Assembly (NCBI GenBank): GCA_021802425.1
Contig: JAJZXJ010000002.1
Location: forward strand, 46,508 to 110,507
Direction: 5' to 3'
DNA: 64,000 bases
From: a bacterium
GTDB lineage: Bacteria > SZUA-79 > Acidulodesulfobacterales > Acidulodesulfobacteraceae
Shown: piece by piece, positions 1 to 64,000 of the stretch
How the letters are laid out: every line of letters begins with the position of its first letter
How positions within the stretch are numbered: position 1 is the first letter of the stretch
Position numbers and translations under genes: made by a program
Notes under the pieces: model-generated
Database searches by the model: none
Seen by the model: the letters and a program-made list of their open reading frames with translations, nothing else
Told to the model about the DNA's origin: nothing

Positions 1-1
1 C

Positions 2-412
2 GTATGCGGCGAGGGAGAACTCGATAAACTTTTATCCGAAAGAGAAAAGATTAATCTGGAGATACAAGACATACTCGATAAACACACGGGACCATGGGGC
101 ATTAAGGTTACGGTGGTAGAGCTTAAGCAAATCGACCTGCCGCAGGATATGCAAAGAGCCATGGCAAGACAGGCGGAGGCGGAAAGAGATAGAAGGGCAA
201 AGATAATCAATGCCGACGGCGAATTTCAAGCGGCGCAGAGACTTAGCGACGCCGCTAAAATTATATCAGAAAACCCTATGGCGCTTCAACTTCGTTATCT
301 TCAAACATTAAATGAAATTTCTTCAACGAACAATACAACGATGATAATGCCGATCCCGCTCGATATCATAAGGGAAGTGGGCAAGAGTTTGAGCAATAAC
401 GGTTCTAAATAA
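2..412 (+). CDS. SPFH/band-7 (stomatin/prohibitin-like) protein, C-terminal part; 5' end lies outside the window
   Basis: The frame is open from position 2. The translation ...[49 protein letters not shown]...[11 protein letters not shown] is the conserved stomatin/SPFH core plus a coiled-coil tail. Confidence 0.75.
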
Positions 413-444
413 TTAAGCGGGATTTTAAAATAGGAGATTACAAA

Positions 445-1338
445 ATGGAAATTGGAATGATCGGTCTCGGGAAGATGGGAATGAATATGGTATTAAGACT
501 TTTAGAGGGCGGACACAGGGTCGTTGTCTTTAACAGGACAGTTTCCAAGGAAGAGATGGTTATAAATAAAGGAGCAATCGGTTCGAACTCAGTTAAAGAA
601 TTCGCAGGAAAACTGACGGCCCCGAGAGTAGTATGGCTTATGGTTCCCAGCGGTCAGCCTACGGACGATATGCTTAACGAAGTTTTGCAATATACGCAAA
701 AAGGCGACATAATTATAGACGGCGGCAATTCGTACTATAAAGATTCTATAAGAAGAGCCAAACTCTGCGGCGAAAAAGGAATTAAATTTATGGACTGCGG
801 TACAAGCGGAGGCATCTGGGGCTTAAAAAACGGGTACTGCTCTATGATAGGCGGGGAAGATGAAACTTTCAAGTACTGCGAGCCGATATTTAAAACGCTT
901 GCGCCGGAAGACGGCTATCTGCATGTGGGGACCCACGGTTCGGGGCATTTTGTTAAAATGGTTCATAACGCCATAGAATACGGTATGATGGAGGCATATG
1001 CGGAAGGGTTCGAGATAATGAAGTCAAGCGATTTCGATATTAATCTGGAGAAGGTTTCGGATCTATGGAACCATGCTTCGGTTGTGAGGTCATGGCTTCT
1101 CGAGCTTGCGCATAACGCCCTTAAAGAAGACCCTGAACTTAATAATCTTAAACCTATTGTTGACGATTCCGGCGAGGGAAGATGGACGCTGAAAGAAGCG
1201 ATAGACAAAGCCGTTCCGGCACCGGTTTTAGCCGATTCGGTATTTATGAGGTTCAGGTCTAGGCAGGAAAATTCATTCGCCGCCAGAATGCTTGCGGCGC
1301 TGCGGCATCAGTTCGGCGGCCACGCTATTTATAAATAA
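445..1338 (+). CDS. gnd: 6-phosphogluconate dehydrogenase, short (about 300 aa) decarboxylating-like form
   Basis: N-terminal Rossmann motif IGMIGLGKMGMNM. The GHFVKMVHNAIEYGMMEAYAEG block is typical of 6PGDH. It sits in a cluster with zwf, tkt and tal. Confidence 0.85.
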   Translation: MEIGMIGLGKMGMNMVLRLLEGGHRVVVFNRTVSKEEMVINKGAIGSNSVKEFAGKLTAPRVVWLMVPSGQPTDDMLNEVLQYTQKGDIIIDGGNSYYKDSIRRAKLCGEKGIKFMDCGTSGGIWGLKNGYCSMIGGEDETFKYCEPIFKTLAPEDGYLHVGTHGSGHFVKMVHNAIEYGMMEAYAEGFEIMKSSDFDINLEKVSDLWNHASVVRSWLLELAHNALKEDPELNNLKPIVDDSGEGRWTLKEAIDKAVPAPVLADSVFMRFRSRQENSFAARMLAALRHQFGGHAIYK

Positions 1339-1391
1339 ATTCATAGCCTTTTTGCGGCAATGACGAACATGACGAACAGGGGAAAAATATT

Positions 1392-2018
1392 ATGTTCATA
1401 GATATAAGTATGGATGTCGAGGACGGGATGCTTCACTGGCCGAGCGACCCCGCAATAGAAATCGACAACTATTCGGATATAAAAAAAGGAGCGGCTTCGA
1501 ATAACAGCAAAATCACTTGCGGCGTTCATACAGGGACGCATATGGATGCGCCGCGCCATTTTATAGAAGGCGGTGCCGGAATAGATAAATTTAACTTAGA
1601 TACATTGATAGGTCCGTGCAGGGTCATAGAAGTTCCTGCGGGGATTTCGCCCATATCTAAAGAGTTTCTTGAGCCGTTGAATATAAAAAGGGGCGGCAGG
1701 CTTCTTTTTAAGACGAAAAATTCGGAATGGATAAACGCAGGCGATAATAATTTCCATACCGATTATGTTTGCGTAAATCCTGAAGCCGCAAAATATATGG
1801 TTGAAAATGGGGTTATACTGGTCGGGGTGGATTATCTTTCTGTAGAGGGTTACCATGTCGGACACGATACCCATAAAACTTTACTTGGCGCTGGGGTTGT
1901 TATAATAGAAGGACTTAATTTATTTAAAGTTGCGGCTGGAGATTACAAGCTTATTGCGCTTCCGGTCAAGATAAAAGATTCTAACGGAGCCCCGGCGAGA
2001 GTTATACTGGAGAAATAA
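1392..2018 (+). CDS. Putative cyclase / kynurenine-formamidase-fold metal-dependent hydrolase
   Basis: HTGTHMDAPRHF motif (HxGTHxDxPxH) and downstream D/H residues typical of the cyclase family (PF04199-like). 208 aa. Confidence 0.75.
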   Translation: MFIDISMDVEDGMLHWPSDPAIEIDNYSDIKKGAASNNSKITCGVHTGTHMDAPRHFIEGGAGIDKFNLDTLIGPCRVIEVPAGISPISKEFLEPLNIKRGGRLLFKTKNSEWINAGDNNFHTDYVCVNPEAAKYMVENGVILVGVDYLSVEGYHVGHDTHKTLLGAGVVIIEGLNLFKVAAGDYKLIALPVKIKDSNGAPARVILEK

Positions 2019-2047
2019 ATTCCGGCGATAATTAAATATTTATTAGT

Positions 2048-2080
2048 AAAAGGGGACAGATTTCAAATCTGTCCCCTTTT
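2048..2080. terminator. Bidirectional rho-independent terminator
   Basis: Perfect palindrome aaaaggggacagat-ttcaa-atctgtcccctttt. The GC-rich stem is flanked by an A-run and a T-run. It lies between the cyclase gene and zwf. Confidence 0.75.
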
Positions 2081-2116
2081 ACTCAGAAAATTAATCAAAT
2101 AAAGGCGGGTGCAGTA

Positions 2117-3616
2117 ATGGCAGAACTAAAACCTTCTATAATCGTAATTTTCGGGGCAAGCGGAGATCTGGCGCATATTAAAATATTTCCCGCATTATAC
2201 AGCTTATGGGAGGACGGGTTTTTCCCCGATAGTTTTTTCATCGTAGGATTTGCCAGGACGGGTATGGACGATGAAACTTTCCGAAAAACAATCCTCGATG
2301 CTTTGAATGCGAATTGCAGGAAAAAACCCATAAATGAAGATGATTTTTTAAATTTTTCAAAGAATATATTTTATCTGAAGTCAAAATACGATGATGAATC
2401 GAGTTATAAGGAATTGGGCAAATTCGTTAAATCTAAGGCTTCGGAATATAATATACCTAAAAATATCGTTTATTACCTTTCCACCCCGCCGAATGTTTAT
2501 ATTCAAATAATTGACGGCATTCAAAGCGCAAATCTTACTTCAAGCGAATTTAAAGGGGATAACTTTTCAAGGATTGTCGTCGAAAAGCCGTTTGGCTACG
2601 ATTACGAAAGCGCGAAAGATTTAAACAGTAAAATTCTTTCCGTGTTTAAAGAAGAAGAAGTTTACAGGATAGACCATTATCTGGGAAAAGAAACCGTTCA
2701 AAATATATTTGCTTTCAGGTTTTCGAACGCTATTTTTGAACCCCTATGGAACAATAAATATATAGACCATATACAAATATCAGCATTGGAACCTATCGGG
2801 GTAGGGTTCAGAGCCGGCTATTTTGATAAATCCGGCATTATAAGGGATATGATGCAAAATCATATGATGCAGTTATTATCATTCGTTGCAATAGAACCGC
2901 CCGCTATTTTCCATGCCGACGATATAAGAAACGAAAAGGCGAAACTATTGAAAAGCATAAGGCCTTTCAGTTTAAACGATGTAAAAAATTTTGCGGTCAG
3001 GGGGCAATACGACAGAGGATTTATCGGCAATAAGCCCGTAATAAGCTACAAAGAAGAAAAAGGAATACCGCCTAATTCAACTACCGATACATATGCGGCT
3101 TTAAGGCTTTTCATAGATAATTATAGATGGGCGGGAGTGCCGTTTTACCTGAGGTCGGGTAAAAGATTAAAAAAGCATAAAACCGAGATAGCGGTGTTTT
3201 TTAAAAAGCTGCCTTACAGTCTTTACGGAAAAGATGGAATGGAAAAAATTAAACAAAATTCTATAATAATCACGATTCAGCCGAATGAAGGCATATCGAT
3301 AAATTTCGGCGCCAAGACGCCCGGGTTTAAAATGGATATAGAACCTGTGAATATGGTATTTAATTATAAATCGTCATTTAAACTTTCTCCCCCGGAAGCT
3401 TATGAAAGACTTATATATGACATAATTGTCGGCGATCAGACTCTTTTTGCAAGATACGACGATACGCTTATCGCGTGGCAGTTTATCACATCCATAATAA
3501 ACGGGTGGTCAAAAATAGAACCTCCCGTATTTCCAAACTATGAAGCCGGGTCATGGGGGCCGAAAGAAGCAGATGACCTGATTAATGCCGATGGCAGGCT
3601 CTGGAACAATAACTAA
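2117..3616 (+). CDS. zwf: Glucose-6-phosphate 1-dehydrogenase
   Basis: IFGASGDLA NADP-binding motif and the RIDHYLGKE active-site signature. 499 aa. Confidence 0.93.
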   Translation: MAELKPSIIVIFGASGDLAHIKIFPALYSLWEDGFFPDSFFIVGFARTGMDDETFRKTILDALNANCRKKPINEDDFLNFSKNIFYLKSKYDDESSYKELGKFVKSKASEYNIPKNIVYYLSTPPNVYIQIIDGIQSANLTSSEFKGDNFSRIVVEKPFGYDYESAKDLNSKILSVFKEEEVYRIDHYLGKETVQNIFAFRFSNAIFEPLWNNKYIDHIQISALEPIGVGFRAGYFDKSGIIRDMMQNHMMQLLSFVAIEPPAIFHADDIRNEKAKLLKSIRPFSLNDVKNFAVRGQYDRGFIGNKPVISYKEEKGIPPNSTTDTYAALRLFIDNYRWAGVPFYLRSGKRLKKHKTEIAVFFKKLPYSLYGKDGMEKIKQNSIIITIQPNEGISINFGAKTPGFKMDIEPVNMVFNYKSSFKLSPPEAYERLIYDIIVGDQTLFARYDDTLIAWQFITSIINGWSKIEPPVFPNYEAGSWGPKEADDLINADGRLWNNN

Positions 3617-3621
3617 TTCAT

Positions 3622-5556
3622 TTATATTTCTTTTTTAACAAAATTATATAAATCCTGCGGCGATAAGCCTGCCAGCCTGTAAAGGTCATCCGGTTTGCCC
3701 GACGAACTGTAAAATCTTGCTCCCAGTTTTCTGAATTTTACCGTTATGCTATTTTCGGCAAGCAGCGACCCCAATGCCGTCCCAATGCCGTTTTTTATAT
3801 TGTGGTCTTCTATCGTAACTATGAAGCCGGTTTTTGCGGCAAGACGCAGGTCTTCCGGGTCTATGTCGCTTGGGCAGGAAACGTTTAGAAGCATCGGGTT
3901 TATTCCGTCTTTTTTAAGCATTTCGTATCCCTTTAACGCGTGCGTCAGCATATTTCCCGAAGATATTATAGTTAAATCTTTTCCGTTTCTGATAATATCC
4001 ATTTTTCCGTACCTAAAAGTATAACCCTCTCCGAAAAACGGCTTGTTTTCCTCATCCAATATAACCGGAATAACCGACCGCCCCATAATCAGCGCAAAAT
4101 TGCCCGCATTAGAAGCAATATGCCTTACCGCCCTGTCCGTTTGATTTGGGTCTGCCGGGATTATGACCTTAAACCCAAATGTTGAGTTGATTACGCCGAA
4201 ATAATCGATGCATTGATGCGTTTTGCCGTCTTCTCCTACATCTATTCCGCAATGAGTGCATACCACCTTTAAGTTTGTGTGATTTATATCGTTCAGCCTT
4301 TGTTGATTGTAAACTTCGTCTATTCCGAAGACGCCGAAGTCGGCGAAAAAGGTAAGGATGTTTTCGGTTGACAGCGCGCCCGAAATAACGGCGGTATTAT
4401 GTTCCTCTATGCCCGATTCGAAGAAGTTATCGGGGAAGGCATTCCTGAACGCGCCGGTTTTAACCGAGCCTTCTAAATCGCAGTCGAACACGGCAAAAGG
4501 GATATTCGGGGAATTATTTTGTTCTTTATAATTTTTTGCTATATCGTACAGCGCGTTGCCGAACGCCGAACGGTTGTCCGTGTTTTTCTCTCTTGTATAA
4601 ATTATGTTTTTATTGCCGGCGTTTGAAATCAAAAAATGGTTTTTCCTTTCTTTTAAAGGCTTAATAGGCAAACCCAATTTCTTTTTGTCAAAGAGTTCAT
4701 CGATATTGTCCTGTTCTCCAAGTTCGGCCAACGCCTTTTTGCAATCATCCGGACTTAGCGCCGCGCCGTGATATTTAGCCTGATTTTCCATAAAGGATAC
4801 GCCTTTTCCCATTATCGTATTTGCGATAATGACAACCGGAGAGGCAAATTCATTAGCTTTTTTCACGGCCGAATATATCTCGTTAAAATTATGCCCGTCT
4901 ATTTCTATGACATGAAACCCATCCGCCTCAAAATTTTCTTTTATATTATCGGGCATTACTTCGGATGTTTTTCCGCCGATTTGCAGTCCGTTTTTATCTA
5001 CTATAACCGTCAGGTTATTTAATTTGTATTTTACCGCAAACCTTCTTGCCTCGCCTATCTGTCCCTTTGTTTGCTCCCCGTCGCCCATAACGCAATAAAC
5101 ATTATATTTTAAATTATTCAATCTTGAATTTAATGCAAATCCGCAGGCGGCCGAAAGACCCTGTCCAAGATTGCCGGTATTCCATTCGATTCCGGGAACC
5201 GTTTTTTCGACATGACCTTCAAAAGGAGACCCCGCGCTTCTAAAATTTAACATTGCATCTTCTATATCGAAAAATCCGTAATTGCCGAGAGCGGAGTAAG
5301 CGCCCGGCGTTGTGTGTCCGTGGCTTATCACTATTCTATCCCTGTCTTGCTTGAACGGGTTTGACGGGTCAACATTGCAAAATCCGTATAAAACGGCATA
5401 TATGTCGATTGAAGACATCGAACCGCCGGGGTGTCCGGAAGCGGCAAGCGTGGTCATTCTTAAAATATCTCCCCTGCATTTTTTTGTAAAATTCTTTAAA
5501 AATTCGATTTCTTCTCCCGACAATTCTTTCCTCTCAAACCCTTTATTAATTTCCAT
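3622..5556 (-). CDS. tkt: Transketolase (single-polypeptide form)
   Basis: The GHPGGSMS and GDGEQTKGQ (GDG...E) ThDP-binding motifs are present, with pyrimidine-binding and C-terminal domains. 644 aa. Confidence 0.9.
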   Translation of the reverse strand: MEINKGFERKELSGEEIEFLKNFTKKCRGDILRMTTLAASGHPGGSMSSIDIYAVLYGFCNVDPSNPFKQDRDRIVISHGHTTPGAYSALGNYGFFDIEDAMLNFRSAGSPFEGHVEKTVPGIEWNTGNLGQGLSAACGFALNSRLNNLKYNVYCVMGDGEQTKGQIGEARRFAVKYKLNNLTVIVDKNGLQIGGKTSEVMPDNIKENFEADGFHVIEIDGHNFNEIYSAVKKANEFASPVVIIANTIMGKGVSFMENQAKYHGAALSPDDCKKALAELGEQDNIDELFDKKKLGLPIKPLKERKNHFLISNAGNKNIIYTREKNTDNRSAFGNALYDIAKNYKEQNNSPNIPFAVFDCDLEGSVKTGAFRNAFPDNFFESGIEEHNTAVISGALSTENILTFFADFGVFGIDEVYNQQRLNDINHTNLKVVCTHCGIDVGEDGKTHQCIDYFGVINSTFGFKVIIPADPNQTDRAVRHIASNAGNFALIMGRSVIPVILDEENKPFFGEGYTFRYGKMDIIRNGKDLTIISSGNMLTHALKGYEMLKKDGINPMLLNVSCPSDIDPEDLRLAAKTGFIVTIEDHNIKNGIGTALGSLLAENSITVKFRKLGARFYSSSGKPDDLYRLAGLSPQDLYNFVKKEI

Positions 5557-5611
5557 TACCGCAGGCGCCTCCTTAAATTAATTAATTTAAATATAAATTG
5601 TAAACATCTTT

Positions 5612-6757
5612 TTAAATATTTTCAATCGATTTAAGCAGCTTTTCATAGGAATCTTCAAACGATTTAACCCCGTCCAATTGCAATTTTTCGCCGACCTTAT
5701 TTAAATCTATGCCTATTTTCAATAATTCTTCGTTTATATGCATCGAATAATCAATATCTTCGGATGCGGTTTCCGGAATCAAATTTCCATGTTCCGCAAT
5801 ATGCAGGATAGTTTCATCGGGCAGAGTATTTATAGTATTTTTACCGATTAAAGGTTCGACATATTTTAAGTCATAATAAGCCGGATTTTTCGTACTTGTG
5901 CTTGCCCATAAAAGCCTCTGAATATTAGCGCCTTTTGTTTTAAGAGGAGCAAATTCATTACTATTATCAAAAATATCGTTGTATTTTTTAAAAATAATTT
6001 TTGAATTTGCGACGCCGGCTTTTCCCAACAAATTTGTAATTTTTTCTTTTATGGAAGAGTCGTTTGTATTTTTAATCAATTCCTCCAATTGTCTATCCAC
6101 CATTGTATCAATCCTGCTTATAAAAATGCTTGCGACGGAATGAATGTTTTTTAAATCTATTCCATTTTCTGAAGCCTTTTTAATACCTTTTATGTAAGCA
6201 TTTGCCACTTGAATATAGTGGTTTACCGAAAACATCAATGTTACATTAACATTTATGCCTTTGGACAGCAGTATCGGGATAATTTCAAGTCCTTCTTTTG
6301 TGGCGGGTATTTTTATCAGAACATTTTTTTCGTTTATAAGCGCAAATATTCTTTGGGCCTCGCTTATCGATGTTTCAATATTTGTCGCGATATTGGGGGG
6401 AACCTCTATGCTGACGAATCCGTCGTTTCCGCTGGTTTTTTCAAAAACGGGCAAAAGAACTTCGGCAGCTTTTTTAATGTCTTCACGCGTGATGATGTCG
6501 TATATGGTAAAGGAATCTAATTTTTCTGATGCGAGTTTCTTAATTAACTCAGGGTATCCACATTTTCCTGAATTTATAGATTTTTCAAAAATAGAAGGAT
6601 TGGATGTTATTCCCGTGATGATTCCGCTTTTAACCAATTGCTCAAGTTCGCCGGAATCTATTAAGCACCTCGATATATTGTCAAGCCACGGGCTTTGACC
6701 GTATGAAACTAACTTTCTAAATTGTTCCTTTTTAGAAATTAAGAAATCGGCTTTCAT
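5612..6757 (-). CDS. tal: Transaldolase (long, type-2 form)
   Basis: The GQSPWLDNISR N-terminal motif and the IKIPAT active-site lysine region are present. It is adjacent to tkt. Confidence 0.87.
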   Translation of the reverse strand: MKADFLISKKEQFRKLVSYGQSPWLDNISRCLIDSGELEQLVKSGIITGITSNPSIFEKSINSGKCGYPELIKKLASEKLDSFTIYDIITREDIKKAAEVLLPVFEKTSGNDGFVSIEVPPNIATNIETSISEAQRIFALINEKNVLIKIPATKEGLEIIPILLSKGINVNVTLMFSVNHYIQVANAYIKGIKKASENGIDLKNIHSVASIFISRIDTMVDRQLEELIKNTNDSSIKEKITNLLGKAGVANSKIIFKKYNDIFDNSNEFAPLKTKGANIQRLLWASTSTKNPAYYDLKYVEPLIGKNTINTLPDETILHIAEHGNLIPETASEDIDYSMHINEELLKIGIDLNKVGEKLQLDGVKSFEDSYEKLLKSIENI

Positions 6758-6893
6758 TCCATCTCCTTATAGAATTAAATTATATATTTATTTATAGATT
6801 GTATAAATTTATCCAACCGAATAGTTTATTATAGTTTATGCAAAATGGGCGTATGCGTATCGTTCAGGATTATTGGTTATTAGGAATTATTTA

Positions 6894-7265
6894 TTATTTA
6901 TTTTTAAAAAATAGCCAGTGATTTTCCCCTGCCTTATCGAACTTCAGCAGGGTATATTCGCCCTCCATTTTTTTGCCGTTGAGATTAATAATATATTTAG
7001 AGTTATCCCTTTTTATGATTCTATAAGTTCCGTTATCCCAAATTTTAACGGTTCCTGCGCCGTAATGGCCTTCGGGAATTATGCCTTCGAAATCTGCATA
7101 AGAAAGAGGGTGGTCATCTACCTTTATAGCAAGATTCCTTTTTCCGGGTTCTAACGGGGGTTCTTTAGGCAAAGCAAAAGAAATTAGAACCCCGTTTTCT
7201 TCAAGCCTTAAGTCCCAATGCAGGTGGCTTGCATGATGTTCATGAACCACAAATATTTTGTCCAC
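6894..7265 (-). CDS. Stand-alone LigD-type 3'-phosphoesterase (PE) domain protein
   Basis: FVVHEHHASHLHWDLRLE...DDHPLSYADFEGIIPEGHYGAGTVKIWDNGTY matches the signature of the LigD phosphoesterase domain. 123 aa. No ligase, polymerase or Ku gene is adjacent. Confidence 0.75.
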   Translation of the reverse strand: MDKIFVVHEHHASHLHWDLRLEENGVLISFALPKEPPLEPGKRNLAIKVDDHPLSYADFEGIIPEGHYGAGTVKIWDNGTYRIIKRDNSKYIINLNGKKMEGEYTLLKFDKAGENHWLFFKNK

Positions 7266-7432
7266 AAAAAGATTATATCATAAAAAATAATTTGCGGGGG
7301 CAATAGACATAATTAATTTTTCATGATATTATTTTCGATATTGAATATTAAAAATGGATTAATTAAATTTATAGATTAAAAAAATTGCGTTATTATATAT
7401 TATTAATATAATTATAGGTTAAGATTATTTTT

Positions 7433-7864
7433 ATGGCGGCGAAAAATTCAGGCGTCTGGAATGCATTTTTGCGGATATATATAGGTATTTATTTCCTTTA
7501 CGCCGCCCATTTTAAATTAAATCCATTTTTCTTTTCAAGTCTCCACAACAAACTTTCATATTTTGCAGATCATGACCCGTTGCGGTTTTATGTTATATTT
7601 TTAAATCATTTTGTTATTCCAAATGCATTTTTGTTTGCCATATTAATAGTTATGGGAGAGTTATTCGCGGGGATTTTTTTGACGGCAGGATTTTTAACCG
7701 GGATTGCGGGTTTTGTCGGTATATTTCTAAACCTTAATTATCTTCTGGCAATGTACTGGATGGGTCCTGCAGAGTTAGCGATAAATCTTACCTTTATAAT
7801 GTGCGAATTGGTGATAATATTTACAGGCTCAGGAAAGGTGTTGGGAATAGATGCGTTATTTTAA
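7433..7864 (+). CDS. Small polytopic membrane protein, possibly DoxX-like
   Basis: 143 aa with about four hydrophobic segments. The resemblance to DoxX is weak (LRIYIGIYFLYAAHFKL). Confidence 0.35.
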   Translation: MAAKNSGVWNAFLRIYIGIYFLYAAHFKLNPFFFSSLHNKLSYFADHDPLRFYVIFLNHFVIPNAFLFAILIVMGELFAGIFLTAGFLTGIAGFVGIFLNLNYLLAMYWMGPAELAINLTFIMCELVIIFTGSGKVLGIDALF

Positions 7865-7929
7865 ATTTAAAAAAATATTTAATTTTAAATTGAATTTTGA
7901 TAGAATAGAATAGGTAGCACTTCTTTTAT

Positions 7930-8006
7930 GGTGGATGTAGCTCAGCTGGTAGAGCCCCGGATTGTGACTCCGGTGGTCGCAGGTTCAAAACCTGTCATCC
8001 ACCCCA
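7930..8006 (+). tRNA. tRNA-His (anticodon GTG)
   Basis: Cloverleaf folded by hand. Anticodon arm ccgga-ttGTGac-tccgg. An encoded G-1 pairs with C73, which is the His identity element. The CCA end is encoded. Confidence 0.9.
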
Positions 8007-8332
8007 TTTAAAACCGCGGTATTTAAGGCATTTCAGTCAGGTTCCAAACCGCCCGATTATAACCGATTGTCTTATATTTTTTATTTCAAGTTTGTTTTTT
8101 TATCAATTATAGGACAAATTGAAGAACCTGAAGTCCCTGTTCTTTGTTTTAAACGTTCTTCAAGCTTCACTTTTAATTCCCTAAGGCCGTTTATCTTCAG
8201 CTCTATTTCTTTTATTTTATTGTTCATTAAGCTTTTTGCATAAGTGCAGATTAGCCCATTTTAGTCTTGGCTTTGGGGAGTAGTTTAATACGCATTCATC
8301 TTATTAATGCTCCATTGTGCATTTTTTAATTT

Positions 8333-8824
8333 TCATAATTTTCTAAGTTTGTCGATAAGCATATTTCTTGATTTACTTGTAAATCCTTTCTCGGGATCCG
8401 TTATAATGCAATATTTCCAAAGTTCCGGCTTTATAGCTTCCTGCGCATCGTCTATAATAATAAAATTGCCCGGTTTAAGAATCTTTAGCGATTCTTCTAT
8501 TTCATTTGACCTGAAATATTTAGATTCAAACCCTGCTGAAAATGATATGACGGGCGTAACGCCTATAATAATATTTTTAATATCGTCGGAAAATATGTTT
8601 TTAAGACTCTTTATTGGATAATGTGTTCTCCATCTTGACGATATCACTATTTTAAGATTTTTTTCTTTTATAAACGGTTCTATAGTTTTTTCGATAAGCG
8701 GAAGATTGCAGAATTCTTTCCATTCTCCACATCCAAAAGGATGTGTTACCCCGTCAAAATCAAGATATATTATATTCATTATGTTCATATGTATGTTTTC
8801 CATATTTCTTATCTTATTTGCCAC
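8333..8824 (-). CDS. HAD-superfamily phosphatase-like protein (HAD_SAK type)
   Basis: The pattern IIYLDFDGVTHP ... KIVISSRWR ... IIGVTP ... FIIIDD matches the stand-alone HAD domain of 'Swiss-army-knife' RNA-repair proteins. The true start is probably an internal Met (8788 or 8779), which places the DxD motif near the N-terminus. Confidence 0.55.
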   Translation of the reverse strand: MANKIRNMENIHMNIMNIIYLDFDGVTHPFGCGEWKEFCNLPLIEKTIEPFIKEKNLKIVISSRWRTHYPIKSLKNIFSDDIKNIIIGVTPVISFSAGFESKYFRSNEIEESLKILKPGNFIIIDDAQEAIKPELWKYCIITDPEKGFTSKSRNMLIDKLRKL

Positions 8825-8936
8825 ATTTTATACAGGTTCGTCGTGATTTTTTCGGGGACAGCATATGCGAAAACGGCAGTTATGAGAGTTAAATGCTGAT
8901 GAAGGAGGGGCATATAATTTCCAATTCAGATCTTTT

Positions 8937-10058
8937 TCAAATCTTTACCCATCCCCTCCTCATAAGTTCGTTAAGGATAACCCCTGCTACAAATGCCACT
9001 CCCATATTCCACATTGCAAGAGCCGCTACAAATAACATCAAATATACATCCTTTTTCTCTTTCCCGATGTCTTTAGAAGTGGAGGCTAACTCGAGGCCTG
9101 CAAAAAAGAGTATTACTCCGATAATGGCATCAGGGAACGCTTTTAACATAATCAATGTTGAATGACCGCCGAATAGCGAAAGCAAAAGCACGAGTGAACC
9201 CAAAATAACTAATGCGCCGCCTGTACGGGCGCCGAAACGTACATGCCCCGCCATTCCTCCGGCGCCATGGCACATGGGAACACCTCCGACCAGCGGGGAA
9301 AACAGGTTCATAAGTCCGGTCGATATTGCCATTTTCCTTTCCGTTACCGGATGATCGGGGAAAAGTTCATTGTTCTCATGGGTAATTGCAATTATGGCAT
9401 TGCCGAGCGTAAGCGGTATCTGGGGCAGCGCCAGCAGAAATAAACCGGATAGCAGGGTGTCCCATGAGAGAAAGCGCAATGAAAGGGATGGAAACCCAAA
9501 AGCCAAACCCGTTTTGGCAAGCTCGGAAGGCAGTTCGGGATGACTTAAAATAGCTCCGACTATTCCAAGAATAAGCAAAGCAAACATGGCGGGAAAACGG
9601 GTTGCAAATAAGAGTAATGTTACAGCCACCCCTAAGGCGGCCAATGGCCAGTTTGAACTCATACGGATAATGCCCATTTCCGCAAATGTAAGACCCAGCC
9701 CGAGCATAATTCCGCGAACCACCGGCTTAGAAGCCAACCTGCCGAAAAATTCTACCGTTCTTGTGATGCCAAGGAAAAACCACGTTACCCCGATAATGAG
9801 ACCAGCCGACCAAACCATGGACGGGGTTACAAGTTTTGGATGGGAAAGGGCAAAGCCGCCTATCGCTTTCATCGGTTGAATGGGAACGGGGGTTTTATAA
9901 AAAAGCCCGGTTGCTATTTTGGATAGGCCGAAAGCAAAAAGGACCCCCACAGGATTCATATGAAGCACTATAATGTAGGCTAAAACAAACGGTATGAGTG
10001 TTCCAATATCTCCAAAGGCTCCAGCCCATTCATTAATGCCGTAATGGTTAGAAGACAT
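8937..10058 (-). CDS. MOT1-like putative molybdate/sulfate permease
   Basis: 373 aa, polytopic. The N-terminus INEWAGAFGDIGTLIPF and overall architecture resemble the MOT1/'putative sulfate-molybdate transporter' family. The leader carries a Moco-riboswitch-like element. Confidence 0.6.
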   Translation of the reverse strand: MSSNHYGINEWAGAFGDIGTLIPFVLAYIIVLHMNPVGVLFAFGLSKIATGLFYKTPVPIQPMKAIGGFALSHPKLVTPSMVWSAGLIIGVTWFFLGITRTVEFFGRLASKPVVRGIMLGLGLTFAEMGIIRMSSNWPLAALGVAVTLLLFATRFPAMFALLILGIVGAILSHPELPSELAKTGLAFGFPSLSLRFLSWDTLLSGLFLLALPQIPLTLGNAIIAITHENNELFPDHPVTERKMAISTGLMNLFSPLVGGVPMCHGAGGMAGHVRFGARTGGALVILGSLVLLLSLFGGHSTLIMLKAFPDAIIGVILFFAGLELASTSKDIGKEKKDVYLMLFVAALAMWNMGVAFVAGVILNELMRRGWVKI

Positions 10059-10074
10059 GAATCAACATCCTTAT

Positions 10075-10195
10075 TAGAATAACCTTCTTTCCGATATAGG
10101 AGGTAGCGCAGTTTCCCACCCTGCCCGAGCCGTTGACTATGGCTGGCTTTACCCCTTGCCGGTTTAAAAACCTCAGGTAGTAAAGCTCGAAGGAA
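10075..10195 (-). promoter_or_regulatory. Candidate Moco (molybdenum cofactor) riboswitch
   Basis: The minus-strand leader reads UUCGAGCU...CCGGCAAGGGGUAAAGCCAGCC...GGCUCGGGCAGGGUGGGAAAC...CUACCUCC. These blocks resemble the conserved GGCAAGG / AAAG / CUxGGGCA / CCUCC elements of the Moco RNA motif as I recall them. The element sits upstream of a molybdate-type permease. Confidence 0.5.
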
Positions 10196-10440
10196 TCAAT
10201 TTTATTTTCTTTGTAAGTTACGTTATATTTTAAGCTAATAAAATAATATGTCGTTTTGGTTTAATTGTCAAATAAATTTTAATGTTTGTTAATGTTTGCG
10301 GTAGATATCCGGAAAAAAATAGATTGGCAAGTTTGTTTAAGTTTGCTTTAATGCATATAAAGAATACCTTAAAGCATTAAATAATTCTGAAAAGACTAAA
10401 GGTTACCGAAGATTATAGAAAGAAAAATCATATCCTTAAT

Positions 10441-10469
10441 TTGACTTTTTGTATTTCCCGTGATAATCT
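10441..10469 (+). promoter_or_regulatory. Possible sigma70-type promoter for the B12-riboswitch/NiCoT unit
   Basis: TTGACT, then 17 nt, then TAATCT (with an overlapping GATAAT). It lies about 45 nt upstream of the riboswitch. Confidence 0.35.
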
Positions 10470-10511
10470 TTTAAAAAATCGTTCATTGTAAATGAATATA
10501 AACTAAACTTT

Positions 10512-10695
10512 ATCTTAAAAGTTTAGGGAAATAGGTGAAAATCCTGTGCTGTTCCCGCAGCCGTGATAACTTATAACGGGTTTTTCTTTTTAAAGCCGCT
10601 ATAAAGAATGTTCTACTTGGCCACTGGTAAGATTGATGAATACCGGGAAGGCGGAATGTTCTCATGTTTAAGCCGGAAGACCTGCTTTTTAAGGT
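10512..10695 (+). promoter_or_regulatory. Cobalamin (B12) riboswitch
   Basis: Conserved core AGGGAAauaGGUGAAAAUCCugugCuguuCCCGCaGCcGUgA. The B12 box GCCACUGg...CCGGGAAGGC starts at 10620. A P1-like pairing cuuaaaag/cuuuuuaag is visible. It lies directly upstream of a NiCoT gene. Confidence 0.8.
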
Positions 10696-10728
10696 ACTAT
10701 TTTAATTTAATTAGCGGGAGGTCTAATT

Positions 10729-11772
10729 ATGTTTTTACATCCTTTTAATTCATTAACTTTTAAAAAAAGGCTTATCCTTCTTTACGCATTTTTAATTGCT
10801 TTTCTGTTATTTTCCGTAATTATATTGATCGACAGGTCAAGGGTCTTTCCTGCACTGTTAAGTTTAGGCACGCTTGCTTTTTTCTTTGGCTTAAAGCATG
10901 CCATGGATGCCGATCATATTGCCGCAATCGATAACACGACAAGAAAATTAATGAATGACGGTCAAAAGCCGATCGGCGTCGGATTTTTCTTCTCAATCGG
11001 GCACGCATTGTCGGTCTTTGTTTTAACAATAATAACGATTATAATTGGAACATTTGTAGTTAAAGCTTATCCTGAATTGGGTAATTTAGGCAGTATGCTC
11101 GGAACAGGCGTTTCGGCTTTATTTTTATATTTAATTGCATTTATGAATCTCGTCATTCTGGTAAATATCGTTAAGATTGCAGGGGATTTTAAAAACATTA
11201 AAAATAAAAAAATAGAAGATGAACTTTTAAAAAGAGGATTCATGTTCCGGTATTTTAGCGGCATCATGAAACTCATTACATCAAGCTGGCAGATGTTTTT
11301 TATCGGACTTTTATTCGGTATAGGTTTTGATACGGCAACCGAGGTTGGCGTATTATCTATTTCAGCCGTATTTGCTTCATCCGGCAGACCGCTAATCGAT
11401 GTTTTGATACTGCCTTTAGTATTTGCGTCCGGCATGCTATTACTTGATTCGACCGACGGGGTCATAATGCAGTATGCTTATAGCTGGGCTTTCTTGAATC
11501 CTGTAAGGAAAATCTTTTACAACATTTCTATCACAAGCATTTCTGTTTTTTTAGCATTTTGCATCGGAACGGTGGAATGGCTCCAGGTTATAGGAATGGA
11601 ATTTAATTTTACGGGGGAACCGTGGGATTTCTTTAATAATATTTCCTTTGCAATGTTAGGCGGGATTATAGCGGGCATATTGACATCGGCATGGCTCGTG
11701 TCATTGCTGGTTTATAAGTTCACAGGGGTTGAAGAAAGATATGATGACGGTAAAAAGCGGCTTACTTTATGA
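10729..11772 (+). CDS. HoxN/HupN/NixA-family nickel/cobalt transporter (NiCoT), probably cobalt uptake
   Basis: Signature LKHAMDADHIAAIDN (HAxDADHI) in TM2 and FFFSIGHA in TM3. 347 aa, polytopic. It is preceded by a B12 riboswitch. Confidence 0.85.
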   Translation: MFLHPFNSLTFKKRLILLYAFLIAFLLFSVIILIDRSRVFPALLSLGTLAFFFGLKHAMDADHIAAIDNTTRKLMNDGQKPIGVGFFFSIGHALSVFVLTIITIIIGTFVVKAYPELGNLGSMLGTGVSALFLYLIAFMNLVILVNIVKIAGDFKNIKNKKIEDELLKRGFMFRYFSGIMKLITSSWQMFFIGLLFGIGFDTATEVGVLSISAVFASSGRPLIDVLILPLVFASGMLLLDSTDGVIMQYAYSWAFLNPVRKIFYNISITSISVFLAFCIGTVEWLQVIGMEFNFTGEPWDFFNNISFAMLGGIIAGILTSAWLVSLLVYKFTGVEERYDDGKKRLTL

Positions 11773-11814
11773 TCATTTAATTCCTGAAATATATTATATG
11801 GGGGGATTTTAATT

Positions 11815-12597
11815 ATGAATGTCGATTTAAAAGGTAAGAGAGCTTTAATTACGGGCGCAAGTTCGGGACTCGGCGAGGTTATTGCCAGAGAATTTGCAGC
11901 CGATGGGGCAAAGATAGGCCTTAACTACCATTCGGAAGCGGAAGCAGCCGGGGAAATTGCCTCAGGGATAAGAAAAAATGGCGGCGCCGTGCTTACTTTG
12001 CAGTCCGATGTTTCGGATGCGGGTTCGGTTGAAACAATGATAAATGCTTTTGTAAAAGAATGGGGCGGAATAGATGTTCTCGTGAATAATGCCGGAATCG
12101 ACGGGGTTCGCTCTCTTGTGTGGGAATCCGATATAGCCGAGTGGGAAAAGGTAGTAAAAATTAACCTATTCGGGCCGTTTTACTGCTCCAGAGAGGCTTT
12201 AAAATATATGGTAATTCAAAAAAGCGGCGTAATTTTAAATATAACTTCTGTCCATGAAAATATTCCATGGAGCGGCTATAGCAGTTATACCGCCGCAAAA
12301 GCCGGTTTATCTATGTTAACAAAAACTATGGCTCAGGAAGTGGGGTCTTTAGGAATAAGAATAATGTCTTTAGCTCCCGGCGCAATTAAAACGCCTATTA
12401 ATCAAAATGTTTGGGATAATCCCGAAACCCTTGGCAATCTTCTTAAAAAAATACCGCTTGGAAGAATGGGAGAGTGTGAAGAAGTAGCCCGGGTAGCCGC
12501 TTTTTTGGTTTCCGATCATGCGTCGTATGTGACAGGTAGTACAATATTTGTGGATGGAGCAATGATCGATTATTCTAATTTTACGCATGGAGGCTAA
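11815..12597 (+). CDS. Short-chain dehydrogenase/reductase (glucose-1-dehydrogenase/FabG-like)
   Basis: TGASSGLG cofactor motif, NNAG, and the catalytic S...YTAAK triad. 260 aa. Confidence 0.8.
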   Translation: MNVDLKGKRALITGASSGLGEVIAREFAADGAKIGLNYHSEAEAAGEIASGIRKNGGAVLTLQSDVSDAGSVETMINAFVKEWGGIDVLVNNAGIDGVRSLVWESDIAEWEKVVKINLFGPFYCSREALKYMVIQKSGVILNITSVHENIPWSGYSSYTAAKAGLSMLTKTMAQEVGSLGIRIMSLAPGAIKTPINQNVWDNPETLGNLLKKIPLGRMGECEEVARVAAFLVSDHASYVTGSTIFVDGAMIDYSNFTHGG

Positions 12598-12724
12598 CTT
12601 ACTCTAATTAATGAAATTAATTAAAAATAAAAAATTAGGATTTAGTCTGATCTTTAATTTGATAAAAGTATAAATGTAAATAACAAATAATAACGATAAA
12701 CGGAAGATTAAGAGGATAAAAAGA

Positions 12725-15094
12725 ATGTCAGAGTCAATTTTTGCTCCGGGATGGCCGGGAATTCCAGGGCGATGGACGAGTTCTAATAAAAGCGGGGTCG
12801 GAACCGCTTTTAAAGGAAGCCCCGTCTGGTTTACTATTTCCCACGGCATCCTGAATGAAGTATATTCTCCAAGAATAGACGAGGCCGCCATCCGCGACCT
12901 CGGTTTTATTATTACGGCAGACGGCGGTTTTTTTTCCGAAGAAAAACGTCACGCCGTTCATTCATCGTCGCTTTTTTATGCAGGCGTTCCCGCTTATCAT
13001 CTCGAAAGTGTCTGCGACAGGGGATATTACCGCTTCGAAAAAGATATTATAACCGATCCCGATAGACCCGTAGTTCTTATAAGAGGAAAGTTTACTCCAT
13101 TAAAACCCGGAAATTACAGGCTTTATGTAATTACTGGTTCGCATATCGGCAATTACGGCGCAGGCAATACGGCATGGGTTAGTGATTACAAAGGAATTAC
13201 GGGGCTTTTTGCTTCCCGTCACAACACTTCCCTCTGTCTTATGAGCAATACCGGTTTTAAAGCCTGTTCGGTGGGTTTTGTCGGATTTTCCGACGGGTGG
13301 CAGGATTTAATAAAGCACGGGAATCTCGGTTCGCTTTATACAAGGGCGGAAAACGGAAATGTGGCGCTTACCGGTGAAATAGATATTAAAAACGATACTT
13401 TTGTTTTAGCGCTTGGATTTGGACGCAATCCTTCGGAAGCCGCACAGCAATCGAGGGCATCCCTTAACGAGGGTTTTCAAAACATACTTAATTCTTATAG
13501 CGGAGTATGGCAAGAGTTCTGGCAAAAGCAAAAACCGGTTTTCTATGCCGAAAAACACAAACTTTTTTCAATAAGCGCTATGGTTATTCTTACCCACAGT
13601 TCTAAATATGTTCCCGGAGCTATTCTTGCAAGCCTTGCCGTACCATGGGGTTTTTCTAAGGGCGACGGAGATCTTGGCGGTTATCACCTGATTTGGCCGC
13701 GTGATATGGTACAGTCCGCAGGCGGTCTTATCGCCGCAGGCATTAAAACGGAAGTGAGGAATTTACTCGTTTATCTTGAATCGACTCAGGAATCTGATGG
13801 ACATTGGCCTCAAAATATGTGGATTGACGGCTTTCCGTATTGGAGCGGCATACAGATGGATGAAACAGCCCTGCCCATTCTGCTTTTTGACCTTGCCCGC
13901 AGGGAGACGGCGCTTTTAGAGGGAGATACTTATCGTTTTTGGCCCATGATAAAAAAAGCTCTCTGTTATATAGTTAAAAATGGGCCCGTTACCCAACAAG
14001 ACCGCTGGGAAGAAAACGGAGGATATACCCCGTTTACTCTCGCAGCCGAAATTGCCGCTCTTATAACCGGCGCCGAACTTGCCGAATTAGCGGGCGAAGA
14101 AGGTGCCGCTCCTTATCTGCGCGAGACCGCAGACTCTTGGTATTCATGTATCGACCGCTGGCTTTATGTAAAAGGCGGGGAGCTTGCGGATAAAACAGGG
14201 GTTGAAGGTTATTATGTCAGGGTTACTCCCCCTGATTTTGAAGAAGGCGACGATACTATTCGTATTAAAAACCGTCCTCCCGCTTCCTGTTATCCACATG
14301 TTGCCTCCGTGGTATGCACCGATGCCTTAGCTTTTGTTCGTTTTGGGTTAAGAAATGCAGACGACTCGCGAATATTTAACACATTAAAGGTTATAGACGC
14401 TTTGCTTAAAGTAGAAACTCCTTCGGGACCATGCTGGCATAGGTATAACGGCGACGGCTACGGCGAACACGAAGACGGAAGCCCATTTGACGGTACGGGG
14501 AGGGGGCGGCTGTGGCCTTTACTCACCGGCGAGCGCGCCCATTATAACATAGCTGCAGGAAATTTCAAAGAGGCGGAGCGTTTGCTTGAAACTATGGAAG
14601 GTATGGCAGACGGCATCGGACTTTTGCCCGAACAGGTATGGGACAGCCATGACATACCTGAGAGAGAGCTTTTTTTCGGCCGTCCGACGGGTTCGGCAAT
14701 GCCCCTGGTATGGGCACATGCCGAATATTTAAAACTTGTTCGTTCGCTTACGGAAGAAAGGGTGTTCGATATGCCGCCCCAGACGGTTTTCCGTTACCTT
14801 AAAAACGGTATAACATCCGATCTTATGCAATGGCGCTTTAATCATAAACTGCATAAGATGCCGCAGGGCAAAACATTGCGCATCGAAACCCTTTCCCCTG
14901 CTATAGTTCGCTGGAGCGATGACGGCTGGCATACGGTTAAAGATACGCAAACAAAAGATTCAGGTTTCGGGGTTTATTATGCCGATTTGCCTTCTTCGGG
15001 TATTCCTGAGGACGGTGAAATAGCTTTTACATTTTATTGGATAAACGCCAACCGTTGGGAAGGAAATGATTTCCATATACGAATACAACCTTAA
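12725..15094 (+). CDS. GH15 glucoamylase / glucan 1,4-alpha-glucosidase (bacterial-archaeal type with N-terminal beta-sandwich)
   Basis: The N-terminus FAPGWPGIPGRWTSSNKSGVGTA, LIWPRDMVQSAGGL, QDRWEENGGYTPFT and the LLPEQVWD blocks are typical of prokaryotic glucoamylases. 789 aa. Confidence 0.8.
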   Translation: MSESIFAPGWPGIPGRWTSSNKSGVGTAFKGSPVWFTISHGILNEVYSPRIDEAAIRDLGFIITADGGFFSEEKRHAVHSSSLFYAGVPAYHLESVCDRGYYRFEKDIITDPDRPVVLIRGKFTPLKPGNYRLYVITGSHIGNYGAGNTAWVSDYKGITGLFASRHNTSLCLMSNTGFKACSVGFVGFSDGWQDLIKHGNLGSLYTRAENGNVALTGEIDIKNDTFVLALGFGRNPSEAAQQSRASLNEGFQNILNSYSGVWQEFWQKQKPVFYAEKHKLFSISAMVILTHSSKYVPGAILASLAVPWGFSKGDGDLGGYHLIWPRDMVQSAGGLIAAGIKTEVRNLLVYLESTQESDGHWPQNMWIDGFPYWSGIQMDETALPILLFDLARRETALLEGDTYRFWPMIKKALCYIVKNGPVTQQDRWEENGGYTPFTLAAEIAALITGAELAELAGEEGAAPYLRETADSWYSCIDRWLYVKGGELADKTGVEGYYVRVTPPDFEEGDDTIRIKNRPPASCYPHVASVVCTDALAFVRFGLRNADDSRIFNTLKVIDALLKVETPSGPCWHRYNGDGYGEHEDGSPFDGTGRGRLWPLLTGERAHYNIAAGNFKEAERLLETMEGMADGIGLLPEQVWDSHDIPERELFFGRPTGSAMPLVWAHAEYLKLVRSLTEERVFDMPPQTVFRYLKNGITSDLMQWRFNHKLHKMPQGKTLRIETLSPAIVRWSDDGWHTVKDTQTKDSGFGVYYADLPSSGIPEDGEIAFTFYWINANRWEGNDFHIRIQP

Positions 15095-15139
15095 GCGAAA
15101 ATCGGGAGGAACATCCCATCCCGCCATGCTAATCCTATA

Positions 15140-15916
15140 TTAAATTAACGACTTAAAGCGTTTTTCCGTATTTTTAAATATATTATAAGGGTCGTGTTCA
15201 AAATGGTAAATTTTGGCAACTTCTATTTTGAGCCATGGATCCCATTTATTAAGTATAATAAGGGAAATAAAGACGCCGGCGAACGGACCTATCCAATATA
15301 CCCACCACCCGCTCCACATTCCAGATACCAAAGACGGCCCCAGACTGCGTGCGGGATTAGTACTTGTTCCAGAAATAGGCGCTTCAAAATAAACCATAAT
15401 AGCATATAAAAATGGAAAAAGAGCCGGGGTATAAGGTCTTAATTTTTTATGCCCCAGAAAGAAAAAAAGACCCGCAATCAAAAAGAATGTTGTTATGGAT
15501 TCTCCGATAACTGCGGCAAGAACACCTGTTTTTCCGGGAAAGGTAGCTCCGTAGAATACCCCTTTTCCTAATTTTCCCCAGACGAGAAGAGCGGAGGCGC
15601 CGGCAATGCCGCCAAGAAGCTGAGATATGACATAGCCTAAAGCTACATAAGTTTTAATTTTTCCTTTTAACCAAAATGAGAGTGTTACTGCCGGATTAAT
15701 ATGGGCGCCGCTCCATTTGCCGACAGGCGAAAATGTAATTAACATTCCCGTGCTTCCGAACAAAAAGCCGGTAATAATACGCCTTAATCCGGCGTTTGGA
15801 ATCATTGCCGGTATAGGGCTTCCTTTGGCAAAATCAAGAATAACAAAAGAAAGGCCTATACTTATAAGCAGCGCCGTTCCTATAAATTCAGAAAGATATA
15901 ATCTCCATATTTTCAT
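15140..15916 (-). CDS. MIP-family channel (aquaporin/aquaglyceroporin)
   Basis: Two NPA boxes (HINPAVTL and TNPARSLGP) and six hydrophobic segments. 258 aa. Confidence 0.85.
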   Translation of the reverse strand: MKIWRLYLSEFIGTALLISIGLSFVILDFAKGSPIPAMIPNAGLRRIITGFLFGSTGMLITFSPVGKWSGAHINPAVTLSFWLKGKIKTYVALGYVISQLLGGIAGASALLVWGKLGKGVFYGATFPGKTGVLAAVIGESITTFFLIAGLFFFLGHKKLRPYTPALFPFLYAIMVYFEAPISGTSTNPARSLGPSLVSGMWSGWWVYWIGPFAGVFISLIILNKWDPWLKIEVAKIYHFEHDPYNIFKNTEKRFKSLI

Positions 15917-15993
15917 TGGCTAAGCTTTAATTAAATATAATCTCCGAATTATTTTATTTCCGGCCGATTTATTGTATTTTTTATTATATTATC

Positions 15994-16767
15994 TTAAAAT
16001 TTAACATTAATATTAATGCTCGATATTGTATTAAACGGTTTAAATCCCGCAGGAACAAGCGTTTGATATTCAAGTTCATAGTAGATAGCAAGATATACGT
16101 TTTTTACTATTTTTGTGCTAAGTTTAGTTAAAGATTCGTAAAAAGAACCGCCTTTGTTTGCGAGATATGCCGTGATTTCCTCTTTAAACTTGACGCCTTT
16201 ATTTAATTTCCAATGATACTTCGCTCTAATCATTGTCGTAACAGATCCAAAATACGGACCGCCGATAATTTTTTCCTGCCTTAATCCCGGCGCTAATTCT
16301 ATGGACGAATTCATATTTTTAGAAATAATAAACTTTTTACCGTAGCCGATATTTTCGTATATTCTGTATCCGAACCCCGTAACAATATTCCTATCGAATC
16401 TTTCATCGGCAAAAATATAAGAAGTTTTGTTAAAATAATAAGATGAATTTTCTTGCGCAATAAGCCTTAAATAACTGAGCTGGCTATATTCTGTTATGTA
16501 ATTGTAAACAAACCTGAGTTTATGACGCCATGGATAGTTTTTATATTTTAGATAGTCCCGCGTATTTATATTAAATGACGGAATCGTTCCTGTCGTGTTT
16601 GATATTCCAAGACCGATGCCCGCTTTTAGATTTTTATTATTTGTCTTTGTATTTGCATAAGATATTCCGGTAAAAACAATTAAATTTGCAAATAAAATAA
16701 AGAATAATACAAAAATTAATTTGCTTAAGATTTTAATGTAATTTTTTAAAATATTTATAATATACAT
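15994..16767 (-). CDS. Putative outer-membrane beta-barrel protein (DUF481/YdiY-like)
   Basis: N-terminal signal-like segment, alternating aromatic/polar beta-strand pattern, and a C-terminal ...NINVKF with terminal Phe. Confidence 0.4.
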   Translation of the reverse strand: MYIINILKNYIKILSKLIFVLFFILFANLIVFTGISYANTKTNNKNLKAGIGLGISNTTGTIPSFNINTRDYLKYKNYPWRHKLRFVYNYITEYSQLSYLRLIAQENSSYYFNKTSYIFADERFDRNIVTGFGYRIYENIGYGKKFIISKNMNSSIELAPGLRQEKIIGGPYFGSVTTMIRAKYHWKLNKGVKFKEEITAYLANKGGSFYESLTKLSTKIVKNVYLAIYYELEYQTLVPAGFKPFNTISSININVKF

Positions 16768-16809
16768 TAAATAATATGTTAAGATGTTCTAATTTGATAT
16801 TGATAAAAA

Positions 16810-17376
16810 TTATCTTTTGATTATTTTATGGCCGGCCTGCTCAAATCTTGTAACTTTCCATTCTAAAAATGGTTTATATTGAAAAACCGCCGCGGCGTTT
16901 TTAGTTTTTAAAGTCGTAAATAATTTTGGATGCATATTATTTTTACTCATAAGCCTGTAAATGTAGTTCGGATTAAATTTGAAAATAAAAAACGCTTTAG
17001 CTTTTTTACGGGAAATAAATCTAAGATTATATGCTTTAATTATTTTTAATGTTCCAAGTCTTATATATGTTCTATCGGCTATTTTAAATAAGTAAGGTTT
17101 AAAAAGCGGCGTAAAAGAGGTATAGCCCAATTTTTTGTGAAACTTGATATACCCGCCTTTTAATAAGAGCATATAAAATTTATCGTTATTAAGACTGGCA
17201 GCCCTGGTATAGGGCAATGCAAAAAAGACGGAAGAATTTATTTTTTCTATTATTAATTTTTTCGCAAGGGCTTTTGTGAGGATTTCCGGCTTTTGAGCGC
17301 ACCCGGATAGGAATAAAGGCAGCAAAAAGATAATAGTTAAGACTATAGCCGATAATTTTGATTTTTTCATAAACAT
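16810..17376 (-). CDS. Hypothetical lipoprotein
   Basis: Signal peptide with the lipobox LFLSGC. Lys-rich, with no recognisable domain. Confidence 0.5.
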   Translation of the reverse strand: MFMKKSKLSAIVLTIIFLLPLFLSGCAQKPEILTKALAKKLIIEKINSSVFFALPYTRAASLNNDKFYMLLLKGGYIKFHKKLGYTSFTPLFKPYLFKIADRTYIRLGTLKIIKAYNLRFISRKKAKAFFIFKFNPNYIYRLMSKNNMHPKLFTTLKTKNAAAVFQYKPFLEWKVTRFEQAGHKIIKR

Positions 17377-17431
17377 CCTTCCTTAAATAATTCTACCATG
17401 TTCTTTAAATCTTTTCAAAATGTTTGACTAA

Positions 17432-17646
17432 CCCCAATCCCGATTTAGAAAATATTTATATATTCCAATGATAAGCAATCCTGGATTCCCGCCTGCGCGG
17501 GAATGACTATGTGAGAATTGAGGTTTTCACCCAACAGGCATCCCAACCCGCTTCAGCGGGAAAGTTTCAAAGAAACTTCACGAGCACCGTTAGGTGCGAG
17601 AGCGAAGCGTTAATCCAGAAAATAAAATCCTAAATCGGGATTTGGG
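17432..17646. mobile_element. MITE-like structured intergenic repeat, complete copy (copy A)
   Basis: Terminal inverted repeats ccccaatcccgatttag (17432-17448) and ctaaatcgggatttggg (17630-17646). The interior holds stacked hairpins: attcccgc-ctgc-gcgggaat at 17485-17504, cccgc-ttca-gcggg, and gcacc-gtta-ggtgc. It has no coding capacity. The core is shared with 24915-25101. Confidence 0.55.
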
Positions 17647-17657
17647 ATTTTATTTTT

Positions 17658-20600
17658 TTATTTAATATTGCCTGAATTCATTTGCCCAAGTTTCCATTTT
17701 TTCCAGATAAGATATAATGTCGGCAATAAAAGCAGGTTAAGTATCGTAGCCGTGATCATCCCGCCGACCATAGGCGACGCTATAAACTTTGTCATTCTTG
17801 CTCCCGTGCCGTAGGCGAACATTGCGGGAAGAAGTCCGACGATGATGGACATTGCCGTCATAACGATAGGGCGGAGCCTTATTATCGAGCCTTTAATTAC
17901 TATCTGCTCTATGTCGGCACCGGCTTCGTAATAATTATGAAACGTAAGCTCCAGTATGGAAATCATAACCACGCCTATTTCCGTAGATACCCCCATTGCG
18001 GCAATGATGCCGACCCATACGGCGATAGACATCGTTATATGCATAAGGTAAAGATACCAGAACGCCCCGACTAACGCAAACGGTATCGAAAAAAGCGCCA
18101 GAAGCGATAACGGTATGGATTTAAAATTAAAATATATTAAAAGGAAGATAATAAATATGGTTATGGGAATTATGACCATAAGCTTATTGTTTGCCCTTTT
18201 GAGGGATTTATATTCGCCGCTTATAGTATATGTATAGCCCTTGGGAAATTTAACATATTTATTAATCATTTTTTTAGCGTTTTTTGCCCATAATACCATA
18301 TTGGACGTGTTTAAAGTTATATCGACGGTGTCGTCCGGCGTTCCTCCCTGCGAAGATACGAAAGACGGGCCCAGTTCATACTTTATAGATGCAAGTTCCT
18401 TTAAAGGTATGAATCCGCCGTCGGTTTTTACGAGTATGTTTCCCAGAGATTTTAAATTATTTCTATAAGCGTAAGGGTATCTGACCGAAAGCGGATAACG
18501 GGCTAATCCGTCGTAAATAGTGCTTATCGTTTTACCGCCCGCAGAGGAGTCTATAGCTTCGTTTATGTTTTTAAGCGATATTCCGTAAAAACCCATAGCG
18601 TCGGCATTCGGCTTAATTACTATATACGGTCTGTTATAAACCCTTTCGGCATAAGCGCTCAATGTTCCCTTTACCATAGAAGCGGCTCCGGCAACTTTTT
18701 CCGCCAACTTTTGCAGTGTTTTTACGTTAGAACCGTATATTTTTATTCCTATAGGCGTCCTTAAACCGGCAGACGTCATTTCTATCCTGTTTTTAATGGG
18801 CATAGTCCACACGTTTTCGATGCCGGGTATATTTAACGCTTTATTCATTTTATTTATCAGCTTTCTTACGGTCATGCCGGCCGGCCAATATTTTCTTCTC
18901 TTTAAAACGATCGTAGTTTCGGTCATACTTAAAGACGAAGGATCAAAAGCCGTATTTGCCCTGCCCGCTTTTCCGGTAACCATTTTTACTTCCGGAAATT
19001 TTTTAATTATCCTGTCTTCTACTTGCAAAAGCTGCGCCGCATCCGTATATGAATAACCCGGGGTCGATGAAGGCATATATAAGAGCGTTCCTTCGTTTAA
19101 GGGCGGCATAAACTGCGAGCCGAGCTGGACGAACGCAAAGTATCCGCTTGCCAAAACGACAAACAGCATAGCCAAAAATACGTTCCTATGCTTCATAACG
19201 AATTTTAAAACGGGCGAGTACAAAAAAACTAAAAATCTGTTTATAGGATTTTTGTCTAAAGGCATTATCCTGCCTTTAATCAGATAAACCATAAGAATAG
19301 GCACGAATATAACGGATAGAACAGCCGCAAAAATCATCGAAAATGTTTTAGTGTATGCTAAAGGTCTGAACAATGCGCCTACTTCGCCGGTTAAAAAGAA
19401 AATCGGCAGAAATCCGACCGCTATAATAATAAGCGAGTAAAAAAGCGGCTTACCCATCTCTTTTGCCGAATCCACGACACAGAGTTTTCTCGCCTCTTCC
19501 TTATTTTCCATACCGCCGTGCGGGCATTTTTCGGGTGCGCATTCTAAAATTTCCAGATGCGCATGGGCGTTTTCGATCATTACTATAGCGGAATCGGTCA
19601 TTGCGCCGATTGCAAGCGCTATGCCGGAGAGGGACATTATATTTGCGCTTATGCGAAGCATGTACATAAGCAGAAATGCCCCGAGAATAGCAAACGGAAT
19701 CATTATAACTATAACTAAGGACGACCTTAAATGAAACAGGAAAAGCATAATAACGAAGATAACTATTAAAACTATCATAATAAGCGTGGTTTTAAGCGTC
19801 GAGACGGAAGCGGCGATAAGGGTGCTCTGATCGTATGTAGTTATTATTTTTGCGCCTTTCGGGAGGGAGTTTTTAAGCTCTTTGAGTTTATTCTTTACGG
19901 CGGCGATTACTTTCAGCGTATCCGATCCCTGGTCTTTTATTACGACTCCGCCTATCATCTGTCCTTTGCCGTTTAAATCCGATATAGAGCGGCTTGAAGC
20001 AGGCACTAATTGAACCGTTCCTATGTTTTTGACTAAAACAGGCGTGTGAGCTGCCGTCTCCCCTACGACGATATTTCGTATCTGTTTTAAATTATGAAGA
20101 TAACCCCTGACATAGATTAAATGGCTTACCCCCGACGAAGAGTTTATAATCCTTGCCCCGTTATCGGAGTTGGAAGACTTTATATTATTAATTACCCGAG
20201 ATAACGATACATTATAATACTGAAGCGCTTTGGGATTAATCGTAACCTGATATTCTTTATTCCAGCCGCCGTAAGTCGCAACCTGCGCCACTCCCGGCAC
20301 GGTTTCTAAGGCGTATCTGAGGAAATACTCCTGATAGGAATATAAATCCGCTAAACTCTGATTATGCACTTTGTCTATTATTGCATACTGGTAAACCCAG
20401 TCCACTCCGTTTGCGTAAGGGCTTAAAACCGGGGAAACACCCGGAGGAAGCAGTTTTTTTGCCTGAGAAAGATATGTCAGTATCTGCGCCCTCGCCCATC
20501 CTAACGATGTCCCTCTTTTAAATACGACCGTAACAAAAGATGTGCCGTACATAGAATTTCCTCTAACCTCTTTAACCCTCGGCGCCGAAATAAGCGAGGA

Positions 20601-20810
20601 CTCTATGGGGTAGGTTACCTGAAGCTGGACTATGTTCGGCGGCTGTCCCTGCCACGCCGTTTTGATAATAACCTCTGAAGGCGCTATATCGGGAAGTGCG
20701 TTAAGCCTTATGTTGTAAATTGCGTAAACCCCGCCGAGCCCCAGAAACAGCATAAAAACAAAAACTAAAAACTGATTATTTATGCAGTAATCTATTATTT
20801 TATTTATCAT
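17658..20810 (-). CDS. cusA: CusA-type heavy-metal (Cu(I)/Ag(I)) RND efflux pump
   Basis: 1050 aa with HME-RND architecture. The three Met positions of the CusA metal site appear conserved (LYMPSS, LSMTETT, RIEMTSAG) when aligned from memory to E. coli CusA M573/M623/M672. Confidence 0.85.
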   Translation of the reverse strand: MINKIIDYCINNQFLVFVFMLFLGLGGVYAIYNIRLNALPDIAPSEVIIKTAWQGQPPNIVQLQVTYPIESSLISAPRVKEVRGNSMYGTSFVTVVFKRGTSLGWARAQILTYLSQAKKLLPPGVSPVLSPYANGVDWVYQYAIIDKVHNQSLADLYSYQEYFLRYALETVPGVAQVATYGGWNKEYQVTINPKALQYYNVSLSRVINNIKSSNSDNGARIINSSSGVSHLIYVRGYLHNLKQIRNIVVGETAAHTPVLVKNIGTVQLVPASSRSISDLNGKGQMIGGVVIKDQGSDTLKVIAAVKNKLKELKNSLPKGAKIITTYDQSTLIAASVSTLKTTLIMIVLIVIFVIMLFLFHLRSSLVIVIMIPFAILGAFLLMYMLRISANIMSLSGIALAIGAMTDSAIVMIENAHAHLEILECAPEKCPHGGMENKEEARKLCVVDSAKEMGKPLFYSLIIIAVGFLPIFFLTGEVGALFRPLAYTKTFSMIFAAVLSVIFVPILMVYLIKGRIMPLDKNPINRFLVFLYSPVLKFVMKHRNVFLAMLFVVLASGYFAFVQLGSQFMPPLNEGTLLYMPSSTPGYSYTDAAQLLQVEDRIIKKFPEVKMVTGKAGRANTAFDPSSLSMTETTIVLKRRKYWPAGMTVRKLINKMNKALNIPGIENVWTMPIKNRIEMTSAGLRTPIGIKIYGSNVKTLQKLAEKVAGAASMVKGTLSAYAERVYNRPYIVIKPNADAMGFYGISLKNINEAIDSSAGGKTISTIYDGLARYPLSVRYPYAYRNNLKSLGNILVKTDGGFIPLKELASIKYELGPSFVSSQGGTPDDTVDITLNTSNMVLWAKNAKKMINKYVKFPKGYTYTISGEYKSLKRANNKLMVIIPITIFIIFLLIYFNFKSIPLSLLALFSIPFALVGAFWYLYLMHITMSIAVWVGIIAAMGVSTEIGVVMISILELTFHNYYEAGADIEQIVIKGSIIRLRPIVMTAMSIIVGLLPAMFAYGTGARMTKFIASPMVGGMITATILNLLLLPTLYLIWKKWKLGQMNSGNIK

Positions 20811-20889
20811 AAGTATTCTCCGGTATTTTAAGTAACATCTTAATATTAATATTAAATTTTAATTTTATTACTCTTAAAGCTTGCTTTTG

Positions 20890-22221
20890 TCACATTCCGG
20901 GCATACCGGTCATAGAAGAAGTCTTTTTTGGCCGGCCCGAGTTGTTTGATATTGCCTGCGTTCCTGCCGTAGAAGAAGTCTTTTGCGATAAATTTGAATT
21001 GTTTGACATTCCAGACATTCCCGGCATTCCCGCCATAGAACCGGTAGCCTGCGATAGATTGGAGTCGCTCGACATAAGGAATGTTCCCGATACGACGATT
21101 CTCTCGCCGTTTTTTAAGCCCGATATTACCGGATAGTAATCGCCGTATCTTGTCCCTATAACGACATATTTCGGCATAAAATATCCTTTTCCTTTATAAA
21201 CGAAAACCAGCGGTTTTGCCCCCGTAATAAGAACGGCGGATGTCGGAACCGCAATAACCTTTTCGCTTTTAATCATAATTTCGGCATTTCCGTACATATC
21301 AGGTTTTATTTCGCCGTTTGAATTGTTAAAAACAAGCCTGACCTCGTCAACCCTTTTTTTGCTGGCAAGATAAGGGTAAATAAACGAAACCCTGCCGTAA
21401 AATACCCGCCCTGGATAAGCGTTAAATGTTACCTTTACCGTTGCCCCCGTCTTTACGAAAGGCATATCCTTTTCATAAACCAATATGTTCATCCATACGC
21501 GGCTTAGTCCGGCCAGTTTATAAAGCGGCTGTCCCGCATTAAAATAACTTCCGGAAAAAATAGATTTTTTCAAGAAGACGCCGTTTACCGGCGAGTAAAC
21601 GGTAGTATTCGTCAATATAAGCCTTCCCGTTTTTAATAAGTTCAACTGGCTGTTTGTTATGCCTAACCGTTTGAGCCTGAAGACGGATGAGTTTAAAAAG
21701 GCTTTAGCCTCTTTTATTCCGAAATTAAAGCCCGATTTTTTTAATTTTTTATAGTTTTTATAGGCAAGCATAAAATCTTTTTCGCTGTTGACTAACTCGG
21801 GGCTGTAAACCGTAAAAAGAGGCTCCCCCTTATAAACGCTCATGCCGGGTTTATTTATAAAGAGATTTTTGACATAACCGCCGTATTTCAATGTTACGGT
21901 TTGTTCTAAAGGAACGCTGTAGGCAACCTCGCCTATGGTTTTAATTTTTCTTGTTAATTTCATTAATTTTGCTTTTCCGACTTTTATGCCGTAAAGCTGT
22001 CTTTGAAGCGTGCTTACCATTACCCCGCCTTTTGCCATTTGAGCTCCGCTGACCTTCGGTTCCATTTTAGGTTTTGCGTTTACGCTTTTTCCGGCGGGAA
22101 TCCGGTTATCCGTTCCGGTAAATATACCCGTATTTTTAAAAATTATAACCGTAACAATGCCGCCGAGAATAAAGGCGGATAAAAATATCAATATATTTTT
22201 AGCGTTTTTTGAAACTTTCAT
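20890..22221 (-). CDS. cusB: RND periplasmic adaptor (CusB-like) with a Met-rich C-terminal tail
   Basis: N-terminal anchor with lipoyl/beta-barrel adaptor blocks. The tail reads SNLSQATGSMAGMPGMSGMSNNSNLSQKTSSTAGT...TSSMTGMPGM. Confidence 0.8.
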   Translation of the reverse strand: MKVSKNAKNILIFLSAFILGGIVTVIIFKNTGIFTGTDNRIPAGKSVNAKPKMEPKVSGAQMAKGGVMVSTLQRQLYGIKVGKAKLMKLTRKIKTIGEVAYSVPLEQTVTLKYGGYVKNLFINKPGMSVYKGEPLFTVYSPELVNSEKDFMLAYKNYKKLKKSGFNFGIKEAKAFLNSSVFRLKRLGITNSQLNLLKTGRLILTNTTVYSPVNGVFLKKSIFSGSYFNAGQPLYKLAGLSRVWMNILVYEKDMPFVKTGATVKVTFNAYPGRVFYGRVSFIYPYLASKKRVDEVRLVFNNSNGEIKPDMYGNAEIMIKSEKVIAVPTSAVLITGAKPLVFVYKGKGYFMPKYVVIGTRYGDYYPVISGLKNGERIVVSGTFLMSSDSNLSQATGSMAGMPGMSGMSNNSNLSQKTSSTAGTQAISNNSGRPKKTSSMTGMPGM

Positions 22222-22248
22222 TTAATTAACCCCTTAATTTTTTGATTT

Positions 22249-23571
22249 TTATTGTATTTTCCCCATAATTTGTTCGAGCCGCGATTTGTCTATATAATAT
22301 TTTGCGTTATAGATATCCATTTCGAACTCCGCGTCGATTAACTTTCTGAAACTGTCTAACAGCGGGAATGCGGACGACCTTTTCACCCCGAAAGATGCTG
22401 TTTCGGCTTTAAAAAGAAGCTTTGCTTCAGGAATATATAAACTTTTGTACAATTTGTAATTGTTTTTGTTTAAACGCATATCTTTCACATATACGCTAAT
22501 GTTTTTTATAATTTGCAACTTTTCCCAGCTAATATCGTAAATAGACGAAAGCCTGTCCTTTTCGGCTTTATTTATTAAAGGTTTCTGATAGGAGTTAAAA
22601 TATACGGGCAGGGATAACCCGACCGAAGCCGATAAAACTGGGACCATCGAATATCTGTCTCCGTAACCGGCTTTGAGGTAAAAATCGGGAAGATAAGATT
22701 CCTTTGCGTATGCGGTTTCATAATCCGATTTTTTGGCGAGATATTTTAACGATTTTAATTCCGGATTAAATTTATATGCCGTTTTTATATATTCTTTTTC
22801 GTTTAATTCACCTTCTGGAGACATGCCCGTTTTTACCCCTTTTCTTACCCCCGATATCTTCGGCAGGACGGCGCGGTCAAATTTAATATACGAAGATTTT
22901 AGTCCCGTGAGTTCGCCCAATAAATAAATTAATTTAGCTTTAGCCCTGCTTAGCGTAAGCAGTTTCGATTTCAACGATGCATCTTCCAGCATAGTCCTGA
23001 TATAAGCCGGAGCGGAAGCGCTTCCCGTGCCGTATTTCTGGGAAATATCTTTAAGGATTATATTTAAAAGCAGCCTGTTATATTTCACTACGGCAATCTG
23101 TTTTTCTAACAAAGCAAGATTATAATAGCTTTCCTTGACCAAATAAGCGGTATTAATTTTTAATGCCCTTGTTTTTGCTTTTGACGACATATAAGAATAC
23201 TTATTTATTTGGCTTTTCGTTTCGAGTTTCGAAGGAAAAGGTATCTTCTGGCTTATACTGAAGCCGATATCGCTCATCCCATTAACCCCGATTCCGGGAT
23301 TATTAAACCCGTTTGCATCGGTAAGCCCTATTCCTGCCACTGGTTCCGGAAGGGCTTTTGCAATAGCAATTTCTTCTTTGCGCCCTTCGGTCTTCAGAGC
23401 GGACGAAGTTATTTCCGGATTTTTCAAGGCATTTTTTATAAGCATTTTTAAAGACAGTGTACCTGCCGCATAAGACCTGCCGCCGTAGAAGATTAAACCT
23501 GTTAAAATGACAAAGAAAGAAAGCAAAATTAAAACCTTCCGCTTTAACCCGCATAAATTAAATATATTCAT
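22249..23571 (-). CDS. cusC: TolC-family outer-membrane factor (CusC/CzcC-like)
   Basis: 440 aa with a signal sequence and a two-repeat OEP-like coiled/barrel pattern. It sits at the head of the C-B-A gene order. Confidence 0.75.
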   Translation of the reverse strand: MNIFNLCGLKRKVLILLSFFVILTGLIFYGGRSYAAGTLSLKMLIKNALKNPEITSSALKTEGRKEEIAIAKALPEPVAGIGLTDANGFNNPGIGVNGMSDIGFSISQKIPFPSKLETKSQINKYSYMSSKAKTRALKINTAYLVKESYYNLALLEKQIAVVKYNRLLLNIILKDISQKYGTGSASAPAYIRTMLEDASLKSKLLTLSRAKAKLIYLLGELTGLKSSYIKFDRAVLPKISGVRKGVKTGMSPEGELNEKEYIKTAYKFNPELKSLKYLAKKSDYETAYAKESYLPDFYLKAGYGDRYSMVPVLSASVGLSLPVYFNSYQKPLINKAEKDRLSSIYDISWEKLQIIKNISVYVKDMRLNKNNYKLYKSLYIPEAKLLFKAETASFGVKRSSAFPLLDSFRKLIDAEFEMDIYNAKYYIDKSRLEQIMGKIQ

Positions 23572-23599
23572 ATTATTTATTCTCCATAATTAATATAAA

Positions 23600-23679
23600 A
23601 CCCTAACCCTGCACGAGAACTTCGCTTAATCCTCCACCACGCCTTGCAGGCGATAGCGTAAGGGGTGCAGGATTAGGGT
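23600..23679. repeat. Long inverted repeat / stem-loop between the cytochrome c gene and cusC
   Basis: accctaaccctgcac (23600-23614) pairs with gtgcaggattagggt (23665-23679) at 14 of 15 positions, enclosing about 50 nt. The interior contains gagaacttcgcttaatcc, which is reminiscent of the gagagcgaagcgttaatcc block of the flanking repeats. Confidence 0.5.
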
Positions 23680-23702
23680 AAAATTTGAAATAATCTTTTC
23701 TA

Positions 23703-24242
23703 TTATTTTAAGGATGCGAGATACTTTGCCAGTATGCCGATATTCTTTGAGGACATATTTTTAAAAGAAGGCATAACAGCCCTGTATTTAACCCCGTTTA
23801 AAGTTACCACGCTGTTTCTCTTAAAATGCGCGGAAGGGTCGGCTATCTGGGTCGCAATCCATGAAAAACTTCTTATAGAGCCGATATGCGATAGATTGGG
23901 CGCATCGTTACCGCCGGCACCTAAGCCGTTTATCGTATGACACATAAAACAGCCTTCATAATGGAACAAGGCCGGTCCGGTTTTTACGCCTTTATACTGT
24001 GGAAACATTTTGTGTCCCATGCTGTTTACCTTTTTTCCAGTCATGTTATTGCCCATTCCCATCATTCCCATCATTCCGTTATTGCCGCCCGTCATGCCCA
24101 TCATGCCGCTGTTGCCGGCCGCTCCGTTCGCGCCCTGGCCGTAACCGTTTCCGCTAAATAAATAAATTCCTGCAATGACTAACAGTACCGATAATATCGA
24201 AACAATTACAAATTTTTTGTTATGCAAATATTTTGTTTTCAT
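23703..24242 (-). CDS. Membrane-anchored class-I c-type cytochrome with a Met/Gly-rich linker
   Basis: N-terminal TM helix, then GNSGMMGMTGGNNGMMGMMGMGNNMTG, then the haem motif CFMCH and a distal-ligand-like AVMPSF. Confidence 0.75.
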   Translation of the reverse strand: MKTKYLHNKKFVIVSILSVLLVIAGIYLFSGNGYGQGANGAAGNSGMMGMTGGNNGMMGMMGMGNNMTGKKVNSMGHKMFPQYKGVKTGPALFHYEGCFMCHTINGLGAGGNDAPNLSHIGSIRSFSWIATQIADPSAHFKRNSVVTLNGVKYRAVMPSFKNMSSKNIGILAKYLASLK

Positions 24243-24422
24243 AAAGAACTCCCTTCTTGTAATTTAATAATTTAATTATGTTAATTTTAAATTTGCGCGC
24301 ATCTTAAACATAAACATAGGATGATAACATAAGATATAATAATAGATAAAACTATAGCGGATTATATCTTAAGCTGACGAACTTATGTTCGATGCATTCG
24401 CGATAAAGATTGGCTGTTTAAT

Positions 24423-24866
24423 TTAACTAAATAAGGTAAGGCTGTTTTGAGGGGGATGGGGTATATCGGAAGAAAAATGTTTAATATAGGATTTTCCAGG
24501 GGATGAGATTGTTTTAACAAAACTACCGTAATCAAATGATGCGGGATAATAAGCGGTCGGTAAATTCTGACATTCTATGCAGGTTATATAAGACTCTAAA
24601 TTTAACTTATTGGAATGCGGCGAAACGGTTTTTAAAAAAGATAGCGGGGATGCTTTTTTCACCCCTTGCGCAGGTTTTCCCGCCGCCTGTCCCGCCTGCA
24701 TCATATTCATAGACATTCCCGCCTGCATCGGGGACATAATCATCGGGATATTAAACATATAGCTTATATCCGCAGCCGCGATTAGATAAAAAATAGCAAT
24801 AGCGGCAAGAGGAAAAAATAGAAAAAACTTATATTTTTTATTCAAAAAATATTTATTGTTTTTCAT
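24423..24866 (-). CDS. Small membrane-anchored Met-rich protein of unknown function
   Basis: Start trimmed to MKNNKYF. The longer ORF (to 24935) runs into the intergenic repeat. It has a TM segment, then MFNIPMIMSPMQAGMSMNMMQAGQAAG, and later a CIEC pair. I recognise no family. Confidence 0.45.
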   Translation of the reverse strand: MKNNKYFLNKKYKFFLFFPLAAIAIFYLIAAADISYMFNIPMIMSPMQAGMSMNMMQAGQAAGKPAQGVKKASPLSFLKTVSPHSNKLNLESYITCIECQNLPTAYYPASFDYGSFVKTISSPGKSYIKHFSSDIPHPPQNSLTLFS

Positions 24867-24914
24867 AATTACACATATATTACATAAACTACTCCCCAAA
24901 GTCAAGACTAAAAT

Positions 24915-25101
24915 TTCACCTGTTGGGTGTCCCAACCCCCTTCAGCGGGAAAGTTTAGGATAAACTTCACATATAGGAGGCACGCGTTGAAAGGCGCACG
25001 CCGCCTTTGCGTGCCGGAGATGCCGAAGTGCGAGAGCGAAGCGTTAATCCAGTGCTATTTAGTATTAGAACTTATAAATATTTTCTAAATCGGGATTGGG
25101 G
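24915..25101. repeat. Second (partial) copy of the structured repeat (copy B)
   Basis: Shares three blocks with copy A: tcccaaccc(c/g)cttcagcgggaaagttt, aaacttcac and gtgcgagagcgaagcgttaatccag. Its right end tataaatattttctaaatcgggattgggg (25073-25101) is the exact reverse complement of copy A's left end (17432-17460). No left terminal repeat was found. Confidence 0.55.
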
Positions 25102-25113
25102 CTAAAAAATATG

Positions 25114-25143
25114 TTGACAATTAATTTAATTTTTTGATAAGAT
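25114..25143 (+). promoter_or_regulatory. Possible promoter of the tRNA-tuf operon
   Basis: TTGACA (25114-25119), then 18 nt, then TAAGAT. It lies about 50 nt upstream of the first tRNA. Confidence 0.35.
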
Positions 25144-25192
25144 TAAGGTTTCTAAACTTAAATTGGGTATTTTGCGGGATAAAACAGGCTAA

Positions 25193-25267
25193 GCTGGCGT
25201 AGCTCAATGGTAGAGCAGCTGATTTGTAATCAGCAGGTTGCGGGTTCGATTCCCATCGCCAGCTCCA
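25193..25267 (+). tRNA. tRNA-Thr (anticodon TGT)
   Basis: Hand-folded cloverleaf. Anticodon arm gctga-ttTGTaa-tcagc. CCA is encoded. Confidence 0.9.
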
Positions 25268-25284
25268 TAATTTAAAAGGAAAGC

Positions 25285-25370
25285 GGAGAGGTGCCCGAGC
25301 GGCTAAAGGGAACAGACTGTAAATCTGTCGGCGCGAGTCTACGGAGGTTCGAATCCTCCCCTCTCCACCA
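25285..25370 (+). tRNA. tRNA-Tyr (anticodon GTA)
   Basis: Anticodon arm acaga-ctGTAaa-tctgt with a long variable arm. CCA is encoded. Confidence 0.9.
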
Positions 25371-25423
25371 GTATTATATTAAGGTATTATATTAAAATTC
25401 TTTAAGAAAAGAGGTTTTTCATT

Positions 25424-25500
25424 GCGGGAATAGCTCAGTTGGCTAGAGCGTCAGCCTTCCAAGCTGAGGGTCGCGGGTTCGAATCCCGTTTCCCGCTCCA
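25424..25500 (+). tRNA. tRNA-Gly (anticodon TCC)
   Basis: Anticodon arm tcagc-ctTCCaa-gctga. CCA is encoded. Confidence 0.9.
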
Positions 25501-25513
25501 TATTATAACTTAT

Positions 25514-25588
25514 GCCCATGTAGCTCAGTGGTGGAGCACTTCCTTGGTAAGGAAGAGGCCATCGGTTCAATCCCGATCATGGGCTCCA
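25514..25588 (+). tRNA. tRNA-Thr (anticodon GGT)
   Basis: Anticodon arm cttcc-ttGGTaa-ggaag. CCA is encoded. Confidence 0.9.
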
Positions 25589-25621
25589 TAAAATTATAAA
25601 TTATAATAAATAATTTTTACG

Positions 25622-26831
25622 GGAGGAATTAAATGTCCAAAGAGAAATTTGACAGATCAAAGCCGCATGTCAATATAGGCACGATAGGTCATGTTGACCA
25701 TGGCAAGACCACATTAACCGCCGCCATTACAAAGGTTCTTTCGAGAAAAGGCCAGGCTTCCTTTAAATCGTATGACCAGATTGATAATGCGCCCGAAGAA
25801 AAGGAAAGGGGTATTACGATTGCCACATCCCATGTCGAATATTCTACCGATAAAAGGCACTATGCCCATGTTGACTGTCCGGGACACGCCGACTATGTTA
25901 AGAATATGATTACCGGCGCCGCCCAGATGGACGGAGCCATACTTGTGGTTTCCGCAGCCGACGGCCCTATGCCCCAGACGAGGGAGCATATACTTTTAGC
26001 CCGTCAGGTCGGCGTTCCCTATATAGTCGTATTTTTAAATAAGGTCGATATGGTGGACGACCCCGAACTTCTTGAGCTTGTCGAACTCGAAGTAAGAGAG
26101 CTTTTGACCTCCTATAACTTTCCGGGGGACTCTGTTCCCGTAGTAAAGGGTTCCGCCCTTAAGGCACTCGAGGCGGAGTCGGATAACGAATGGACACAGA
26201 AGATAGTTGATCTTATGAATGCCGTCGATGAATATATTCCGCTTCCGAAAAGAGATATAGATAAGCCGTTCCTTATGCCGGTCGAGGATGTATTTTCCAT
26301 ATCCGGAAGGGGAACCGTTGCAACGGGCAGGGTAGAAAGAGGCATAGTCAAGGTCGGAGATGAAATCGAACTTGTCGGAATACTTCCGACATCCAAAACA
26401 GTCGTAACAGGCGTAGAAATGTTCAGGAAGCTCTTGGACGAAGGACAGGCAGGCGACAACATAGGCGTTCTTTTAAGGGGCAAGAAGCGCGAAGAGGTGG
26501 AAAGGGGCATGGTTTTGTCCAAACCCGGTTCCATAACTCCCCATAAGAGGTTTAAGGTAGAGGCATATGTTCTTACCAAGGAAGAAGGTGGCCGCCATAC
26601 CCCGTTCTTTAACGGCTACCGTCCGCAGTTCTATTTCAGGACTACAGATGTTACCGGGGTTTGCACGCTGCCGGAAGGCGTCGAAATGGTAATGCCTGGA
26701 GACAATGTGTCTATGAGCGTCGAACTCATTACCCCGATAGCCGCCGAAAAGGAATTAAGGTTTGCCATAAGAGAGGGAGGGCACACTGTAGGCGCCGGGG
26801 TTATAACCGAGGTTATAGAGTAATTTAAACA
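25622..26831 (+). repeat. tuf duplication, copy 1 (about 1.21 kb, apparently identical to 42059-43268)
   Basis: The proteins are identical, and so are the off-frame antisense ORF translations (91 aa and 155 aa). Identity starts at ggaggaattaa upstream of the ATG and ends 8 nt after the stop. Confidence 0.85.
25633..26823 (+). CDS. tuf: Elongation factor Tu (copy 1, tufB-like context)
   Basis: [14 protein letters not shown] and NKVD GTPase motifs. 396 aa. It follows the Thr-Tyr-Gly-Thr tRNA cluster. Confidence 0.97.
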
Positions 26832-26893
26832 ATTTAGAAAAGGGACAGACTCAAGCTTGTCCCTATCGTAAAAAAAGGGGTAATAAATAAATA

Positions 26894-27043
26894 ATGAGAG
26901 AAATAATAACGCTTGCATGCAGCGAATGCAAACAGAGAAATTATACAACCACCAAAAATAAAAAACTTACCACGGAAAAATTAAATTTAAAAAAGTATTG
27001 CAAGTTTTGCAAGACTCATACTATACATAAGGAAACAAAATAA
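26894..27043 (+). CDS. rpmG: 50S ribosomal protein L33 (Cys4 zinc-ribbon form)
   Basis: Hand-translated as [49 protein letters not shown] (49 aa, below the ORF-track cut-off). It occupies the canonical position before tRNA-Trp/secE. Confidence 0.88.
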
Positions 27044-27059
27044 TAATAATTTTTTAAAT

Positions 27060-27136
27060 AGGCCAGTAGCTCCAACGGCTAGAGCGTCGGACTCCAAATC
27101 CGAGTGTTGGGGGTTCGAATCCCTCCTGGCCTGCCA
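27060..27136 (+). tRNA. tRNA-Trp (anticodon CCA)
   Basis: Anticodon arm tcgga-ctCCAaa-tccga with acceptor aggccag/ctggcct. CCA is encoded. Confidence 0.9.
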
Positions 27137-27151
27137 TTATGCGAATATAAA

Positions 27152-27397
27152 ATGAGAGAAAATACTATTTTGGGATATGTAAAGATGGTAAGTAATCCTG
27201 TTTCGGAGTTTATAAAAAAAGCAAAGCAATATTTATATGAAGTAAGATCTGAGCTTGGCAAAATTATATGGCCTGATAAAGATAAGGCTACAAAGACCAC
27301 ATATGTCGTAGTTATTTTTATAGTACTTGTGACCGCTTTTCTTGGTCTTATCGATATGGTTTTTGCTAAAGTTTTTTCTTATTTTTTCCATATATAG
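27152..27397 (+). CDS. secE: Preprotein translocase subunit SecE
   Basis: A single C-terminal TM helix is preceded by YEVRSELGKIIWPDK (SecE signature). The start is trimmed to the first ATG after tRNA-Trp. It lies between tRNA-Trp and nusG. Confidence 0.8.
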   Translation: MRENTILGYVKMVSNPVSEFIKKAKQYLYEVRSELGKIIWPDKDKATKTTYVVVIFIVLVTAFLGLIDMVFAKVFSYFFHI

Positions 27398-27464
27398 AAT
27401 AAGAAAAATAAGTAAATTAAAATAATCTTAGAGTTTTACATAAAAAAGGTTTTAGATATTAAAA

Positions 27465-28085
27465 ATGATGGATAACGAAAAAATAACCGAAAATCATGCC
27501 GTAGATTCCAGCGATGCTAATGTAAATGCAGATACCTTGAACGATGACGGTATCCAGAAAAAATGGTATGCCGTTCATACCTACTCCGGCTTTGAAGACC
27601 ATGTGAAGTTAGCCCTTGAAGAGAGAATTGCATCGAGCGGGCTAAAAAAGTATTTTGGCGATATTATTATCCCAAAGGAAGATGTTATAGAAAAAAATGT
27701 AAAAGGCGGAAAAAAAAAGGTTAAAAGAAAGTTTTTTCCGGGTTATATTTTTGTAAATATGAATGTAAATACCGATTCATGGCATTTGCTTAAAGGAACT
27801 CCAAAGGTTACAGGCTTTGTCGGAGATCAATTAAATCCTATGGCGGTAGATGAATCAGAGATGGATAAGATAATAGCTCAAATAACCGAGGGAATTAAAA
27901 GGCCGAAGGCAAAAATTGAGTTTTCTAAGGGCGATATCGTCAAAATCACGGAGGGACCATTCTCAGGGTTTAATGGAACAATAGACGATATAAAGCCTGA
28001 TAAGAGCAAGCTTGAGGTTCTTGTTTCCATTTTCGGCAGGGCTACCCCGGTAGAATTAGATTTTACGCAGGTTGAGAGAAATTAG
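27465..28085 (+). CDS. nusG: Transcription termination/antitermination factor NusG
   Basis: KWYAVHTYSGFEDHV NGN domain and a C-terminal KOW (GDIVKITEGPFSGFNGTI). About 25 aa of acidic N-terminal extension. Confidence 0.93.
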   Translation: MMDNEKITENHAVDSSDANVNADTLNDDGIQKKWYAVHTYSGFEDHVKLALEERIASSGLKKYFGDIIIPKEDVIEKNVKGGKKKVKRKFFPGYIFVNMNVNTDSWHLLKGTPKVTGFVGDQLNPMAVDESEMDKIIAQITEGIKRPKAKIEFSKGDIVKITEGPFSGFNGTIDDIKPDKSKLEVLVSIFGRATPVELDFTQVERN

Positions 28086-28194
28086 TTAATATGAAAGTTC
28101 TAGTTTTATGAGATAATTATCAATAATTTTAGATATATTAATAATAGAATGGCGGCAGACTTAAGTCTGCCGCCAAGAAAAGAGGAAAAAGATT

Positions 28195-28623
28195 ATGGCT
28201 GTAAAAAAAATTCAAGCTTTGGTTAAATTGCAAATCGTAGGCGGAAAAGCTAACCCCGCTCCTCCTGTCGGACCTGCGTTAGGTCAGCACGGGGTTAATA
28301 TAATGGAATTTTGCAAACAATTCAATGAACGGACAAAATCGCAGGAAGGAACCGTTATACCTGTTGTTTTAACCATATACGCCGATAGATCGTTTGATTT
28401 TATTTTAAAAACTCCGCCGGCTTCCATTTTGCTAAAGCAGGCTTCCGGTATAGAAAAGGGTTCGAATCAGCCAAATAAAAATAAAGTTGCGACTATAAAC
28501 AGAACTAAAGTAAGAGAAATTGCAAAAACTAAAATGCAGGATCTTAATGCAAATGAACTTGAGCAGGCTGTTAAAACTATTGAAGGAACAGCCAGAAGCA
28601 TGGGTATAGATGTCATAGATTAA
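28195..28623 (+). CDS. rplK: 50S ribosomal protein L11
   Basis: [34 protein letters not shown]. Confidence 0.97.
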
Positions 28624-28639
28624 AGGAGGATATGCCAGA

Positions 28640-29350
28640 ATGACACTGAGAGGAAAAAAATATTTAGAAGCTTCTAAAAAATTGAGTATAGATAAAAATA
28701 AGAATTATACGATAGATGAGGCATTCAATGCTATCGTAGATTCGCATTATGTAAAATTTGACGAGTCGGTTGATATTGCAATAAATCTCGGCATAGATGT
28801 AAAGAAAAATGATCAGCAGGTTAGAGGGTCGGTGCTTTTACCTCACGGAACGGGGAAAGAGGTTAAAATTCTTGTTTTTGCAAAAGGGGAAAAGGAGAGG
28901 GAGGCATTGACGGCCGGAGCGGATTATGTCGGACAGGAAGACATGATAACAAAGGTACAGCAAGGGTTTATGGATTTCAACAGGGTCGTTGCGACCCCCG
29001 ATATGATGGCAAGTGTCGGCAAGCTCGGTAAAATATTAGGTCCAAGGGGCTTAATGCCCAATCCAAAAGTCGGAACAGTCACTTTTGATGTAGGGAAAGT
29101 TGTAAAAGAGCTTAAAGAGGGCAAGATAGAGTTTAAAGCCGAAAAAAGCGGTATTCTCCACGCATCCTTAGGAAAGGTTTCGTTTGGGTCATTAAAACTT
29201 AAGGATAATTTTACGGCGCTTATCGAAACTGTAAACCGGCTGAAACCGGCTTCCAGCAAAGGCGTATATATCAAAAAGATTTCTCTTTCATCCACGATGG
29301 GGCCGGGTGTTCATTTAGATATCATTAAACTTAGAAACGAAATAATGTAA
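28640..29350 (+). CDS. rplA: 50S ribosomal protein L1
   Basis: Typical L1 blocks (GTGKEVKILVFA, LGPRGLMPNPK). Confidence 0.96.
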   Translation: MTLRGKKYLEASKKLSIDKNKNYTIDEAFNAIVDSHYVKFDESVDIAINLGIDVKKNDQQVRGSVLLPHGTGKEVKILVFAKGEKEREALTAGADYVGQEDMITKVQQGFMDFNRVVATPDMMASVGKLGKILGPRGLMPNPKVGTVTFDVGKVVKELKEGKIEFKAEKSGILHASLGKVSFGSLKLKDNFTALIETVNRLKPASSKGVYIKKISLSSTMGPGVHLDIIKLRNEIM

Positions 29351-29505
29351 TAAATTATTTAAGTTTGTCAATGACGGCAGGTTTATAAATCCTGCCATAG
29401 ACAAAAAAAGGGCATTATCAACCTGATTTTCTTTTAATTGCTCTTATATTGTTATATTGACAAAATTGTAAGAGAAAATTTAAAAGAAAGGAGGGGAAGA
29501 AAAAA

Positions 29506-30021
29506 TTGAAAAAAGAGAAAAAAAATCAAGAGATTGAATTTTTAAAACAGAATCTTAATAATAGCCAGGGTATTTTTATAAGTAAATACCAGGGGCTTAA
29601 TGTCGAAAAATTCAGTCTATTAAGGAAAGAGATGCGAAGCCATGGCGCCCTTCTTAAAGTATTCAAAAATACTTTAAGCCGCATAGCGTTTAAGCAAACG
29701 TATGCGGAAGCCATTTCCGGTCATCTCGAAGGCCCTAATTTCTTGATTTTTACAAATGACCCAATGGCAAGCTCAAAAGCGCTTTTAAAGTTTGCGCAGG
29801 AAAATCCTGAAAATATCGAGATTAAAGCAGGATATTACCAGACGATATTGGATAAGAGTAGAATTACTACTCTTGCGACTTTGCCTTCCAAGGATATTTT
29901 AATATCGAGATTTATTTCTGTTATAAAATCTCCTGAAGTACGCCTTGTTTTTACGCTTAGAGCGCCTGTCGTAAATTTAATAAGAATTCTTCAAGCTGTG
30001 GAAGCCAAAAAATCTGCATAA
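29506..30021 (+). CDS. rplJ: 50S ribosomal protein L10
   Basis: TTG start after AGGAGGGG. Assigned by position between rplA and rplL and by an L10-like sequence. Confidence 0.9.
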   Translation: MKKEKKNQEIEFLKQNLNNSQGIFISKYQGLNVEKFSLLRKEMRSHGALLKVFKNTLSRIAFKQTYAEAISGHLEGPNFLIFTNDPMASSKALLKFAQENPENIEIKAGYYQTILDKSRITTLATLPSKDILISRFISVIKSPEVRLVFTLRAPVVNLIRILQAVEAKKSA

Positions 30022-30121
30022 TAAATTTACCTTATGTTATATGGATTCGCCGCTTCTTTTGAAATGGCAAAATTTTTTATTTAATTTTAAAATTATATTT
30101 TAAATATCGGAGGAAATAATA

Positions 30122-30508
30122 ATGGCTGTAACTAAAGATGATGTATTAAGCTACATTGAAAATGTTTCTGTAATCGAATTGAATGATCTTATTAAAGAGA
30201 TAGAAGAAAAGTTTGGGGTCAAAGCCGACCAATTTGCCATGGCTGCCCCGGCTGGAGGAGCAAAGGCTGAAGCGGCTCCTGCTCAAGCTGAAGAAAAAAC
30301 CGAATTTGATGTCATTCTTGAGAATGCCGGCGCAAATAAAATTCAGGTTATTAAAGTCGTAAGGGAGCTGACAAGCTTAGGGTTAAAGGAGGCGAAAGAT
30401 CTTGTTGACGGCGCTCCTAAACCTTTAAAAAATGCCGTTAATAAGGAAGAAGCCGATAAAATGAGAGCAAAGCTTGAAGAAGTTGGCGCTAAAGTTTCGG
30501 TTAAATAA
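30122..30508 (+). CDS. rplL: 50S ribosomal protein L7/L12
   Basis: Ala-rich hinge and the C-terminal domain [24 protein letters not shown]. Confidence 0.97.
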
Positions 30509-30557
30509 ATAAAATATATTATATTTAAGTGAGTTAAGACGGGAGTTTAAATCATAA

Positions 30558-33500
30558 ATGGCAAAAACAAAATTGCAATTTAATTTGGAAGGCAGTGTTC
30601 CCATAATTTTAAGAAAGGATTTTTCCAGAATTAAAAGGGTAATAAACACCCCTAACCTTCTTGAAGTTCAAAGAAAATCTTATGAGAGATTTCTGCAAAA
30701 GGATATACCTCAAGATAAAAGAGCGAATAACGGGCTTCAAGGAGTTTTTAAATCTGTTTTTCCTATAGAAGGATTAAGTAAAAATTTTTCTTTAGAATTT
30801 ATGGGCTACACTATCGGCGAACCAAAATATAGCATTTTCGAATGCAAACAGAAGGGACTGACTTATAGCGCATCCCTGAAAGTCCTTTTTGACCTTGTGA
30901 CTTTTGAACTTGATCCCGATTTGAACGGAAAAAATGTGCAAAGAGAAATTAAGGATATCAAGGAACAAGAAGTATATTTTGGTGAAATACCGCTAATGAC
31001 CCAAAACGGATCTTTTATTATTAACGGAATCGAAAGGGTAATCGTAAGCCAGTTGCAAAGGTCTCCCGGGGTTTTCTACGATAATGACAAAATAAGAAGC
31101 CATACTCAGGGAAGACCCTTTTATACTGCGAGGGTTATACCTTACAGGGGGTCATGGCTGGATTTTGAATTCGACCAGAGGGACATGATTTTTGCCAGAA
31201 TAGACAGAAAAAGAAAATTCCCTGCGACTATTTTGCTTAAAGCGGTGGGATATTCAAGAGACGATATTCTTGGCAGTTTTTATCAACATGAAGTATTTAA
31301 GCTCATTAACGGGAAATATTTCAGGAGAATGCCGAAGGATTTTCTGACGCAGACAAGGGCAAGCGAAGACATTATTAACCCGAAAACAAAAGAAGTTTTA
31401 ATCAAGAAAAACAGAAGAATAACAAAACTCTTGATAGATAAACTTGAAGAAGCAGGGGTTGAGTTTTTGCCTTGCGATGAATCCGAAGTTATAGGGAAGT
31501 ACCTTACGAAAGATGTTGCAAAGGATGGAGAAACTATCGCCAAATCGGTTCAACCCGTAACATCCAATCTTTTAGAGGGGTTCAAAAATCTTGGCATAAA
31601 TGAGTTTAGCGTCTATTTCATTGATAATATAAATGTATCTTCCTCGATATTAGATACGATATTGGCCGATAAAATAAACTCTAAGGATGATGCCGTTATC
31701 GATATTTACAAGAGAATGAGACCCGGAGATCCGCCGAACCTTATATCCGCAACATCCTATTTCGAAAATATGTTTTTTAACCCTGAGAGATATGATTTGT
31801 CCGAGGTCGGAAGGCTTAAAATAAATAATAAATTGAATCTGAATAAAAGCCTTGACGACAGGGTATTGTTTCCAGACGATATTCTAAATGTCTTAAAATA
31901 TTTAATGGAACTCAAAGACGGCAGAGGAATAATAGACGATATTGACCATCTTGGAAACAGAAGGGTAAAGGCTGTGGGAGAGTTACTGGAAAATCAATTT
32001 AGAATAGGCCTCGTAAGAATGGAAAGGGCCATTAAGGAGAGAATGACCACGCAAAAACTTGACTCTTTAATGCCCAATGACCTTATTAATCCTAAGCCCG
32101 TTAATTCGCTGATAAAAGAATTTTTTGGAAGAAGCCAGTTGTCCCAATTTATGGATCAAACGAATCCGCTTTCCGAAATCACTCATAAGAGGCGTCTTTC
32201 TGCACTTGGGCCCGGCGGTCTGACAAGGGAAAGGGCAGGATTTGAAGTCAGGGATGTTCATCCAACCCATTACGGCAGGATTTGCCCCATCGAAACACCT
32301 GAAGGACCGAATATCGGACTTATAGCCTCTCTATCTTCTTATGCAAGAGTCAATGAATATGGGTTTATCGAGACCCCTTACCGAAAAGTTAAGGTCGCGG
32401 AGAAAGGAGCGATGGTAACCGACGATGTTGATTTTCTGACGGCTATGGAAGAGGAAAAATATGTTATAGCCCAGGCTAATGCGGAAATAGACAAAAACGG
32501 CTATCTTGTAAATGAATTGATTCCTGTCAGGAGAAGCGGGGAAACGGTGATGGTTTACCCAAATGAGGTCGATTACATCGATGTTTCTCCAATGCAGCTT
32601 GTTTCGGTTGCCACTTCGTTAATCCCATTTTTGGAACATGACGATGCTAACCGTGCTTTAATGGGTTCCAATATGCAAAGGCAGGGCGTGCCGTTATTAA
32701 TGCCCGATCCTCCGATTATCGGAACAGGTATCGAAAAAATCGTGGCAAAAGACTCGGGTGTTTGTGTCGTAGCGGAACATAACGGCATAGTCAGCTATGT
32801 CGATTCGACAAAGATTTATATAAATCGAGACGGCGAATTAACCGAAAGCAAAGAAGATAATGATCCCGTATCTATTTATAACCTTGTAAAGTTTCAAAGA
32901 TCGAATCAAAATACATGTTTAAATCAAAGACCGTTGGTTAAGGCGGGGGACAGGGTTATTGCCGGACAAATTATTGCGGACGGCGCATCGACAAAAGACG
33001 GAGAGTTGGCTCTCGGGCATAATGTCCTGGTTTCGTTTATGCCTTGGAACGGTTATAACTTTGAGGATTCGATATTAATAAGCGAAAAATTATTACATGA
33101 AGATGCGTTTACATCTATCCATATAGAAGAATTTGAAGTAGCATGCAGGGAAACAAAATCAGGCAAGGAGGAAATTACTTCGGATATTCCTAATGTAGGC
33201 GAAGATGCCTTAAGAAATCTGGATGAAAACGGGATTATTAGAATAGGCGCGGAGGTTAAAGCTCAGGATATATTGGCGGGAAAGGTTACCCCGAAAGGGG
33301 AAACGGTTCTTACGCCCGAAGAAAAACTTTTAAGAGCTATATTCGGGGAAAAGGCAAAGGAAGTTAAAGATACATCATTAAGGGTTCCTCCGGGTGTTTC
33401 CGGCGTCGTTGTCGATGTCAGGGTATTTTCGAGAAAGGGCATTGAAAAAGACTTTAGGGCAAAGGAGATTGAAGACAGCGAGGTAGCAAATCTTATTGCG

Positions 33501-34730
33501 GAATTGGACGATAAGATATTGTCTATTTCGGATAACGCCCTCGGGAAGATGCGCGGAGTGGTACAAAATAAAAAATGCGGTTCAAATGCGGCGCTTTCAT
33601 CGGGACATAAGCCTGTGTACCTTAAAAAAGGGGATATATTGACGGAAAATATAGTTTCCAAGCTTACCAGAGACGATATTTTTAATATAGAATTTGAGGG
33701 CAATGCTAAAAATATATATGATAAATTAAAGAAGATAGACGATGAATCATTAGAAGATATCGACCTTTTGAAAGGATTTTACGAGGATAAAATCACAAGA
33801 ATGCAAAGAGGCGATGAACTTCCCCCCGGCGTTCTTAAAACGATAAAGGTTTATATTGCTATTAAAAGAAGATTATCCGTAGGGGATAAAATGGCGGGAA
33901 GACACGGAAATAAGGGCGTGGTTTCCAGAATACTGCCCCTTAACGATATGCCGTTTATGAAAGACGGAAGGATAGTCGATATGGTGCTAAATCCGCTTGG
34001 GGTTCCTTCCAGAATGAATGTCGGACAAATTTTAGAGGTTCATCTGGGTTGGGCTGCGCATAATTTAGGTATTCAAATCAATAAGATTATAGAAGAAAAT
34101 TTTGGTCCGGAAAAGGTTAGGGAAAAATTATTGGCGATTTTTAACGACCCTACGATGGTTCAATTTATTAAAGGATTAAATGGAGATGAGGTCATAGAAC
34201 TGGCAAAAAAATATAAGAACGGGGTTTATATGGCAACCCCTATTTTTGACGGGGCAAAAGAAAGCGAAATTAGAAATTACCTTAAACTTTCGGGCGTCGA
34301 AGAAACAGGACAGGTTACGCTTTATGACGGGAGATCGGGTGAGCCGTTCGACAGGAAGGTTACCGTAGGCATAATGTATATGCTTAAACTCCATCATTTA
34401 GTCGATGATAAGATACATGCGAGGTCAACGGGTCCTTATTCATTGGTAACTCAGCAGCCGTTAGGCGGAAAAGCGCAGTTTGGAGGACAGAGATTGGGAG
34501 AAATGGAGGTATGGGCAATGGAGGCCTATGGAGCCGCTCATACTCTTCAAGAGTTTCTTACGGTTAAATCGGATGATTCCGTCGGAAGGACAAGAATGTA
34601 TGAAGCGATTGTAAAAGGGAATACATCTTTTAGGGTAGGGCTTCCTGAGTCGTTTAATGTTCTTATTAAAGAGTTGCAGAGTCTATGCCTGAATGTCGAG
34701 TTGTTAAAGGAGGGAGAAAATGTCAATTGA
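30558..34730 (+). CDS. rpoB: DNA-directed RNA polymerase beta subunit
   Basis: 1390 aa with conserved blocks ([57 protein letters not shown]). Confidence 0.98.
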
Positions 34731-37700
34731 TGACGATATAGATAATTATAGTAATGACAATAAGGATGCCACCCTTACGATTAGCCTGAATGATATTTCC
34801 GAAGACGAAGAAGATATGGTTCAGATTGGGGAAAAGGAGCCAAACCTTGAAAAATTATTTGACGGTAAAAATAAAAGAGATTTCTTTTTGAATGATAGGG
34901 AGGGGATTAAAGATCCGCTAAGCTTTAATTCTATCAGGTTGGGAATCGCGTCTCCCGAAACAATAAAAAAATGGTCGCATGGAGAGGTCAAAAAACCGGA
35001 AACTATAAACTATAGAACATTAAAACCGGAACGGGACGGACTTTTTTGCGCTAGAATTTTTGGTCCGATCAAGGATTATGAATGCAATTGCGGAAAATAT
35101 AAAAGAATGAAGCATCGCGGTATAGTGTGCGAAAAGTGCGGCGTAGAAGTTATTTCATCTAAGGTTAGAAGAGAAAGGCTCGGACACATCGAACTTGCTT
35201 CCCCCGTAGCGCATATATGGTTTTTTAAAAGTCTGCCTTCAAGAATTGGAAGCATTCTTGATATGACCCTTAAGGATATCGAAAAGGTCCTTTATTTTGA
35301 GTCTTATGTTGTTATAGAACCGGGTGACGCATCAAAAATCGGATTAAAATATAAAGATATTATAACCGAGGAAAACTATCAAAAAATTCAAAAGGAGGGG
35401 TATAATTTTAAGGCGGGTATCGGCGCTGAAGCCTTAAAAGAGCTTCTTAAGGGAATCGATCTCAATTCCTTATCTAAAAATCTAAAAGAAGAGATAAAAG
35501 ATTTGCCGAACGGCATTAAAAAGAAAAAACTTGCAAAACAATTAAAACTAATCGAGGCGTTTAAAACATCCGGAAATAGACCCGAATGGATGATTTTAGA
35601 TGTAATTCCGGTTATTCCCCCGGATTTGCGCCCCTTGGTTCCGCTTGAAGGCGGAAGATTTGCGAGCTCCGATTTAAATGATTTATACAGGAGAGTTATA
35701 AATAGAAATAACAGATTAAAAAAACTTATAGAACTTTCTGCCCCGGATATAATTATTAAAAATGAAAAAAGGATGCTCCAGGAAGCGGTGGACGCGCTCT
35801 TTGATAATGGACGGCGCGGCCGCGTAATAATGGGCTCCAATAGAAGGCCGCTTAAGTCCTTAAGCGAGATGCTAAAGGGAAAAACAGGGAGATTCAGGCT
35901 TAATCTGTTGGGTAAGAGAGTAGATTACTCCGGAAGGTCGGTTATAGTCGTAGGACCGGAGTTAAAGCTTCATCAATGCGGTTTGCCTAAAAAAATGGCC
36001 ATAGAACTTTTTAAACCGTTTATTTTTCATAAGCTATTGCAAAATGGTGTAACCGATACGCTTAAGACCACAAAAAAATTAGTCGATAAAGAGGCGCCGG
36101 AGGTTTTTGATGTTTTAGAAGAGGTAATTAAAGAGCATCCCGTATTGCTAAACAGGGCTCCAACCCTTCATAGGCTGGGGATACAAGCATTTGAACCTGT
36201 ATTAGTCGAAGGGAAGGCAATTCATTTGCATCCGTTAGTCTGCGCGGCATTTAACGCGGATTTCGACGGAGATCAAATGGCCGTCCATGTTCCGCTTTCG
36301 ATAGAGGCTCAGGTTGAAGCAAGGGTTTTGATGATGGCAACCAATAATATACTTTCGCCGGCAAGCGGAAAGCCGATTATAGTTCCTTCTCAAGACATAG
36401 TGCTCGGCTTATATTACATGACGAGAGAGATCCCGTTCGCAAAAGGAGAGGATAAGATATTTTCCAATCCCGATGAGGTTAAATTTGCTTATGACAACGG
36501 GTTTGTGAGCTTGCATGCCCGCATAAAAGTAAAGATTAATGATAAAATCGAGACGACAACCGTTGGAAGGGTCATACTTTATGAAATAATGCCGCGTGAA
36601 ATAGATTTTTCGTTTGTAAATACGCTTATGTCCAAAAAGGAAATTACAAACTTAATAGATTATGCCTTCAGGATATGCGGCCCGAAAAAGACCGTTATAC
36701 TGGCGGATAAGCTAAAGTCGATAGGTTACGAATACTCTACCAAATCAGGTATATCCATTTGCATAAGCGATATGGAGGTGCCGCCTGCAAAAATTAATGT
36801 TATCAAAGAAGCTACGGCAAAAGTAGAAGAGATAGAAAATAGCTATAAAGAAGGCCTTATAACAAACGGAGAGCGGTACAACAAAGTTGTTGACACATGG
36901 GCAAATGCTACGGATGAAATTGCCATGGCTATGATGAATCAATTGGGTACGCAGGAATATTCAGGGGGTACAAAAAACAAGAAAATTACGGGGAAAAGCT
37001 TTAATTCTATTTTTATGATGGCGGACTCAGGTTCCAGAGGCTCCGAGGCGCAAATAAGGCAGCTTGCAGGAATGAGGGGATTAATGGCAAAGCCTTCGGG
37101 AGAAATTATCGAAACGCCTATCACCGCAAATTTTAGAGAAGGGCTTACCGTTCTGCAGTATTTCATTTCTACTCACGGAGCAAGAAAGGGGTTGGCGGAT
37201 ACAGCCTTAAAAACGGCTAATTCAGGTTATTTAACGAGAAGATTAGTCGATGTTGCCCAGGATACTATTATAACCGAATACGATTGTCATACAATGGACG
37301 GGATAGTGGTCTCGACTTTAGTAGAAAGCGGCGATGTAATTGAACCGATAGAAGATCGAATACTGGGAAGGGTTGCGCTGGAGGATATTATAGATCCGTT
37401 TACGGGCAGCCTGATTGTTAAAGCTAACGAGGAAATTCAGGAATCCCATCAATCGCTGATAGAAAATGCACACATAGAGAGCGTTAAAATAAGATCCGTT
37501 TTAACTTGCAAGACCCAAAAGGGCGTGTGCGTAAAATGCTATGGAAGAGACCTGGCCAGAGGCCATTTGGTAAATATAGGGGAATCTATCGGCGTTATGG
37601 CGGCGCAATCGATTGGCGAGCCTGGAACGCAGCTGACGATGAGAACATTCCATGTGGGAGGCACTGCTTCAAGAAGATCGGAACAGACAAGTATCGAAAA

Positions 37701-38922
37701 TAAATATGACGGTATTGTTAAATTTAATAACCTTAATATTATTAAAAATAGAGATAATGAATATGTTGTTATGAACAAAAACGGCGAAATCGTTATCTTA
37801 GACGACTTAGGAAGAGAATTAGAAAAAATTCAATTGACTTACGGTTCGAAAATAAAAGTTGAACCCGATTCCAAGGTTAAGAAAAATACCCTTTTAGCCG
37901 ATTGGGATTCATACATTAACCCGATAATTGCGGATATCTCCGGAAAAGTAAGATTCGATGATATAAGAGAAAATGAAACTATGCAGGAGCAGGTCGATGA
38001 AACATCCGGCTTATCTAGAAAGGTTATCATCGAACCTAAAGATCAAACATTAAGGCCAAAAATAATTATTAAGTCGGCTAATCAGGAAAAATCTTATTTG
38101 ATGCCTATAGGGTCGCATTTGTCCGTTCAAGACGGGGATGAAGTTTATGCAGGAGATATAATTGCAAGAATTCCGAGAGAGACTACTAAAACTAAGGATA
38201 TTACAGGCGGTTTGCCGAAAGTGGTGGAGCTGTTTGAAGCCAGAAAGCCGAAGGAATGGGCTGTTATAACCGAGATAAGCGGAAAAATATCTTTTGGACG
38301 GGATTTCAAGGGTAAAAGACGGGTTATCATCGAACCCGTAAACGGGGAGCCGAGAGAATACTTAATTCCTAAGGGGAAACTTGTCAGCGTTCATGAGGGG
38401 GATTATGTTAAGGCCGGCGAGCCCTTAATGGATGGTTCGCCTAATCCCCACGATATTTTAAGAGTTCTTGGAGAAAAAGAACTCGCAAAATTTTTGGTCG
38501 ATGAAATTCAAGAGGTTTACAGACTTCAAGGCGTTAAAATAAATGATAAGCATATCGAAGTTATAGTAAGACAGATGCTAAAAAATGTAAGAATTAAAAA
38601 TGCAGGGAGTTCCAGATTCCTTGAGGATGAAGTTGTGGATAAAAATTTGTTCGACGCAGAAAATGAACGGATCATAAATGAAGGCGGAAATCCTGCCATA
38701 GCCGAGCCTGAATTAATGGGTATAACCAAAGCCTCGTTAAGTACCGAAAGCTTTATTTCTGCCGCATCATTCCAGGAAACTACAAAGGTCCTGACCGAAG
38801 CGGCTATCCATGGTAAAATAGACCATTTGAGAGGACTTAAGGAAAATGTTATTATGGGAAGGCTTATACCTGCGGGTACCGGCTCCACGAAGTATTTAGC
38901 CCTTGATGTCGAGGTGTTATAA
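34720..38922 (+). CDS. rpoC: DNA-directed RNA polymerase beta' subunit (with an acidic N-terminal extension)
   Basis: [14 protein letters not shown] catalytic motif and a zinc-binding [20 protein letters not shown]. The ATG at 34720 overlaps the rpoB stop by 11 nt and follows AAGGAGGGAG. Confidence 0.97.
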
Positions 38923-38949
38923 TTTTTTAATTGGAAATGCAAAAAAATC

Positions 38950-38978
38950 TTGACAAAAAAGTAATTAAATATTAAAAT
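38950..38978 (+). promoter_or_regulatory. Sigma70-type promoter of the str operon
   Basis: TTGACA (38950-38955), then 17 nt, then TAAAAT (38973-38978). It lies about 110 nt upstream of rpsL. Confidence 0.5.
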
Positions 38979-39087
38979 CTAAAATTCCATAAATAATTCC
39001 ATAAATTGTTTTAGGAAAACCGATAAGATTAAAAGTATTTAATTTTTAAAAATATAATTTAATAATTTAGTTAGCTAAGGAGATATT

Positions 39088-39459
39088 GTGCCAACCGTAA
39101 ATCAATTAATCAGGAGTGCGAGAAAGAAGGTATTAAAGAAAACCTCTTCCCCCGCCCTAAAAGGATCTCCTCAAAAAAGGGGAGTTTGCGTTAGGGTTTA
39201 TACCACCACCCCAAAAAAACCTAACTCAGCGCTTCGTAAGGTTGCGAGGGTTAAGTTAACCAACGGCATGGAGGTAACTTCGTACATTCCAGGAGAGGGA
39301 CATAATTTGCAGGAACACTCGGTAGTATTGATAAGGGGCGGAAGGGTTAAAGATTTGCCGGGCGTAAGGTATCACATAATTAGAGGGACTCTTGACTGCG
39401 TCGGCGTAAACGGAAGGAAACAAAGCAGATCCAAATATGGGGCTAAAAGAACTAAATAA
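39088..39459 (+). CDS. rpsL: 30S ribosomal protein S12
   Basis: GTG start. PTVNQLIR...[14 protein letters not shown]. Confidence 0.97.
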
Positions 39460-39484
39460 TAGTATATAAAGTGAGGAGTTAAAA

Positions 39485-39955
39485 TTGTCTCGGAGAAAAA
39501 GGGCTGTTAAAAGGGTTATTGAAAGCGACCCAAAGTTCAATGATAAGGTTGTGCAAAAGTTTATAAATAAACTTATGTACGACGGAAAAAAGAGCGTGAG
39601 TGAAAAAATATTCTATAAATCGCTTGATATAATCCATGAAAAGACTAAAGATGACGGTCTTAAGATTTTTAGGCAGGCTATTGACAATGTTAAACCTGTT
39701 CTTGAAGTAAAGGCCAGAAGGATAGGAGGTTCTAACTATCAAGTCCCTGTCGAGGTAAGAAGCGATAGAAGATTATACTTAGCAATAAGATGGATTATAG
39801 GATATGCCAGAGCAAGAAGCGAAAAATCCATGGAAGAGAATTTAGCCCTTGAGATATTGGATGCCGCAAACAACAGGGGAAGTTCAATTAAAAAGAAGGA
39901 GGATACATTTAAAATGGCTGAAGCGAATAAGGCTTTTGCACATTTTAAATGGTAA
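39485..39955 (+). CDS. rpsG: 30S ribosomal protein S7
   Basis: TTG start. S7 blocks (GGSNYQVPVEVR). Confidence 0.96.
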   Translation: MSRRKRAVKRVIESDPKFNDKVVQKFINKLMYDGKKSVSEKIFYKSLDIIHEKTKDDGLKIFRQAIDNVKPVLEVKARRIGGSNYQVPVEVRSDRRLYLAIRWIIGYARARSEKSMEENLALEILDAANNRGSSIKKKEDTFKMAEANKAFAHFKW

Positions 39956-39967
39956 TAAGAGGGCTAA

Positions 39968-42049
39968 ATGGCAGATAAAATACCTTTAGAAAAAACAAGA
40001 AATATAGGCATTATGGCACATATTGACGCCGGTAAAACCACAACTACCGAAAGGATTTTGTATTACACGGGGGTCAACTACAAAATTGGCGAGGTTCACG
40101 ATGGAACGGCCACGATGGATTGGATGGAGCAGGAACAGGAAAGAGGAATAACAATCACATCTGCCGCTACCACATGTTTTTGGAAAAACAACAGGATAAA
40201 TATAATAGATACCCCGGGGCATGTTGATTTTACGATAGAGGTAGAAAGATCCTTAAGGGTTTTGGATGGAGCAGTAGCCGTATTTGACGGTGTCGCAGGA
40301 GTCGAACCGCAATCCGAGACAGTTTGGAGGCAAGCCGATAAATATAAAGTGCCAAGAATATGTTTCGTGAATAAGATGGACAGAACAGGCGCAAATTTTT
40401 TTAGATGCGTGGATATGATCAGGAAAAGGCTTAATTCAACACCTGTTGTTATGCAAATTCCGCTGGGTCTTGAAGATAATTTTAAAGGTATTATCGATGT
40501 TGCGACAATGAAAGCATTTGTTTATAAGAATGAAAGCCTCGGGGCAGAGTATGACGCAATAGATATCCCCCAGGACTATTTTGAAGAATCAAAAAAATAT
40601 CATGACGAATTTATTGAAAAGGCGTGCGATTTTGATGATGCCCTGATGGAAAAATATTTAGCTGGCGAAGATATCGATATTAATTTAGCTAAAAAAGCGA
40701 TAAGGAAAGCAACGCTCGAGTTTAAGCTTGTTCCCGTATTTTGCGGGTCGGCATTTAAAAATAAAGGCGTGCAGCCGTTGCTGGATGCCGTAATCGACTA
40801 CCTGCCTTCTCCCGTGGAAGTACCGCCTATTAAGGGTATAAATCCTAAAACAGAAAAAGAAGAAACGAGGCATGCCTCCGATGATGAGCCTTTTTCGGCG
40901 TTAGCCTTTAAAATTGCGTCGGATCCTTATACGGGCCAGCTGACATATATCAGGGTTTACTCAGGCGTCCTTTCTTCGGGGTCGTATGTTTATAATTCCG
41001 TTAAGGATTCCAAAGAAAGAATCGGAAGGCTTTTAAGGATGCACGCAAATAAAAAAGAGGAAGTAAAAGAGGTTCATGCAGGGGATATTGCCGCTGCCGT
41101 CGGGTTAAGAAGCACTATTACGGGGGACACCCTTTGCGATGATTCCCATCCGATAGTTCTTGAATCGATGGAATTTCCCGATCCGGTTATATCCGTCGCT
41201 ATCGAACCGAAGACTAAAGCGGATCAAGAAAAATTAGGACTGTCTCTGCAAAAATTAACGATAGAGGATCCGTCTTTTAAGGTTAAAACCGATTTAGAAA
41301 CAGGGCAGACTATAATTTCCGGTATGGGCGAGCTTCATCTTGAAATAATAGTCGATAGATTAACGAGAGAATTTAAGGTCGATGCAAATGTCGGCAAACC
41401 TCAGGTTGCGTACAAAGAAACAATAAATAAAAAAGTTCAATCGGAAGGCAAGTTTATTAGACAATCGGGCGGCAGAGGCCAATATGGCCATGTATGGCTT
41501 GAGCTTGAGCCTCTCGGAAAAGGCGCGGGTTATGAATTTGTTAATAAAATAAAAGGCGGCGTTATTCCCACAGAATATATACCTGCTATCAATAAAGGTA
41601 TTGCAGAGGCTTTAACAAGCGGGGTTTTGGCCGGCTATCCGGTGGTCGATATTAAGGCTTCCGTATATGACGGGTCTTTTCATGAGGTTGACTCTTCAGA
41701 AATGGCATTTAAGATTGCTGCTTCAATGGCATTTAAGGACGGCGCTAAAAAGGCTTCCCCTGCGCTTCTTGAGCCGATAATGAAAGTTGAGGTTTTAGTT
41801 CCCGAAGAATTTATGGGCGATGTAATAGGGGATTTAAATTCAAGAAGAGGAAAGATTATTAATTTAGAATCAAGAGGAGGAATTCAGGTCATAAATGCAG
41901 AAGTTCCTTTAGCCGAAATGTTTGGTTATTCTACCGATTTAAGATCCAAAACACAGGGCAGGGCCAATTATACTATGGAATTTCTTAAATATGAACAGGT
42001 GCCAAAAGTTATATCCGATGAAATTATCGCTAAATCACAAGGTAAATAG
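39968..42049 (+). CDS. fusA: Elongation factor G
   Basis: [15 protein letters not shown] and DTPGHVDF GTPase motifs. 693 aa. Confidence 0.97.
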
Positions 42050-42058
42050 ATACAATCA

Positions 42059-43268
42059 GGAGGAATTAAATGTCCAAAGAGAAATTTGACAGATCAAAGC
42101 CGCATGTCAATATAGGCACGATAGGTCATGTTGACCATGGCAAGACCACATTAACCGCCGCCATTACAAAGGTTCTTTCGAGAAAAGGCCAGGCTTCCTT
42201 TAAATCGTATGACCAGATTGATAATGCGCCCGAAGAAAAGGAAAGGGGTATTACGATTGCCACATCCCATGTCGAATATTCTACCGATAAAAGGCACTAT
42301 GCCCATGTTGACTGTCCGGGACACGCCGACTATGTTAAGAATATGATTACCGGCGCCGCCCAGATGGACGGAGCCATACTTGTGGTTTCCGCAGCCGACG
42401 GCCCTATGCCCCAGACGAGGGAGCATATACTTTTAGCCCGTCAGGTCGGCGTTCCCTATATAGTCGTATTTTTAAATAAGGTCGATATGGTGGACGACCC
42501 CGAACTTCTTGAGCTTGTCGAACTCGAAGTAAGAGAGCTTTTGACCTCCTATAACTTTCCGGGGGACTCTGTTCCCGTAGTAAAGGGTTCCGCCCTTAAG
42601 GCACTCGAGGCGGAGTCGGATAACGAATGGACACAGAAGATAGTTGATCTTATGAATGCCGTCGATGAATATATTCCGCTTCCGAAAAGAGATATAGATA
42701 AGCCGTTCCTTATGCCGGTCGAGGATGTATTTTCCATATCCGGAAGGGGAACCGTTGCAACGGGCAGGGTAGAAAGAGGCATAGTCAAGGTCGGAGATGA
42801 AATCGAACTTGTCGGAATACTTCCGACATCCAAAACAGTCGTAACAGGCGTAGAAATGTTCAGGAAGCTCTTGGACGAAGGACAGGCAGGCGACAACATA
42901 GGCGTTCTTTTAAGGGGCAAGAAGCGCGAAGAGGTGGAAAGGGGCATGGTTTTGTCCAAACCCGGTTCCATAACTCCCCATAAGAGGTTTAAGGTAGAGG
43001 CATATGTTCTTACCAAGGAAGAAGGTGGCCGCCATACCCCGTTCTTTAACGGCTACCGTCCGCAGTTCTATTTCAGGACTACAGATGTTACCGGGGTTTG
43101 CACGCTGCCGGAAGGCGTCGAAATGGTAATGCCTGGAGACAATGTGTCTATGAGCGTCGAACTCATTACCCCGATAGCCGCCGAAAAGGAATTAAGGTTT
43201 GCCATAAGAGAGGGAGGGCACACTGTAGGCGCCGGGGTTATAACCGAGGTTATAGAGTAATTTAAACA
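42059..43268 (+). repeat. tuf duplication, copy 2
   Basis: See copy 1 (25622-26831). The flanking sequences differ on both sides. Confidence 0.85.
42070..43260 (+). CDS. tuf: Elongation factor Tu (copy 2, tufA-like context in the str operon)
   Basis: The protein is identical to copy 1. It follows fusA. Confidence 0.97.
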
Positions 43269-43299
43269 GAAAAAAGGGTAATATAAAATAAAGGATATT

Positions 43300-43611
43300 A
43301 TGGATATTCAAAAAATAAGAATCAGACTCAAAGCGTATGACCATAGATTGTTAGATCAATCGGTTATAGAAATTGTCGAAACGGCAAAACGCACCGGTTC
43401 CAAAGTCAGCGGTCCGATACCTCTGCCTACTAAAATTAATAAATATTGCGTTTTAAGGTCTCCCCATGTAGATAAAAAATCGAGAGAGGAGTTCGAGATG
43501 AGAACGCATAAAAGAATTATCGACTTATTAGAGCCAAATCAAGCTACTATCGATGCCTTAATGAAGCTGGATCTTTCGGCAGGTATCGATGTGGATATTA
43601 AGCAGATTTAA
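43300..43611 (+). CDS. rpsJ: 30S ribosomal protein S10
   Basis: [17 protein letters not shown]. Confidence 0.97.
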
Positions 43612-43632
43612 TTTCATGTTGGAGCCTTATAT

Positions 43633-44280
43633 ATGATAAAAGCACTGATTGGAAAAAAGATTGGAATGACGCAGCTGTTTAACGAAGAGGGAATGATTGT
43701 TTCAGTTACCGTCATTAAAGCGGGACCCTGTACGGTCGTGGCAAAAAAAAATAAACAAACCGACGGATATAATGCCATACAATTAGGATTTGAAGAAGTA
43801 AAATCTTATAGGGTGAAAAAGCCTGTTCTCGGCAAATTTACAAAAAATAATATGTCCCCGTTAAAAGTACTGAAGGAATTTAGAGATTCGGATGCAGATG
43901 CCTTAAACATAGGCGATACGATAGATGTCTCGGTTTTTAACGAGGCAAAGTCGGTGTCCATTAGCGGGATTACCAAAGGAAAGGGATATCAGGGGGTTGT
44001 AAAAAGATGGGGCTTTTCGGGCGGCAGGGATACGCACGGCTCAATGTTTCATAGAGCGCCCGGTTCTATAGGCCAGTCGTCGTTTCCTTCGAAAGTATTT
44101 AAAGGATTAAAAATGCCCGGACATATGGGGAATGATAAATGTACCGTATTAAATTTGAAAGTTATAAGAATCGATGCCGCCGAGAATCTTTTGTATGTCA
44201 AGGGTTCCGTTCCAGGTGCAGGCAATGGCATTTTATATATATATGCGGCAGATGAGTCGGGAAGAAAACTGAATAAGTAA
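43633..44280 (+). CDS. rplC: 50S ribosomal protein L3
   Basis: GKKIGMTQLF...TKGKGYQGVVKRWGF. Confidence 0.96.
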   Translation: MIKALIGKKIGMTQLFNEEGMIVSVTVIKAGPCTVVAKKNKQTDGYNAIQLGFEEVKSYRVKKPVLGKFTKNNMSPLKVLKEFRDSDADALNIGDTIDVSVFNEAKSVSISGITKGKGYQGVVKRWGFSGGRDTHGSMFHRAPGSIGQSSFPSKVFKGLKMPGHMGNDKCTVLNLKVIRIDAAENLLYVKGSVPGAGNGILYIYAADESGRKLNK

Positions 44281-44312
44281 TTCTTTAATTAATAAATTAA
44301 GAAGGATTTATA

Positions 44313-44948
44313 ATGTCTGAGAAAGTAAATGTCGTAAACAAAAATAATGAAAAGGTCGGGGATATCGAGTTGAATGAAATTGTTTATTCATATCCCGTAA
44401 AAGAGGCGTTAATAAAAGAATATGTTTTATTAACTCTGGCAAATAAAAGGCTGGGCTTGGCTTCCACCAAAAACAGAAAAATTGTTTCGGGGGGCGGGAT
44501 TAAGCCATGGAAGCAAAAGGGAACGGGAAGGGCAAGGGCAGGTTCGATAAGGTCTCCTTTATGGAAGGGCGGCGGAACCATTTTTGGTCCCAAAAATGAG
44601 AAAAATTATAAAAAGGATATGCCGAAAAAGGCGAGGAAAGCCGCGGTGAAGTCCGCGTTGTCATATCTTTTTAAAGAGGGACGGCTAACTTTTATCGAGG
44701 ATTTTGATATTCCTGAAATTAAAACTAAAGAAATGGTAAAATTTTTTAGTAAATTCGGCATCGAAAAGGGGTTAGTTATATTGCCATCCACTAATATTAA
44801 CGATAAAATTGTTAAATCAACAAGAAATCTTGCTGATTTTAAAGCAACTAATGTAAATGAAATTAATATTATCGATTTACTTAAGTATAAGAAGATATTA
44901 ATTAGCGTAAAAGCCAATGAAGAATTAGAGAGGAATCTTGCGATATGA
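44313..44948 (+). CDS. rplD: 50S ribosomal protein L4
   Basis: KPWKQKGTGRARAGSIRSPLWKGGG. Confidence 0.96.
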   Translation: MSEKVNVVNKNNEKVGDIELNEIVYSYPVKEALIKEYVLLTLANKRLGLASTKNRKIVSGGGIKPWKQKGTGRARAGSIRSPLWKGGGTIFGPKNEKNYKKDMPKKARKAAVKSALSYLFKEGRLTFIEDFDIPEIKTKEMVKFFSKFGIEKGLVILPSTNINDKIVKSTRNLADFKATNVNEINIIDLLKYKKILISVKANEELERNLAI

Positions 44949-45232
44949 AAGAATTATATGCCGTTATTGAAAAGGCGCTGCTCTCCGAAAAAAGTCTGGG
45001 GATAAGAGAAACAAATAATACCTATGTTTTTAATGTTAATAAAAAGGCAAATAAAAAAGATATTAAAGATATGGTGGAAAAATATTTTAATGTGAAAGTA
45101 GAAAATGTTCATACCCTGATTAACAGGGGTAAATATAGGCGGGTTGGAAAATATACCGGTAAATTATCAAATTTTAAAAAGGCTTATGTTAAACTTAAAG
45201 ACGGCCAAAGAATTTCTGCATTAGAGGCTTAA
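44945..45232 (+). CDS. rplW: 50S ribosomal protein L23
   Basis: Assigned by position and L23-like sequence. It overlaps the rplD stop (ATGA). Confidence 0.93.
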
Positions 45233-45248
45233 TCGGGAGACAATAGGA

Positions 45249-46076
45249 ATGCAATTAAAAAAATATAAACCTACATCCAGCGGAAGAAGATTTCAAACTG
45301 TTTCAGATTTTTCTGAAATTACGCGGGATTATCCAGAAAAGAAACTGTTATCCAAATATAAGAAAAATTCAGGAAGAAACAATAATGGAAGGATAACAAC
45401 CCGCCACCAGGGCGGCGGACATAAAAAGAGATACAGGATTATCGATTTTAAAAGGGATAAGAGAGATATTCCGGCGCGTGTCGCGGAAATAGAGTACGAT
45501 CCTAATAGGTCTGCAAGGATTGCCCTTTTAAATTATATCGATGGTGAAAAAAGGTATATATTATGTCCCGACGGATTAAAAAAAGGGGATAGCGTTATAT
45601 CATCGGAAAAGGCGGATATACAACCGGGAAACTGTCTTCCTTTGCACAATATTCCTGTCGGTACGATGATTCATAATGTTGAATTAAAGCCTAATTCAGG
45701 AGGGAAACTTGTCAGAAGCGCAGGCGCTTATGCCGAGCTTCTGGGAAAAGACGGCGGATATGCTCAAATTAAAATGCCGTCAGGCGAGTTCAGGCGGGTT
45801 CTCGAGGGATGTTGCGCCACAATAGGCCAAATCGGAAATATAGACCATGAGAATATCAGTATCGGAAAAGCAGGCAGGTCAAGATGGTTAGGAATTAGGC
45901 CGTCTGTTAGAGGCGTTGCCATGAATCCGATCGATCATCCGCACGGCGGAGGAGAGGGAAAGACTTCCGGCGGGCGTCATCCGGTTACCCCGTGGGGTGT
46001 TCCTACTAAAGGTTTTAAAACAAGAAAAAACAAGAGAACATCAAAATACATAATATCGAGAAGAAAAGTTAAATAA
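45249..46076 (+). CDS. rplB: 50S ribosomal protein L2
   Basis: [25 protein letters not shown]. Confidence 0.97.
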
Positions 46077-46100
46077 AATTTATTAAAGGAGAGTTTGATT

Positions 46101-46403
46101 TTGGCCAGATCGATTAAAAAGGGACCTTTCGCCGATGAATCGCTTATAGAAAAGGTGGAAAAGGCATTCGAGACTAACGATAAAAAAATTATAAAAACCT
46201 GGTCTAGAAGATCTACTATTTTGCCATCTATGGTTGGATTTACATTTGCCGTTCATAACGGTAAAAAATTTATTCCCGTATTTGTCAGCGAAAATATGGT
46301 TGGGCATAAGCTTGGCGAATTTTCGCCGACCAGAACTTTTACCATGCATTCAGGGGATAGAAAAGCCAAGGTTAAATCCAGCGGTCGTCCTGCTGCAAAA
46401 TAA
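46101..46403 (+). CDS. rpsS: 30S ribosomal protein S19
   Basis: [10 protein letters not shown]... from the TTG at 46101, 7 nt after AAGGAGAG. The ORF track's alternative start is 46095. Confidence 0.93.
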
Positions 46404-46420
46404 ATATAAAGGGGTTAAAG

Positions 46421-46753
46421 ATGGAGTTTAAAGCTGAAGCAAAATACATTAAGGTTTCTCCTCAGAAGGCCAGACTTGTGGTTGACCTGATACGAGGGAA
46501 GAAGGTCTATGACGCTCTTAATATACTTAAGTTTACAAAAAAAAAATCGTCGCTTACCGTATATAAGCTCTTAAAATCAGCGTTAGCAAATGCTTCAAGT
46601 ACAGGAAGGGTTGATATAGATAACCTGATTATTTCTAAAATTAGCGTCGATATGTCGTTTTCTCTTAAAAGGTTAATGCCGAAAGCTATGGGAAGAGGCG
46701 CTACAATTAAGAAGCGTATGAGTAACATTAAAATAGTTCTTGCGGAAATTTAA
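46421..46753 (+). CDS. rplV: 50S ribosomal protein L22
   Basis: Assigned by position and L22-like sequence (SPQKARLVVDLIRGK). Confidence 0.95.
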   Translation: MEFKAEAKYIKVSPQKARLVVDLIRGKKVYDALNILKFTKKKSSLTVYKLLKSALANASSTGRVDIDNLIISKISVDMSFSLKRLMPKAMGRGATIKKRMSNIKIVLAEI

Positions 46754-46768
46754 AATCGGAGGTTAATT

Positions 46769-47404
46769 TTGGGGCAGAAAGTAAATCCAACTGGATTAAG
46801 AATAGGAATCAATCAATCCTGGAATTCGATATGGTATAGTGATCGCAATTACTCTACTTTTTTGCATGAGGATTTAAAAATCAGGGATTTCTTAAAGAAA
46901 AAACTTTACTCGGCGGGAGTATCTAAAATTAATATCAGCAGAAAGGCCGAAAAATTAATTATCGATATATATACTGCCAGACCGGGAATGATATACGGGA
47001 AAAAGGGTTCCTCCGAATTTGAAAATTTAAAAACAGAGCTTGCAAGGCTTATTAAAATTAAAAATAAAGACATCAATATAAACATAATAGAGGTAAAGAA
47101 GCCTGAAATTGATGCTACTCTGGTAGCGGAAGGCATTGCTTCCCAGTTGGAAAAAAGAATAGCATTCAAGAGGGCGATGAAAAAAAGCGTTTCAATGGCG
47201 TTGAAAAGCGGCGCGAAGGGCATTAAAATTACCTGCGGCGGCAGGCTTGCCGGGGCTGAAATTGCCAGAGCCGAATGGTATCGCGAAGGCAGAGTTCCGC
47301 TGCATACCCTCAGGGCGGATATCAACTATGGTACGGCGGAAGCCAATACGACATACGGAAAAATCGGCATTAAAGTGTGGATATATAAAGGAGATGTTCT
47401 TTAA
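46769..47404 (+). CDS. rpsC: 30S ribosomal protein S3
   Basis: TTG start. [12 protein letters not shown]. Confidence 0.96.
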
Positions 47405-47450
47405 TTTTATAATTAATAGAAATAATAGAAAAAGCCAAAGGTGAATAAAT

Positions 47451-47864
47451 ATGTTAATGCCAGCTAAGACTAAATATAAAAAGCAGATGAAGGGAAGGAT
47501 GAAAGGAAAAGCCTCGAGAGGCAATACTCTTGCCTTCGGTGATTTCGGACTCAAGGTTATAGAATGCGGATATATAACTTCAAAACAAATTGAAGCTGCG
47601 AGAATTGCGATGACAAGGTTTGTTAAAAGAGGCGGTAAAATTTGGATAAGAATATTTCCCGATAAACCGATTACCAAAAAACCCGCCGAGACCAGAATGG
47701 GAAAAGGAAAAGGCAGCGTTGAGGAATGGGTGTGCGTTGCCAGGCCGGGATTAGTTTTGTATGAAATGGAAGGAATATCTAAAGAGATTGCCCAGGAGGC
47801 TCTAAGGCTGGCATCTCATAAATTACCGCTTAAGACGATATTTATAGAAAGGGGAGAGTTTTAA
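47451..47864 (+). CDS. rplP: 50S ribosomal protein L16
   Basis: [19 protein letters not shown]...RMGKGKG. Confidence 0.96.
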
Positions 47865-47867
47865 TAT

Positions 47868-48065
47868 ATGAAATATAATGAACTTAAAGCGATGAATGAT
47901 GATGAACTTTTAGTTAAAGAAACCGATTTTAGAAAGGAAATTTTTAACTTGACTATCCAAAAATCTGTAGGCTCTTTAGAAAATCCCAAAAGGATTAAAA
48001 CGGTTAAAAAAGATATTGCCCGTATAAAAACGATTTTAAATGAAAGAGGCGGGAGGCAATTATGA
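47868..48065 (+). CDS. rpmC: 50S ribosomal protein L29
   Basis: Assigned by position, size (65 aa) and L29-like helix pattern. Confidence 0.9.
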   Translation: MKYNELKAMNDDELLVKETDFRKEIFNLTIQKSVGSLENPKRIKTVKKDIARIKTILNERGGRQL

Positions 48066-48307
48066 AAAAAACCTATATAGGCATTGTGACTTCCGACAAA
48101 ATGGATAAAACGATTGTTGCCGTAGTTTCTAATATCGTGAAACATCCTTTATACAAGAAATATGTAAAAAAGAACAAGAAATTTAAGGTTCATGATGAAA
48201 AAAATACTGCAAAAATCGGGGATAAAGTTTTATTTATTGAAACGCGCCCGTTATCCAAAGAGAAAAGGTGGAATTTAAAAAAGATTCTTGAAAAACAGGC
48301 AAATTAA
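48062..48307 (+). CDS. rpsQ: 30S ribosomal protein S17
   Basis: GIVTSDKMDKTIVV-type N-terminus. It overlaps the rpmC stop. Confidence 0.94.
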   Translation: MKKTYIGIVTSDKMDKTIVAVVSNIVKHPLYKKYVKKNKKFKVHDEKNTAKIGDKVLFIETRPLSKEKRWNLKKILEKQAN

Positions 48308-48371
48308 GATATATTAAAACCCCTGCCTTTAGGCATGGGGATATATATAAATTAAACGAGGGGCTGTAATA

Positions 48372-48740
48372 ATGATTCAAATGCAAACAATATTAGGATC
48401 TGCCGACAACTCGGGGGCGAAGAAACTCATGTGCATTAAAGTCCTCGGCGGATCAAAGCGTAAATATGCCGAAATTGGAGACATAATAGTTGTTTCCATA
48501 AAAGAAGCAATTCCTAATTCAAAGGTTAAAAAAGGCGATGTTTCTAAAGCGGTAATTGTAAGAACCGTAAAAGAAATAAAACGCCCTGACGGAAGTTACA
48601 TAAGATTCGATAACAATTCGGCAGTTTTGATAAACACGCAGAATGAACCCGTAGGAACGCGTATTTTTGGACCCGTTGCAAGGGAACTGAGAGCAAAAAA
48701 ATTTATGAGAATTATCTCATTAGCGCCAGAGGTTTTATAA
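48372..48740 (+). CDS. rplN: 50S ribosomal protein L14
   Basis: [27 protein letters not shown]. Confidence 0.97.
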
Positions 48741-48741
48741 T

Positions 48742-49056
48742 ATGACTATAAGATTAAAAAAGAACGACAGCGTTATGGTTTTAGCGGGAAAAGAAAAGGG
48801 TAAGGTCGGTAAAATCATTCGTATCGACAAGGATGATAACAGGGTTTATATCGAAAAGATTAATATGATTAAAAGGCATATAAAACCGAGAAGCGCCCAG
48901 GAACCCGGCGGCATTATAGACAAAGAAGCCGGATTAGATATTTCAAATATCGGGCTTTATTGTTCAAAATGCAAAAAACCCGTCAGGTTTTCTGTAAAAG
49001 TTAATGAAAATAATAAGAAGATTAGAATTTGTAAAAAGTGCGGTTCTGAAGTTTAA
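48742..49056 (+). CDS. rplX: 50S ribosomal protein L24
   Basis: KOW motif ([20 protein letters not shown]). The C-terminal part carries CSKC...CKKC. Confidence 0.94.
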
Positions 49057-49073
49057 TTCTGGAGGATTTTAAA

Positions 49074-49616
49074 TTGGCTTCGAGATATAAAGAATTTTAT
49101 AAAAATGAGGTTGCCCCTAAGTTAATGGAAGAAACAGGTTATAAAAATGTTCACCAGATACCTAAATTGTCAAAAATCGTCATTAATATGGGTCTTGGGG
49201 AAGCAACATCAAATTCAAAGATTATTGAGCAATCCATAACGGAACTTGCTAAAATATCGGGCCAGAAGCCCGTGGTCGCAAAGGCGAAAAAATCTATTGC
49301 AGCTTTCAAATTAAAGGAAAATCAGGAGATAGGGTGCTTTGTTACCTTAAGAAATGAAAGGATGTATGACTTTTTCGACAAACTTATCAACATAGCTCTT
49401 CCGAGGGTTAGAGATTTTAAAGGCCTGTCGAAGAAGTCTTTTGACGGCTATGGGAATTATACATTTGGGGTCAAGGAACAGGTGATATTTCCGGAAATAA
49501 GCTATGAACTTATCGACAAGATTAAGGGAATGAATATAACGATAGTAACAACTGCAAAAAATAATGATGACGGATATAAACTTTTAAAAGGGTTTAATTT
49601 TCCTTTTAGAAATTAG
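49074..49616 (+). CDS. rplE: 50S ribosomal protein L5
   Basis: TTG start. L5 blocks ([20 protein letters not shown]). Confidence 0.96.
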
Positions 49617-49628
49617 GAGACAAAATAT

Positions 49629-49814
49629 ATGGCAAAAAAGTCTATGATTATTAAAGCGATCAGGAAGCCAAAGTTTAAAGTTCGCGCGCACAACAGGTGT
49701 CCGATATGCGGAAGACCGAGAGGATACTACAGGAAGTTCGATATGTGCAGAATATGTTTTAGAACTTTGTCGAGCAAGGGACTCATTCCCGGTGTCACAA
49801 AATCTAGTTGGTAG
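49629..49814 (+). CDS. rpsN: 30S ribosomal protein S14, type Z (zinc-binding, 61 aa)
   Basis: [22 protein letters not shown] with CxxC...CxxC. Confidence 0.95.
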
Positions 49815-49861
49815 CAGATAGTTTAATTTATTTAAATGTATTTAATGAGGATGAATAAAAT

Positions 49862-50260
49862 ATGACATATCCAATATCTGATATGATTATAAGAATTAAA
49901 AATGCATACAAAGTGGGTAAGGAAAGGGTAAATTTACCATATTCCGGGATCAAAGAAAATATATGCGTCATTCTTAAAAGAGAGGGTTTTATCGATGATT
50001 ATGCAATAAATAATATAAAAGACAGCGCTTTTAAAAACATAGAAATTAAGCTGAGTTATTTTGAAAATAAAAAATCCACCATCATCGATATTAAAGTTAC
50101 AAGCACTCCGGGGTTAAGATTTTACAAAAGGGCATTGGATATCAAGTCATATAAAAACGGCTTAGGTATGGAAGTATTTTCAACCTCTGCAGGAATTTTG
50201 TCGGATGTCGAATGCAGGGAAAAAAATATCGGCGGACTATCGCTGCTGAAAGTTTTTTAA
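49862..50260 (+). CDS. rpsH: 30S ribosomal protein S8
   Basis: PISDMIIRIKNA N-terminus. Confidence 0.96.
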   Translation: MTYPISDMIIRIKNAYKVGKERVNLPYSGIKENICVILKREGFIDDYAINNIKDSAFKNIEIKLSYFENKKSTIIDIKVTSTPGLRFYKRALDIKSYKNGLGMEVFSTSAGILSDVECREKNIGGLSLLKVF

Positions 50261-50293
50261 CAAGATAAAAAAATTTAATAAGGTGTCGGCAAA

Positions 50294-50833
50294 ATGTCTA
50301 GAATAGGTAAAAAAGCTATCGAGATTCCCAAAAATGTTTCCGCGGGCATTGTGGGTAATTTATTTACATGTACGGGACCTTTGGGGAAATTAACAAAAAA
50401 ACTTCCCGAAGGCATAATCGTAAAAATAGAAGGGTCAAGTATATCCGTGGCATTAAAGGATGACAACCGCGATTTCGAAAAATATACGGGCTTAACAAGA
50501 ACAATCATTGCAAACTCTGTTAGCGGCGTTGTTAACGGATTTACAAAGGAGCTGGAAATTATCGGAGTCGGGTATAGAGCGGAAATGAAGAATAAAACCC
50601 TATCTTTAAATTTGGGGTTTTCGCATCCGATAAGTTTTATAATTCCGGAAGGGATCGGCATAAGCGTTGAAAAAAATACCTTATTGAAAATTTCCGGCTA
50701 CGACAAGGAGCTTGTGGGATTTGTTGCTTCAAGGATTCGGAGTTTAAGAAAGCCGGAGCCTTATAAGGGGAAAGGCATTAAGTATTCAAGCGAAATTATT
50801 AAAAGAAAGGTTGGCAAGGCTTCAGGAAAATAA
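50294..50833 (+). CDS. rplF: 50S ribosomal protein L6
   Basis: MSRIGKKAIEIP N-terminus. 179 aa. Confidence 0.96.
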   Translation: MSRIGKKAIEIPKNVSAGIVGNLFTCTGPLGKLTKKLPEGIIVKIEGSSISVALKDDNRDFEKYTGLTRTIIANSVSGVVNGFTKELEIIGVGYRAEMKNKTLSLNLGFSHPISFIIPEGIGISVEKNTLLKISGYDKELVGFVASRIRSLRKPEPYKGKGIKYSSEIIKRKVGKASGK

Positions 50834-50860
50834 ATAAATAGAAAAATAAAGGAATATTCT

Positions 50861-51217
50861 ATGAAAGGTAAAAGTGAAAAAAGATCCCGTAGAAAGGCGC
50901 ATATAAATAAGGTTTTAAAAAATAGTACAAAACCGAGATTATGCGTTTTTAAAAGTTTAAACAATATATATGCGCAGGTGTTTTCGCCTGACAATAAAGT
51001 CCTTGCGCAGGTTTCGTCTCTTTCAAAAGAATTAAAAGGTAAAATTGAAGGTCATGCGGGAAATATACCGGCCGCAAAAATTGTGGGAAGCGAGATAGCC
51101 GCGTTATGCGTGCAAAAATCTATAACAGAGGTTGCATTTGATCGGAACGGCTATATTTACCATGGAAGAGTGAAAGCTCTTGCCGATGCCGCGAGAGAAA
51201 ATGGTTTGAATTTTTAG
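50861..51217 (+). CDS. rplR: 50S ribosomal protein L18
   Basis: FDRNGYIYHGRVKALADAARENGLNF C-terminus. Confidence 0.96.
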   Translation: MKGKSEKRSRRKAHINKVLKNSTKPRLCVFKSLNNIYAQVFSPDNKVLAQVSSLSKELKGKIEGHAGNIPAAKIVGSEIAALCVQKSITEVAFDRNGYIYHGRVKALADAARENGLNF

Positions 51218-51226
51218 GAGGGTAAT

Positions 51227-51721
51227 TTGCAAAAATTAAGTATCGAAGGTTTAAATATTCAGGATAAAGTAATCCATGTTTCCCGGGTTGCCAAGGTTGT
51301 CAAGGGAGGGAGAAGGTTCGGCTTTTCCGCGTTAGTCGTCGTCGGCGACCCCGATGCAAATTTTGTCGGGATTGGACTCGGTAAGGCAAAAGAGGTACCG
51401 GAAGCGATTCGCAAGGGTTCGGAGCAGGCCAAAAAGAATATGATAAGAGTTAAAGTCCATAAGAACACTATTCCCCATGAGCAGTACGGCAAGGATGGAG
51501 CGGGTTATGTGTTTATGAAACCCGCGCCTGAAGGAACAGGTATTATCGCAGGCGGAGCAATGAGAGCAATATTTGAGCTTTCAGGGATTAAGAATGTTTA
51601 CGCAAAATCTATCGGTTCATCAAATCCTCACAATGTCGCTAATGCCACATTGAAATGTATATCATCGTTTTATTTTAAGGGCGAATTATTGAAAAGAAGA
51701 AAGAACAAGTCATTATCGTAA
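51227..51721 (+). CDS. rpsE: 30S ribosomal protein S5
   Basis: TTG start. [24 protein letters not shown]. Confidence 0.96.
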
Positions 51722-51746
51722 GTAATAATAGAGGAATATAAATAAA

Positions 51747-52181
51747 ATGATAAATTTAAGCGAATTCGGCAAACATAATAACAAAAAAAGAAAGCGATTA
51801 GGAAGGGGTTCGGGATCAGGGCACGGTCAGACATCGGGAAAAGGCAATAAAGGTCAGAATGCAAGAGCCGGCGGCGGCGTCAGGCCGGGTTTTGAAGGCG
51901 GGCAGATGCCGTACATTAGAAGGGTTCCCAAAAGAGGGTTTAATAATCCATTAAAGGAACGATATGCCATAGTCAACCTTGATGCCCTGGCAAATCTAAA
52001 AGACGGGAATATCGATATAGATGTTTTAAAACAGAACGGAATATTAAAAAAGGGCGAAAAGAGATTTAAGCTTTTGGGCAGCGGAGAGATTGATAGAAAA
52101 TTGAATATAGTTTGCAATAAAATCTCGAAAAAAGCAAAGGAAAAGATAGAGAATAATGGTGGAGCCGTAAGGATAATATAA
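51747..52181 (+). CDS. rplO: 50S ribosomal protein L15
   Basis: KRLGRGSGSGHGQTSGKGNKGQ. Confidence 0.96.
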   Translation: MINLSEFGKHNNKKRKRLGRGSGSGHGQTSGKGNKGQNARAGGGVRPGFEGGQMPYIRRVPKRGFNNPLKERYAIVNLDALANLKDGNIDIDVLKQNGILKKGEKRFKLLGSGEIDRKLNIVCNKISKKAKEKIENNGGAVRII

Positions 52182-53485
52182 TGGCGCAAAGCTTTGAAAA
52201 TTTAGGGAAAATTCCGGAGTTAAGAAACCGTATTCTTTATACGCTCTTAATGTTCATAGTTTTTAGGATCGGGGTTTATATTACGACCCCGGGTGTTAAT
52301 CCGGTTGCACTGACGCAATTTTTTCATGCCTCAAACAGTAATCTATTCGGGCTTTTTAATATGTTTACGGGGGGAGCGCTATCCAGATTCTCGATATTTT
52401 CCCTGGGTATTATGCCGTATATAAGTTCTTCCATTATATTTCAAATGCTGCCCATGGTTATTCCTTCGTTAGAAAGATTACAGAAAGAGGGCGGAGATGC
52501 CGGAAGAAAAAAATTTATGCAATATATAAGATATGGGACGGTTATTCTTTCCTTATTTCAGTCTATCGGCATTAGCTACGGCATCGAATTAATGAAAAGC
52601 CCAGGCGGAATGCCCGTTGTCGGCCACCCGGGGTTAAATTTTATGATGATATCGGTAATAACCTTAACTGCCGGTACGGTTTTTGTAATGTGGATAGGAG
52701 AAGAGATTTCGGAGCGCGGGATAGGAAACGGCATATCCCTTATAATATTCGCGGGAATTGTCGCCGCTATACCGGCGGCATTGATAAATACCGTAAAGAT
52801 AGTTCAAACCGGCGAACTTAATGTGATGCTTATGGTTCTAATTGCCGCAATGATGATTCTTGTAATAGGATTTATTGTTTTTGTGGAGTCCGCCCAAAGA
52901 AGAATACCCGTTCAGTATGCTAAAAAAATGGTTGGGAGGAAATTATATTCGGGTCAAAGCAGTTATCTCCCGATAAAGGTTAATACGCCGGGCGTCATCC
53001 CTCCTATTTTTGCGATGTCGATACTTCTTTTTCCGGCTACCATTGCCAATTTTATTAAACTTCCCGCTTTCGAGGGAATATCAAGTTATTTAAACCCTGC
53101 AGGTTTGGTGTATAATATCCTGTTCGTTGCATTAATTTTTTTCTTTTGTTATTTTTATACCGCAATTACATTTAAAGTCGATGATGTTGCAGATGATTTA
53201 CGTAAATACGGCGGGAATATTCCGGGAATTAAACCGGGTAAATCCACCGCCCATTACATCGATAAAATTTTAAACAGGGTTACATTTATCGGAGCTATTT
53301 ATGTTTCGGCAATTTGTTTATTACCCACTATTTTAATTAATAAATTTCATGTCCCGTTTTACTTTGGAGGAACAGGGCTTTTGATAGTAGTGGTTGTGGC
53401 GATGGATACCATAGTTCAGATTCAATCACATTTATTATACAGGAATTATGATAGTTTGCTTAAAAAAGTTTCAAAAAAGAAATAA
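52181..53485 (+). CDS. secY: Preprotein translocase subunit SecY
   Basis: 434 aa with 10 TM segments and the SIFSLGIMPYISSSII signature. The ATG overlaps the rplO stop (TAATG). Confidence 0.97.
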   Translation: MAQSFENLGKIPELRNRILYTLLMFIVFRIGVYITTPGVNPVALTQFFHASNSNLFGLFNMFTGGALSRFSIFSLGIMPYISSSIIFQMLPMVIPSLERLQKEGGDAGRKKFMQYIRYGTVILSLFQSIGISYGIELMKSPGGMPVVGHPGLNFMMISVITLTAGTVFVMWIGEEISERGIGNGISLIIFAGIVAAIPAALINTVKIVQTGELNVMLMVLIAAMMILVIGFIVFVESAQRRIPVQYAKKMVGRKLYSGQSSYLPIKVNTPGVIPPIFAMSILLFPATIANFIKLPAFEGISSYLNPAGLVYNILFVALIFFFCYFYTAITFKVDDVADDLRKYGGNIPGIKPGKSTAHYIDKILNRVTFIGAIYVSAICLLPTILINKFHVPFYFGGTGLLIVVVVAMDTIVQIQSHLLYRNYDSLLKKVSKKK

Positions 53486-53549
53486 TAATATTCCGGTTTT
53501 TTTAATTAACGGGGGTATGAAAATTAATAATTTCAATTTGAGGTGAAAA

Positions 53550-54197
53550 ATGAAGAGCAGGATTTTTATTTTAATCGGTCCTCCCGGGGCGGGCAAGGGA
53601 ACTCAGGCTAAAAATATTGCAAATTTAAAGGATTTTGTTCTTATTTCCACCGGCGACCTTTTAAGAGAAAATGTGGAAAAAAAGACCGAACTTGGAATTA
53701 CCGCGAAATCGTACATGGATAAAGGGGAACTTGTTCCCACCGAATTAGTTGCCCGTATGATAAAAGCCAATATCAAACAGAATATCGGCAGAAACGGGTT
53801 TTTATTTGACGGGTTTCCAAGGGATTTAGCGCAGAATGCTCTTTTAAGCGAGATGCTGAAAGAATTTAATCTGGATGTTGACAAGGTAATTTATATAGAT
53901 GTGAAAGATGAAGCAATTTATGAAAGGCTCACTAACAGGAGGATATGTCCTAAATGTAAAAAGGTTTATCACATGAAGTATAATCCTCCGAAACATGACG
54001 AGTTATGCGACGATTGCAATGTATCTCTTATCGTCAGAGACGACGACAAAATAGATGTAATTAAGAAAAGATTGGAAGTTTACCACAAATCGACCCAACC
54101 GTTAGTCGATTATTTTGAGAAGAGCGGCAGAATTACTAAAATTAATGGCGAAAGAACGCCTAAAGAAGTTGAGGGTGAGATTATTTCGAATATATAA
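53550..54197 (+). CDS. adk: Adenylate kinase (Cys4 zinc lid)
   Basis: GPPGAGKGTQ P-loop. The lid reads CPKC...CDDC. Confidence 0.96.
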   Translation: MKSRIFILIGPPGAGKGTQAKNIANLKDFVLISTGDLLRENVEKKTELGITAKSYMDKGELVPTELVARMIKANIKQNIGRNGFLFDGFPRDLAQNALLSEMLKEFNLDVDKVIYIDVKDEAIYERLTNRRICPKCKKVYHMKYNPPKHDELCDDCNVSLIVRDDDKIDVIKKRLEVYHKSTQPLVDYFEKSGRITKINGERTPKEVEGEIISNI

Positions 54198-54204
54198 GTA
54201 TTAA

Positions 54205-54945
54205 ATGATAAATCTTAAAAGTGAAGTTGATATCGAAGGAATAAGGAATGCAGGGATAATTGTCAGAAAAGTGCTTAATGAACTATCGAGCATTACCAAG
54301 CCGGGAATTGCAACAATGGAGTATAACAGCGTCTGCGAAGAGATTGCATTTTCTATGAATGCCGTGCCGGCATTTAAAGGATATAACGGATTTCCTTATT
54401 CGGTATGCGTTTCGGTCAACGAAGAAGTCGTTCACGGTTTTCCGTCAAAAAGAAGGCTTAGAGAAGGTGATATCGTAAGTATCGATTTTGGATCGTATTA
54501 CAAAGATTACTATGCCGATGCCGCTATTACCGTTGCGGTTGGGGATATTTCAAATAAAGCCTTAAAGCTGATGGAAATAACAAAAGAGGCATTAAATCTT
54601 GGAATATCTAAGGCTGTGCCGGGGAATAAACTTAACGATATTTCAAGGATAATCGAAGAATATGTCGTGAAAAATAATTTTGCGGTTGTGAGAGACTTTG
54701 TGGGGCATGGGGTTGGATTTAAATTGCACGAAGATCCCCAGGTTCCCAATTATTATATTAAAGATAACGATATGTTACTGGAAGAAGGGTTGGTTATAGC
54801 GATTGAGCCCATGGTAAACGAATTTGGTTATAAAGTTAAAGTTAAGAAGAACGGATGGACAGTTGTTACGCGGGATAAAGGCCTATCGGCGCACTTCGAA
54901 CATACAGTTGCTATAACAAAAGAAGGTCCGCAAATCTTAACATAA
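54205..54945 (+). CDS. map: Methionine aminopeptidase type I
   Basis: Metal ligand blocks ([28 protein letters not shown]). Confidence 0.95.
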
Positions 54946-54956
54946 GGAAAAACTTA

Positions 54957-55178
54957 ATGGCAAGCAAGGAAGATTTGATAGAGGTCGAAGGAACGGTTGT
55001 GGAACCGTTGCCCAATGCAATGTTTAGGGTTGAACTCGAAAATGGACACAAGGTATTGGCTCACATATCAGGGAAAATGCGCATGCATTACATTAAAATT
55101 CTTCCAGGCGATAAAGTGACCGTTCAGCTTTCACCTTATGATTTAACCCGGGGACGAATTATATTTAGAAGTAAGTAA
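54957..55178 (+). CDS. infA: Translation initiation factor IF-1
   Basis: [35 protein letters not shown]. Confidence 0.97.
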
Positions 55179-55218
55179 ATAAAATAAAAGTAAAAAGAAA
55201 TTATAAAGGAGTTTAAAA

Positions 55219-55332
55219 TTGAAAGTCAGATCTTCGGTTAAAAAAATATGCGATAAATGCAAGGTTGTAAAGAGAAAGGGCGTTGTAAGAATAATTTGTG
55301 AAAATCCAAAACATAAACAGCGTCAAGGTTAA
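55219..55332 (+). CDS. rpmJ: 50S ribosomal protein L36
   Basis: Hand-translated as [37 protein letters not shown] (37 aa). TTG start 7 nt after AAGGAG. It is not in the ORF track (below the cut-off). Confidence 0.9.
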
Positions 55333-55344
55333 TAAGGAGGAAAA

Positions 55345-55710
55345 ATGGCCAGAATTTCAGGAATTGACCTGCCAAAGGATAAAAGAATCGAAATTGCCTT
55401 AACTTATATTTTTGGGCTGGGGAGATCATTGTCGAAAAGAATTTTAGAAAAAGCCGATATCAGCCCGGATTTAAAGGCGAAAGATTTGACCGATGTCCAG
55501 GTTAACCTCATAAGGCAAATAATTGACGGTGAATATAAGGTTGAGGGTGATTTAAGAAGGGAAATCCAGATGAACATAAAAAGGTTAATCGATATCGGGA
55601 GCTACAGAGGTCTCAGACATAAAAGAGGATTGCCCGTAAGAGGACAGAGAACAAAAACTAATGCCAGAACAAGAAAAGGACCGAGGAAATCTACAACCTC
55701 AGGCAAATAA
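55345..55710 (+). CDS. rpsM: 30S ribosomal protein S13
   Basis: [15 protein letters not shown]-terminus. Confidence 0.97.
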
Positions 55711-55746
55711 CTTTTTTAATAACGATTTTATTTTTAAGAGGTATAA

Positions 55747-56142
55747 ATGGCGAATACAAAAAAAAATATAGTAAAAAAGAAAAAAGAAAAGAAAAATATT
55801 CAAAATGCAATTGCTCACATAAAATCGACATTTAACAACACGATTGTTTGCATAACCGATTTAAGCGGCAATGTTCTTGCATGGTCTAGCGCAGGAACAA
55901 GCGGATTTAAGGGCTCCAGGAAAAGCACCCCTTATGCGGGACAGGTTGCAGCCGAACAGGTGGCTAAAAAAGTATCCGATTACGGGGTTTCCAATATCGA
56001 AGTATTCATTAAAGGTCCTGGAGGAGGAAGGGAATCGGCTCTTAGAGCCCTTCAAAGTTCCGGTTTTAACATTACAATGATTAAAGATGTAACGCCTATA
56101 CCGCATAACGGATGCAGGCCCCCGAAAAGGAGAAGGGTGTAA
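55747..56142 (+). CDS. rpsK: 30S ribosomal protein S11
   Basis: [14 protein letters not shown]...[16 protein letters not shown]. Confidence 0.97.
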
Positions 56143-56168
56143 CTATATAAAAATTTACGAGGTGAAAT

Positions 56169-56795
56169 GTGGCTAAATATAACGATGCCGTTTGCAAAAT
56201 CTGCAGAAGAGAAGGGGCAAAGCTCTTTTTAAAAGGTGACAGATGTTATTCCGATAAATGTTCATATGATAAAAGAGAATATGCTCCAGGCGAACATAAA
56301 GGCGCCAGGAGAAAATTATCGGAGTACGGGGAGCAATTAAGGGAAAAACAGAAATTAAAAAGAACATACGGACTTCTGGAAAGGCAATTTAAAAAAACAT
56401 ATAGAACCGGTGAAAAAATGAAAGGAATAACCGGTGAAAATTTGCTGTCTTTATTGGAAAGAAGGCTTGATAATGCGGTTTATGCTTTTGGATTTGCAAA
56501 TTCAAGGAAATTAGCAAGACTTTTGGTTGCACACGGGCATTTTACGGTTAACGGAAGAAAGGTAAATATTCCTTCATATGTTTTAAAGCCGGGTGATGAA
56601 GTTATGGTATGCGAAAAGAGTAGAAAATGTGATCTTATCAACAGTTCATTGGAGTCTTCCGTGAGAAAGATGCGCCCCGGATATTTCGAACTGGATAAGG
56701 ATGCATATAAAGGCGTGATAAAGAGCATTCCGGAAAGAGACGAAATTATCTCGACAGCTAATGAGAAACTTATAGTCGAGCTTTATTCTAAATAG
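56169..56795 (+). CDS. rpsD: 30S ribosomal protein S4
   Basis: GTG start. The N-terminal zinc knuckle is CKICRREG...CYSDKC, and an S4 domain is present. Confidence 0.95.
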
Positions 56796-56827
56796 ACAGG
56801 CGCCTAATAAAAAATTTTGGAGGCAAT

Positions 56828-57832
56828 ATGAAAAAAAATTGGCTTTCGCTTATTAAGCCAAAAAAAATCGAGTTTGAAAAAGAAACATACACGGATTATT
56901 ATGGAAAATTAGTAGTCGAACCTTTAGAAAGAGGGTTTGGAGTTACCGTTGGTAATTCACTCAGGAGGGTTCTTTTGTCTTCGATAGTCGGCTATAAGAT
57001 ATCGGAGGTTAAAATAGACGGCATATCCCATGAATTTTCACCTGTTCCGGGTATTGCGGAAGATGTCTCGGAAATTATTTTAAATTTAAAAGATATTGAT
57101 TTCAACATGACTGCGGGCGAGCCGGAATTAGTATATCTTGACATAGATAGGGAAGGAGATGTTTATGCTTCGGATATAAAAACATCTCAAAATATTGAAG
57201 TTGTCAATAAAGAAAAAAAGATATTAAGGATAGCAAAGGGCGGCCATTTTAAAGCCGAGATGCTTGTCAGGGGCGGAAGAGGGTATGTGCCGAGCGAACT
57301 CAATACGCGGGAGGACGCGCCGATTGGAACGATAACCTTAGATGTGGCTTATTCCCCGATTAAAAAGGTTACAATGGATGTATCTTACGCAAGAGTCGGC
57401 GGAATAACGGACTATGATAAGCTTGTAATGGAGATATATACCAATGGATTTATTACTCCTGAGGATGCGCTTAACGAATCGGCTTTGATTTTACAGGAAC
57501 AGATTTCGGTTTTTGTTGCCTTCGAGGAAATGGAGCAGTTAATTGAAAAAAAACCGCAATTCGAAAACGAAAAACCTAAAGAAAATCAGATAAACGAAAA
57601 TCTTTTTAAAAATGTCGATGAGCTTGAACTTTCGGTTAGATCCGCAAATTGTCTAAAAAACGCCAATATAAAAACCATTTATGAGCTTGTTCAAAAAACC
57701 GAGGGAGAAATGCTTAGAACAAAGAATTTCGGAAGAAAATCTCTTAATGAGATAAAAGAGGTTTTGTCCACAATGGGTTTAAATTTTGGAATGAAACTTG
57801 ACAATGTAAGTATCCAAAAACAAGAGAAATAA
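56828..57832 (+). CDS. rpoA: DNA-directed RNA polymerase alpha subunit
   Basis: NTD blocks ([17 protein letters not shown]) and the CTD ([17 protein letters not shown]). Confidence 0.97.
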
Positions 57833-57857
57833 TTTATTATAAATATAGAGGTATTCA

Positions 57858-58223
57858 ATGCGTCACAGGAAAATTAAAACCAGGTTAAACAGAACATCTT
57901 CACATAGAACCTCGCTTTTAAGAAATATGGCGTCCTCTCTTATAGAACATGAAAGGATTGAGACCACTCTGCCGAAGGCAAAGGTCCTGAGAAGCTATGT
58001 AGAAAAACTTATTACAATAGGCAAAATAGATTCCGTTGCCAAAAGAAGGCTTGCATTTTCAAGGCTTAGAAGTAAAGGGGCTACTACTAAGCTTTTTAAA
58101 GAGTTGGGGCCGAGATATAAAGATAGGCCGGGAGGATATGTCAGGATTATAAAAACAGGTTTTAGGCCCGGAGATTTAAGTCCTATGGGTTTTATAGAAT
58201 TTGTCGTGAAAGAAGAAAAATAG
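57858..58223 (+). CDS. rplQ: 50S ribosomal protein L17
   Basis: [25 protein letters not shown]-terminus. Confidence 0.96.
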
Positions 58224-58290
58224 TCCTGCAAATTGTTCATAGGCAACAAACTATAATAAAGATTAAAAGTATGATATAATCATCACTGTT

Positions 58291-59823
58291 ATGCCTATGA
58301 CAAGTTTTGAGGATATTTTAAACATACCGGACACATTTAATGTAATCCCCGTAATACAAGAAATAAGCGGGGATATGGATACCCCGATATCCATATTTTC
58401 TTCCTTTTATAAAGAATCATACGCATTTTTTTTTGAAAGCGCCGAAGGTGTCGGTAAATGGGGAAGATATTCATTTATATGCTTAAACCCATTTTTGACC
58501 GTTAGCCTGTATAAAGATGTGCTAAGCATTGACAATTTTAGCGGTTCAAGTCTTAAGTTTCCCGAAACTGTTAATCTCAAAAATTTAAACGAAGATATAT
58601 TTTCATATTTAAAAAAAATCCTGTCTAACTTTAGGCTATATGGAAAAGACCTGCCCGAAGCTTTTACGGGGGGTTTATTCGGCTATTTAAGTTACGAGAT
58701 AAGCAGTCTTATCGAAAAACTTCCCCCTCATAAAGCGGATATTACGGATGTTTACGATCTTTTTTTTATGCTCCCCCGGGATATTATAATTTATGACTCT
58801 TTAACTCAAGTTATCATGGTAGTGTCGTTTTTATTTAAAGATAATTTAGAACAGCGGAACCTTAAAAAAGAATATGAGTCCTCATTAAATAGAATAAATG
58901 AAATAACCTCTTTGATTAAAAAAAGGGGGACAGGAACGGATGCCGGTACTGCCGGTACAGGTAAAAAATTTGATATTAAGATTATCGATGAAATAGATTT
59001 TGACGAATATAAGCAAAAGGTTTTAATGGCCAAAGAGTACATTCTGCGCGGGGATATATTTCAGGTGCAGGTATCCAGAAGGAAAAAAATCTTAAATCCG
59101 CCGCCCCCGTTCCTTTTTTATCGGGCGCTAAGGCTTATCAACCCTTCCCCGTATATGTTTTATCTTAAAATTAAAGATTTTGCCATTGTAGGTTCTTCGC
59201 CGGAAAACTTAGTAAAAGTCGCCGGAGATTTCATCGAAACCAGACCTATAGCGGGAACAATTAAGCGGGGGGAAAATCCCGCCGAGGACGATTACCTTGC
59301 GGTTAAACTATTAAACGACCAGAAAGAACGGGCGGAACATATCATGCTTGTGGATTTAGGGAGAAACGACATCGGAAGGGTTTCTAAAAAAGGAACCGTT
59401 AAAGTCGAAAGGCTTATGTATATCGAAAAATATTCCCATGTTCAACATATAGTTACAAGCGTAGTTTCGGAAATAGAAAACGGCAAGGACGGATTTGATT
59501 TAATCAGGGCGACATATCCCGCCGGTACGGTAACCGGCGCGCCAAAAGTTAGGGCAATGGAAATAATCAATGAGCTTGAAGACTCAAAAAGGGGCGTTTA
59601 TGCGGGAGGAGTTGGATATTTTGGGTTTTTAGAAGATAACAGATGTCAAAAAATGGAATTTTGCATAACGATTAGAACGGCGTTATTTAAGGAAGATGCC
59701 GCATACATTCAGGCGGCAGGCGGAATAGTATATGATTCCACGCCCGATCAGGAATTTATGGAAACGGAAAATAAATTAAAGCACTTGATAGCGGCATTTA
59801 ATCTTGTCAATAGACTTAATTAG
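58291..59823 (+). CDS. trpE: Anthranilate synthase component I
   Basis: Chorismate-binding blocks ([43 protein letters not shown]). Confidence 0.93.
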
Positions 59824-59828
59824 AGTTT

Positions 59829-60395
59829 ATGATATTAATTATAGATAATTATGATTCGTTTACTTATAATATAGTTCAATATGTGGGCGAATTGGGGTTC
59901 GAAGCGGCTGTTTTTAGAAATGACGCCATTGATATTTCGTCGGTTAAAAAGATGAATCCAGAGAAAATTATTATATCGCCCGGGCCAAAATCCCCGCTTG
60001 AAGCGGGGATCACGGTCGATATTATTAAAAATTTTTATGACAAAATCCCGATATTAGGCGTTTGTCTTGGTCATCAGGCTATCGGCTATGCCTTTGGGGC
60101 AGAAATAGTCCGCGCCAAAAATATAATGCACGGAAAGGTTTCGTCTATCAAACACGATTCCTCTATTATTTACAAAGATATACCAAATCCGTTTGAAGCC
60201 ACAAGGTATCACTCGCTTATTATAAAAAAAGAAAAACTTCCGGACATTATAAATATTACTGCAATAAGCGAGGATGACGGCGAGATTATGGGTATTGAGC
60301 TTAAAGGCTATAAGGCATACGGGGTTCAGTTCCATCCCGAGTCTGTTCTTACGGCTTATGGCAAGCAAATAATTAACAATTTCTTATCTATATAA
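59829..60395 (+). CDS. trpG: Anthranilate synthase component II (glutamine amidotransferase)
   Basis: ILIIDNYDSFTYN, the catalytic GVCLGHQ, and HPES. Confidence 0.94.
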   Translation: MILIIDNYDSFTYNIVQYVGELGFEAAVFRNDAIDISSVKKMNPEKIIISPGPKSPLEAGITVDIIKNFYDKIPILGVCLGHQAIGYAFGAEIVRAKNIMHGKVSSIKHDSSIIYKDIPNPFEATRYHSLIIKKEKLPDIINITAISEDDGEIMGIELKGYKAYGVQFHPESVLTAYGKQIINNFLSI

Positions 60396-60410
60396 TTTTA
60401 CGGGCTAAAA

Positions 60411-61442
60411 ATGGAAGAAAATTTTATTAAAACTATACTGGATAGGGTTGCGAATAATGATGCCTTAAATAAAGACGAATCTTATAAAGCTTTTAATATG
60501 ATTTTAAGCGGCGGGTTCACAAACGCGCAAATCGGCTCTTTTTTGACATCCCTTAAAATAAAAGGAGAAAATGTCGGGGAGATAGCCGGAGCGGCAAATG
60601 CTATGAGAGAAAATGTCCTTTCGATACCTATAGAGAACTCCGTCCAATTAGAATTAGTAGATACATGCGGGACAGGCGGGGATTGCAAAAATACTTTTAA
60701 TATTTCTACCTGCGCTGCCTTGATTGCCGCAGGAGCCGGGGTTAAAATAGCAAAACACGGAAACTACGGTGTTTCCTCGAAGTCCGGCAGCGCCGATGTT
60801 TTAAAAGAGTTGGGCGTAAACATATTTATGGACCCGCAAAAGGTTTTGAAATCCATAGAATATGCAAATATCGGTTTTTTATTTGCGCCAAACTTCCATA
60901 CGGCAATGAAATTTGCAGCCCCGGCAAGAAAAGAATTAGGATTTAAAACCATATTTAACATATTGGGACCCCTGACTAATCCATTCGGAGCTAAAAAACA
61001 AATTATCGGCGCATACTCTAAAAATTTAGCGGAAAAAATTGTCGAAGTTTTGAGATTATTAAATACCGAAAGGGCTTTTGTCGTATATGGCAGGGACGGA
61101 ATAGATGAGGTCAGCCTTTCGTCTATTACGGATATTTACGAATTAAACTCCGGCGATATAAGACATTTTGAATTCAATCCGAAAGAATATGGATTTGATT
61201 TTTCTGAGCAGGCCGTATTTCAATCATTTTCGGTTGCCGAAAATGCGAAAATTATATATGATATTATCAGCGGTAAGCCTGGCCCTAAGGCCGATATAGC
61301 GCTTTTAAATGCAGGATTTGCTATTTTGGTTTCGGGGAAAGCGGGCAACTTAAATGAAGCGCTTGATGCGGCAAGGTATTCTATCCTGTCCGGAAGGGCA
61401 ACGAAATCTTTACAAAACCTGATTGAAATTTCCAATAAATAA
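60411..61442 (+). CDS. trpD: Anthranilate phosphoribosyltransferase
   Basis: DTCGTGGD and KHGN motifs. Confidence 0.94.
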   Translation: MEENFIKTILDRVANNDALNKDESYKAFNMILSGGFTNAQIGSFLTSLKIKGENVGEIAGAANAMRENVLSIPIENSVQLELVDTCGTGGDCKNTFNISTCAALIAAGAGVKIAKHGNYGVSSKSGSADVLKELGVNIFMDPQKVLKSIEYANIGFLFAPNFHTAMKFAAPARKELGFKTIFNILGPLTNPFGAKKQIIGAYSKNLAEKIVEVLRLLNTERAFVVYGRDGIDEVSLSSITDIYELNSGDIRHFEFNPKEYGFDFSEQAVFQSFSVAENAKIIYDIISGKPGPKADIALLNAGFAILVSGKAGNLNEALDAARYSILSGRATKSLQNLIEISNK

Positions 61443-61485
61443 TGAAATAATGGTTGGAATGCAGTATTAACAACTGGATAATAAT

Positions 61486-62310
61486 ATGATTTTAGACGAT
61501 ATATTAGAAGAAAAAACAAAAGAGGTAGAAAAATTTAAAGCTTCTATAAACGGGCCCGAATACAAAGCCCAAGCTTATCAAGCCTTTTATGGATTAAGAA
61601 GTTTAAAAAAAGCCTTGAAGCCGAGATCTAACGGAGAAGCTGTGTCTTACCGGATTTGCAGTATAATCGCGGAAGTAAAGAAGGCTTCCCCGTCAAAAGG
61701 GGTTTTGATTCGCGATTTTAAACCCGATGAAATTGCAGAGGTTTACGAAAAAGCCGGGGCAAGCGCCATTTCCGTTTTAACCGATAAGACGTTTTTTATG
61801 GGCAGTCCTTCGGATATATTAAAAGTCAGGAACGCGGTTCATCTTCCTATTTTAAGAAAAGATTTTATTATCGATGAAATTCAAGTTTTTGAGTCTAAAA
61901 TAATAGGGGCGGATGCAATTCTTTTAATTATTAAAGCATTGTCCTCCGAACAATATAAAAACCTCCTTTCTCTTGCCCGGGAACTTTCTTTAGAAGTTCT
62001 TACCGAAATCTCAAATGATGAGGAGCTTGATATAGCAATGAAATATAATGCGGAAATTATAGGGATTAACAGCAGGGACCTTCTGACATTCAAAACCGAT
62101 TTATTTAAAACGGCAAGGATTGCGGAGAAAATACCTCCCGGCAAGCTGATCGTTGCAGAAAGCGGTATTAGCGGAAGGGGGGACATCGAAATGCTGATGA
62201 AAAGAGGGATTAATTCTTTTCTTATAGGCGAAGCCCTCGTTACCTCGGATGATGCGTTGAAAAAATTAAAAGACCTTTTATTGCCGTACACGATAAACAG
62301 TTATTTATGA
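61486..62310 (+). CDS. trpC: Indole-3-glycerol-phosphate synthase
   Basis: IIAEVKKASPSKG, ISVLTD, LRKDFI and GINSRDL blocks. Confidence 0.93.
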   Translation: MILDDILEEKTKEVEKFKASINGPEYKAQAYQAFYGLRSLKKALKPRSNGEAVSYRICSIIAEVKKASPSKGVLIRDFKPDEIAEVYEKAGASAISVLTDKTFFMGSPSDILKVRNAVHLPILRKDFIIDEIQVFESKIIGADAILLIIKALSSEQYKNLLSLARELSLEVLTEISNDEELDIAMKYNAEIIGINSRDLLTFKTDLFKTARIAEKIPPGKLIVAESGISGRGDIEMLMKRGINSFLIGEALVTSDDALKKLKDLLLPYTINSYL

Positions 62311-63017
62311 GGTTTAAGTTCAAAATGCAAAATATTCCAAAGATAAAAATATGCGGGATAACTAACCTTGATGATGCCGAAGAAGCCGTAAGGCTGGGCG
62401 CAGACAGTATAGGTTTTGTATTTTACGGCAAATCAAAAAGGGGCATAATCCCCGAAAAGGCAAAAGAGATTATCGGCGCTTTGCGTAAAACTAAAGAAAA
62501 ATTTTCTAAAGAATTTTTAAGGGTTAACAGGGATATTGTTATTGCCGGTGTTTTTGTCGATGAAGAACAGGAAAAGATTGAAACTATCGTTAATGATTTA
62601 GGCATCGATATCGTTCAGCTATCGGGCGCGGAGTCAACCGGCTATATCGAAGATTTAAATTTAGACAAAAACAGCATTCTTAAAGCTGTTCATATAAAAG
62701 ATGAAGCCAGTATCGAAAAGGTTCATTATTATAAAAATGCGGGCGTTAATATACTTTTAGATACTTACGCCGGCGGAGGCATTTACGGAGGGACGGGTTT
62801 GCCGTTTGACTTAAATCTTATAAAAAATCTTGATTTAAGTTCCATCGTTATAGCGGGAGGAATAGGTCCCGATAATATAAAGTATATTACGGAAACCGTA
62901 ATGCCTTACGGTTTTGATCTTTCTTCGAAAATCGAGGAGTTCCCCGGGAAAAAAGATTATAAAAAAATGAGCAGTTTTTTTGATAATTTTAAAGGAGCTG
63001 TGTATGAAACTGCCTGA
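62307..63017 (+). CDS. trpF: Phosphoribosylanthranilate isomerase
   Basis: KIKICGIT N-terminal motif. It has an ATGA overlap with trpC. An internal Met at 62325 is an alternative start. Confidence 0.9.
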
Positions 63018-64000
63018 TAATATGGGGCATTTTGGCGATTACGGCGGAAGGTATATATCCGAGACATTGATGCCCGCGATAATCGAACTTGAAGAATTTT
63101 ATAAAAAGATTCGAAAAGATAATAGTTTTAAAAAAGAGTTTAACTATTATTTAAAAAATTATGTCGGAAGGCCCAGCCCGCTATATTATGCAAAAAGGCT
63201 TTCGGATATTTATAAATCTGAAATTTACCTTAAAAGGGAAGATTTAAACCATACGGGAGCCCATAAAATTAATAACACGATCGGTCAGGCTTTACTTGCG
63301 GTAAAGATGGGGAAAAAGAGAATTATTGCCGAAACGGGGGCAGGTCAGCACGGCGTTGCAACGGCAACCGTCTGTGCCCTTTTTGATCTTGAATGCGAGA
63401 TATTTATGGGAAAAAAGGATGTTGAAAGACAGGAGCAGAATGTTTTTAGAATGGAACTTTTGGGGGCGCATGTTAATTCTGTGGAATCAGGTTCTCAAAC
63501 ACTTAAAGATGCCATGAATGAGGCGCTAAGAGACTGGATTGCAAATGTAAAAAATACTTATTATATGATCGGAACCGTTGCGGGACCGCACCCTTATCCC
63601 CAAATAGTAAGAGATTTTCAATCGGTTATAGGGAAAGAAATTTTAAAGCAGATTAAAAAGCTTCCCGATATTATGATAGCCTGCGTGGGCGGGGGGAGCA
63701 ATGCCATGGGAATGTTTTATCCATTTATAAAATATGATAAAGTTAAGATGTACGGTGTGGAGGCAGGCGGTTTGGGAATTAAAACGGGAATGCATGCCGC
63801 ATCCATTTCGGGAGGGCGTCCGGGAGTGCTGCACGGAAATAAAACTTACCTGCTCCAGGATGAATTCGGCAGAATAAAAAATGCGCATTCTATTGCAGCC
63901 GGCCTGGATTATCCAGGCGTCGGTCCTGAACACAGCTATTTTGCCGATAAAAAAAGAATTATTTTTGACAGCGTAACAGACGAAGAAGCGGTTTCGGCTT
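63004..64000 (+). CDS. trpB: Tryptophan synthase beta chain (3' end outside the window)
   Basis: Hand-translated as [24 protein letters not shown]...[16 protein letters not shown]...[13 protein letters not shown]...GGGSNAMG. The frame is open to the window end. It is not in the ORF track because no stop codon is reached. Confidence 0.93.

Follow-up and report, generated by a model that had tools for sequence, protein, structure and literature searches.

CutF-like upstream ORFs, for which Ozturk et al. 2023 (PMC9973294) gave a rule-based definition, most commonly neighbour the OEP gene of cus, czc or sil operons, and in CutF itself the Cys motif and the PP motif are separated by 45 aa (PMC9973294). 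The initial proposal for CutF was that it acts as a chaperone (PMC8456105). To date, an exported nascent chain has been shown to sense metal co-translationally in the case of CutF, in one alphaproteobacterium. The cuprous multicopper oxidases CueO and PcoA/CopA, in turn, carry Met-rich inserts next to the redox centre. Membrane-tethered cytochromes of the cytochrome cy, c550 and c555m type have linkers that are Ala/Pro-rich or short rather than Met/Gly-rich, and we know of none of their genes inside metal-efflux operons.

Results

A CusCBA cassette without CusF

The locus described here, from an Acidulodesulfobacterium-like host of acid mine drainage, comprises a CusCBA cassette for the efflux of Cu(I)/Ag(I) that lacks CusF. 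It lies in a stretch of DNA of 64,000 nucleotides (64 kb), the whole of which was analysed and is referred to as the window. On the minus strand, the gene order is ORF2, a monohaem class I cytochrome c, cusC, cusB and cusA, and the whole 7.3-kb cassette is flanked by a direct repeat:

24423..24866, minus strand: ORF2, a small exported or anchored protein of 147 aa, CutF-like by architecture, with its ATG at 24866
23703..24242, minus strand: membrane-tethered monohaem class I cytochrome c, 179 aa (PF00034, E 1.2e-10)
22249..23571, minus strand: cusC-like outer membrane factor (OMF; OEP family), 440 aa (PF02321, E 3.4e-34)
20890..22221, minus strand: cusB-like periplasmic adaptor, 443 aa, with a duplicated C-terminal ...GSMAGMPGM tail (PF16576, E 1.2e-56)
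17658..20810, minus strand: cusA, an HME-RND permease of the Cu(I)/Ag(I) type, 1050 aa (TIGR00914, 929 bits against a cut-off of 701)
17525..17618, plus strand: direct repeat, copy 1, just 3' of cusA
24914..25052, plus strand: direct repeat, copy 2, just 5' of ORF2, carrying a 45-nt insertion

The exact cores of the flanking repeat were absent from the 58 related loci searched. An earlier note on this DNA had proposed that two Met-rich, membrane-anchored proteins lead cusCBA. Both were found on the minus strand at the positions given in the note, as ORF2 and the cytochrome, each being anchored or exported by its N-terminus. They contain the sole Met-rich tracts of the window: a 30-aa stretch with at least six Met occurs in 2 of 411 six-frame stop-to-stop segments of at least 50 aa, namely these two, an enrichment far above chance.

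The permease scored 859 bits against E. coli CusA and 425 against ZneA. Its residues M579, M629 and M678 align with the E. coli triad M573, M623 and M672, and its fourth transmembrane segment reads AIGAMTDSAIVMIEN (motif AxGxMxDxAIVMIEN). The conserved Met triad, together with the conserved Met residues of this segment, identifies the pump as a genuine CusA of the Cu(I)/Ag(I) type, with export itself as a predicted function. The adaptor scored 90.7 bits against E. coli CusB, and its MAGMPGM tail stands at the extreme C-terminus in 13/13 of the homologues listed. At the place of the N-terminal three-Met site of E. coli CusB (M49, M64 and M66 of the precursor), the FMDMD segment is unconserved in the alignment, and other Met residues (M53, M62 and M68) are close by.

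The earlier note was also right that a CusF-like gene is missing: a search of every six-frame segment of the window with a three-sequence CusF HMM (PF11604) yielded nothing better than E 0.56, and Pfam matched no CusF domain in ORF2 or the cytochrome.

Two features of CusF loci elsewhere speak for the copper role proposed for the cytochrome, as does the conserved Met tail of CusB in the same operon. One Variovorax CusF bears (MDMKG)n repeats, and genes for a cytochrome b561 and a CusF come after cusCBA on the A. caldus megaplasmid.

ORF2 is linked to the pump genes

In the neighbourhood survey, ORF2 stands immediately 5' of OMF-CusB-RND genes in 14/15 loci (the window, L001/L053, L002, L004, L005/L057, L054, L055, L056, L052, L058, L061 and L063). 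The exception, L006/L049, retains ORF2 and the cytochrome and is devoid of cus genes. The cytochrome gene lies between ORF2 and cusC in nine loci and is missing from five of the 14 (L052, L055, L058, L061 and L063). The ORF2-cus cassette occurs in at least five different genomic contexts and is mobile as a unit across the loci compared. The arrangement is found again in related genomes; the more distant orthologues of the cytochrome stand alone. Because ORF2 tracks the pump, whereas the cytochrome is missing from five cassettes and found alone elsewhere, the two proteins are not on a par, and it is ORF2 that forms the constant partner of the pump.

One further locus, L044, was considered as a second independent linkage of cytochrome and cus genes and was rejected, as it contains an OMF and an adaptor without a pump, a P-type ATPase of a non-copper kind and an unrelated dihaem cytochrome. 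A metagenome scan for ORF2 returned a single locus.

Homologues of ORF2 form 46 protein clusters, to which remote homologues are added, and dN/dS against nine orthologues is 0.21-0.47; by these two signs ORF2 is a genuine translated gene. Its homologues are 113-159 aa long, and their identity to it falls to 28-49% while the adjoining CusA stays at 79-93%. The family is undescribed. Of the HMM searches suggested for both proteins, the one with the cytochrome matched PF00034; ORF2 matched no Pfam or NCBIfam model, and a scan of 17 family members gave scattered chance matches only. Such leader genes are therefore annotated as 'hypothetical' or missed. The features of ORF2 are as follows:

24877..24905, minus strand: promoter-like site TTGACT, 17 nt, TAATAT, ending 11 nt ahead of the ORF2 ATG
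24771..24824, minus strand: hydrophobic signal or anchor segment, residues 15-32, after a K-rich n-region, read from the sequence
24699..24758, minus strand: Met-rich tract, residues 37-56, including the N-x-P-M-x-M core (8 Met in 30 aa)
24570..24581, minus strand: CxEC motif (CIEC), residues 96-99, with C96 and C99 invariant and E98 near-invariant family-wide
24450..24458, minus strand: H137-P138-P139 (CAT CCC CCT), a putative ribosome-pausing motif, invariant, 8 codons ahead of the stop

A Shine-Dalgarno sequence (SD) ahead of ORF2 was found in none of the 12 loci examined. The N-terminus combines an 18-residue hydrophobic core, in which P19, A24 and L28 are invariant, with a helix at residues 8-38 in the AF2 model. 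It may be a cleaved signal peptide or an uncleaved anchor; the T or H that remote homologues have at position -1 would fit the latter. Both the Met tract and the CIEC pair that had been read in ORF2 were confirmed. The tract reads MFNIPMIMSPMQAGMSMNMM, and its N39, P41 and M44 are kept even in homologues at 22-37% identity; across the wider family, conservation is limited to the PMxM core. The idea that Met-rich tracts are conserved fared differently in the two proteins, standing for the composition of the cytochrome linker (in 49 anchored orthologues) and shrinking to that core in ORF2.

At the other end of the protein, the family form of the proline motif is HPP(K/Q), followed by 0-15 residues. 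The distance from C99 to the first Pro is 39 residues in 56/57 homologues, while the gap upstream of the Cys motif varies between 33 and 53 residues, with 16 lengths represented. The 39-residue spacer is unconserved in sequence, ranging from polar to TM-like. Codon choice differs as well: the Pro codons of the HPP region are CCY in 38/41 and CCG in 2/41, and those of other conserved prolines (P41, P46 and P108) are CCG in 30/39. The AF2 model of ORF2 (pLDDT 46) shows no fold and no beta-strands and is too poor for a fold search; the fixed spacing could reflect a small metal-clasped fold that AF2 overlooked.

Set against the rules for CutF-like upstream ORFs, ORF2 is 147 aa long, with a limit of fewer than 150 aa; it has a K-rich n-region and hydrophobic core in the place of the Sec signal, perhaps as an uncleaved anchor; its central metal-binding Cys/His motif is CxEC; the invariant HPP supplies the PP within the last 15 residues; and on the same strand, 64-654 nt away, there follows the cytochrome or the OMF gene of the cus operon. 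ORF2 could thus be a CutF-like upstream sensor ORF, in which case the assignment is one of architecture and not of homology, and the likeness may be convergent. Membership is put in these terms because PF11162 was not matched and the hhalign probability was 0.1. Specifically, DUF2946 (PF11162) and all NCBIfam models went unmatched at E up to 1 in 17 ORF2 family members, hhalign of the ORF2 profile with a Variovorax CusD-like upstream ORF gave that probability, and a profile search of a 5.8-billion-protein set with a widened alignment revealed no bridge from ORF2 to DUF2946.

These features bear on a reading that we consider unlikely, namely that the two Met-rich proteins serve in the periplasm as stable carriers of Cu(I)/Ag(I) which replace CusF and pass metal to CusB and CusA, the haem adding redox conversion or sensing. 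The Cu(I) ligands of CusF and CusB are indeed MxM motifs, and CusF is absent from the window, the Met-rich tracts are unique in it and ORF2 is closely linked to cusCBA. CutF, too, was first proposed as a chaperone (PMC8456105). However, ORF2 shows neither homology to CusF nor its fold, its Met tract is conserved family-wide only at the PMxM core, and CusB already has a conserved Met tail. The lack of an SD in all loci checked is ill-suited to an abundant chaperone, and carriage leaves unexplained why the C-terminal HPP is invariant, why the spacing is exactly 39 residues and why the spacer is unconserved. A spacing that is fixed despite an unconserved spacer argues for a nascent-chain ruler rather than for a CusF substitute. 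The part of the earlier note that placed ORF2 in the role of the CusF chaperone is accordingly revised, ORF2 looking less like a chaperone than like a CutF-like ORF.

Leader and spacer RNA

Two intergenic segments of the cassette were analysed:

24243..24422, minus strand: AT-rich leader of 180 nt from ORF2 to the cytochrome gene, conserved in a block at either end, with the strong SD AAGGGAG
23572..23702, minus strand: cytochrome-cusC spacer of 131 nt, with a long imperfect hairpin ACCCTAATCCTGCAC...GTGCAGGGTTAGGGT, then TTTTATATT and the cusC SD (fold -45.8 kcal/mol)

The leader blocks are kept whether the cytochrome gene or cusC comes next; in the cytochrome-less locus L058, the proximal block ahead of cusC is the same as that ahead of the cytochrome. 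A long-range duplex between the blocks gave z values of -0.7 to -3.5 against shuffles in 10/11 loci, a modest gain only. An Rfam scan of operon and leaders matched neighbouring tRNAs only and no leader family.

CutF-like ORFs are further marked by an mRNA structure that masks the ribosome-binding site of the next gene until a paused ribosome opens it, and by copper-dependent translational pausing in cis. Pairing between the IPHPP codons and the SD and start codon of the next gene reached -15.4 kcal/mol in L063 and -16.6 kcal/mol in L061, against non-cognate means of -7.1 and -9.2 kcal/mol, respectively. In the window, masking of the next gene's ribosome-binding site by the HPP codons failed its control (-6.7 kcal/mol against a mean of -8.1 for 17 unrelated start regions). 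Anti-SD pairing by the HPP codons is a lead for L061 and L063 only.

The spacer hairpin is confined to the window, L056 and L002, the other loci having spacers of 20-103 nt without it. In the window, this terminator-like hairpin separates the cytochrome gene from cusC, which counts against the copper role proposed for the cytochrome.

The tethered cytochrome c

The gene between ORF2 and cusC had been described as an anchor, a Met/Gly linker and a class I cytochrome c domain (CFMCH, AVMPSF), and its PF00034 match and invariant motifs bear this out:

24156..24212, minus strand: N-terminal anchor, residues 11-29, read from the sequence (AF2 helix 7-30)
24006..24113, minus strand: Met/Gly/Asn tether, residues 44-79, ending in the conserved MTGKxVNxMGHxMFP (10 Met in the best 30-aa window)
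23937..23951, minus strand: haem-binding motif CFMCH, C98-H102, with C98, C101 and H102 invariant in 27 homologues
23772..23774, minus strand: M157 (AVMPSF), the probable distal haem ligand, with M157 and P158 invariant in 27 homologues

The PF00034 score is 43 bits (cut-off 21.3), and 65 homologues were collected. The protein has the single CxxCH near the domain N-terminus and the distal Met near the C-terminus by which class I cytochromes are recognised, and it is from this topology that M157 is assigned as the probable distal ligand. The tether varies in length among orthologues (38-74 residues, with 6-17 Met) and keeps its Met-rich composition in all 49 anchored orthologues with a delimitable linker. 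The AF2 model (overall pLDDT 55, below 50 at residues 31-66) is of too low quality to be searched by fold. The literature searched contained no Met-tethered cytochrome c of a cus operon, in keeping with the earlier note, which did not recognise the combination as a described system.

The cytochrome gene comes right after the ORF2 leader and has a strong conserved SD. It was inserted within a single clade at the first, putatively regulated position behind ORF2, and in this genus it stands between ORF2 and the pump. Orthologues at 56% identity, which have shorter Met-containing linkers, stand alone among housekeeping genes (gatAB, a glycosyltransferase); paralogues with Met/Gly linkers lie behind a SHOCT gene, away from cus; and the tandem soluble paralogues of L020 have no metal or oxidase genes among their neighbours. 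The best PDB sequence matches of the haem domain are caa3 subunit II, CcoP, ACIII ActA and cytochrome c555.

A somewhat improbable reading of this pattern is that the cytochrome is an ordinary tethered respiratory electron carrier (cf. cytochrome cy, c550) which rides with the cassette, the Met/Gly segment being the flexible tether of the lineage and copper concerning only ORF2 and cusCBA. The distant orthologues and paralogues with similar linkers outside metal loci, the five cassettes that lack the gene and the respiratory cytochrome c domains among the best PDB matches all favour it, and linkage to cus can persist without shared function because the cassette moves as a unit. Nevertheless, the place behind the ORF2 leader is kept down to 68% cytochrome identity and in several genomic contexts, and the pair of ORF2 and cytochrome outlives the loss of cus in L006/L049. 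The (GMM)n segment is also larger in ORF2-linked copies, with 9-17 Met against 7 in the measurable stand-alone orthologue P0052, and to our knowledge Met-rich tethers are no generic linker type, the literature searched having yielded none.

The composition of the tether can also be accommodated by a reading that we hold to be decidedly unlikely, in which the cytochrome is a self-protecting copper-stress isoform: its tether would leave the Sec translocon ahead of CxxCH and scavenge Cu(I) locally, so that haem attachment and respiration go on. A primary periplasmic target of copper is the assembly of c-type cytochromes (PMC4600104). The anchored cytochromes of the family, in a metal-exposed lineage, all have the Met/Gly linker N-terminal to CxxCH, and the gene occupies a putatively copper-regulated position; the soluble paralogues without a Met tract are left unexplained.

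A role of the cytochrome in copper redox or hand-off is a plausible proposal, to which the constant composition of the tether and the place of the gene behind the ORF2 leader lend weight.

Discussion

Taken jointly, the observations are best explained, with about an even chance of being right, by ORF2 as a copper sensor and the cytochrome as a participant in copper redox or hand-off, within a CusCBA cassette devoid of CusF. ORF2 would act as a co-translational sensor of periplasmic copper. With the ribosome at the HPP codons, the CxEC motif, 39 residues back, would sit at the exit of the translocon; binding of copper by the Cys and Met ligands of ORF2 would slow export and prolong the pause, and the paused ribosome would reshape the leader mRNA and thereby allow expression of the next gene. 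In the cytochrome, the disordered Met/Gly tether may bind Cu(I), and the haem would exchange an electron with the tether-bound copper, either reducing Cu(II) to Cu(I) for Cus to pump or oxidising Cu(I); its partner would be the respiratory chain.

Two linked ideas go further, and we regard them as improbable as they stand. The first is that ORF2 represents a new ruler-sensor family, either convergent with CutF or a very remote relative of it, in which the exact distance of 39 residues from a CxEC/Met copper trap to the HPP pause site would couple copper in the periplasm to expression of the genes that follow. The second is that the cytochrome is an O2-independent haem c cuprous oxidase or cupric reductase coupled to the respiratory chain, with the tether as its Cu(I) site, working with CusCBA in place of CusF and multicopper oxidases.

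If the proposed sensing is correct, ORF2 extends nascent-chain sensing to a family unrelated in sequence, from a lineage that is acidophilic and deltaproteobacteria-like, and the exact 39-residue Cys-to-PP spacing amid free drift would be natural evidence for a ruler that the CutF authors put forward as a hypothesis only. This spacing is also a clean variable for manipulation. Likewise, a haem c carried on a Met-rich tether and encoded among cus genes would be a new way of handling copper redox chemistry in the periplasm, and the haem route would suit often-anoxic organisms that are unable to depend on O2-dependent multicopper oxidases. If true, this second proposal bears on how metals are tolerated and copper is cycled in acid mine drainage.

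Compared with known systems, ORF2 most resembles CutF of Rhodobacter capsulatus and CusD, SilD, CopL and CruR (Ozturk et al. 2021 and 2023), being small, with an N-terminal signal-like segment, a central Cys motif and PP near the end. Like the genes of the CutF family, it lies directly 5' of metal-homeostasis genes on the same strand, with a spacing of 39 aa as against 45. Unlike CutF, it has CxEC instead of CxxHC, a proline motif of the form HPP(K/Q) and an extra membrane-adjacent N-x-P-M-x-M/Met-rich element; its leaders are mostly 96-654 nt long, whereas fewer than 100 nt is typical for CutF, and it lacks an SD. The hosts also differ, ORF2 occurring in Acidulodesulfobacterales and CutF-like ORFs in Pseudomonadota or Bacteroidota.

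By description only, two further proteins can be compared. CzcI of Cupriavidus metallidurans, encoded 5' of czcCBA, is likewise small and exported, its gene precedes that of the OMF in an HME-RND operon, and a regulatory role through metal sensing is suspected, but it is without the C-terminal proline motif (PMC9973294) and belongs to a divalent-cation pump. CopJ, copper-induced in Rubrivivax gelatinosus and encoded in the cop cluster of C. metallidurans, is similarly a small periplasmic CxxC protein of copper-resistance clusters; unlike ORF2, it is tied to cop (copA-copI) rather than to cusCBA, and a Met-rich tether is unreported for it.

With CusF of E. coli cusCFBA, ORF2 and the cytochrome share a place in a cus operon, a periplasmic location and Met-based Cu(I) ligands, the latter putative here. 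CusF is an OB-fold domain with His/Met/Met/Trp ligands. ORF2 differs from it in having no predicted beta-strands and in possessing Cys and PP motifs missing from CusF, and the gene position is also distinct, ORF2 and the cytochrome lying 5' of cusC and cusF between cusC and cusB.

The cytochrome, for its part, recalls the inserts of CueO and PcoA/CopA in placing a disordered Met/Gly-rich segment beside a one-electron redox centre; this centre is a haem c and not a type-1 copper, and the protein is without a cupredoxin domain, an O2-reducing site or homology to those oxidases. In its overall layout of N-terminal anchor, flexible linker and C-terminal monohaem domain, it resembles R. capsulatus cytochrome cy, Bacillus c550 and Aquifex c555m.

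Organization of the cus operon and features of its pump

The two Met-rich genes lead a five-gene block that runs divergently from the plus-strand tRNA-tufA-secE-nusG-rplKAJL-rpoB cluster:

24423-24866, minus strand, ORF2, a small Met-rich exported or anchored protein (147 aa from the ATG at 24866)
23703-24242, minus strand, membrane-tethered class I cytochrome c with a Met/Gly linker (179 aa)
22249-23571, minus strand, OEP-family outer membrane factor (OMF, cusC)
20890-22221, minus strand, CusB-type adaptor
17658-20810, minus strand, CusA-type RND permease

The permease scored 929 bits with TIGR00914 (cut-off 701), and 859 bits against E. coli CusA versus 425 against the zinc pump ZneA. Residues M573, M623 and M672 of the E. 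coli Cu(I) site align with M579, M629 and M678, all of them Met, and TM4 reads AIGAMTDSAIVMIEN. As the earlier note had stated, no CusF is encoded in the window, the best match of a three-sequence CusF HMM to all six-frame segments having an E-value of 0.56. The FMDMD segment of E. coli is not kept in the window CusB. Comparison of its C-terminus (20890-21050) with those from loci L002, L004, L052-L058 and L061-L063 revealed an extreme C-terminal GSMAGMPGM in 13 of the 13 CusB homologues listed, the window protein included; in the window, L056, L002 and L057 this motif occurs twice, its copies separated by a spacer rich in Ser and Asn. The tail may constitute a built-in Cu(I) site making up for the missing CusF.

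Two further ORFs are found 3' of cusA on the same strand (15994-17376). One encodes a lipoprotein-like product of 188 aa without a family match and has a homologue close to the L002 cassette; the other encodes an outer-membrane protein of the DUF481 family (PF04338, E 8.5e-31). An exact 300-nt duplication spanning the tufA start (25622-25921 and 42059-42358) points to another copy of tuf near 42.07 kb, a duplication that many bacteria share.

Met-rich tracts and distribution of the cassette

Six-frame translation of the whole window gave 411 segments of 50 aa or longer, of which the two Met-rich proteins alone contain at least 6 Met per 30-aa window (10 in the cytochrome, 8 in ORF2), confirming that they are no chance feature.

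Homologues of ORF2 and the cytochrome were found almost only in metagenome-assembled genomes from acid mine drainage (Candidatus Acidulodesulfobacterium, Acididesulfobacter, SZUA-79). Among named organisms, Ca. Acidulodesulfobacterium ferriphilum has the most closely related cassette (96% identity for CusA, 83% for ORF2 and 78% for the cytochrome); the original description of the order reported expressed cusAB and did not mention the two upstream genes (PMC6776010). The order ORF2-cytochrome-OMF-CusB-RND is present in the window, L001/L053, L002, L004, L005/L057, L054 and L056, and ORF2 lies directly 5' of OMF-CusB-RND, without the cytochrome, in L052 (Acididesulfobacter diazotrophicus), L055, L058, L061 and L063. 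L006/L049 keep ORF2 and the cytochrome with no cus genes downstream, and L003 is a truncated locus. CusA retains 79% (L061) and 93% (L063) identity to the window protein, versus 28% and 49% for ORF2, and the Met triad is kept in the pumps beside the most divergent ORF2 homologues. The neighbours of the cassette differ by genome (a copper P-type ATPase, a second RND operon, vapBC, proC, DsbD), and these varying contexts argue that it moved as a unit.

The survey thus identifies ORF2 as the conserved partner of the pump and the cytochrome as a clade-specific addition. Such a neighbourhood comparison, which the earlier note had proposed, sets the two genes apart: what the note saw is real and unusual, but it treated two different things as one kind.

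A small PF02594 ('PF1765-like') gene occurs repeatedly 5' of RND operons (L054 4186-4413, L057 7777-8004, L063 1180-1407, L059 6770-6997); it adjoins ORF2 in L057 and elsewhere heads a second, non-Cus RND operon.

The Met-tethered cytochrome c

The cytochrome matched PF00034 above the cut-off (E 1.2e-10). A hydrophobic helix at the N-terminus is followed by a Met/Gly/Asn linker; CFMCH occupies residues 98-102, and M157 is invariant. The tether, predicted by AF2 to be disordered, spans 38-74 residues and includes 6-17 Met across the 49 anchored orthologues with a delimitable linker; its (GMM)n-like repeats differ in number, and an MTGKxVNxMGHxMFP segment beside the haem domain is conserved.

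Plausibly, the cytochrome is a copper redox or hand-off component. Its gene comes first after the ORF2 leader and has a strong, conserved Shine-Dalgarno (SD) sequence; the pair persists in L006/L049, where cus is lost; Met are fewer (7) in P0052, the stand-alone orthologue that could be measured; and Met motifs are also found on the window CusB and on a Variovorax CusF, as an (MDMKG)n repeat. Moreover, the haem protein-cus linkage in Acidithiobacillus caldus SM-1 is an independent one in another acidophile: the genes after cusCBA on its megaplasmid (L064; NC_015851, 76036-89125) encode an AIM24 protein, a prokaryotic cytochrome b561 (PF01292) and CusF. The haem would either reduce Cu(II), supplying the Cu(I)-specific pump, or else oxidise Cu(I).

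Alternatively, the protein could be a hitch-hiking respiratory cytochrome. Consistent with this, its haem domain is ordinary, resembling in profile searches those of respiratory proteins (dihaem protein 7zs0, c555, ACIII ActA, caa3 subunit II, CcoP), and five cus cassettes lack the gene. Relatives also reside outside metal loci: orthologues with 56% identity (Acidulodesulfobacterium sp. H_13, SZUA-79) are solitary genes flanked by those for an aminotransferase and a DNA glycosylase, anchored paralogues with Met/Gly linkers follow a small SHOCT-domain gene, and soluble paralogues in tandem have ahbAB-like, MCP and exbBD genes as neighbours. A further point against a copper role is a long imperfect hairpin (23572-23702; -37 to -49 kcal/mol) followed by TTTTATATT, which separates the cytochrome gene from cusC in the window and its equivalents in L056 and L002. 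This hairpin is restricted to these three closest relatives, the other loci having 20-103 nt spacers without such a structure, and may have arisen as a REP-like insertion or may serve as an attenuator.

The SHOCT-associated paralogues, with Met/Gly/Phe linkers, are located at L059 4773-5656 and L060 6594-7480; the L059 neighbourhood also encodes an ArsR-type regulator, DsbD, thioredoxin, TusA/DsrE and an HMBD P-type ATPase. The Variovorax sp. RA8 plasmid CusF (L065 9193-9531), 3' of the cus operon, begins MNCMDMKGMDMKGMDMKGMDMKGMNMD, joining a Met-rich repeat to a genuine CusF domain.

Repeats flanking the cassette

A direct repeat of approximately 95-140 nt (17525-17618 and 24914-25052) brackets the whole ORF2-cytochrome-cusCBA block and shares a GGATTAAGCGAAG-like core with the hairpin. 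Each of its cores, CTTCAGCGGGAAAGTTT and GCGAGAGCGAAGCGTTAATCC, has exactly two copies in the 64-kb window against a chance expectation of none, and an exact 17-mer from GCGAGAGCGAAGCGTTAATCC was not found in 58 related loci. The upstream copy, 140 nt away from tRNA-Thr(tgt), contains an insertion of 45 nt. The repeat could mark a mobile or recombined cassette.

ORF2 defines a family with a fixed Cys-to-PP spacing

The better-supported finding is ORF2 itself. It represents an unannotated family that is tied to Cu(I)/Ag(I) RND pumps, has a CutF-like architecture and sets its Cys and PP motifs exactly 39 residues apart. Scans with Pfam and NCBIfam gave no match, and AF2 modelled no fold except the N-terminal helix (pLDDT 46). 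Its dN/dS of 0.21-0.47 against nine orthologues indicates a translated gene. A K-rich N-terminus and hydrophobic helix come before the tract MFNIPMIMSPMQAGMSMNMM, and CIEC occupies residues 96-99. Profile searching among 1.84 billion representative proteins retrieved further homologues of about 130 aa (22-37% identity). Three motifs define the family: YL..D.SY..N.PMxM directly past the hydrophobic segment, CxEC.N, and HPP(K/Q), situated 0-15 residues short of the stop codon. Residues P41, C96, C99, N101, H137, P138 and P139 are invariant, and Y27, L28, S35, N39, M44 and E98 nearly so. The longer Met-rich tract of ORF2 is confined to members of the Acidulodesulfobacterales.

Several features speak for a nascent-chain mechanism. 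Of 57 family members, 56 place the first Pro of HPP 39 residues beyond the second Cys and one places it 40 beyond, and the PMxM-to-CxEC segment takes 16 different lengths (33 to 53 residues). The 37-residue spacer between CxEC and HPP is unconserved in sequence, its maximum 19-aa hydropathy ranging from 0.2 (polar) to 2.35 (TM-like). Constant length without constant sequence is what a ruler across the ribosome tunnel and translocon would predict. In the paralogue P0101, the stop codon directly follows HPP. The three prolines of IPHPP are encoded by CCY in 38 of 41 cases and by CCG in 2, and the other conserved prolines (P41, P46, P108) by CCG in 30 of 39, counts that come from related loci and are not independent.

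The ORF2 start and leader RNA

No SD sequence precedes ORF2 in any of the 12 loci examined, in several of which a promoter-like -10 box lies near its ATG. In L052, L055, L056 and L058, a promoter-like TTGACA, 17-nt spacer and TAT(G/T)CT are situated 35-75 nt 5' of the ATG. The spacer holds a dyad, e.g. CCCGTAACGGG, which could be the operator of a metal-responsive regulator. The window sequence differs here because the repeat element is inserted at this place.

The spacers after ORF2 (64-654 nt) are AT-rich and broken by variable insertions. Two blocks are conserved both ahead of the cytochrome gene and, in its absence, ahead of cusC: AACAGCCAATCTTT..TTGCGTGC just past the ORF2 stop, and GCACGCAAATTAAAAATTAATTAACATAATTAAATT with a strong SD 50-90 nt before the next start. 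They are complementary, and in 10 of 11 loci their duplexes have z-scores between -0.7 and -3.5 relative to shuffled sequences; this suggests a long-range duplex without being decisive. In L063, codons GAUAUACCUCAU (D-I-P-H) pair as a 12-bp helix with AUGAGGUAUAUU, which includes the SD of the OMF gene, and in L061 the SD and start codon pair with the IPHPP codons (-15.4 and -16.6 kcal/mol, respectively; non-cognate means -7.1 and -9.2). The window pairing (-6.7 kcal/mol) was no better than that with 17 unrelated start sites (mean -8.1), and the leader matched no Rfam family. Between ORF2 and cusC of L055 (8388-9050), a spacer some 650 nt long contains several tandem copies of an element of approximately 60-70 nt (…CCTGTCATTGCGAGGAGC.TTAGC…CAAAAGGGGAATTAAAGACAAAAAC…) in the place of the cytochrome gene of other loci.

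Comparison with known copper-responsive systems

Met-rich inserts beside a one-electron centre are known from the cuprous oxidase CueO, to which the Met tether and haem of the cytochrome may be likened. As far as our literature searches reach, a Met-tethered cytochrome c in such a regulated position is undescribed, no account of one having been found.

CutF of Rhodobacter capsulatus is exported co-translationally, and copper on the nascent chain prolongs a stalling-like state, opening a stem-loop over the ribosome-binding site of the next gene (PMC9973294, PMC8456105). CutF-like ORFs, among them CusD, SilD, CopL and CruR, are defined as proteins shorter than 150 aa that have a signal peptide, a motif of Cys or His and PP in the last 15 residues, and whose gene is followed on the same strand by another within 1000 nt, most commonly one for an OEP of cus, czc or sil operons (PMC9973294). 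ORF2 agrees with them in size, Cys motif, terminal PP and same-strand neighbour, its N-terminus being signal-like or an anchor. It differs in showing no homology: none of 17 family members matched PF11162 at E-values up to 1, and hhalign gave a probability of 0.1 against the CusD-like ORF 5' of the Variovorax cus operon. We therefore consider that ORF2 works like these ORFs by architecture and is not a demonstrated member. In L065, the protein encoded 5' of the OMF gene (156 aa, CxxHC, no Pfam match) may be CusD-like.

ORF2 is most likely a co-translational copper sensor and not the CusF replacement proposed in the earlier note; the composite of this sensor with a copper role for the cytochrome is about evenly balanced between right and wrong. 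The Cys-to-PP distance is 45 aa in CutF, for which its authors proposed the same tunnel and translocon geometry (PMC9973294), versus 39 in the ORF2 family.
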